From IMG/VR virus record IMGVR_UViG_3300009095_000068, positions 1-24,854 of that record: a stretch of DNA of 24,854 nucleotides; one strand, written 5' to 3'. Source of the DNA: a virus. Lineage: Duplodnaviria > Caudoviricetes. A program made the position numbers and the translations under genes. The notes under the pieces were generated by a model. That model made no database searches. It saw nothing but the letters and a program-made list of their open reading frames with translations, and had not been told where the DNA came from. Below, in pieces: positions 1-24,854 of this stretch; positions within the stretch are counted from its first letter, which is position 1; each line of letters begins with the position of its first letter.

Positions 1-107
1 CCTCCTTCCCCCCGCCCCGCGTTGTTCAATCCGCCCCGCCGCGTGTCCGCGACGGGTGCGGTCCGTCACCGCCTTAAGCCCGCACCCGCCAGGAACCACG
101 TGGTCGG

Positions 108-368
108 TCATACAACACCCTGATTCGCCAAGATGCCGGCGGCGAGAGAGATGGCAGCGAGGTACGCCACCAGCGCCACGAAGTGTTCCGCCTCCTTTTC
201 GCCGGAATTGATTTCGTTGCTGAGCCACTCGATTGTTTCGGCCGGATGGATCTTCAAGGCCTCGACGATGCGTGCGACGGGAAGGATGTCGTCGCCCATG
301 CTTGCAACGATGTCTCGGATATTCGCCTTCGCTTGGTCGATCGCGGCCACTGCTTGCAGTGTGTTCAC
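108..368 (-). CDS. Hypothetical protein, 86 aa, hydrophobic C-terminus
   Basis: GTG start overlaps the upstream TGA (GTGA) and follows AGGAGG; MNTLQAVAAIDQAK...FVALVAYLAAISLAAGIL. Confidence 0.65.
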   Translation of the reverse strand: MNTLQAVAAIDQAKANIRDIVASMGDDILPVARIVEALKIHPAETIEWLSNEINSGEKEAEHFVALVAYLAAISLAAGILANQGVV

Positions 369-865
369 TCTGCACCTCCTGCCCCCACCCCCGCGCAGGC
401 GTCGCGGCCCGCGTCGGTGGGGGGGTCGTTGTTGATCGTCAGGGTGTGGTCGAAGTTGATGGCGTCGCCGCGGCGGAACCACCGGGCCGCCTCGACGCGG
501 ATCAGCACGGAGGTCAGCCCGTCATCCGTGAGCTGCGCCTGCCGCTCGCCAAACAGCCGAACCGCCGCGGAGTATGTCGCGTCCGTCATGACCACGATCT
601 GCGCGGCGTCGCGCAGGTACTGGTTCTGCCGGCGGAGCCGCGGCAGCCCGCCGACGATCCACGCCGGGCGGATCCAAAGGCGGTTGGGCTTTCGCTGCGT
701 CGTAAGGGCGACCCAGGCACTCCGGCCCTCGCACCGGCCGACACAGATGAACGGCCGAGTTTTGTCGGTGTTCGGCCCGGCTGGGTTCCAAGTGAGGAAC
801 GTGGACGCCGCGCGGAAGAACACCCGCGGGTCGAGGAACCGGATGGAGCCGGGGCGGATGCTCAC
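365..865 (-). CDS. Hypothetical protein, possible PemK/MazF-like fold
   Basis: GTGA coupling to the upstream ORF; motifs IRPGSIRFLD, DKTRPFICV and WVALTTQ resemble the PemK/MazF G-D/S-I, K-x-R-P and I/L-T-T/S motifs. Confidence 0.55.
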   Translation of the reverse strand: MSIRPGSIRFLDPRVFFRAASTFLTWNPAGPNTDKTRPFICVGRCEGRSAWVALTTQRKPNRLWIRPAWIVGGLPRLRRQNQYLRDAAQIVVMTDATYSAAVRLFGERQAQLTDDGLTSVLIRVEAARWFRRGDAINFDHTLTINNDPPTDAGRDACAGVGAGGAE

Positions 866-1062
866 GCCGACCTCCCCGGCAGCAGCCGCCGCAGAAGGTC
901 CTCGATGGCCCCTGGGGGGCCGGAAAAACTCACCGTGACCGTCGCCCCGTCATCCCAAGCGTCCGCCCCGGCCGCACGAGCCTTTTGGGGATCGCTGGCG
1001 ATTGCCACACCGCCGAGGGCGGCCGGGGCGGACGCTTGGGATGACGGGGCAGTTGATCCCAT
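862..1062 (-). CDS. Small hypothetical protein (66 aa) whose coding region contains the 32-bp inverted repeat
   Basis: ATG at 1062 lies just downstream of the leftward promoter candidate; stop overlaps the next start; weak RBS, so start uncertain. Confidence 0.4.
   Translation of the reverse strand: MGSTAPSSQASAPAALGGVAIASDPQKARAAGADAWDDGATVTVSFSGPPGAIEDLLRRLLPGRSA
944..1050. repeat. Perfect 32-bp inverted repeat with 43-bp spacer
   Basis: GCCCCGTCATCCCAAGCGTCCGCCCCGGCCGC (944-975) is the exact reverse complement of 1019-1050. Confidence 0.97.
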
Positions 1063-1089
1063 GCTCGTCTCGCTTGGTGTGGCGTTCTC

Positions 1090-1129
1090 ATTCTCGGCCT
1101 GCTGATAGCGTGGAGTCAAGGTTTTTTTC
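1090..1129 (-). promoter_or_regulatory. Candidate leftward sigma70 promoter
   Basis: Minus strand: A-tract, TTGACT (1119-1114), 18 nt, GAGAAT (1095-1090), in an AT-rich patch of a very GC-rich sequence. Confidence 0.5.
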
Positions 1130-1147
1130 TCAGATTCTGGCAAGTTT

Positions 1148-1180
1148 TTCGGAAGTCGTTGCAAGGCCACAACTTACGAA
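1148..1180. promoter_or_regulatory. Imperfect palindrome between the divergent promoters (operator- or recombinase-core-like)
   Basis: TTCGGAAGTCGT-N9-ACAACTTACGAA; arms match at 10/12 positions. Confidence 0.55.
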
Positions 1181-1238
1181 GAGGGGTCGGGGTCGATGTA
1201 CCGCTCCGGGGACGGCGGCGTGCGAAAACACCCATACG

Positions 1239-1283
1239 AACAGGGTGCGAACTAACGGGGTGCGAACTAACGGGGTGCGAACA
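1239..1283 (+). repeat. Three tandem 15-bp repeats AACRGGGTGCGAACW
   Basis: AACAGGGTGCGAACT / AACGGGGTGCGAACT / AACGGGGTGCGAACA; further GTGCGAA copies near 1220 and 1803. Confidence 0.93.
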
Positions 1284-1357
1284 CGGGGTTGAGGCAAAAA
1301 AAATTTTCGACAACGCTTGACAGCCCTTGCGACGATGATAAGATATGAGTGTGAGGG
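1267..1357 (+). promoter_or_regulatory. Strong sigma70-type promoter block, copy 1
   Basis: A-tract UP-like element, TTGACA (1317-1322), 16 nt, extended -10 TGnTAAGAT (1336-1344); block repeated at 1795-1883. Confidence 0.85.
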
Positions 1358-1410
1358 ACGGGGGCTCGACCGCGGAGGGCAGCGGAGTACCCCTCACGGA
1401 GGTATAGACC

Positions 1411-1710
1411 ATGACGACGACGATCAAGACCGTGCCGGTGACCACCGCTTCCAACAGCAACCCGGTCGCCTTCGTGCAGCCCAGGCACGCCGAGGGCACG
1501 GGCGACGCCTACCCCGATGGGTACTTCCCGGGCCGGTGGCTGGAGCCCGCGATCTACCGCCCGTTCAGCGACGACGAGGGGATCACTTGCCTCCGCGTCT
1601 ACCAGTTCAGCGATTCCGAGGTGGCCGAGGCGGGCGAGGATGCGTCGGCCCTGCCCTGGGATGACGATCACGTGATCGAGATCCGCATCACCGTCGGCCG
1701 CTTCGCCTGA
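1411..1710 (+). CDS. Array ORF1, small acidic hypothetical protein (99 aa)
   Basis: GGAGGT RBS, ATG, GC3-rich codons; first gene after promoter copy 1. Confidence 0.85.
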   Translation: MTTTIKTVPVTTASNSNPVAFVQPRHAEGTGDAYPDGYFPGRWLEPAIYRPFSDDEGITCLRVYQFSDSEVAEAGEDASALPWDDDHVIEIRITVGRFA

Positions 1711-1724
1711 CACTCATGGACCTT

Positions 1725-1790
1725 GGGGGGCTCCCCCCGCTCCCCTGCCGGGGAGCGTGAGGGATTCGCACCGTGGTGGGGACTTGGGAG
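1725..1790 (+). repeat. Inter-ORF spacer element, copy 1
   Basis: GGGGGGCTCCC, hairpin CGCTCCCC-TGCC-GGGGAGCG, then GGGATTCGCACC. Confidence 0.8.
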
Positions 1791-1794
1791 GACG

Positions 1795-1883
1795 CTAACA
1801 GGGTGCGAACACGGGTTGCGGCAAAAAAAGTTTCGACAACGCTTGACAACGCTTGCGACGATGCTAAGATATGGGTGTGGGGG
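1795..1883 (+). promoter_or_regulatory. Strong sigma70-type promoter block, copy 2
   Basis: About 10 differences from 1267-1357 over about 90 bp; TTGACA (1843-1848), 16 nt, TGcTAAGAT (1862-1870). Confidence 0.85.
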
Positions 1884-1902
1884 GAGAGACAGGAGGCCGA
1901 CC

Positions 1903-2196
1903 ATGAGGACCGACACCTACCGCGACTACGACCGGATCATCCCCGAGTCCGATCTGGAGCTTGCCGTCCTTGCGGAACTGGTGCGGCATCGGCTCCGCGT
2001 GTGGGAGGAGGGGACCGGCCGCACGCTCACCATCGTCTCAGTAGAGGACGGCATCTGGACCGTCGAAGAGAGCGAGGCGGACGCGTGGGCGATCGTCAAC
2101 GGCATCGACACCAAGCTGATCGGGGTCTGGCACGTTTGGGTCGCGCCGCCCAAAGGGGGACGCCCCGTCTCGGTGGAGAAGTGGCGGCTGGACTGA
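1903..2196 (+). CDS. Array ORF2, hypothetical protein (97 aa)
   Basis: AGGAGG RBS before ATG 1903 (MRTDTYRDYD...); follows promoter copy 2. Confidence 0.85.
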   Translation: MRTDTYRDYDRIIPESDLELAVLAELVRHRLRVWEEGTGRTLTIVSVEDGIWTVEESEADAWAIVNGIDTKLIGVWHVWVAPPKGGRPVSVEKWRLD

Positions 2197-2205
2197 CAAC
2201 GGCCC

Positions 2206-2285
2206 GGGCGGCTCCCGCGCCCGCCCCTTGATTGGGGCGGGGCGCGATTCGCACCGGGGGAGGGGGGTAAGGGAGACTGACGATG
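2206..2285 (+). repeat. Inter-ORF spacer element, copy 2
   Basis: GGCTCCC, hairpin CCGCCCC-TTGATT-GGGGCGG, GATTCGCACCGGGGG, G-run, AAGGGAGACTGACGATG. Confidence 0.85.
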
Positions 2286-2636
2286 ACCACCACGAAGAAG
2301 CTTCCCAGCGGGTTCTTTCGCCGTTACAACCCCAAGGCCGGTCGAGTCGTGAGCGTCACGCTTGATGGTGAGCGGGTCTGGGTCGCCTCGTTCTCTCGCG
2401 GCGTCTTGGTGGCTGAGGCAGCGTTCGCGCCCAAGCTCGGTGGGAACTTTGTCGATGCCCATGCCCGGACGATGGCCCTTTACGACACCGACCTCGGCCC
2501 GGCTTTCGTGAGCTTCGACCCCGCATGGCCGGAGGGGTCATGGGCCTTCTTTACCGACAGGAAGGCCGCGCACGATGCGTTTCAGACCACGGTTGCGGAC
2601 TACGAGAGGGCCGCGACATGGAAGCGGATCAAGTGA
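2283..2636 (+). CDS. Array ORF3, hypothetical protein (117 aa)
   Basis: GGGAG RBS supplied by the spacer; globular-looking composition. Confidence 0.85.
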   Translation: MTTTKKLPSGFFRRYNPKAGRVVSVTLDGERVWVASFSRGVLVAEAAFAPKLGGNFVDAHARTMALYDTDLGPAFVSFDPAWPEGSWAFFTDRKAAHDAFQTTVADYERAATWKRIK

Positions 2637-2644
2637 CCACCGCC

Positions 2645-2696
2645 GCTCCCCGGCCGCCCCTCACCGGGGGCGGTCGGGATTCGACCGGGGGCGGGG
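2645..2696 (+). repeat. Inter-ORF spacer element, copy 3
   Basis: GCTCCC, hairpin CCCGGCCGCCCC-TCACCG-GGGGCGGTCGGG, GATTCG-ACCGGGGG. Confidence 0.85.
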
Positions 2697-2748
2697 CTCG
2701 GATCGCCGGAGGGCAGGCGATGGGAGCCCGAAAGGGCAGGAGTAAGCC

Positions 2749-3132
2749 ATGACGACTGAAACGACCAGGTTGGACGGCGCGACTATCCGGGTTCTCACGC
2801 CGGATGGACGGGTGCTCTCGTGCCCGATGCTGCCCAATGACCCCGATTTGGACGTAAGCATCATCGAGGACGAGGAGACGGGCGAGGAGCGGGAGGAGCC
2901 TAGTCAGTTGTCCCGCATCGCCCGTTCCATCCGGGAGGGACTGGGCCTGGGACAGGATGATATCGCCGAGGCTCATGTTGTGGGTGAGCCCAATCCCGCC
3001 AGCATGGCCGAATGGGAGCGCGAACACGGCATCCTGTACGTCTGGGTGCCCAACAGTTATGAGATGCCGAGGACCGCCCGCCGCATCGCCGGGTTGGCGT
3101 GGGCCGATCCGATCCCCGCCCCGCGTGCCTGA
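2749..3132 (+). CDS. Array ORF4, acidic hypothetical protein (127 aa)
   Basis: AGGAG RBS; acidic tract IIEDEETGEEREEP. Confidence 0.85.
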   Translation: MTTETTRLDGATIRVLTPDGRVLSCPMLPNDPDLDVSIIEDEETGEEREEPSQLSRIARSIREGLGLGQDDIAEAHVVGEPNPASMAEWEREHGILYVWVPNSYEMPRTARRIAGLAWADPIPAPRA

Positions 3133-3162
3133 TACTCCTGCCCCCCGGGTGCCCGCGGCCCT

Positions 3163-3241
3163 GGGGGGCTCCCGGCCGCCCCTCGACGGGGGCGGCCGGG
3201 ATTCGCACTGGGGGGCGGGGGGGCAAGGGAGACCGACGATG
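3163..3241 (+). repeat. Inter-ORF spacer element, copy 4
   Basis: GGGGGGCTCCC, hairpin TCCCGGCCGCCCC-TCGACG-GGGGCGGCCGGGA, GATTCGCACTGGGGG, AAGGGAGACCGACGATG. Confidence 0.88.
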
Positions 3242-3502
3242 GCACGCCGCAAACATCCAAAGCCGACATACGAGGCTCACGTAGCCTCGCGCCGCGCTCG
3301 CGGGCTGGAGCCGATGACCGAAGAGGAGTGGCTGGCTAACCGCGAACGGGTGGCAGAGTCCCGCAGGCGACGCCGCGCTGCGCTGCGCGCGAAGCGGGAG
3401 ATGGAGATCTGCCCCACGTGCGGCGGCTACAAGTGGCATTCGATGATTGACCCGATTGTCACCCTCGATGACGACGAGCGCTGCGACTGCGGCCGCGACT
3501 GA
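3239..3502 (+). CDS. Array ORF5, basic protein with putative Zn site (87 aa)
   Basis: ATG supplied by the spacer (MARRKHPKP...); Arg-rich helix followed by CPTC...CDC. Confidence 0.8.
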   Translation: MARRKHPKPTYEAHVASRRARGLEPMTEEEWLANRERVAESRRRRRAALRAKREMEICPTCGGYKWHSMIDPIVTLDDDERCDCGRD

Positions 3503-3511
3503 ATCTCTTGC

Positions 3512-3544
3512 GGCGGGGTCGGGGGACAAAGGAGACCGACGATG
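3512..3544 (+). repeat. Spacer element 3' half (RBS part only), copy 5
   Basis: GGGGGACAAAGGAGACCGACGATG matches the end of copies 2 and 4. Confidence 0.75.
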
Positions 3545-3573
3545 ATCAGGACAACCCGAAGAGGAGGATGTAC

Positions 3574-3786
3574 TTGAACACAACGTCTAATACGCCGCAA
3601 CCCGTCCACCTCACCACGAAGGAAGTCGCCGCCAAGCTCGGCCTCAGCCCAGCCCGCGTGCGGCAACTCGCCGCGGAGCGGGGGGTGCGGCCCGCGGTGG
3701 ACCACCCACGGTTCAAGCTCTGGCACCCGAGTGTGGTTCGCCTGCTCTCGAAGCGGCGGCCGGTGGGGCGGCCGAGGGGGACGTAG
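3574..3786 (+). CDS. Small HTH DNA-binding protein (excisionase/MerR-like HTH) with a C-terminal AT-hook-like motif
   Basis: LTTKEVAAKLGLSPARVRQLA is HTH-like; RRPVGRPRG tail; TTG 3574 is 6 nt after GAGGAGG (alternative ATG at 3568). Confidence 0.85.
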   Translation: MNTTSNTPQPVHLTTKEVAAKLGLSPARVRQLAAERGVRPAVDHPRFKLWHPSVVRLLSKRRPVGRPRGT

Positions 3787-3954
3787 CGGCGCACGAAAGA
3801 GGGCCGGTGCGCCGTCGTCACCAGTTCCAGGCCCTATGCGTAACAGTCCCCGGCGGCGCGCAAGTGAACTCGCCACCGAGTCTGCCGGGGGGAGATGATC
3901 TCACGGCCATGCAGCCCGGAGCGTACTCCGGGTGATAGATACGAGGAGAACGCC

Positions 3955-4515
3955 ATGCTCACCGCCGCTTCGCTTACAGTTGTGTCGCTCGCCCTGACCG
4001 CCGGCCCCGGCACCACGCCCCCGCCCGGCCCCAACCACAGCATCCGCCCCTGCCCGGTCGGCCTGGTCCTGCACGATCCGCAACTCTACTGCGTGATCGA
4101 GGTCTCCCCGGCTGTCGAGCCCACCTTCCAGCCGGCGGGAACGGCGGTCGCGTGGGAATCCGGGGCGATGACCGACCATCTCTGGGTCTGGCGTGGCACC
4201 CTCATCGGCGCGCCCTACTCCGGTCACACGGTCGTGGTCCTGCCCATCGGGTCCGTCGTCAGCATCCACCTGTACCACGGCGGGGGCCTCTTCGGCCCCT
4301 GGCTCAACGGCCACACCGTCCGCCCCGGCGACTGGAACCTCGACGGCCAGGTCAACTCGGACGACATCAGCGCGTTCCTCCGCGACTGGCTGGCCGCCCC
4401 TCAGGGCCCACAGGCGATCACCGGCGAGGTGAGCCGCGGCGACTACAACCTCGATGGCTGGGTCAACCCCGCCGACATCTCGGCGTTCATCGAAGGCTGG
4501 CTGGGGTCGGTGTAG
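3955..4515 (+). CDS. Putative exported protein with C-terminal dockerin-like (EF-hand-like) repeat pair
   Basis: AGGAG RBS; hydrophobic N-terminus and Pro-rich linker; GDWNLDGQVNSDDISAFLRDW and GDYNLDGWVNPADISAFIEGW. Confidence 0.85.
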   Translation: MLTAASLTVVSLALTAGPGTTPPPGPNHSIRPCPVGLVLHDPQLYCVIEVSPAVEPTFQPAGTAVAWESGAMTDHLWVWRGTLIGAPYSGHTVVVLPIGSVVSIHLYHGGGLFGPWLNGHTVRPGDWNLDGQVNSDDISAFLRDWLAAPQGPQAITGEVSRGDYNLDGWVNPADISAFIEGWLGSV

Positions 4516-4970
4516 CCGTCACCACTTCCCCTGCGGGCGCCGCTCGGACGCCCCCGCACCCGCTTCCACCACCGCCGCGCGGCCATCCACGCGAGCTTGC
4601 CCTGCAACCAGCAGCCGCACCCCATCAGCGGACCCGACAGCGGCGGGGGCTCCGGCCCCTCGTGCCACTCGGTCAGCCTGCGCCGCCACCACCGCCAGCG
4701 GTACAGCCACGCGAGCGGGGCCGGGTGCCCGATCCAATCGAGCCCGGCCCACTCGACAACGCCGTCCTTATCCGGGTGGCGACCGATCGGGCACGACGCC
4801 ATCCCCCGCACCGTCAGGTACACCGGCTGGCCGGAGACCCCGCAGTTGGTCGCCGGGTCCTCGGGGTGGCCGGTCAGGTGCGGGCACGTGACGCACATGA
4901 ACGCGAGCGTCCTCAGCCGCCGGGAGTCCGGCGGGGCCACGCTCTTTCGATTCCCACACCCGCACGCCAT
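4443..4970 (-). CDS. Cys/Trp/Arg-rich hypothetical protein (175 aa), last gene of the tail operon
   Basis: GAGGAGG RBS; MACGCG start, CVTC, CPIG and GCGC motifs; 3' end overlaps the convergent dockerin gene by 73 bp. Confidence 0.7.
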   Translation of the reverse strand: MACGCGNRKSVAPPDSRRLRTLAFMCVTCPHLTGHPEDPATNCGVSGQPVYLTVRGMASCPIGRHPDKDGVVEWAGLDWIGHPAPLAWLYRWRWWRRRLTEWHEGPEPPPLSGPLMGCGCWLQGKLAWMAARRWWKRVRGRPSGARRGSGDGYTDPSQPSMNAEMSAGLTQPSRL

Positions 4971-4980
4971 CTCGCCCTCC

Positions 4981-6237
4981 TCACAGCAGGCCGAACACGC
5001 CACCGCCTGGGCTCCCACCGCCCGGCCCCGGCGTCGGCGCGGTCGCCAGGTCGGGGCAATCCCCGCCTGACGCCACCCCGTGCCCGCAGACCTCGAACTG
5101 GCACCCCGCGCAGCACCCCTCGTCGTCCTCGCCGCCGGAGTATACCAGGCTCTCCACCTCGGTTCGCCACTCCCGCCGGTTGCACCCGCAGCTCATGCCG
5201 TCGGGGGCGGACGCGACGGACCATATCTCCTCCGTCCGCTCCCGACGCGAGCCCGTGCAGGACCGCGTGACGGTCTCCCGGATGTCCCATCCGCCGCGGG
5301 GGCAGCCGAAGGGCGGCGAGGGGTCGTCCCACCGGTCGCGGTACTCGTACGGTCGGTTGTACGCCGGGTCGATCGCATCGGCGTAGGACCGGCACACGAC
5401 CCGCACCTCCGGCTCGGATTCCTCGACGACGCGCTCGCACTCAGCGTTGTGCGTCACCGTCCGCTGCACAGTGATGACCTCTTTGCAGACGGTGCAGCCG
5501 TCGCGGGACACCTCCGCCCCGGTGTGGCTCACGGCCTCAAAGAACGTCACCCCGTCCATGCAGTCGCTGCATGGACGGTTGCTGCAGCACCACGAGTCCC
5601 CGACGTTGATGAGGTAGTCGTGGCCGCTGCGGTACGTCGCGGTGTAGTTCCAATCGAAGGTCGCCTTGCCGTCGTCGTCGAGTTCCCCGCCGCAGCAGAA
5701 GATGGCCCCGTTGCACGGCCCCTCATCCGTCTGGTGGGGGATGAGCACCGCGCACACGCGGTCGCACCCGCACTCGCACTCCCCGCCCCCGTCGGGCACG
5801 CAGTCGGGGTGGTCGCAGGCGGCGACGCCCTGGGGCACGCCAAGGCACTCGATCGTGATGCCCTCCATCGCCCCAGGCTCGGCGATGATCGCCCCCGGGG
5901 GGATCTGGTCGCGCCGGCGGGTGATGCCCAGCGAGCCTGCGGGCATGTAGCACCACGACCGGCCGGCCCGAGTGACCTTCACCGCCCCGCCGTACTTGCA
6001 GATGGCGGGCTGGTAGGTGCCCGGCGGCACGCCCGGCGGCAGGGGGCACACCACGTCGTCGCGGACCCAGATCGGCGGGTGGTCCGGCCAGCAGCCGACG
6101 TAGTTGCACGGGCAGAGGAGGCAGTAGAGGTGGTCGGGCGCGGGGCCGCACTCGTTCACCACCCGCGTCCCGTCGCGCGAGACCAGCACCCGGTCGCCCG
6201 TCGTCGGGTCGAGGATGAGCCGGCTGAGCTGGGTCAT
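4981..6237 (-). CDS. Cysteine-rich putative tail tip / receptor-binding protein (418 aa)
   Basis: TGATG coupling to the upstream gene; about 35 Cys by hand count; located at the distal end of the tail module. Confidence 0.75.
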   Translation of the reverse strand: MTQLSRLILDPTTGDRVLVSRDGTRVVNECGPAPDHLYCLLCPCNYVGCWPDHPPIWVRDDVVCPLPPGVPPGTYQPAICKYGGAVKVTRAGRSWCYMPAGSLGITRRRDQIPPGAIIAEPGAMEGITIECLGVPQGVAACDHPDCVPDGGGECECGCDRVCAVLIPHQTDEGPCNGAIFCCGGELDDDGKATFDWNYTATYRSGHDYLINVGDSWCCSNRPCSDCMDGVTFFEAVSHTGAEVSRDGCTVCKEVITVQRTVTHNAECERVVEESEPEVRVVCRSYADAIDPAYNRPYEYRDRWDDPSPPFGCPRGGWDIRETVTRSCTGSRRERTEEIWSVASAPDGMSCGCNRREWRTEVESLVYSGGEDDEGCCAGCQFEVCGHGVASGGDCPDLATAPTPGPGGGSPGGGVFGLL

Positions 6238-7067
6238 CAGGTGCCCGTCGGCGGCGGCGTGGCCGCGTCGGCCACCCCCACGTACTCATTGAGGTTGGTG
6301 ATCGTCACCGCCGCGTACTTCGACGTGAGCCGGCTCCGCTCCCGCGCCTTGGCAGAGATGTTGAGGTTCGTGATCGTCATGGCGTTGGGCGCGTCCGACA
6401 GGTCGATCGGACCCGCGGCGTTGACGGTCGTGATGTTCCCGCCCATCCACTTCACCGACCCGTCCGGGGCGATGTTGAGCGTCGCCCCAGTCGGGAGCGT
6501 CGCGCCGGTGTCCTCGCGCCGGACGACGACCCGCCCGCCCCAGACGTTCGCCGTGCCGGAGAACCCCCGGCCGGTGACGAACTCCCCGCCCTCGATCCAC
6601 AAGTTGGTGTTCGCCGTGGACTTGTAGAGCTGCGTGACCGTCCCGCCGGTCTGGCGGATGGTGGCCACAACCACGTCCGCGCTGATGTGGACCGCGCCGC
6701 GGGCGATCTCCAGCAGGGTGACCGTGCCGCCCCCCAGCAGGTACAGCGTGCCCGCCCCCAGGCATTCGATCTCGTTGCACAGGTCGTCGTCGCCATCGGG
6801 TTGGTAAAAGAACGACCCGCCCCCGGCGTTGTAGACGATCTTCCCGGCCCCCGAGTCGAGGTCGGCCCGTAGAGGCCCGGTCGAGGGGCTGCCGATCGAG
6901 CCGGTGAACGACGGCAGCACGCTGATGCCGCTCAGTCCCTCGTTCAACCCGCTCAGGTCGATGCCCGCGACGGTCTGCGACCCCTCGCCGAACACGAGGG
7001 AGTCGCCGTCCGAGATGGAGAGCCCCGACAGGTCGGTCGTGCCCTTGGGAACATAAATCGTCGCCAT
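6237..7067 (-). CDS. Gly/Thr-rich beta-solenoid-like putative tail spike/fibre protein (276 aa)
   Basis: ATG 7067 (MATIYVPKG) just after the upstream stop; repeating beta-strand/GG turns (LYLLGGGTVTLLEIARGAV, IRQTGGTV, WIEGGEF). Confidence 0.7.
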   Translation of the reverse strand: MATIYVPKGTTDLSGLSISDGDSLVFGEGSQTVAGIDLSGLNEGLSGISVLPSFTGSIGSPSTGPLRADLDSGAGKIVYNAGGGSFFYQPDGDDDLCNEIECLGAGTLYLLGGGTVTLLEIARGAVHISADVVVATIRQTGGTVTQLYKSTANTNLWIEGGEFVTGRGFSGTANVWGGRVVVRREDTGATLPTGATLNIAPDGSVKWMGGNITTVNAAGPIDLSDAPNAMTITNLNISAKARERSRLTSKYAAVTITNLNEYVGVADAATPPPTGT

Positions 7068-7069
7068 GT

Positions 7070-7438
7070 CTACCCCCTTGCCCCGGCCCGCTGCGCGTAG
7101 AGCGTCACGATGGCCTTCTTGTTGGTGCTTGCCGCCTTTGTCGAGACTCGGGCGCGGATGAACCCCACGCTCGACACGTCGATGCCCGCGGCCAGCCCGG
7201 CCGCGGCGAACTCCACATCCGCATCGGCCAGCCCGGCGTCGGAGAGGCCGTACCAGTCGTTGCCGTCGATGCTGACCTCGACCACGACCTTCGGCACGGT
7301 CCCCGTCGGCCACGCCTCGGCCGTCCCGTCGCCGAGGTACCTGACCTGCACGCCAGCCACGTCGAGGTCGGGCACGGCGAGGACGACGGTTTCGTCCGCC
7401 ACGCCCAGGTCGATGGTCTGCTCGATTCGCTGCGCCAA
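7070..7438 (-). CDS. Small beta-sandwich virion protein (122 aa)
   Basis: TTG start after GGAGGGGG; VEVSIDGNDW...FIRARV pattern typical of small jelly-roll domains. Confidence 0.7.
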   Translation of the reverse strand: MAQRIEQTIDLGVADETVVLAVPDLDVAGVQVRYLGDGTAEAWPTGTVPKVVVEVSIDGNDWYGLSDAGLADADVEFAAAGLAAGIDVSSVGFIRARVSTKAASTNKKAIVTLYAQRAGARG

Positions 7439-7439
7439 T

Positions 7440-7742
7440 CTACACCCCCTCCCCGTTGTCATCGCACGGCCCCACGTCCGGCGGCTCGATCGGGAACATC
7501 TGAAGCACCCCGTTGATCCTCAGCCCGAACACGCCGGTGCCGACCGGCTGGGGCCGGTGCTTCATCGGCGCTGGCCACCGCCCCTGGGCGGGCATGATGC
7601 CGCTCACGGTCTCGTTGACCCCCCCCGGCGTACTCAGGTGCATGGTATAACTGAAGTCGCGGCCCGGCACCGTGCCCTCGACGGACGCGATGACGCCGTA
7701 GACCGGCTCGATAGTCAGGCTGTTGAGGTCGTGTCTCTTCAC
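7440..7742 (-). CDS. Hypothetical tail-region protein (100 aa)
   Basis: GTGA coupling to the upstream gene; fills the operon gap exactly. Confidence 0.65.
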   Translation of the reverse strand: MKRHDLNSLTIEPVYGVIASVEGTVPGRDFSYTMHLSTPGGVNETVSGIMPAQGRWPAPMKHRPQPVGTGVFGLRINGVLQMFPIEPPDVGPCDDNGEGV

Positions 7743-8605
7743 GGCGTCATCCCCGGCAGGTCGGCCCACCCCTCGGGGTCGTCGTAGTCGAAGGGCACGA
7801 AGAGTTCAAACACCGGCGGGGACGATGCGGACCCATCGGCCGCGCCGACAAGGATGACCTCGTGGTACGGCGGGCGCGACCACGAGGCATCCGGCGCGCC
7901 GGGGATCAGCGAGCCCCGCGGCGGGGGCAGCCGGGTGGTGCTGAAGAGGCTGTACTGGATCGGCGGGGTGCCCGGGTCCTCGCGCCAGTGGTAGTGCACC
8001 TCCCACTTGCCGGGCTCCGTCTCGGCGTAGTCGCCGCCCTCGAAGTGATACCACTTGGAGTTGATGCGATGGAGCTTGTTGGTCTGCTGCCGCAGAGCAT
8101 CGACCAGCCGGGGCACGTCCGACGCGGAGATGTTCGTGCGCCACGAGATGCGGTGGATGTTCACCGGCGTCCGCTGCACGTCGAACTTCCAGCCGACGAC
8201 CTCCGCCGGCGGGTTTCCCTCGCCCTGCTGAACGAGCGTCTTGGCCTGATAGGCGAAGGGCAGCTCGATGAACTCGGTGGTGCACGAGCCGGACCACGCG
8301 CCGTAGCCGGGGGCCATGCGGTCCACCGGCGAGGGCATGACGAACCTGCGGTCGTTGGAGTACAGCGCGGTCACGTCGTAGACCGAGCCGTTGGCGGCGG
8401 TCTGGTATGCGTCCAGCCGCATCCCCTCCCACTCGGAGTTGTACGCCGGGAGCCCCACACCTTCGTCGTTGAGGATGGACGTTGGGTCGGCCATGATCTG
8501 CGTGCGCGCGTAGTTCCAGACGCGGAACACGCGCGAGCCGCGGCGGCGGCCCTCGGCGTCGCACTGTACGTTCTGTGTGGAGTCGAGTAGTTCAACCCAG
8601 CTCAA
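7739..8605 (-). CDS. Putative distal-tail/hub-region protein (288 aa)
   Basis: TTGA coupling and AAGGAGG RBS; immediately downstream of the tape measure; function from synteny only. Confidence 0.7.
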   Translation of the reverse strand: MSWVELLDSTQNVQCDAEGRRRGSRVFRVWNYARTQIMADPTSILNDEGVGLPAYNSEWEGMRLDAYQTAANGSVYDVTALYSNDRRFVMPSPVDRMAPGYGAWSGSCTTEFIELPFAYQAKTLVQQGEGNPPAEVVGWKFDVQRTPVNIHRISWRTNISASDVPRLVDALRQQTNKLHRINSKWYHFEGGDYAETEPGKWEVHYHWREDPGTPPIQYSLFSTTRLPPPRGSLIPGAPDASWSRPPYHEVILVGAADGSASSPPVFELFVPFDYDDPEGWADLPGMTP

Positions 8606-9678
8606 AGACCACCCCTCCTTCCGGCCCTAAGGTCTACGAGCTGCGCGATGCGGCGCACATCCGCGCCGATCCGCTCGGTGATGTTCTCGGTGAACTGGCG
8701 CTGCTGACGGGCGAAGTCGTCGAAGGCCGACTGCATGGCCTTGCGCATCATCTCCGCGGCCTTCTCGGCGGTTTCGAGTTCGGCCTTGCGGCGGGCCTCC
8801 TGTTCCTCGGCGAAGGCTCTACGCTGGTCCTCGGCGTTCGCCCGGATGAGGCGGGCGAGCTTGGTCAGAATGTCAAGCTCTCGCTCGGTCTGCGCCCGGT
8901 GCCACTCGTCCTCAAGTTCCTTGAGTGCCCGCTTCTCCTCGGCGTTGATCCGGTCGATGCCCTCAAGGCGGGCGATGGTCATGGCCTCGACGCGCTTTTC
9001 GAGCGCGTCAAAGGTCCGGTTCTGCGCCTCCTGCTCGGCCTTCGCCCTCTCCTCGGCGGCCTTCTTCGCGGCCTCGGCCTCGGCGGCGGCCCTCTCTTCC
9101 GCTTGCCGAAGTGCGAGTGCGCGAGACTGCTCGCTCAGCCCGCGGGCCGTGCTCTCCAGTTGCGCAATTTCCTCCCGAATCTGCTTTTCGCGCCGGCTAA
9201 GGAGCCCGAGAATGGGGTGCTCTTGCTTGAACGCAAGCTCGCTATTGAGTTCAAGCAACCTCTTATGCACGGCTTCGAGGTTGGCTGCCGCGTTGGAGGC
9301 TCCGCCCGACAGGCTGTTGGTGTACTCCATTGCCAGCAGTGCGCCGTCACGTGTCAGTTCATTGATCTTGGACACGACGCCGACCACTGACGCCACCGCA
9401 CCGGCAATCGCACCAGCAATACCCGTTACCCGGCTCATCGCCGAGCGCATGTCGTTGACCGAGGAGGTGGCGTCTTTGACCGACGACGCTACCGACGACA
9501 TGGACGAGGTGGTCTTGGCTCCGGCCGAGGCGGCCGCATTGCCGGCACGCCCCATTGCCTCTGCGGTTTTGTCCGCCTCCTTCCGGACCTGCCCCATCCC
9601 CTCGACAGCGCCGGAGACATTTGCCCCGATCTCGACCGATAACTCGGCAACTGCGTCTTTGTTGCGGGCTTTAGCCAT
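8602..9678 (-). CDS. Tail tape measure protein, short (358 aa)
   Basis: N-terminal VAELSVEIGANVSG motif, Ala-rich helical and coiled-coil body, hydrophobic GIAGAIAGAVASVVGVV segment; follows the tail tube. Confidence 0.8.
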   Translation of the reverse strand: MAKARNKDAVAELSVEIGANVSGAVEGMGQVRKEADKTAEAMGRAGNAAASAGAKTTSSMSSVASSVKDATSSVNDMRSAMSRVTGIAGAIAGAVASVVGVVSKINELTRDGALLAMEYTNSLSGGASNAAANLEAVHKRLLELNSELAFKQEHPILGLLSRREKQIREEIAQLESTARGLSEQSRALALRQAEERAAAEAEAAKKAAEERAKAEQEAQNRTFDALEKRVEAMTIARLEGIDRINAEEKRALKELEDEWHRAQTERELDILTKLARLIRANAEDQRRAFAEEQEARRKAELETAEKAAEMMRKAMQSAFDDFARQQRQFTENITERIGADVRRIAQLVDLRAGRRGGL

Positions 9679-9750
9679 CAGGTCTTGCGTCCGTCGGATT
9701 CGTTGGGTATGGTGTGGGGGCGGGTGGGCGATGTGGAGGATCGCCAAGTG

Positions 9751-9921
9751 ATGACAAAAGACGAACTGGTGGAGGCGCAGGTTGAGGCGGCCCGTCGCAT
9801 CGCCAGGGAACGCCGGCCGCGAGAAACCGCCCGCGCGCTCTTCGTGGCGTTTGTGGTCATCCCCGTCTCTGTGCTTGTCATCCTAGTGCTGCTCACGGCC
9901 GCAATGCACCTGTTCCCGTAG
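9751..9921 (+). CDS. Small single-TM membrane protein on the strand opposite to the late operon (moron-like, 56 aa)
   Basis: GGAGGA RBS before GTG-ATG; charged N-terminus then LFVAFVVIPVSVLVILVLLTAAM. Confidence 0.7.
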   Translation: MTKDELVEAQVEAARRIARERRPRETARALFVAFVVIPVSVLVILVLLTAAMHLFP

Positions 9922-9965
9922 CGTCTTCTTTGGCTCGTGGCCACCATCATCGAAGCGAACCTTGA

Positions 9966-10781
9966 TTAGGCGATCGTCAACGCCCCCGACCCCTGGAAGT
10001 CCACCGTGACCTCCGGCGACTCGCCCACCGCGCACCGAAGCCCGATCCGCGTCCAGAACGCGTCGCCCGAGAACGTCTTGCCGCTCGCCGCCGTCAGCGT
10101 CAGCAGCGTGTTCGTCGTGTCCCCGTCGCTCGCCCACAGCGGGATGCCGAAGGCCGTGGTGCCGAACAGGCTGCTGGTTCCCGACGGCGTGATCGTCCCG
10201 ACGAAGCGGAAGCTGTAGGCGACGGTGGAGAGCGACCCCCGAGCCATGTTCGCCTGCATCTGCTGGATCATCGCCGGGCCGGAGATGGCGTTGGCCGAGG
10301 TGTCCGAGCCGTACGTCAGCGTCAGCGTCGGCAGCGTCGCCCCGGGCGCGTGCGGGCCGACCAGGGACGTCTCGCTGTCGATCCGGGCGTTGAACGTCCC
10401 TGAGCCGCGCACGTAGTCAGGGCGGAAGATCCGGTACGTCGGCGGGGTGCCGCTAAAGCTCGTGATGTCGTGCGACCCGGCTTCGAGCGTCAGGTCGAAG
10501 CTCTCGACGTGCAGCGCGTACCCGCCGGCACTCCACGTGACCAGCCCCACGTTCCCCAGCCGTGGAGTGGCGAAGGCGTTGGCGGTGATCGACCCCGACC
10601 ACGAGCGCAGGCCGGGGATGAACCGGCCGACGCCGGAGCCCAGCGGCGTCGTCTCGATCTCGTCGCATACCTCGGTGATCGTCGCCTGGTTGGGGCTGAT
10701 GGCGGCGATGAGGTTCGCGTAGAACCCCGCCGCCCCCCAGCTCGTCACCTCGCCCTCGGCCCCTACAACGGGATACCCCAT
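9966..10781 (-). CDS. Major tail (tube) protein with internal duplication (271 aa)
   Basis: DEIETT...RFIPGLRSWSGS and TFSGDA...VDFQGSGAL tail-tube motifs; follows the tail terminator. Confidence 0.8.
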   Translation of the reverse strand: MGYPVVGAEGEVTSWGAAGFYANLIAAISPNQATITEVCDEIETTPLGSGVGRFIPGLRSWSGSITANAFATPRLGNVGLVTWSAGGYALHVESFDLTLEAGSHDITSFSGTPPTYRIFRPDYVRGSGTFNARIDSETSLVGPHAPGATLPTLTLTYGSDTSANAISGPAMIQQMQANMARGSLSTVAYSFRFVGTITPSGTSSLFGTTAFGIPLWASDGDTTNTLLTLTAASGKTFSGDAFWTRIGLRCAVGESPEVTVDFQGSGALTIA

Positions 10782-10784
10782 GAC

Positions 10785-11279
10785 TCATGCTCCTGCCTTG
10801 GAGACCAGCACGCGGAAGGTCTCGACCCAGTGGTACATGCCCTCGGCGTGCTCCTCTCGGCTGTCCACGGCCTCGACGATCGACGCCGACCACCCCGTCC
10901 CGCTCAGGGGCGGCTGCCAGCGGTCGAGCCCGTACGTCGGTCCCGTCCCCGCCGGCTGGGCCGTCCAGTCCCCGGCGATGCGGGCGAGGATCTTCGCCCC
11001 GATGTCCGCCGGGTCGCCCCCGTCGTCCGGCTGCTCCTCGACCAGCACGTGCACGTCGAACGTGACCTCGCGCGTGGCCGTGCGGAAGGCGTCGGTCTGC
11101 GTGGCGCTGGCGACGTTGTAGACGATCGACGGGTAGCCCCCGCCCGCGCGGGCGAAAATGTTGGTGATGTCCGCGGCGGCCACCAGCGGGGCGTCGGCGT
11201 TCCGCAGCCCCCCCTCGCCGGTGTCGGACAGCAGCCGGTCGCGGATGTCGGCCCAGAGCTTGGGGAGGTAAAACGCCAT
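10785..11279 (-). CDS. Tail terminator / tail completion protein (164 aa)
   Basis: IRDRLLSD...YPSIVY...VTFDVHV...FRVLV pattern; TGATG coupling; synteny. Confidence 0.75.
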   Translation of the reverse strand: MAFYLPKLWADIRDRLLSDTGEGGLRNADAPLVAAADITNIFARAGGGYPSIVYNVASATQTDAFRTATREVTFDVHVLVEEQPDDGGDPADIGAKILARIAGDWTAQPAGTGPTYGLDRWQPPLSGTGWSASIVEAVDSREEHAEGMYHWVETFRVLVSKAGA

Positions 11280-11887
11280 CAGGCGGCCCCCCCCTTGGCC
11301 ATCTCGCGGGCCACCGCGGCGTGCATCCGCCGCAGCCCCTCCGCGCGGGAGCGGGCGAGCGCCGGCCGCAGCCACGGCCGCGGAGCGACGGTGACGGACT
11401 TCTTCAGCACGAACCAGACCTCCACGCGGGCGTGCTTGCCCTTGATGGGCTTGACGAGCAGCAGTTGCCCGGCCTTGGTGCGGATGAGCACCAGCCCGGG
11501 GATGTTGCGGGTCCGGCCCCCCGCCCGCACCAGCGCCCGACTCGCCTTGGGGTGGACCGGCACGGCGAGGAACTTCGCACGCTTGGCCCGCGCCGTGAAC
11601 CCGAACTCCAGGTGTCGCCCATAGGGAACGTTCGTCCCCACCAGGGCCTTGAGGTTCTTGGCTGGGACGTAGGCGATGGAGTTGCGCAGGTGCCCGCTCT
11701 GGCTGTGGGGCGGCATCCCCGGCTTGGACGGGATGCCACCGTGCTCGCGGCCGAACGAACGCTCGGCCGTCCCCGCGACGACGATAGCGTACTCAGTCAG
11801 CCCCTTGTTGGCCGCGGCCTCCAGACGCTTGAGTGCCTCGTCGCCGTGCCACTGGAGCCTCACCCTCGTGCTACCTCTGCCCGCCAT
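11279..11887 (-). CDS. HK97 gp10-like neck/tail completion protein (202 aa)
   Basis: SGHLRNSI, VGTNVPYGRHLEFG and APRPWLRPAL motifs; GGAGGAG RBS. Confidence 0.85.
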   Translation of the reverse strand: MAGRGSTRVRLQWHGDEALKRLEAAANKGLTEYAIVVAGTAERSFGREHGGIPSKPGMPPHSQSGHLRNSIAYVPAKNLKALVGTNVPYGRHLEFGFTARAKRAKFLAVPVHPKASRALVRAGGRTRNIPGLVLIRTKAGQLLLVKPIKGKHARVEVWFVLKKSVTVAPRPWLRPALARSRAEGLRRMHAAVAREMAKGGAA

Positions 11888-12716
11888 TGGTCTCCTCCTC
11901 CGCGGGCACGCGGTAGTAGACGCGGCGGCCGGCGCCGTCCACCGGCGGGCCAACGACACTCAGGGTGCGGCCCTGCCACACCAGCCGATCGGTGGTCTGC
12001 ACGTCCGTGCCGTAGGGGAGGTAGACGCGGTACGTCGCCCGCCCGGACTCGCGGCGGTTGTCGCCGCTCTCGCTGGACGAGTCGGCCTGCACGGAGCAGG
12101 GGACGCCCAGCGACCAGTCCTCCCACTCGTGCGTCGGCGTGCCGGTCGCGGCGCTGATGCTCGTGATCTTGCGGCGGATGGTGCAGGTGTCGTTCATCAT
12201 CGGGTGGCCCGGCTTGGGCGCGATCGTGTACGTGACGCGGACGCCCACGGCATCGACCGACCACTCCACCGACACCTCGGAGTCGCCGATGCCGATGCAC
12301 TCCACCGACGCGACGCCGGCCACCAGCGCCGCCTTGGTCGCCGCGGCCGACGCCCAGCCCGCGGCGGTCACGACCGTCTCGTCGGCGTGGTCGGCGCCCG
12401 CGGGCACGGCTTCAAACGCGGATTGCACCCCGCCGAGCGCGTCGCCGGCCGCGTTCTTGATCGTGACGACCCAGTTCCTCGCCGCCGTGTGGTCGTGCGA
12501 CACGTGGGCCACGACGGATATGGCGGAGATGACCGCATCGTCCGGCAGGGCCGAGAAGTCGTAGGCGGAGAGGGCGAGCGTGCCGGTCTGGGCAAACGGA
12601 GGCAGGAAGGTCGTGGCCGTCGTGTTCATGCCGTCCGGCTCGCCCGCGGCGTTGCCGGGGGTATCCCAACCCGAGCCCGCCGCCGCGCCCGCCCAGAACG
12701 TCTTGGTCGGCATCAC
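11871..12716 (-). CDS. Head-closure (SPP1 gp16-like) protein with an extra N-terminal beta-sandwich domain (281 aa)
   Basis: C-terminal ~109 aa: DTCTIRR...VPCSVQ...DVQTTDRLVWQGRTLSV; N-terminal ~170 aa is additional. Confidence 0.8.
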   Translation of the reverse strand: MMPTKTFWAGAAAGSGWDTPGNAAGEPDGMNTTATTFLPPFAQTGTLALSAYDFSALPDDAVISAISVVAHVSHDHTAARNWVVTIKNAAGDALGGVQSAFEAVPAGADHADETVVTAAGWASAAATKAALVAGVASVECIGIGDSEVSVEWSVDAVGVRVTYTIAPKPGHPMMNDTCTIRRKITSISAATGTPTHEWEDWSLGVPCSVQADSSSESGDNRRESGRATYRVYLPYGTDVQTTDRLVWQGRTLSVVGPPVDGAGRRVYYRVPAEEETNGGQR

Positions 12717-13345
12717 ACCACCCCCCTTCGGAAGCGGAGGATGCGGGAGCGGTAGGTCTGGTAGACCGCCGCGGCGTCCGCGCGGGTGTACGAGTAGTCG
12801 CCCATCGACTCGGACTGCATGGCCGCGTTGGCCGGAGCCCTGGCCTGCCCGTACAGCTCGGCGACGATCTCGAACATGACCTGCTTGAGCCCCGCCGGCA
12901 TCGTGCCCGACGTGTACCCGGCAGTGTACGTCACGAGGATGTTCGAGAACCCGCGCGGGAACGACGGCGAGTGCCCGAAGCCCGTGTGCTCCACCGCCCC
13001 GAAGTCGTCGCGGACCACCCGCCCGAAGCGGGAGCCCGCCAGGTGCACCAGCCCGATGTCGGCCTTGAGCCGCAGCCCGGTGATGTCGATGGCGGTCGTG
13101 CCGCCGGCGGAGTCCAGCACCTTCACGGACGTCAGCGCCGTCACCGGGTACTGCCGGAGCTGGAGCGTCCCGGTCCCGGTGCCGTCGTACGCCTCGTCGG
13201 TGTACGTCGTCTCGTCGAACCGGCGGCCGGTGTCGGTCTCGATCAGGTCCTGCGCGGCGGCGATGAGGGACGCGATGAGCGTGTCGTGGCTGTTCACAGT
13301 GATGCCGCGGTAGGCTTTGAAGTCTTCGGTGGTGATGATCGCCAC
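12713..13345 (-). CDS. Head-tail connector/adaptor (HK97 gp6 / SPP1 gp15-like, 210 aa)
   Basis: IITTEDFKAYRGI...DTLIASLIAAAQDLIE..TGRRF, VTYTAGY...PAGLKQ, SESMGDYSYT; GTG after GGAGG. Confidence 0.88.
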   Translation of the reverse strand: MAIITTEDFKAYRGITVNSHDTLIASLIAAAQDLIETDTGRRFDETTYTDEAYDGTGTGTLQLRQYPVTALTSVKVLDSAGGTTAIDITGLRLKADIGLVHLAGSRFGRVVRDDFGAVEHTGFGHSPSFPRGFSNILVTYTAGYTSGTMPAGLKQVMFEIVAELYGQARAPANAAMQSESMGDYSYTRADAAAVYQTYRSRILRFRRGVV

Positions 13346-13364
13346 GCGCACCTCCCCCCGCCGC

Positions 13365-13910
13365 TCAGTTGAGCAGCAGCACCTCGATCGGCACCGCCCC
13401 GGCCCCGCCGACGTTCGCGGCCGTCCCAACGACGACGCCAAGGTAGTCCGCCCCGAGCAGGTCCGCCGCGGTCAGGCTCACCGGGTCCGAGTAGGCGTAG
13501 GTGTCGTCCACCATGAGCCCATTCCCGCCGGTCGTAAGCGTCAGCGTCAGCCCCGCGGCGTCCGAGTCCGCGTTGTCGGCCCGGAGGAACCGCACCGAGC
13601 CGTCGGCGGGCATCGAGCCGTCGGCGTTGGGCTCCCCGTACGCGAGGATCGGGTACACGACCGGGCTCGCCGAGACGGTCGAGCCCTTGGGGTACTTGGC
13701 GCGGATGACCGCCCGCGTAACGCCCGGGCCGATCTTGACCCAGTGGAACGACGGCTCGTCGATCGCCGACGGGTTGAGGTGGTCGGTCGCGGCCTGCGCG
13801 GCCGTCGCGTCGTCGTTGGCGACGACCCACGAGCCCTTGGCGCTCGCGGCGTACACGACATCGCCCCCGGCCCCCATCACGTTGCCCGCCCTGATCTCGC
13901 CGATCGCCAT
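13365..13910 (-). CDS. Hypothetical virion protein, beta-rich (181 aa)
   Basis: Good codon usage; lies between capsid decoration and adaptor genes. Confidence 0.75.
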   Translation of the reverse strand: MAIGEIRAGNVMGAGGDVVYAASAKGSWVVANDDATAAQAATDHLNPSAIDEPSFHWVKIGPGVTRAVIRAKYPKGSTVSASPVVYPILAYGEPNADGSMPADGSVRFLRADNADSDAAGLTLTLTTGGNGLMVDDTYAYSDPVSLTAADLLGADYLGVVVGTAANVGGAGAVPIEVLLLN

Positions 13911-13940
13911 GCGTCACCCCCGTAAGACCCGGACTGTCCG

Positions 13941-13973
13941 AAAAACGCCGCCGGGCCGGGAAGCCCGGCAGCG
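13941..13973 (-). terminator. Intrinsic terminator after capsid and decoration genes
   Basis: Minus strand CGC-T-GCCGGGC-loop-GCCCGGC-G-GCG followed by TTTTT. Confidence 0.7.
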
Positions 13974-13993
13974 CGCGAAGAGATAGGGCTTGC

Positions 13994-14452
13994 CTAGACG
14001 AACAACTCGGCCTTCAGGCCCCGCTCGGCGGCCGAGTTGGGGGTCTGGTTCGCCTGGCTCAGCACGGCGAACGCCACCGCGTAGGTGCCGGTCGCGCCGT
14101 CGCCGGCCTTGAGGTTGATCTGGATGTAGCGCTTCCGCTCCCCGCCCAGGCTCACGTGCCACGCGAAGACCTTGTTGTCGTCGTCGGCGGCCGGGAGCGA
14201 CGCCTGCGTGTTGTAGTCGCTTGCGCTGATCTTGGTGAACGTGCCGTCGGCGGTGTCGCTCTCGTATAGGGACATCTCGGCGATGGCGATGTCCGTCTCC
14301 CCCAGCATCACGTACACGTCGAGGTGGTTCCACCCCAGCGTGTCGATGCTCACGGGGGCGGCGTCGTTGTACGCCCCCGGGAAGTCGTCATTGTCCACGA
14401 TCGCACCGGGCTTGATGACCGGGACGATCTTCACATTCTGCATTACCTTCAT
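13994..14452 (-). CDS. Putative capsid decoration/cement protein (152 aa)
   Basis: Directly after the capsid gene and before the terminator; SIDTLGW...LYESDTADGTFT...KRYIQI jelly-roll pattern. Confidence 0.75.
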   Translation of the reverse strand: MKVMQNVKIVPVIKPGAIVDNDDFPGAYNDAAPVSIDTLGWNHLDVYVMLGETDIAIAEMSLYESDTADGTFTKISASDYNTQASLPAADDDNKVFAWHVSLGGERKRYIQINLKAGDGATGTYAVAFAVLSQANQTPNSAAERGLKAELFV

Positions 14453-14466
14453 CGGAACCCCCCTGC

Positions 14467-15855
14467 TTATTGCGCGGCGGTGACGAGGCACACGACCGGG
14501 CCGTAGGTCGAGCCGCGGCCGTCGCCGTGGATGTTCACCGCGTACCGGGCCGTCGCCCGAATGGCGGTCTCGTCGCTGTCGAAGTAGAAGTCGCGGCTGG
14601 ACTCGACGCGGAGGTCGCGCCGGTCGCCCAGCATCGACGCCCCCATGAAGTCGCCGAAGTAGCACGACTTGGTGGCCGGGGCCGACGCGCGCGGCAGGAC
14701 CTGCGAGAAGTAGACGGGGTAGCCCAGGAACACCGCGTCGGCGTTGCCCTGGTTCCCGGTGAGCAGGCTCTTGTACTGGTTGGCGGCGATGTCGAGGTTG
14801 AGCATCACTTGGAAGTAGAACTGCCGCGAGCAGACGAACGCGAGGCGGCCGTTGCTGACGTTCTCCACCGAGCCGATGAGCTTGGTGAAGTCCGCATTGG
14901 TGATCTCGGCCCAGGTGTCGCCGGAGGCGTCGATGTACGCACTGCTCGGAAGGGCGGCGATGAGGCCGACGTGCCCGCCGTAGGCGCTGGTGCCGTTGCC
15001 GAGGAAGTAGTCGAGGTCCTCGCGGTATGCCTGCGCCTCGGCCACGGAGTTGGCGAACTCATCGCCGACCGAGACCGCCGCGTCCTCGAACAGCTCGTTG
15101 GACGCGCGGAGCATCACGCCGACCTTCTTGGCGGTCAGCGTCACCATGTCGTACTCGTTGTCGTCCACGGCAATCCTGCCGGTCTCGCCGAGGTGGCTCA
15201 TGGCGACGATCGCGGTCTTGCGCCGGCGGGTCACCACGTCGCGGCTCATCCGCTGCACGTTGGCGAGCTTCCGGGCGACGCCGTACTGCTCCGTCGCGTA
15301 CATCACGCCGTCGAGCAGTTCTTCGGGGACCAGCACGCCGGCCGACAGGTTGTTGGCGATAGTGCTGTTCTTTCCGATGATGTCCCGGTCGTTGGCCGCC
15401 TGCCCGTAGCTCTTGCCGGTGAACGTGGCGACGAGCTGGCGGAAGTACGCGCCCATCAGCTCCGCCTCGTCGGCGCAGGAGAACCGGGTCTCGCCGCGGG
15501 CGGCCCTGGCGTTGTACGCCTTGCGGGCCATGTGCAGCCGGTGGACCTTGGGCGAGACGCCGTGGTCGTCGTCGTGCAGGGCGGCGTTGACGCGGAGGAC
15601 GCGCTTGACGCCCGGCGCGCGGTCGTCCTGCTCGGCGGCGTCGCCCCCGTCCGGGTCCGCGTCGGCCTTGCCCTTGTTGGGCTTGGCGTCCTTCTGCGCG
15701 TACAGCGCGTCGATGTCAAGGGCGTCTTCGGAGTCGCCCTCCTTGATCTCGATGTTGTTCTCGGCGATGAACGCCTTGACCGCCGCGAGGGTGTCGTCGC
15801 CGTCATAGGCGTACGTCTCGCGGAGCTGCTTCAGGAACTTGAGCCAGGGATTCAT
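14467..15855 (-). CDS. Major capsid protein, HK97 fold, with N-terminal scaffold/delta-like region (462 aa)
   Basis: AGVLVPEE, VTLTAKKVG...SNELFEDA, FLGNGT, LGYPVY, YFGDF and FDSDETAIRATAR motifs. Confidence 0.95.
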   Translation of the reverse strand: MNPWLKFLKQLRETYAYDGDDTLAAVKAFIAENNIEIKEGDSEDALDIDALYAQKDAKPNKGKADADPDGGDAAEQDDRAPGVKRVLRVNAALHDDDHGVSPKVHRLHMARKAYNARAARGETRFSCADEAELMGAYFRQLVATFTGKSYGQAANDRDIIGKNSTIANNLSAGVLVPEELLDGVMYATEQYGVARKLANVQRMSRDVVTRRRKTAIVAMSHLGETGRIAVDDNEYDMVTLTAKKVGVMLRASNELFEDAAVSVGDEFANSVAEAQAYREDLDYFLGNGTSAYGGHVGLIAALPSSAYIDASGDTWAEITNADFTKLIGSVENVSNGRLAFVCSRQFYFQVMLNLDIAANQYKSLLTGNQGNADAVFLGYPVYFSQVLPRASAPATKSCYFGDFMGASMLGDRRDLRVESSRDFYFDSDETAIRATARYAVNIHGDGRGSTYGPVVCLVTAAQ

Positions 15856-16116
15856 AGCCCCGTACCCCCACAGAAACGTGGTTGCTTGTGGAAAGCACCG
15901 CGTGTCTCGGGTGGCTGCGAGGCGCGACAGGCTGGCCGCATAGGTTGCGGCGGGCGAGTCGCGTCAGGCTCCGACCGTCTGAAACGTCGGTTGCCGAAAC
16001 GCTGGTTGTCCGAAAGCCCGGCGTGGGGGGATCAGTCCGCGCCGGGCGACAGGAGGACGGAATGGAGCGTGTGGGTGTACCCCGACCCGCCCCGTCTTGA
16101 CCCCTCCCGAGGGCTC

Positions 16117-16845
16117 TTACCACAAGTGTACCCGCAATACCTTCCTCGTGCTACCCGGCGGAGGACAAGCCGTGGTGCCGTGGAACTTCCGAACGGGGGT
16201 GGCCGGCAGCCCCAGAGCCACGGCGGACGCTCGGGCGATGCGGCCCTTGACCACCAGTGCGTCGAGTTCGGCGGCCTTGCGGTCGTCCGTCACCGCGGCC
16301 CCGCCCTGGCAGGCGACGTTGCAGGGCATGGCCGTGACGCTGGTCTCCAGCCACTCGGCGGAGCGGACGATGGACTTGGGGGTCTTGCCATCCCGCCCGT
16401 ACCGCTTCACCTCGTCGGCCGTGGGCTTGCCGTAGTCGATGGGTGTGAAGCCGATGGAGGCTCCGATGCCGATCTCCCGGGCGACGGTCAGCACGTCGTC
16501 CCCGAGCGGCCCCTTGGCGATGTGGACGCGGATGCGCCACCCCCGCTGGTTCTTGGGCGAGGGGAAGGGGACGGCCGACCGGAGCTTGCCGACGGCCGAT
16601 CCAAGGTCGTAGCGGTGGTCCACAAAGATCTTGCGGTTGCGGAAGAAGTACCCCTCGCCGCGAAGCCCCGCGGGCACCACCACCTCGTTGTCGAGGTCGA
16701 TGTCGTCGGTGGTGGCGACCAGCACGAGGTTCCGGTCATCGGTGACCTCCTCGACGGTGCCGAAGCTCGACACGATCCCCACCGGGGCGTCGTCGGCGAG
16801 CCCGTTCTTCTCGCGCATGCGGCGCAGGACTTCGGTTGCGTTCAT
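16117..16845 (-). CDS. HK97-family prohead protease (242 aa)
   Basis: ATTDDIDLDNEVV, IFVDH, ASIGF and LETSVTAMPCN motifs; ATGA coupling at 16845. Confidence 0.9.
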   Translation of the reverse strand: MNATEVLRRMREKNGLADDAPVGIVSSFGTVEEVTDDRNLVLVATTDDIDLDNEVVVPAGLRGEGYFFRNRKIFVDHRYDLGSAVGKLRSAVPFPSPKNQRGWRIRVHIAKGPLGDDVLTVAREIGIGASIGFTPIDYGKPTADEVKRYGRDGKTPKSIVRSAEWLETSVTAMPCNVACQGGAAVTDDRKAAELDALVVKGRIARASAVALGLPATPVRKFHGTTACPPPGSTRKVLRVHLW

Positions 16846-17048
16846 TGGTCTAGCTCCCATCCCCGTCCGCCGGCCTTCCTCACCTTCCCGTTCGCCCCCA
16901 GCCGCCGGTCCTCGGGGAAGGCGTGGAGCGTCTCGTACCCCGGCGGCGTCGGCTTGCAGTGCTGGCAGTAGACGTCCAGTGGCAACGCCGCGCGGGTCTT
17001 GCACCGCTTGCACCTGCGGAGCATCTTGTTGCGGGGGGTGGGGGTCAT
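16842..17048 (-). CDS. Small putative Zn-ribbon protein (68 aa)
   Basis: CKRC...CQHC; ATGA overlaps at both ends. Confidence 0.6.
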   Translation of the reverse strand: MTPTPRNKMLRRCKRCKTRAALPLDVYCQHCKPTPPGYETLHAFPEDRRLGANGKVRKAGGRGWELDQ

Positions 17049-19471
17049 CGCCCAGCCCCCTCCACCGGCCTCAGCACCGCCGCCACGCCGCACCGGCATC
17101 CCGGATGGAACGGCGGCACCTTGATGTCCCGGTAGTCGTTGCGGTACGTCCTGCCCCCCACGCTCAGGGTGGCCCCCAGCGGGAACACCGACGTATCAAG
17201 CCCCGTCGTCCGCGACCGCTGGACGATCGCCACGCACAGTTCGCAGGGGTTCCCCGACAGCAGCAGTTCCTTCCCCTCGACCACCCCCGACTGTTGCCAC
17301 GCCGTCAACTTGCCCTCGTTGAGCGCCCGGCTCGTCTCGGTGGCCGCGATGTTCGCCGCCCGGCTCTCGCTCTCCTCCGGCCACTCGGCGGCGATGCTCG
17401 CCTGGATCTCCGGCAGCGACGCCCCCTGCTCGATGCCGCGCCGCACGGCCGCCACGAGCCGGTCCACCGTGGTGTCCGCGACCTCCCGGGCGAGCCGGAA
17501 GCGGTACTCGTCGAGGAACCTCGCCGCCGCCTCGTTGCGGACATCGAACACGCCCATGACCGTTGGTTTCGCCGCCCCGAGTTCGCCCGCCCCGGCGTCG
17601 TAGCCACGGGCGAACATCGTCATCGTCGGCCCGGCCACCGCCTCCATGAACGTCCGGCGGACCTCGGACGAACGCAGGTAGCCCCCCAGCTCCCGCCGCA
17701 GCACCGTCTCGTCCGTCGAGTTCATGGCCGACAGCAGGCCGGGCCGGATGGCATCGAACCACAGCCGCAGCGCCCGGCGCAGGTCCTCTTCCCCGTCGAG
17801 CCGGTCGTCGTCCTTCGTCACCACCCCATCGCGGTGGGTGAGTTCCGAGACCTTCAGTTCAACCGGGCGAGCATCGCTAACCTCGCCCGCTCCGCAGCAG
17901 CCGCCATCACCACCTCCGCCGGCACGATCACCAGCACCACCAGCGGCCTTCGTGTCTGGCTCAGCAGGATCGTCCTCCGCCTTCGCGTTGGGGTCGTCCT
18001 CCCCGGTGGGTGGATCTTCCGGCGTCCTGTTGTCGTCGTCATCGCCCCTTCCTCCTCCGCCCCCGAACCCCGGCGGCAGTTGCATCACGCCCACGCGGTC
18101 CAGGGGTACGCCGTTGAACCGCGGCACCGCCCCCGCCCCGTCCGGCAGCGGCTCGTACCCGAGTTCCGCGCGGGCCTCGTCGATCGTCCAGTTCGCCGAC
18201 GCGGTGAGCACCTGCACTCTGTGCGTCAGCGCCGCCTCATCCTGCGGCACCGGGTTGTCGTAGGCGAACCACATCTCCCCCGGCTCGATGTCGAAGGCCG
18301 GGAGCATCGCGTGGGTCTTGAACTCCGCGTCGGCGCACAGCGCGGGGCGGATGGTCATCTCCGCGAACTGCCGGTGCCCGGTCACGCTCGACGCGAGGTT
18401 CGCGTCGTTCATATCGGTCACGCTCTCGGGGATGCCGTAGGCGTTGCGCATCACCTTCCGGTGGTCGTGCTTGCCCGCGAGGTACTCCATCTCCCTCGGA
18501 GTAAACTGGAGGGCCTTCACGTCCGTCAGGGCGGCGATGTAGAAGCGGCCGAAGTTGCGCGGCCCGCGGTGCTGGCCGTTCAGCTTCGCCTCGAACTGTT
18601 CGATCTGATCCGGCGTCGTCTCGGGCGGCACCATGAAGATGTGACTCGGCCGCGCCCCGTTCTCCCACGCGGCGTTGTCCGCCACCAGCGCCGCCGCGTA
18701 TGCGTCGCACTCCATCAGGATGTCGTGCAGCGGGCTCATCCCCAGGTACGGGCTCCACGGGCTCGGCTCGTACTTCTGGTGCCACACCTCGTCGGGCGCG
18801 AACGCCGCCTCGATCGTCCCGTCCCGCCCGTAGACGTAGCCGCGGATGAACGTATCGGGGTCGGGAATCGGCCTTGTGTGCTGCGCGGCCATCGGCACCA
18901 TGATCGTCGGGAACTTCGTGCCGCCGCGGCCCCGCCTGAACTCCGGGTCGTATGCGTAGTGGCAGTATGAGTTGCCCCACAGCAGCCGGTACAGCCGCAG
19001 CAGCCACTCGTGCTCGGTCCCGGACGACCAGGGGTTGGGGTTGGCCAGCAGGTCGAGGATGGGGTGGTCGATGACCTCCTCGATGTCCCCGGCCCGCTCG
19101 GCGTACATCACTGCCTTGCCCCCCGGCCCCCGCACGGGGTCGCGGAGGTACTTGAGCACGGCCCGGTTCTCGCGCAGGCTCAGCGGCCTAGCCTTGACGC
19201 TCAGGGACTTGTCGTGCGCCTTGGTGCGGCTGTTGGCGGCCCGGTACAGGCGGAGGGCGTGGCTGGACTCCACCCTAGCTCGGAGGCGGGCGAGGATCAT
19301 CGGGTACTGCGCGGCGCGGGCGGCGAGCTGCGCGGCCTCGATGGTCTGGGCCGACCACCGCCCCTGCGCGTAGTCGGCGACGCGGACGGTGGAGTGTACC
19401 CACCCGCCGATGTCGGTGGCGCGCTTGAGACGAGAGAGGGTTCCGAGTTTGCCGATGATGTTCAGGTTCAC
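17045..19471 (-). CDS. Portal protein fused to a MuF/SPP1 gp7-like minor head domain (808 aa)
   Basis: HPILDLLANPNP, LLWGNSY, YLGMSPL and ENGARPS portal motifs; C-terminal RAANIAATET...CELC...PPFHPGCRC MuF motif. Confidence 0.92.
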   Translation of the reverse strand: MNLNIIGKLGTLSRLKRATDIGGWVHSTVRVADYAQGRWSAQTIEAAQLAARAAQYPMILARLRARVESSHALRLYRAANSRTKAHDKSLSVKARPLSLRENRAVLKYLRDPVRGPGGKAVMYAERAGDIEEVIDHPILDLLANPNPWSSGTEHEWLLRLYRLLWGNSYCHYAYDPEFRRGRGGTKFPTIMVPMAAQHTRPIPDPDTFIRGYVYGRDGTIEAAFAPDEVWHQKYEPSPWSPYLGMSPLHDILMECDAYAAALVADNAAWENGARPSHIFMVPPETTPDQIEQFEAKLNGQHRGPRNFGRFYIAALTDVKALQFTPREMEYLAGKHDHRKVMRNAYGIPESVTDMNDANLASSVTGHRQFAEMTIRPALCADAEFKTHAMLPAFDIEPGEMWFAYDNPVPQDEAALTHRVQVLTASANWTIDEARAELGYEPLPDGAGAVPRFNGVPLDRVGVMQLPPGFGGGGGRGDDDDNRTPEDPPTGEDDPNAKAEDDPAEPDTKAAGGAGDRAGGGGDGGCCGAGEVSDARPVELKVSELTHRDGVVTKDDDRLDGEEDLRRALRLWFDAIRPGLLSAMNSTDETVLRRELGGYLRSSEVRRTFMEAVAGPTMTMFARGYDAGAGELGAAKPTVMGVFDVRNEAAARFLDEYRFRLAREVADTTVDRLVAAVRRGIEQGASLPEIQASIAAEWPEESESRAANIAATETSRALNEGKLTAWQQSGVVEGKELLLSGNPCELCVAIVQRSRTTGLDTSVFPLGATLSVGGRTYRNDYRDIKVPPFHPGCRCGVAAVLRPVEGAGR

Positions 19472-19491
19472 CCCGCGCCCCCGTGTCCCCG

Positions 19492-19737
19492 TTACTGACC
19501 GGACTCAGCCCCCGCCCGCCTCTCAGCCATCAACCCGTCGATCACCCCCACGACCACCAGCGGCAGTCCACCGCACCCGACCAGCCACGCGGCGGCGAAC
19601 GCCCACGCGGCCATGCCGGGCCAGCCGACGCACAGGGCCGCGCGGCCTACGCCGAACGCGAGCAGCGTCACCCACAGCACGATGCTGGCGAGCTTCGTGG
19701 ATGCCGGTTGCGATTGCCCCATATCCGCCCCTCTCAC
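19492..19737 (-). CDS. Small membrane protein between TerL and portal
   Basis: Two hydrophobic segments; GTGA coupling (alternative ATG at 19722). Confidence 0.6.
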   Translation of the reverse strand: MRGADMGQSQPASTKLASIVLWVTLLAFGVGRAALCVGWPGMAAWAFAAAWLVGCGGLPLVVVGVIDGLMAERRAGAESGQ

Positions 19738-21035
19738 CGAAACGTGTCATCGTCCCATGCCGACACCACCTCGCGCCGGATGCGGCCGGACTTCGCCTGG
19801 TCGCGCACCTGCTCACCGCCCACGCGAATCATAACACCCACGTTGGAGTGACGCCGCCGCATATCCGCCAGCGCCAGCGCGCACACGCAGTCGTCGTGCA
19901 TCCCCTCCGGGGCGGTGTACCGCACCCCCCCGGTCCGGGTGAACTGGTACTCGAACGACTCCAACTCCGACCGGATCGGCCCGTCCGGGTAGCCGATGGT
20001 GCCCCCCTGTATGCTGGTCGCAAGCCCCTCCATGAGTTGCTGCTTGCTCGTCTGCGTAAACTTGTACCCCTCGATCCACGGGGCCGTCCGCCGCAGTTCG
20101 TCCACCACGGCGTCCCCGACGCCCGTGGAATCGACGTACGCCCGCTTCTGCCCAACGGCCCGCAGCACCCGCGCCGTCGTCTCCGGCCACGGCACGCCCT
20201 GCCAGCGGTCGAAGTACGCCACATCCCCGTTGGAGTCGAGCCCGATCACCACCGTCCAGTCGTGGCTCTTTGCGAGGTCCACCCCGAACCACTCCGGCTC
20301 CAGGCCCGACAGGCCCGGCCGCACGCATCGGTTGATGTGGGCGATGCCGAAGGGGTTGGACCCGTCCTCGGTGGGGATGCCAAGGTACAGCTCGTTGAAC
20401 ACCGCCTCGGGGAGTTCCCGCCGCGCCTGCTCCACTTCCTCGGCGTCGAGAATCCCGGCCTTCACCGCGTCGTAGGCCGTGATCTTGGCGTAGCGCCAGC
20501 CGGGGAGCCCGCCGCTCTCCACCCGCCGGGCGAGATGGTACGCCCAGTTCTTCCGGCCCTTGACGTTGCCGATGATCCGCAGCCGCCCCCGCGTGGCCGT
20601 CAGGGTGGAGCGGACGGCGAACCAAGCATCCTCCTTGCACCGGCTCGCCTCGTCGATCACCGCCGAGTACACGTCCTCGCCGTAGAGGCTGTCCGGGTCG
20701 TCGCCGGATCGGTAGCGGATGACTGCCCGGCCCCCCAGCGTGACGCTTAGTTCTTGCTTGTTCGTGTCCCACGACCGCTTCGACGGGTCCACCGTCATGA
20801 GCAGCCGGACCATGCGGCGGTAGGCGATGCGGGTCTGGTCGTAGATGGGAGCGATCCACCAGTGCTCCGACGCCGGAGCCGGGCACATCCCCGCCTCCCG
20901 GAGCTGCCACCACAGGCACCCGACGGTCTTTCCCGCCTTGGTCGTGGCCTCGATGATCGCCGCCCGCTCTTCGCAGAAGATGGCCTCTCTCTGGTAGGCC
21001 GCGACCGGTGGCAGGTTGAACCGGAAGACCGTCAC
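19734..21035 (-). CDS. terL: Terminase large subunit (433 aa)
   Basis: Walker A ATTKAGKT, Walker B AVIDEA, RNase H-like GVDLA...D and HDDCVCALALA. Confidence 0.95.
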   Translation of the reverse strand: MTVFRFNLPPVAAYQREAIFCEERAAIIEATTKAGKTVGCLWWQLREAGMCPAPASEHWWIAPIYDQTRIAYRRMVRLLMTVDPSKRSWDTNKQELSVTLGGRAVIRYRSGDDPDSLYGEDVYSAVIDEASRCKEDAWFAVRSTLTATRGRLRIIGNVKGRKNWAYHLARRVESGGLPGWRYAKITAYDAVKAGILDAEEVEQARRELPEAVFNELYLGIPTEDGSNPFGIAHINRCVRPGLSGLEPEWFGVDLAKSHDWTVVIGLDSNGDVAYFDRWQGVPWPETTARVLRAVGQKRAYVDSTGVGDAVVDELRRTAPWIEGYKFTQTSKQQLMEGLATSIQGGTIGYPDGPIRSELESFEYQFTRTGGVRYTAPEGMHDDCVCALALADMRRRHSNVGVMIRVGGEQVRDQAKSGRIRREVVSAWDDDTFR

Positions 21036-21409
21036 TCACCCGAGCCCTCCCCGATGACCTTCGGCGCAGGGATGTTGAACACCACAACATCGGTCGGCTT
21101 GCCGCCGTCTATCCTCGCGTTCTTCTCGGCCAGGTGCTCGTCGGCCTGGTTCTGGGCCTCAAGCGTGGCGAGGGTCTTGACGCACCCGTTCACGGCCCGG
21201 TGGTCTTGCCGCTCCAGCGCCCATCGGAGTGCGACCTTGAGGGCGTCCACGAACCGGGCCTTGGTGTCGTCGTCCACTGACCATCGGCGGTGGCCCCCGG
21301 CCCCGTACTGGCGTCGGACCAGGCCGCGGTCGCGCTCGTCGGTCATGTCCAGATGGCCGACGCGGGCGTCTGCTGGCTTCTCGGGTAGAGGGGCGACCGG
21401 CCCTGTCAT
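21032..21409 (-). CDS. Putative terminase small subunit (125 aa)
   Basis: Helical protein with a C-terminal beta strand (DVVVFNIP), coupled to terL; AAGGAG RBS; function from synteny. Confidence 0.65.
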   Translation of the reverse strand: MTGPVAPLPEKPADARVGHLDMTDERDRGLVRRQYGAGGHRRWSVDDDTKARFVDALKVALRWALERQDHRAVNGCVKTLATLEAQNQADEHLAEKNARIDGGKPTDVVVFNIPAPKVIGEGSGE

Positions 21410-21483
21410 CGTTCCTAACTCCTTGCGAGGCCAGTGTTTAGGCCAGCACCCGACAATGAGTCCCCGTCGTCCTACTGTCCGCC

Positions 21484-21759
21484 ATGAAAACCCTCTGGTT
21501 CCGCCAGGTGTACGTACCGCAGATCATCGCCGGGACAAAGACCCACACGGCGCGACGCCCATCGTCGCGCCTGCCGCGAGCGGGAGAGACTGTCGCTCTG
21601 AGTGTTGGTCCGCGCCCCCCATTCGCTCGTGCTCGGGTGACCTCGGTCGAGACGCGAGAGTGGGACGAGCTGTCCCCGGCAAAGCGGTCTGAGTTGCAGG
21701 CTCTCGGGATTGACTCAGGACCGATATGCTGGATTGAGTTCGTCGTTCTGCCGGCATGA
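21484..21759 (+). CDS. ASCH-domain protein (YqfB-like, 91 aa)
   Basis: F....IIAGTKTHTAR (GxKTxTxR), GETV, FARARVTSV and WIEF match the ASCH pattern. Confidence 0.85.
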   Translation: MKTLWFRQVYVPQIIAGTKTHTARRPSSRLPRAGETVALSVGPRPPFARARVTSVETREWDELSPAKRSELQALGIDSGPICWIEFVVLPA

Positions 21760-22801
21760 ACTCGAACGACGCGGTGCTTCGTCCGGCCGAGCCTCGGTAT
21801 CCACAGGAGTGCGGAGCGCGGCCGGTCAGCCGTTGCCATTGCATCCGCCACAGAGGCGATTTAGCCAGCCCCCGGATGAGGCGCGGGTGGCTGGTCACGA
21901 TGGATATGCGATGCGACTCGGCTTCACGCGCCGCGACCGCGTTCAACAGCCGCAGCCCAAGCCCCACCCCCTGATAGTCCGGCAGCACCACCAGGCGGTG
22001 TATCCGCCTCCTGCCTTTCCAACCGAAGGATGGCATCGTGGCGCAGAAGGCGACTGGGCGACCGTCGTGGCATGCCGCGTAGCACATCGCGGACGGGTGC
22101 AGGTCCGCGTCTAGATAGTGATGACGCCCAAACACTCGCCACAGACTCCGGTCGCACCTTGAGACCTCGAAGTTGATCGGCGGACGTTGAAGACGCCCCC
22201 ATGACGTTTCGCCGGTCGCCATGTCCACCACCCAATCCGGCTCCAACCACTCAAGCACGTCGTAGTGACAGGTGACGGCGACGAATTTCTTTCCGGCGGA
22301 TCGGACCATTCGGGCCACGCACATCGACGCGATCTTGGCCACCTGCCGATCAACCACGCTTGTGAACTCATCGAACACTGCTATGGGTGCGGGCCGGAGC
22401 AGGCACTTGGCCAGGTCACAACGGAACCGCTCGCCATTGCTCAGTGCGGCGTACGGACGCAACCACGCCGGCGGGCTCGCAAAGCCGACTGCGGCCAGGG
22501 TGTCGGTGATGGTCTTGGCAGAGAGGTCCGACGGGAAGGCATCGACTACCGCCCGGTCTGCTGGCCACTCATCCCCTGCGTAGAGCACGTCGCCATACGC
22601 CGCCCGGGCAACGGTAGACTTTCCCGACCCGCTTGGTCCCACAATGGCGCCGATGCTCCATTCCTCGTCCGCCGATGGCACGTCAACCGTGAACGCCTCG
22701 CGGCTTTCGCTGCCGATGCGAAGATCGAACAGGCCGGCAACCTGCTGCACCCGAAAACTGTTGACAATTGGGGTGGTGTTTACAACGTCAACACGTGGCA
22801 T
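21524..22801 (-). CDS. ABC ATPase - GNAT acetyltransferase fusion (425 aa; last ~78 aa antisense to ASCH)
   Basis: GPSGSGKST, LSNGE, AVFDEF, VTCH, then the acetyl-CoA motif RLVVLPDYQGVGLG; no TM partner gene. Confidence 0.92.
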   Translation of the reverse strand: MPRVDVVNTTPIVNSFRVQQVAGLFDLRIGSESREAFTVDVPSADEEWSIGAIVGPSGSGKSTVARAAYGDVLYAGDEWPADRAVVDAFPSDLSAKTITDTLAAVGFASPPAWLRPYAALSNGERFRCDLAKCLLRPAPIAVFDEFTSVVDRQVAKIASMCVARMVRSAGKKFVAVTCHYDVLEWLEPDWVVDMATGETSWGRLQRPPINFEVSRCDRSLWRVFGRHHYLDADLHPSAMCYAACHDGRPVAFCATMPSFGWKGRRRIHRLVVLPDYQGVGLGLRLLNAVAAREAESHRISIVTSHPRLIRGLAKSPLWRMQWQRLTGRAPHSCGYRGSAGRSTASFEFMPAERRTQSSISVLSQSREPATQTALPGTARPTLASRPRSPEHERMGGADQHSERQSLPLAAGATMGVAPCGSLSRR

Positions 22802-23391
22802 TTGAGCCCCCTCTGCTCCATCTCTTCATAAATCTCTCGCTGCTGCGTTTCCGTCTCGCACTCGATAAGCACACCCAGCTGTTCGGTGAGCTGACGCCCC
22901 TCCTCCGGCTCAGCCGGCGTCAGCCCGTCCAGCAGGTCCGCCAACTCCGCGTCCGTGAACCCCGTATCGGGCAGGACGTCCTTCGGCAGCGTGTCCAGAA
23001 GGCTCGCCAGCGTCTCGTCGTCCCATGTCGCCAGTTCCGCCGTCCGGTTGTCCGCGATGGCGAACGCCACCGCCTCCACCGACGTGTCGTCCACCACCAC
23101 GGCGGCGATGTGCGTCCAGCCCAGGCTCTTGGCCGCCGCCAGCCGGCCGTTTCCGGCCCGGACCACCATCCCTTCCCGCTGCACCACGATGGGCAGCCGC
23201 TGCCCCCACCGGGACAGCGACGCGGCGATGGCGTCGAGGTTGCGCTGGTCGTGCCTGCGGGCGTTGGACGCGTCCGGGGTCAGATCGGCGATGGGAACAG
23301 CCAGGTGCCGAAGCGGCTCCGCGATGTAGTCGAGGCGCAGGGCCGCCCCTCCCTGTGCGGGTACTGGATTGTTAGCATGCTTTTCCATCAT
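22780..23391 (-). CDS. ParB/Srx N-terminal domain protein (203 aa)
   Basis: IADLTPDASNARRH...IAASLSRWGQRLPIVV...AGNGRLAAA...IADNRTAELATWD; ATGA coupling. Confidence 0.9.
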   Translation of the reverse strand: MMEKHANNPVPAQGGAALRLDYIAEPLRHLAVPIADLTPDASNARRHDQRNLDAIAASLSRWGQRLPIVVQREGMVVRAGNGRLAAAKSLGWTHIAAVVVDDTSVEAVAFAIADNRTAELATWDDETLASLLDTLPKDVLPDTGFTDAELADLLDGLTPAEPEEGRQLTEQLGVLIECETETQQREIYEEMEQRGLKCHVLTL

Positions 23392-24854
23392 CGTCCCCTC
23401 CCCCTCCCCAGGGCGCGGGCGCGGAAGCCCATGCCCACGACCGGCCCCGGCTCCACCGCCCGCTCCGTCACCGTCACCGTCACGATATGCGAGCCCGTCA
23501 GCCCCCCCGAGTCCGTCGCCGCCGCCCGCACCTCGTACTGCCCCGTCCGCGGCGGCGTCCACCCGACGCTCGCGCCGGTGCCGATGATGAAGAACGGGTC
23601 CGCGCTCCCGGCGGCCCGCAGGCCCCACTCGATCGAGTCCGACAGGTCCCCGTCCTCAACGTCGGTCGCCGTGGCAGTCAGCGTCGCCTCCTCGCCGACG
23701 TAGATGGTGTCGCCGTCGGTGGGGCTGGTGATCGCCACCTCCGGGGCGTAGTTGAGGTGCAGCGTGACCTCCACCCCGTCGATCGCCGCCTCCCCGATGA
23801 CCGCGTCGTCGGTGTTGCTCACCACGATCCCGATGCGGAGGTTGTCGAGCAGCGCCTTGGTGAGCGTCACCCCCCAGGCGTCCGCCGCCCCGCCGACCTC
23901 CACCAACGCCAGCGAGCCGGCGGGCATCGCCACCTGCCGCGCGTCGCCGACCGGCGTGACGCCGTCGTAGAGCCGCACCGAGGCGAGCATGGCCGCGACG
24001 CCTGCACCCAAGTCCCGCGAGGCGGCGTGCATGGAGACGGTGACCCCCAGCAGCTCGGCGTCCGCCGGGATCGGCTCATCCCACACCACCGCAGCGCTCC
24101 CCCGCAGCACATCGCTCTCATAGCCGGGGTCGAGCTCGCACACCGCCGGCAGCCCGTCCAGGTCCGAGGCCTCCCCCGGGTTGAACCACGAGTAGACGCC
24201 CCCGAGGCTCACGAAGTTCGCATGCCTCCCGGTGATCGTGCTCACGTCGCTACCTCCTCCCCCCGTCTCCGCCGCCGCCTCGATCAGCTCCCGCGCCCAG
24301 TCCACCGGCTCGCCGCCGCTGAACACCCAGCCCCCGGTCCACGGGTCCACGTCGATCAGGTCGTAGCTGTGGCCGACCGATGCGAGGTTCATCAGCGAGG
24401 ACACCGCCGCCGCCTCCCCCGACGCCGGCGCGGCGAACTCCATCCGCGTGAGGATTTCCGTCCAGTGCGGCGCGCCGGCGTCGCCGCCGCCCACCGAGAC
24501 GTTGCAGACCATCGCCGTGCCGTTCCACGCGACGCTGACCGTCCCCGGATGCTCCCGGATCCAGCTCCAGGGGCTGGCGGGGTTGGGCGTGCCGCCGTAG
24601 GTGCGAGCGTCGATCGCGGCATTGATCGCCTCCTCCAGACGCTCCGCCGCCTCGTCCAGGTCCTCGACGCCGGTGAAGTCCGCCGTCACGTCGTACCAGG
24701 TCCACCGCAGCCGCACGCGCAGCGACACCTCCCCGGCCGCCGACCACACCTCCGGGTCGGTCGTCACCGCCGGGACCGTCCAGTCTCGGTACGTGATGTG
24801 ACGCTGGGTTAGCCAGTGGCTGCCATCGGCGACCCACACGCACGCCCCGTCGTA
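23388..24854 (-). CDS. Large protein, 5'-truncated by the window edge, with a beta-sandwich domain and a C-terminal Ig-like (Big/PKD) domain
   Basis: Frame stays open to the edge (YDGACVWVADG...); APEVAITSPTDG...LTATATDVEDGDLSDSIEW...ATDSGG...VTVTV. Confidence 0.85.
   Translation of the reverse strand, partial: YDGACVWVADGSHWLTQRHITYRDWTVPAVTTDPEVWSAAGEVSLRVRLRWTWYDVTADFTGVEDLDEAAERLEEAINAAIDARTYGGTPNPASPWSWIREHPGTVSVAWNGTAMVCNVSVGGGDAGAPHWTEILTRMEFAAPASGEAAAVSSLMNLASVGHSYDLIDVDPWTGGWVFSGGEPVDWARELIEAAAETGGGGSDVSTITGRHANFVSLGGVYSWFNPGEASDLDGLPAVCELDPGYESDVLRGSAAVVWDEPIPADAELLGVTVSMHAASRDLGAGVAAMLASVRLYDGVTPVGDARQVAMPAGSLALVEVGGAADAWGVTLTKALLDNLRIGIVVSNTDDAVIGEAAIDGVEVTLHLNYAPEVAITSPTDGDTIYVGEEATLTATATDVEDGDLSDSIEWGLRAAGSADPFFIIGTGASVGWTPPRTGQYEVRAAATDSGGLTGSHIVTVTVTERAVEPGPVVGMGFRARALGRGRGR

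Follow-up and report, generated by a model that had tools for sequence, protein, structure and literature searches.

The array at 1244–3786 consists of two promoters, five orphan open reading frames with four hairpin spacers and a half spacer, and then an HTH gene, and its relatives depart from it in whole units, the limits of which are the promoter repeat or spacers. The reading that we consider reasonably probable is that of a tailed-phage array with variable gene content, whose genes are exchanged between copies of a folded spacer, likely through ordinary homologous recombination. Such exchange by recombination at the spacers is likely because in related DNA these spacers occur with the genes between them absent or replaced by others. 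The array is likely an early operon, a reading in which early expression is inferred from its promoters and orientation only.

Anatomy of the array

The window, by which we mean the whole 24,854-nt stretch that was analyzed, is a contig of an HK97-type phage with an estimated completeness of 32%; profile searches recovered an HK97-type capsid and gp10-like, siphophage-like neck genes, and placed the late genes on the strand opposite to the array. The two near-identical consensus promoters that the first-pass annotation put at the front of the array are indeed there, on the + strand, as are all array features below. P1 (1297..1357) has an A-tract, TTGACA at 1317, 16 nt, and TG-TAAGAT ending at 1344, whereas the P2 element (1802..1883) has a copy of GGTGCGAA, TTGACA at 1843, and TAAGAT ending at 1870. 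Both are of the sigma70 type (TTGACA-16-TAAGAT) and sit in a 61-nt repeat with 90% identity; the -35 of P1 is overlain by an imperfect 10-bp direct repeat, and that of P2 is covered by ACAACGCTTG repeated at a 10-bp period. Promoter-like sites in positions 1–6000 number 3, against 0.2 expected, and P1 and P2 are the only ones that the promoter scan found there on the + strand; a divergent, leftward promoter-like site (TTGACT-18-GAGAAT) lies at 1090..1119 on the - strand. Matches from the RNA runs X15 and X19 are confined to 3787–3870 and two 18-nt bits.

Ahead of P1, GGTGCGAA occurs three times at 15-bp spacing (1244..1281, by motif count), a set of repeats that was overlooked in the first-pass annotation. 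A fourth copy precedes P2 (1802–1809), and the reverse form lies inside spacers S1 and S2. For this motif, which was picked by eye, there are 6 matches versus 1.28 expected, and 6 were reached in none of 100 shuffles.

All five ORFs of 87–127 aa that had been described as unrelated are present, and their DNA gives no pair clearly above shuffles among the ten (best pair, 9/200), nor do their proteins give any pair at E<1 by blastp. ORF1 (1411..1710; 99 aa, pI 4.35), ORF2 (1903..2196; 97 aa, pI 4.87, six Trp) and ORF4 (2749..3132; 127 aa, pI 4.46) are acidic orphans. ORF3 (2283..2636; 117 aa) is basic and has a weak WGR-like fold lead, below our bar for naming, with a predicted structure at pLDDT 43; ORF5 (3239..3502; 87 aa) has an Arg-rich N-part and, in its C-part, four Cys that form a possible candidate zinc site. 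None of the five proteins has a family match in Pfam, PHROGs, PADLOC or NCBIfam; homologue searches with ORF3 and ORF4 returned their own clusters only, and ORF1, ORF2 and ORF5 are orphans by exact cluster look-ups, ORF1 by an atlas search as well. With GC3 values of 0.78–0.92, the five resemble the late genes. They do share a TGA stop, as had been remarked, but this is ordinary because 14 of 23 other genes checked also end in TGA (five of five by chance, ~0.08).

A repeated spacer had been reported after each ORF, and this stands for four hairpin copies and a half copy, except that S1 (1711..1795; hairpin core 1731–1772) runs into P2 and lacks the ribosome site into which S2, S3 and S4 run. 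S2 (2197..2282) consists of a hairpin, GATTCGCAC, a G-rich arm and the ribosome site; S3 (2637..2748) has its hairpin from 2646 plus a leader segment; S4 (3133..3238) has a C-rich arm, an extra hairpin, the core hairpin from 3169, GATTCGCAC, a G-rich arm and the ribosome site; and S5 (3503..3541) is the ribosome-site part alone. The hairpin copies begin at 1731, 2212, 2646 and 3169, all in a single orientation and each 10–37 nt past a stop codon, and each of their six pairings scores above all 200 shuffles. S5 resembles only S2 and S4, through a ribosome site common to these three, and that of S3 is different. Within the S3 leader is a 10-codon mini-ORF (2720–2752) that overlaps the start of ORF4 as ATGA; both it and the 11-codon mini-ORF at 3542..3577 escaped the earlier annotation.

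The stems are 12–13 bp long and very GC-rich, and copies of the 48-nt core match the reference copy at 67–83% identity. A fold clearly better than those of shuffled sequences is limited to S3 and S4 (z = -2.2 and -3.2, versus -1.5 for S2, -0.2 for S1 and +1.2 for S5). Counted from the loop, stem pairs 5, 7 and 8 are altered on both sides among the copies, which at n = 4 are too few for a covariation test. The hairpins have no U-tract on either strand, the promoter scan found no promoter within S2, S3 or S4, and the contig holds no further spacer copy. Two other identities were considered and rejected: a reversed tRNA T-loop (the three Rfam matches are all sub-threshold, and a tRNA search found none) and, by eye, an origin from REP-type elements, given that GGAG is on the wrong side relative to what we take to be the REP consensus.

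The closing HTH gene (3568..3786; 72 aa from ATG at 3568, or 70 aa from TTG at 3574) is real but weakly matched, as an HTH_17/excisionase-like predicted regulator: it scores 21.1 bits against HTH_17, below the cut-off of 27, and E 2e-5 against phrog_597, and has weak matches to excisionase and directionality-factor families.

Gene turnover in related contigs

The related contigs are fragments, with at most 30–40 foreign letters visible in each and no complete second array among them. The comparison covers 8 of the 24 listed runs, the small shares of the other 16 being unused; X1, possibly the source sample, does not count as independent, and one of its contigs extends about 8.8 kb beyond the right end of the window. 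Joints were accepted at 85% likeness, and several are weak (depth under 5, or side 29–33). Among the matches listed, runs of four other studies keep the spacers and the promoter while gene content differs, and these fragments lend support to the exchangeability that the first-pass annotation had proposed; the relatives do not present a fixed gene order with unconserved spacers.

The P1-ORF1-S1 unit, whose limits are exactly those of the duplicated segment, is missing in two studies, in which upstream DNA is fused directly to P2 (X9: skip 545, side 88, depth 7.3; X2: skip 556, side 47, depth 3.6) at a joint that falls inside the duplicated GGTGCGAAC segment; ORF1 pieces are present too in X2, X3, X4 and X8. 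Elsewhere, ORF3 and its spacer are fused to an S5-type ribosome site, skipping ORF4 and ORF5 (skip 847, depth 16.7, side 40), and in X2 and X3 a spacer is fused to the segment behind S3. Relatives have a full spacer at the place of S5 (joint 3491 to 2640; loose ends at 3515 and 3519). An X9 contig (depth 44.7) carries 695 foreign letters between two spacer copies, and five starts that are not those of window genes follow spacers: MTKVTRIGVYG (X2), MATKK (X8; this may be a diverged ORF3), MGKYRIRLYNG (X3), and MLG and MPTG (X9). The new starts and the 695-letter replacement are in keeping with the expectation that the spacer would flank different ORFs in related phages, but no reordering of two window genes occurs among the matches listed. 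Mini-circles are likewise absent among the listed contig matches, contig assemblies being prone to lose rare forms.

Changes away from the spacers also occur, namely a joint from 1889 to 2218, a piece of ORF5 whose 5' part is foreign, and the mini-ORF at 3542–3577, which is likely the stump of a deleted gene because a relative (X9 record 14) has about 409 more letters at the same place; some changes cut within genes. Most joints and loose ends listed within the array fall in the spacers or the promoter repeat, listings that by their nature favor repeats, and the joints have no one crossover base in common. GATTCGCAC varies in relatives (GATTTGCAC, GATTACGAA, GATTGCGAA), as does the GGTGCGAA/TTCGCACC motif.

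Outside these contigs, pattern scans of IMG/VR gave 16, 47 and 4 matches, all single copies without an array (script-screened); five of the 47 were examined closely, and most resemble one coding-sequence coincidence. A JGI metagenome scan gave five loci, two being the window's own contig and three lacking the hairpin. Thirteen distant phage loci, in fragmentary records with capsids 41–56% identical, lack the spacer, and among 24 loci other than the window, spacer model R1 gave nothing below E 0.3. There was no HTH match in five distant phage records (fragments), no capsid relative in GTDB, and no IMG/VR relative for tail and dockerin queries.

How the spacers might act

To account for both the anatomy and the turnover, we propose that the spacers are probably hairpins of a read-through kind, for processing or stability, that carry translation starts, and that they double as homology patches and are themselves likely the crossover points. 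The first role is probable because they lack the promoter and U-tract of PeSLs. Host RNA polymerase would start at P1 and P2 and read through S2–S4, since none of the genes from ORF3 to the HTH gene has its own consensus promoter, nor do the hairpins have a U-tract. The hairpins would then act in RNA, as stabilizers or as cleavage sites like the RNase III hairpins of T7 early mRNA. Each spacer would bring a ribosome site to the next gene, such that a gene inserted between two copies could be expressed without new signals, and 40–60 bp of shared sequence would serve as the crossover patch. The terminal HTH protein would act as a repressor of P1 and P2, with the 10-bp direct repeats over the -35 as its candidate operator; small MerR-like proteins are reported to bind direct repeats (PMC5859096, PMC12266134). 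Fast-changing proteins for host takeover or counter-defence would make up the cargo.

A less likely but serious rival is that the spacers serve only as expression signals, having multiplied through duplication or conversion, and that illegitimate recombination turns the genes over while selection keeps those events that leave spacers intact. It would predict the imprecise events seen at the mini-ORF stump, at half spacer S5 and in the joint from 1889 to 2218, and a 48-nt core at 67–83% identity is short for efficient homologous recombination; yet the joints concentrate in the repeats, with the listing bias noted above, and the P1-ORF1 unit is bounded exactly by a duplicated segment.

Bolder, and in our judgment improbable, is an integrase-free cassette system with a recognition code of its own, in which the excisionase-like HTH protein or a host enzyme would read the GGTGCGAA/TTCGCACC motif together with the structured spacer to direct the exchange of promoter-less genes; new proteins for counter-defence would form a large pool in the population, aimed at a host that is uncultured. 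A related and somewhat more doubtful reading makes the hairpins integron-like sites for site-specific recombination, with the recombinase outside the window or supplied by the host and the HTH protein and the same motif as accessories. Structure that is kept as sequence drifts, the excisionase and directionality-factor matches, and the 8-mer, which sits at the promoter repeats (the site of one joint) and in reverse within S1 and S2, would all suit such sites. An integrase had not been visible to the first-pass annotation, and neither a recombinase nor an integron integrase was found among the 43 ORFs scanned in the window, but one is possibly encoded elsewhere because the contig is only about one-third complete. 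The ends of integron attC sites follow RYYYAAC and GTTRRRY, and neither is present at the spacers by eye; the lack of a common crossover base and the variability of the motif also count against this reading.

That the hairpins are U-less terminators or attenuators, grading expression down the array or depending on an antiterminator, seems very unlikely. Their position shortly past stop codons, with S1 just ahead of P2, is terminator-like, and the PeSL stem-loops, often GGGG...CCCC, are reported to terminate (PMC2839356), but here the U-tract is missing, a terminator scan called none of the four, and ORF3 to the HTH gene would be left without a promoter. Least credible is an origin as a repeat of the host, or as a miniature mobile element, inserted between phage genes: two related contigs have spacers without any window gene (X9 record 13 and X8 record 29, both only putatively phage) and the host may be missing from GTDB, but the exact pattern, which itself finds two of the four window copies, has no match in 185,579 GTDB genomes or in plasmids, and the four copies lie in one orientation after stop codons with none elsewhere in the 24.9-kb contig.

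Comparison with known systems

The array resembles acr-aca operons in its strong promoter, in its small orphan genes, many of them acidic, and in the small HTH gene at the end; it differs in that its HTH protein is HTH_17/MerR-like with a direct repeat as candidate operator, and no Acr or Aca family match was found for its genes. To our knowledge, acr-aca operons are not defined by repeated spacers. The T7 early region has promoters A1–A3 and RNase III hairpins between early genes, and the array shares with it repeated strong host promoters, a polycistron of small genes, and internal-loop hairpins between genes; we know of no role for the T7 hairpins as shuffling repeats. The stems here, candidate processing sites, are very GC-rich. 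In PMC1540722, from which we took the substrate rules, E. coli RNase III is inhibited by CG/GC pairs at certain positions of the stem; by analogy, such pairs would count against RNase III processing of these stems.

The SAS/ESAS of cluster K mycobacteriophages, as described in PMC3203893, also combine a long ribosome-site repeat, exceeding the length needed for pairing with 16S rRNA, with an upstream imperfect inverted repeat beside unrelated genes. Their consensus is GGGATAGGAGCCC with 17-bp arms, in contrast to AAGGGAGACCGACGATG (by eye) and a 12–13-bp stem here, and they are genome-wide and tied to gene families, whereas ours form one tandem array with changing genes; there was no relevant SAS-related match among 50,697 phage records.

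The closest parallel in behavior, if not in anatomy, is the PeSL system of T4-type phages, which the first-pass annotation had also invoked. In the descriptions of it (PMC2839356, PMC4122927), a repeated intergenic GC stem-loop with a Shine-Dalgarno sequence flanks orphan ORFs, and a comparison of close relatives shows insertions, deletions and replacements from one unit to the next, with crossovers within the short repeats (PMC2839356). The array has the stem-loop in its unit, the Shine-Dalgarno and start at the 3' end, and gene gain, loss and replacement in relatives (in contig fragments), and its P1/P2 duplication behaves like a PeSL pair. But a PeSL unit has a sigma70-like promoter and a working terminator that isolate each cassette, whereas S2–S4 have neither promoter nor U-tract, and the phage here has an HK97-type head and siphophage-like neck genes and is not T4-type.

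Shuffling of accessory genes between repeats is already documented in large T4-type phages, whose units combine promoter and terminator. In the present case, a small tailed phage appears to match that result with promoter-less spacers, each a hairpin plus ribosome site, within a single operon, and several environments show the turnover. The spacer offers a handle to harvest a pool of orphan early proteins, a class in which counter-defence and host-takeover factors often occur, and it may also serve as a natural insulated translation part for GC-rich hosts.

Setting and anatomy of the array

The virus record, which the window covers in its entirety (24,854 bp; estimated completeness 32%), carries on its minus strand a late block that profile searches assign to terminase, portal, protease, HK97-type capsid, neck and probable tail genes. 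The array (1244-3786, plus strand) lies beyond the tail end of this block; it is read in the direction of the late genes, diverging from a leftward promoter-like site (1119-1090, minus strand). Because contigs of read-archive run X1, possibly the source sample, tile the array identically (1021-1955 and 1926-4700, zero differences), the assembly is sound. Directly past the leftward site is a perfect 32-bp inverted repeat (arms 944-975 and 1019-1050, around 43 nt, z -9.8); the X1 assembly is broken at both arms, and one relative from run X2 is different in this region (944-1050), which is possibly an invertible segment, a cruciform or a leader RNA.

Within the late block, the presumed tape-measure gene (8602-9747, minus strand) has only about 380 codons, which suggests a very short tail. 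The block is closed by two cysteine-rich proteins without a family match (4443-6237, minus strand), the smaller of which has a relative at 38% identity in the distant relative phage G001. Immediately upstream of the terminase genes, an ABC-ATPase/GNAT acetyltransferase fusion (phrog_11143) and a ParB-like gene (21524-23628, minus strand) are possibly a DNA-modification pair.

The five ORFs of 87-127 aa described in the first-pass annotation (ORF1, 1411-1710; ORF2, 1903-2196; ORF3, 2283-2636; ORF4, 2749-3132; ORF5, 3239-3502) are present, with high GC3 and good ribosome sites, and an all-against-all comparison upheld the claim that they are mutually unrelated. All five do end in TGA, but so do 14 of the 23 other genes, making this feature unremarkable. 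ORF1, ORF2 and ORF4 are acidic; ORF3 gave a WGR-like signal too weak to name it, and none of the five obtained a family name from any profile library searched (Pfam, PHROGs, PADLOC, NCBIfam). From their position and turnover, we infer a role in counter-defence or host takeover. The closing gene (3568-3786), previously called HTH, does match HTH_17, although weakly and under the cut-off, and has one relative, 91% identical.

At each promoter (P1, 1297-1357; P2, within 1802-1883) a 10-bp direct repeat overlies the -35. Three GGTGCGAA repeats lie ahead of P1 and one ahead of P2, and the reverse form occurs within spacers S1 and S2. Two mini-ORFs, 2720-2752 and 3542-3577, run into the start codons of ORF4 and the HTH gene respectively (ATGA and TTGA) and include the ribosome site of that gene, an arrangement like a natural coupled leader.

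The spacer element

Four spacer copies (S1, 1711-1795; S2, 2197-2282; S3, 2637-2748; S4, 3133-3238) and one half copy (S5, 3503-3541) were recovered as originally proposed, all six pairs among the four beating 200 of 200 shuffles. Their common core comprises CTCCC and a GC stem of 12-13 bp capped by a loop of 4-6 nt, followed by GATTCG(C)AC and a G-rich arm. A search pattern derived from these copies, and thus after the fact, matched four times in the window versus at most once in 300 shuffles. S1 leads into the second promoter copy, and S2, S4 and S5 have in common the ribosome site AAGG(G)AGAC(C/T)GACGATG. Stem pairs 5, 7 and 8 are altered on both sides between copies (with one G-U), changes that are no more than suggestive; whole-spacer folding is significant in S3 and S4 alone. 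No U-tract occurs at S2-S4 on either strand.

When IMG/VR, JGI metagenomes, GTDB, GenBank phages and plasmids were scanned for patterns and proteins, no second array turned up, and the spacer was absent from distantly related phages of this structural type, whose records are fragments. Beyond the last late gene of G001 there are likewise small uncharacterised genes carrying ribosome sites of their own (L082 1-700, minus strand); they run in the same direction as the late genes and lack the spacer. Four related viral contigs (L086-L089) have in common a stretch of intergenic appearance that contains several hairpins and is unrelated to the array spacer.

Gene turnover among relatives

In the read archive, 24 runs from 16 studies have words in common with the region, and eight of these were compared with the window at contig level. 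Five DNA-type runs other than X1, from four studies (X2 and X3, X4, X8, X9), contain close pieces of array genes, spacers or the promoter; these relatives are contig fragments at 85% likeness, in which at most 30-40 foreign letters are visible, and the joints and ends are those among the matches listed. In X9 the upstream region is joined straight to P2 without the intervening 545 letters (side 88, depth 7.3), in a record whose match ends 10 nt into ORF2, with 318 further letters beyond the compared part. X2 has the same joint (skip 556), which is located in a duplicated GGTGCGAAC segment. Since ORF1 pieces are also held by X2, X3, X4 and X8, the P1-ORF1-S1 unit is in some genomes and missing from others.

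Changes extend along the array. In X2, ORF3 with its spacer is followed by the S5-type ribosome site, with ORF4 and ORF5 left out (depth 16.7, side 40), and in both X2 and X3 a fuller spacer follows ORF5. One X9 contig (3,386 nt, depth 44.7) has 695 other letters between two spacer copies. X9 also joins a spacer to the S5 site, and there the HTH gene is displaced downstream by about 409 letters relative to the window; the 11-codon mini-ORF at 3542-3577 is therefore likely the stump of a deletion. At least five starts foreign to the window come after spacer copies (X2, X3, X8, X9), and two records have spacers without any window gene. Four further joints are weaker (depth below 5, or side close to 30): 1889 to 2218, 2249 to 2688, 2767 to 3141 and 3203 to 3626; some changes cut within genes. 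Neither a circle nor an order swap of two window genes was seen among the contig joints listed. The expectation that relatives would carry the same spacers around different gene content is supported by contig fragments from X2, X3, X8 and X9. This is a real, actively varying cassette array.

Downstream, at 3787-4515, lies a dockerin-like gene preceded by a structured region of 168 nt; the gene has a below-cut-off match to the GC-type dockerin, which we take to be typical of Phycisphaerales. In X9 and in RNA run X15, a different neighbour stands upstream of the segment that starts at 3787, which suggests a module of its own, perhaps derived from the host. Hints to the host diverge: the dockerin type would suggest Phycisphaerales, while a cluster member is filed under an uncultured Thermomonospora, possibly through a binning error.

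Proposed mechanism and known systems

Because two consensus promoters serve six genes and S2-S4 are without a U-tract, transcription from P1 and P2 probably reads through these spacers. At the RNA level, each spacer would then fold in the gap between a stop codon and the ribosome site that follows, probably stabilising the transcript or marking it for cutting. Internal loops can limit RNase III to a single cut, after which a protective 3' hairpin remains, but some CG/GC pairs are inhibitory to the E. coli enzyme (PMC1540722), so RNase III is only one candidate nuclease. Since a ribosome site comes with every copy, a gene inserted between two of them would be expressed at once, and the 40-60 bp common to the copies may serve as the crossover patch, as crossover in shared repeat sequence has been shown for PeSLs, the promoter/stem-loop cassette spacers of T4-type phages (PMC2839356). 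The HTH protein, a putative member of the small MerR-like family, probably represses P1 and P2, because such proteins bind direct repeats (PMC5859096); in phage D29 one small MerR-like protein represses genes (PMC12266134).

Searches of open-access text listed no description of the spacer element. The array works like PeSL-mediated shuffling but differs in lacking a promoter for every unit and in phage type. Its spacer is similar in anatomy to the start-associated sequences (ESAS) of cluster K mycobacteriophages, yet unlike them in sequence and layout (PMC3203893). The array is a variation on known repeat-mediated gene shuffling.

Follow-up and report, generated by a model that had tools for sequence, protein, structure and literature searches.

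The window, that is, the whole 24,854-nt stretch of viral DNA analyzed here (IMG/VR record IMGVR_UViG_3300009095_000068), belongs to an uncultured HK97-type phage and carries a variable, early-type array with five ORFans (ORF1 to ORF5), a terminal HTH gene, two identical sigma70 promoters, and a repeated spacer made of a hairpin and ATTCGCACC. The region has a GC content of ~67%, a single cassette measures ~400 nt, and all features described below lie on the plus strand. Three copies of GGTGCGAAC with a 15-bp period (1244–1282) are located between divergent promoters, upstream of the sigma70-type promoter P1 (1317–1344; TTGACA-16-TAAGAT with a TG extension), and another copy (1802–1810) shares the segment 1802–1870 with the second sigma70-type promoter, P2 (1843–1870). 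Both promoters are embedded in a 61-nt repeat with 90% identity between the copies, and they precede only ORF1 and ORF2, two of the five cassettes. The GGTGCGAAC repeats, judged by their sequence, are likely a protein-binding site; the exact motif GGTGCGAAY occurs six times in the window against 0.6 expected (0 of 100 shuffles), and a candidate stoperator-like role was considered for it.

ORF1 (1411–1710) and ORF4 (2749–3132) encode acidic proteins of 99 and 127 aa, respectively, ORF2 (1903–2196) and ORF3 (2283–2636) proteins of 97 and 117 aa, and ORF5 (3239–3502) a basic 87-aa protein with Cys pairs. ORF1 has no family, and the Atlas gave no family name for either ORF1 or ORF3; in a protein search covering ORF3, ORF4, and ORF5, the first two matched only themselves and ORF5 matched one relative, at 84% identity. 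A single-sequence structure model of ORF2 reached a pLDDT of 54. The small HTH gene closing the array (3568–3786) is a candidate regulator, with a match to HTH_17 (PF12728; E 3e-4, below the cutoff) and to the DNA-binding PHROG 597.

The spacer is present in four copies, located at 1738–1772 (a GC hairpin followed by ATTCGCACC at 1764–1772), 2209–2255 (GCTCCC, the hairpin, and ATTCGCACC at 2247–2255), 2645–2686 (a hairpin at 2649–2678 and the 9-mer, one base short; fold z −3.1), and 3140–3209 (hairpin 1 at 3140–3169, hairpin 2 at 3171–3200, and ATTCGCACT at 3201–3209; fold z −5.5, with 0 of 200 shuffles). Among these copies, 3 of the 12 pairs of the hairpin show double changes. In related strains, known here from contigs of 7 of the 24 sequencing runs listed, a UUCG loop and an exchange between GAAA and GCAA loops were observed; because these are stable RNA loops, they indicate an RNA structure.

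In the same relatives, the order and content of the array genes differ, different genes are joined at the spacer, and other genes follow the same spacer and RBS. The joints (2673 to 3521 and 3491 to 2640) fall within the direct-repeat spacer, suggesting that cassettes would be shuffled by homologous recombination within it. As for the suggestion in a preliminary description of this DNA that inverted ends define a mobile cassette, the cassettes do vary among strains, but the joints lie in a direct repeat and not at those ends.

The searches recovered no relative carrying the complete array. Among viral contigs, the promoter patterns matched a single unrelated one; in metagenomes, they matched one unrelated contig and the record of the window itself. 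The spacer pattern retrieved 120 viral loci (20 of 64 parts scanned) without a comparable hairpin, the best one reaching −0.45 kcal/mol per base, vs. −0.71 to −1.04 here, whereas the 47 viral loci and one genome locus found with the spacer-plus-RBS pattern looked like chance matches in coding sequences, none of them with a BLAST match to the array. Queries with the HTH gene and with the ORF at 365–865 returned five distant loci and none, respectively; cultured phages gave one spurious 56-nt match; and among the 13 relatives found through the capsid protein (50–58% identity), the array was absent from the 5 that were searched.

According to the preliminary description, the sequence after each stop codon is complementary to the RBS of the same ORF. 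All six stretches that it quoted were found where it placed them, and the generalization is partly confirmed: the match beats chance for ORF4 and ORF1, is borderline for ORF5 and weak for ORF2, as the description had already noted for the latter, and is absent from ORF3, which it had not listed. Read from the sequence, a complement of the gene's own RBS follows the stop codon in two of the five genes and possibly in a third. The ORF4 leader (2722–2744) consists of GGGAGCCC (2722–2729), GAAA, and the RBS GGGCAGGAGTA (2734–2744), a design that recurs in one relative with GCAA replacing GAAA. The perfect complement of this RBS (3133–3143) starts, exactly as described, with the first post-stop base and forms 11 pairs with a duplex energy of −22.7 kcal/mol (p 0.000–0.015 against dinucleotide shuffles and <0.0001–0.002 against contig windows, over four window sizes), a strength equalled by none of 240 control phage genes; its first 7 nt, ahead of hairpin 1, are predicted to be single-stranded. 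In the translation initiation region of ORF1 (1390–1414), which includes the SD GGAGGT (1398–1403) and the start codon, the pairing is longer than claimed, involving 1714–1730 of the post-stop segment (1711–1730) with an intervening spacer looped out, but its significance depends on the window (p 0.04–0.20 for dinucleotide shuffles and 0.005–0.22 for contig windows).

The RBS region of ORF5, GCAAGGGA (3223–3230), and its post-stop pyrimidine tract (3504–3511) form the eight pairs reported, one of them G-U, with p ~0.05 in the narrowest window and 0.2–0.8 in wider ones, and 16 of the 240 controls were as strong. The spacer that follows this tract in some relatives is missing here. Tail alleles of ORF5 in relatives retain the pyrimidine tract and, by eye and on unlinked contigs, pair over 7–8 nt with the relatives' RBS allele GCAGGAGA, as would be expected of compensatory changes; counting against self-pairing, one run contains both this RBS allele and a CTCTTGC tail. 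For ORF2, dinucleotide p values were 0.11–0.43 and the match consists in part of the conserved GCTCC of the spacer repeat; for ORF3, no significant head-to-tail match was found (dinucleotide p 0.37–0.99). ORF1, ORF4, and ORF5 share the register stop-NN-CTC-N-TG, found in 0 of 240 controls, in which N appears, on a reading of the sequences, to vary in step with the start region of the same gene. That the partner changes with each RBS is accordingly true in part: the TA/TA extension of the ORF4 pairing matches only its own RBS, but the tail of ORF1 is equally complementary to the start codon and SD of ORF2, and the ORF4 tail fits the ORF5 leader better than the ORF5 tail does.

When all five genes were considered together by duplex energy, the assignment of each tail to its own leader ranked 3, 3, 6, and 11 among 120 possible assignments for the four window sizes. 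The summed duplex energy of the set gave P 0.0009 relative to five random control genes, and P 0.087 without ORF4, where the controls come from rough ORF prediction and have 62% GC vs. ~67% here and all tests were picked after the pattern had been seen. Because the leaders are G-rich and the tails C-rich, any pairing is favored, and in wide windows cross pairs were frequently as strong as own pairs.

In folding models with the ORF held open, which is an assumption of ours, own head-to-tail pairing of ORF1 through ORF5 was 0.98, 0.85, 0.30, 0.69, and 0.30, ranking first among the 120 assignments here and in all six further settings, with P 0.0006 for the sum relative to five random genes out of 120 controls. 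Cross pairing in the same model reached 0.99 between the ORF1 tail and the ORF2 start region, and 0.49 between the ORF4 tail and the ORF5 leader, vs. 0.30 for the ORF5 tail itself. When shuffling was restricted to the 12 bases that follow the stop, pairing stayed as high in 0 of 100 cases for ORF1, 1 for ORF4, 6 for ORF2, and 11 for ORF5. Blocking 5 post-stop nt lowered own pairing to ≤0.13 for ORF1, ORF3, ORF4, and ORF5. In free equilibrium folding, which applies to a ribosome-free message, own pairing was only 0.00–0.03 for these same four genes, ORF2 being the exception. The proposal that each cassette closes on itself is plausible for ORF4 and ORF1, and perhaps for ORF5 and ORF2, in the open-ORF models alone. 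The comparison of pairing energy with shuffled flanks, which the preliminary description had put forward as a check, favors ORF4 and, depending on the window, ORF1, with ORF5 borderline, ORF2 weak, and ORF3 without a match.

The explanation that we tentatively prefer, with a confidence slightly short of an even chance, is that an occlusion of the SD by 5'-3' pairing, of the icaR type, travels with each cassette, so that ORF4, ORF1, and probably ORF5 would damp their own translation. The RBS, the ORF, and the tail would move as a unit, and therefore a match to the gene's own tail would survive reordering, whereas a match to a neighbor would not. The folding predictions suggest that ribosomes would load on the nascent RNA while the tail is not yet made and that, after its synthesis, the 7-nt pyrimidine strand exposed on it could capture the SD. 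A ribosome at the stop would cover this strand and reopen the start site, and the expected outcome is early expression that later declines. If this is correct, 5'-3' hiding of the SD would be a reusable design, repeated with different sequence across exchangeable cassettes, and it would account for the self-limitation of early genes that have only just been shuffled, with no need for a regulator devoted to them.

A stronger version, which we regard as unlikely, would make the mobile cassettes carriers of a latch reset by ribosomes: with the anti-RBS lying within the footprint of a ribosome at termination, each finishing ribosome would reopen the adjacent start site of its own gene, keeping the message on during ribosome traffic and locking it off once traffic lapses. 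Each newly captured ORFan would thereby acquire a portable self-timer, and in ORF4 a 7-nt SD/anti-SD toehold would replace a pair of local hairpins with two long-range helices. The location of the anti-RBS right at the stop poses the question of whether termination can reopen initiation of the same bacterial gene.

The most serious competitor of self-damping, somewhat improbable in our assessment, is that the complementarity is a by-product. Under this explanation, the post-stop bases are simply the C-rich 5' edge of a stem-loop spacer resembling the PeSL elements of T4-type phages, whose stems are described as poly-G/poly-C (PMC2839356); the spacer would serve as an attenuator, stabilizer, or recombination linker, G-rich leaders would match it loosely, and ORF4 would be a lucky or historical extreme without a present function. 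The strength of cross pairs in wide windows, the loss of set significance upon removal of ORF4, and the lack of closure of four of the five genes in free folding are all consistent with this explanation. Conversely, none of the 240 controls attains the strength of ORF4, shuffles of the first 12 post-stop bases almost never restore the ORF1 and ORF4 pairing, the own assignment ranks first in the open-ORF model, and the ORF1 tail is complementary to a start codon, as would not be the case for a generic C-rich arm. Decidedly unlikely, in our view, is translational coupling, whereby the tail would pair locally with the downstream gene's leader, which would be opened by the ribosome finishing upstream. 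The duplex of the ORF4 tail with the ORF5 leader (−21.0 vs. −22.7 kcal/mol for its own) and the near-complete pairing of the ORF1 tail with the ORF2 start region argue for coupling, as does local junction folding, in which the best partner was the next leader in two of five rows vs. the own leader in one. The segment 3130–3248 folded alone also pairs the tail with the G-run preceding the ORF5 RBS, but this helix ends short of the SD. Furthermore, ORF2 is driven by its own promoter, neighboring genes vary among strains, the TA/TA extension of ORF4 suits its own RBS only, and, when the upstream spacer was included so that both tails were present, the SDs of ORF3, ORF4, and ORF5 paired with their own tails at 0.29, 0.78, and 0.52 and with the previous ones at 0, 0, and 0.21.

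Action in trans appears very unlikely. Processing or termination at the spacer would release short structured RNAs, or 3' ends that expose CUCCU, and these would bind SDs of other phage or host mRNAs; or else the HTH protein would bind the hairpins, as do Aca1 and Aca2. The 7-nt strand predicted to be unpaired ahead of two strong hairpins and a second CCCTGT-type tract, found in relatives in a hairpin loop after ORF5, are compatible with such action; trans pairing could not be excluded by the authors of the icaR study (PMC3868564), and Aca RNA motifs have been found between adjacent genes (PMC13551039). Against it, the spacers contain no U-tailed terminator, a search of Rfam returned no family and three chance-level matches, and no Acr or Aca family was matched in Pfam, PHROGs, and NCBIfam, which novel Acrs would escape. 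The outer stem closed by the own tail and RBS of ORF1, ORF4, and ORF5 in circular-junction folding, together with the variable cassette order, is what would be expected of an integron-like DNA attachment site, where tail and leader meet in an excised circle and fold into a recombination hairpin, the inverted ends defining the mobile unit. Integron cassettes recombine via hairpin-folded attachment sites. For the array, we consider this origin extremely unlikely and rejected both it and inverted ends as mobile ends: the joints fall in a direct repeat, the own junction was the best partner in only one of five rows, the loops are of RNA type, and the 30 proteins scanned from the incomplete contig included no integrase.

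To our knowledge, 5'-3' pairing that hides the SD has been experimentally proven for only a few bacterial mRNAs, namely icaR and those of type I toxins. Type I toxins are small hydrophobic peptides, whereas the array proteins, of 87–127 aa, are not hydrophobic (maximum 19-residue hydropathy 0.29–1.19), and a type I toxin system was rejected. No minus-strand sigma70 promoter was detected within 1320–3800. Sequestration of the SD by a far-downstream anti-SD would be shared with hok and aapA, but the pulse of translation from nascent mRNA that the preliminary description derived from this analogy does not follow: aapA3 is blocked by metastable hairpins while nascent, is activated by 3' truncation, and has an antisense antitoxin (PMC6733600). 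The closer precedent is icaR of Staphylococcus aureus. In its mRNA, a pyrimidine motif of ~7 nt downstream of the ORF base-pairs with the SD and blocks initiation (PMC3868564). The array likewise has a 3' motif complementary to the SD of the same gene, clearly in ORF4, partly in ORF1, borderline in ORF5, and not in ORF3. The icaR motif lies 260 nt past the stop codon of one chromosomal gene and forms an RNase III substrate (PMC3868564), whereas here the motif begins 1–4 nt after the stop, and several of the shuffled phage cassettes carry their own sequence version of it. In hbs mRNA of Bacillus subtilis, long-range pairing of the 5' and 3' UTRs is tied to ribosome occupancy (PMC5737220), but that 14-bp helix modulates RNase Y cleavage and does not hide the SD. 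In the phage literature searched, which did not cover most subscription journals, no report of a post-stop anti-RBS was found.

The architecture of the array is reminiscent of PeSL cassettes, in which ORFans are split by repeated poly-C/poly-G stem-loops ending in an SD and ATG, strong sigma70 promoters have an AT-rich upstream tract, and gene content changes at the repeats (PMC2839356; PMC4122927). All three traits recur here, including a turnover of genes at this element from one relative to another. Each PeSL contains a promoter, in contrast to two of the five cassettes here, the host phage is of HK97 type, and the passages on PeSLs considered describe no tail-to-RBS complementarity. In acr-aca operons, repeated DNA motifs accompany the promoter, and RNA hairpins separate the genes (PMC13551039). 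The array lacks a match to the Acr and Aca families in the databases named above and its promoter-side motif is direct and asymmetric rather than inverted, but it shares with these operons small genes after a strong promoter, an HTH gene, promoter-side DNA repeats, and intergenic RNA hairpins.

The window (24,854 nt) encodes an HK97-type tailed phage, with terminase, portal, head protease, major capsid and head-tail connector genes on the minus strand (Pfam and PHROG assignments), and carries on the plus strand a cassette block (1244-3786) consisting of two promoters, five ORFs and a closing HTH gene (3568-3786, plus strand). The two sigma70 promoters, recognized by sequence at 1317-1344 and 1843-1870 (plus strand), are nearly identical and of host type, so that the block genes are probably early genes. 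ORF1-ORF5 (1411-1710, 1903-2196, 2283-2636, 2749-3132 and 3239-3502; 87-127 aa, GC3 of 0.79-0.93) belong to no family in Pfam, PHROG or NCBIfam, with ORF5 producing a single sub-cutoff match. A short ORF (3542-3573) starts at 3542 behind a cassette-type ribosome-binding site (RBS); the HTH gene's own RBS lies within this ORF, which possibly acts as a leader for coupling.

ORF1-ORF4 are each followed by a repeated spacer (1738-1772, 2209-2255, 2645-2686 and 3140-3209), missed in the preliminary description, in which GCTCCC precedes a GC hairpin whose loop varies, and ATTCGCACC then gives way to a G-rich stretch that extends into the next RBS. Across the four copies, 3 of the 12 predicted spacer pairs display double changes. 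Read on the other strand, the spacer 9-mer is GGTGCGAAY, a motif that is also located upstream of both promoters and has six exact copies in the window versus 0.6 expected. The sites of this asymmetric 9-mer (1244-1282, 1764-1772, 1802-1810, 2247-2255 and 3201-3209) are forward upstream of the promoters and reversed within the spacer; they are candidate operator or stoperator-like sites for the HTH protein. Downstream of ORF4, the predicted fold consists of a free 7-nt strand followed by two hairpins (z -5.5).

No whole array of a relative was found in the public collections searched, and the comparison draws on contigs from 7 runs (4 studies) of the 24 metagenome runs listed, aligned at 80-85% likeness and representing related strains rather than a single genome; one of the runs, X1, is possibly that from which the window derives. 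In run X2, an 842-nt contig links ORF3, by way of a complete spacer, to position 3521 and lacks ORF4 and ORF5; in a second contig, the spacer is joined at 2640 to an ORF5 allele. At loose ends located at 3241, 3222 and 2266, contigs of X2, X7 and X8 carry this spacer and RBS followed by different genes, and X5 has the same ORF5-to-HTH junction as the window. The block is thus very probably a strain-variable array of shuffled cassettes, a conclusion much firmer than the regulatory one considered below. A low-depth X2 contig (3.6) joins 1256 to 1813, which suggests that the unit of first promoter, ORF1 and spacer is a promoter-bearing insertion missing in some strains. Another X2 contig (record 4; 2,024 nt) has only the Cys-rich C-terminal portion of ORF5 in common with the window (3374-3487), and so exchange may involve domains besides whole cassettes. 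One relative has a UUCG loop, and a GAAA loop is exchanged for GCAA; since these are stable loops, the structures appear to work at the RNA level. In X4 and X5 (loose end behind 3519), the hairpin after ORF5 is kept and a second pyrimidine tract, in its loop, complements by eye the G-rich leader (window 3520-3534). In X3 and X8 (record 29), with a loose end before 2209, the bases ahead of the spacer, which may be coding, complement an ORF2-type start region (Shine-Dalgarno sequence [SD] and start codon, with the spacer looped out).

All six sequence stretches quoted in the preliminary description lie at their reported positions, and its claim that each tail, the bases just after a stop codon, complements the RBS of the same gene holds for some genes but not all. 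The ORF4 tail forms 11 perfect pairs with its own RBS, beginning at the first post-stop base (-22.7 kcal/mol), a strength that is well beyond chance and that no gene in a control set of 240, drawn from 45 GC-rich loci, attains. For ORF1, significance depends on the sequence window (dinucleotide p 0.04-0.20), and none of 100 tail shuffles was as strong in the open-ORF model. The same duplex and tail-shuffle tests place ORF5 at the border of significance, give a weak match for ORF2 and reveal none for ORF3. The five-gene set exceeds the controls with P 0.0009, or 0.087 with ORF4 left out, and the register stop-NN-CTC-N-TG is common to ORF1, ORF4 and ORF5 and absent from all 240 controls; all these complementarity statistics are post hoc. 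The ORF5 RBS allele GCAGGAGA occurs in X2 and X7, and the ORF5 tail alleles of relatives (ATCTCCTGC, CCCTCCTGC and CCCTCTTGC) each pair with it over 7-8 nt by eye. Because RBS and tail lie on separate contigs, the alleles represent a conserved anti-SD tract, not proven covariation.

The further proposal that each cassette closes on itself depends on the folding model. With the ORF held open, own pairing reaches 0.98, 0.85, 0.30, 0.69 and 0.30 for ORF1-ORF5, whereas free equilibrium folding yields 0.00-0.03 for all except ORF2 (0.8). In the open-ORF model, the own assignment of tails to leaders ranks first of 120 (P 0.0006 for five random genes, drawn from 120 of the controls, reaching the same sum), as it does in six of six further settings with a shorter 60-nt loop, which inflates pairing probabilities. 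The suggestion that the partner changes with each RBS is borne out in part: the ORF1 tail with ORF2 and the ORF4 tail with ORF5 equal or exceed an own pair.

The anatomy, the complementarity and the differences between strains at the spacer are established; a functional own-tail brake can be added tentatively, at somewhat below even probability. Once the ORF is transcribed, the exposed tail is predicted to capture the SD, and initiation would fall. A ribosome with a stop codon in the A site keeps ~5-7 downstream bases single-stranded, and a terminating ribosome would thereby reopen the SD; blocking five post-stop bases in the model lowers pairing to at most 0.13 for ORF1, ORF3, ORF4 and ORF5, a drop that ORF2 escapes. 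Recombination within the spacer would carry RBS, ORF and tail as one unit, so that an own-RBS match would be heritable and a neighbour match would not. The weak point of the brake is that modelled closure is confined to the open ORF, the ribosome-free message being predicted to adopt alternative structures in which the SD is often sequestered all the same (paired at 0.27-0.88).

That the tail match is a by-product without function, as the P value obtained without ORF4 would allow, is unlikely, though a serious contender. The cross-pairs with ORF2 and ORF5 favour coupling to the next gene, but with both tails present in the model the own tail is preferred for ORF3, ORF4 and ORF5, and we consider coupling improbable. 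Action in trans or through a protein is more doubtful again, and a DNA site is very improbable, the attachment-site version being disfavoured because the own leader is the best partner in only one of five rows of circle-like junctions.

The own-tail brake has a counterpart in icaR: there, a 7-nt motif 260 nt past the stop codon base-pairs with the SD, and binding is recovered by a compensatory mutation (PMC3868564). The putative brake would work likewise. A PeSL region works similarly (PMC2839356; PMC4122927), but this identity was rejected because promoters are absent from most of the spacers. The reading of the block as a type I toxin system was also rejected, and the translation pulse from nascent mRNA, previously drawn from hok and aapA, does not follow, since aapA3 mRNA is silenced while nascent too (PMC6733600). 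The acr-aca operons have a similar layout (PMC13551039), with no family match in the block. Our literature search found no report of a post-stop anti-RBS in a phage; by its sequence, the array is particular in placing a putative anti-RBS at the stop codon, repeated over exchangeable cassettes.

Elsewhere in the window, an inverted repeat (944-1050; fold z -10.4) with perfect 32-bp arms and a 43-nt spacer lies just downstream of a leftward promoter-like site (1119-1090), and X1 contigs break at the arms of the repeat; it may serve as an origin, form a cruciform or be cut by RNase III. A secreted-looking protein (3955-4515) has a dockerin domain (PF00404 above cutoff, GC-type dockerin below); the dockerin domain is linked to Planctomycetota, which would hint at the host. 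Upstream of terminase, 21524-23388 encodes an ABC-ATPase-GNAT fusion (PHROG 11143) as well as a ParB-like protein, and the opposite strand carries a small ASCH-like ORF (21484-21759). The tail module ends with a 418-aa Cys-rich ORFan (4981-6237).
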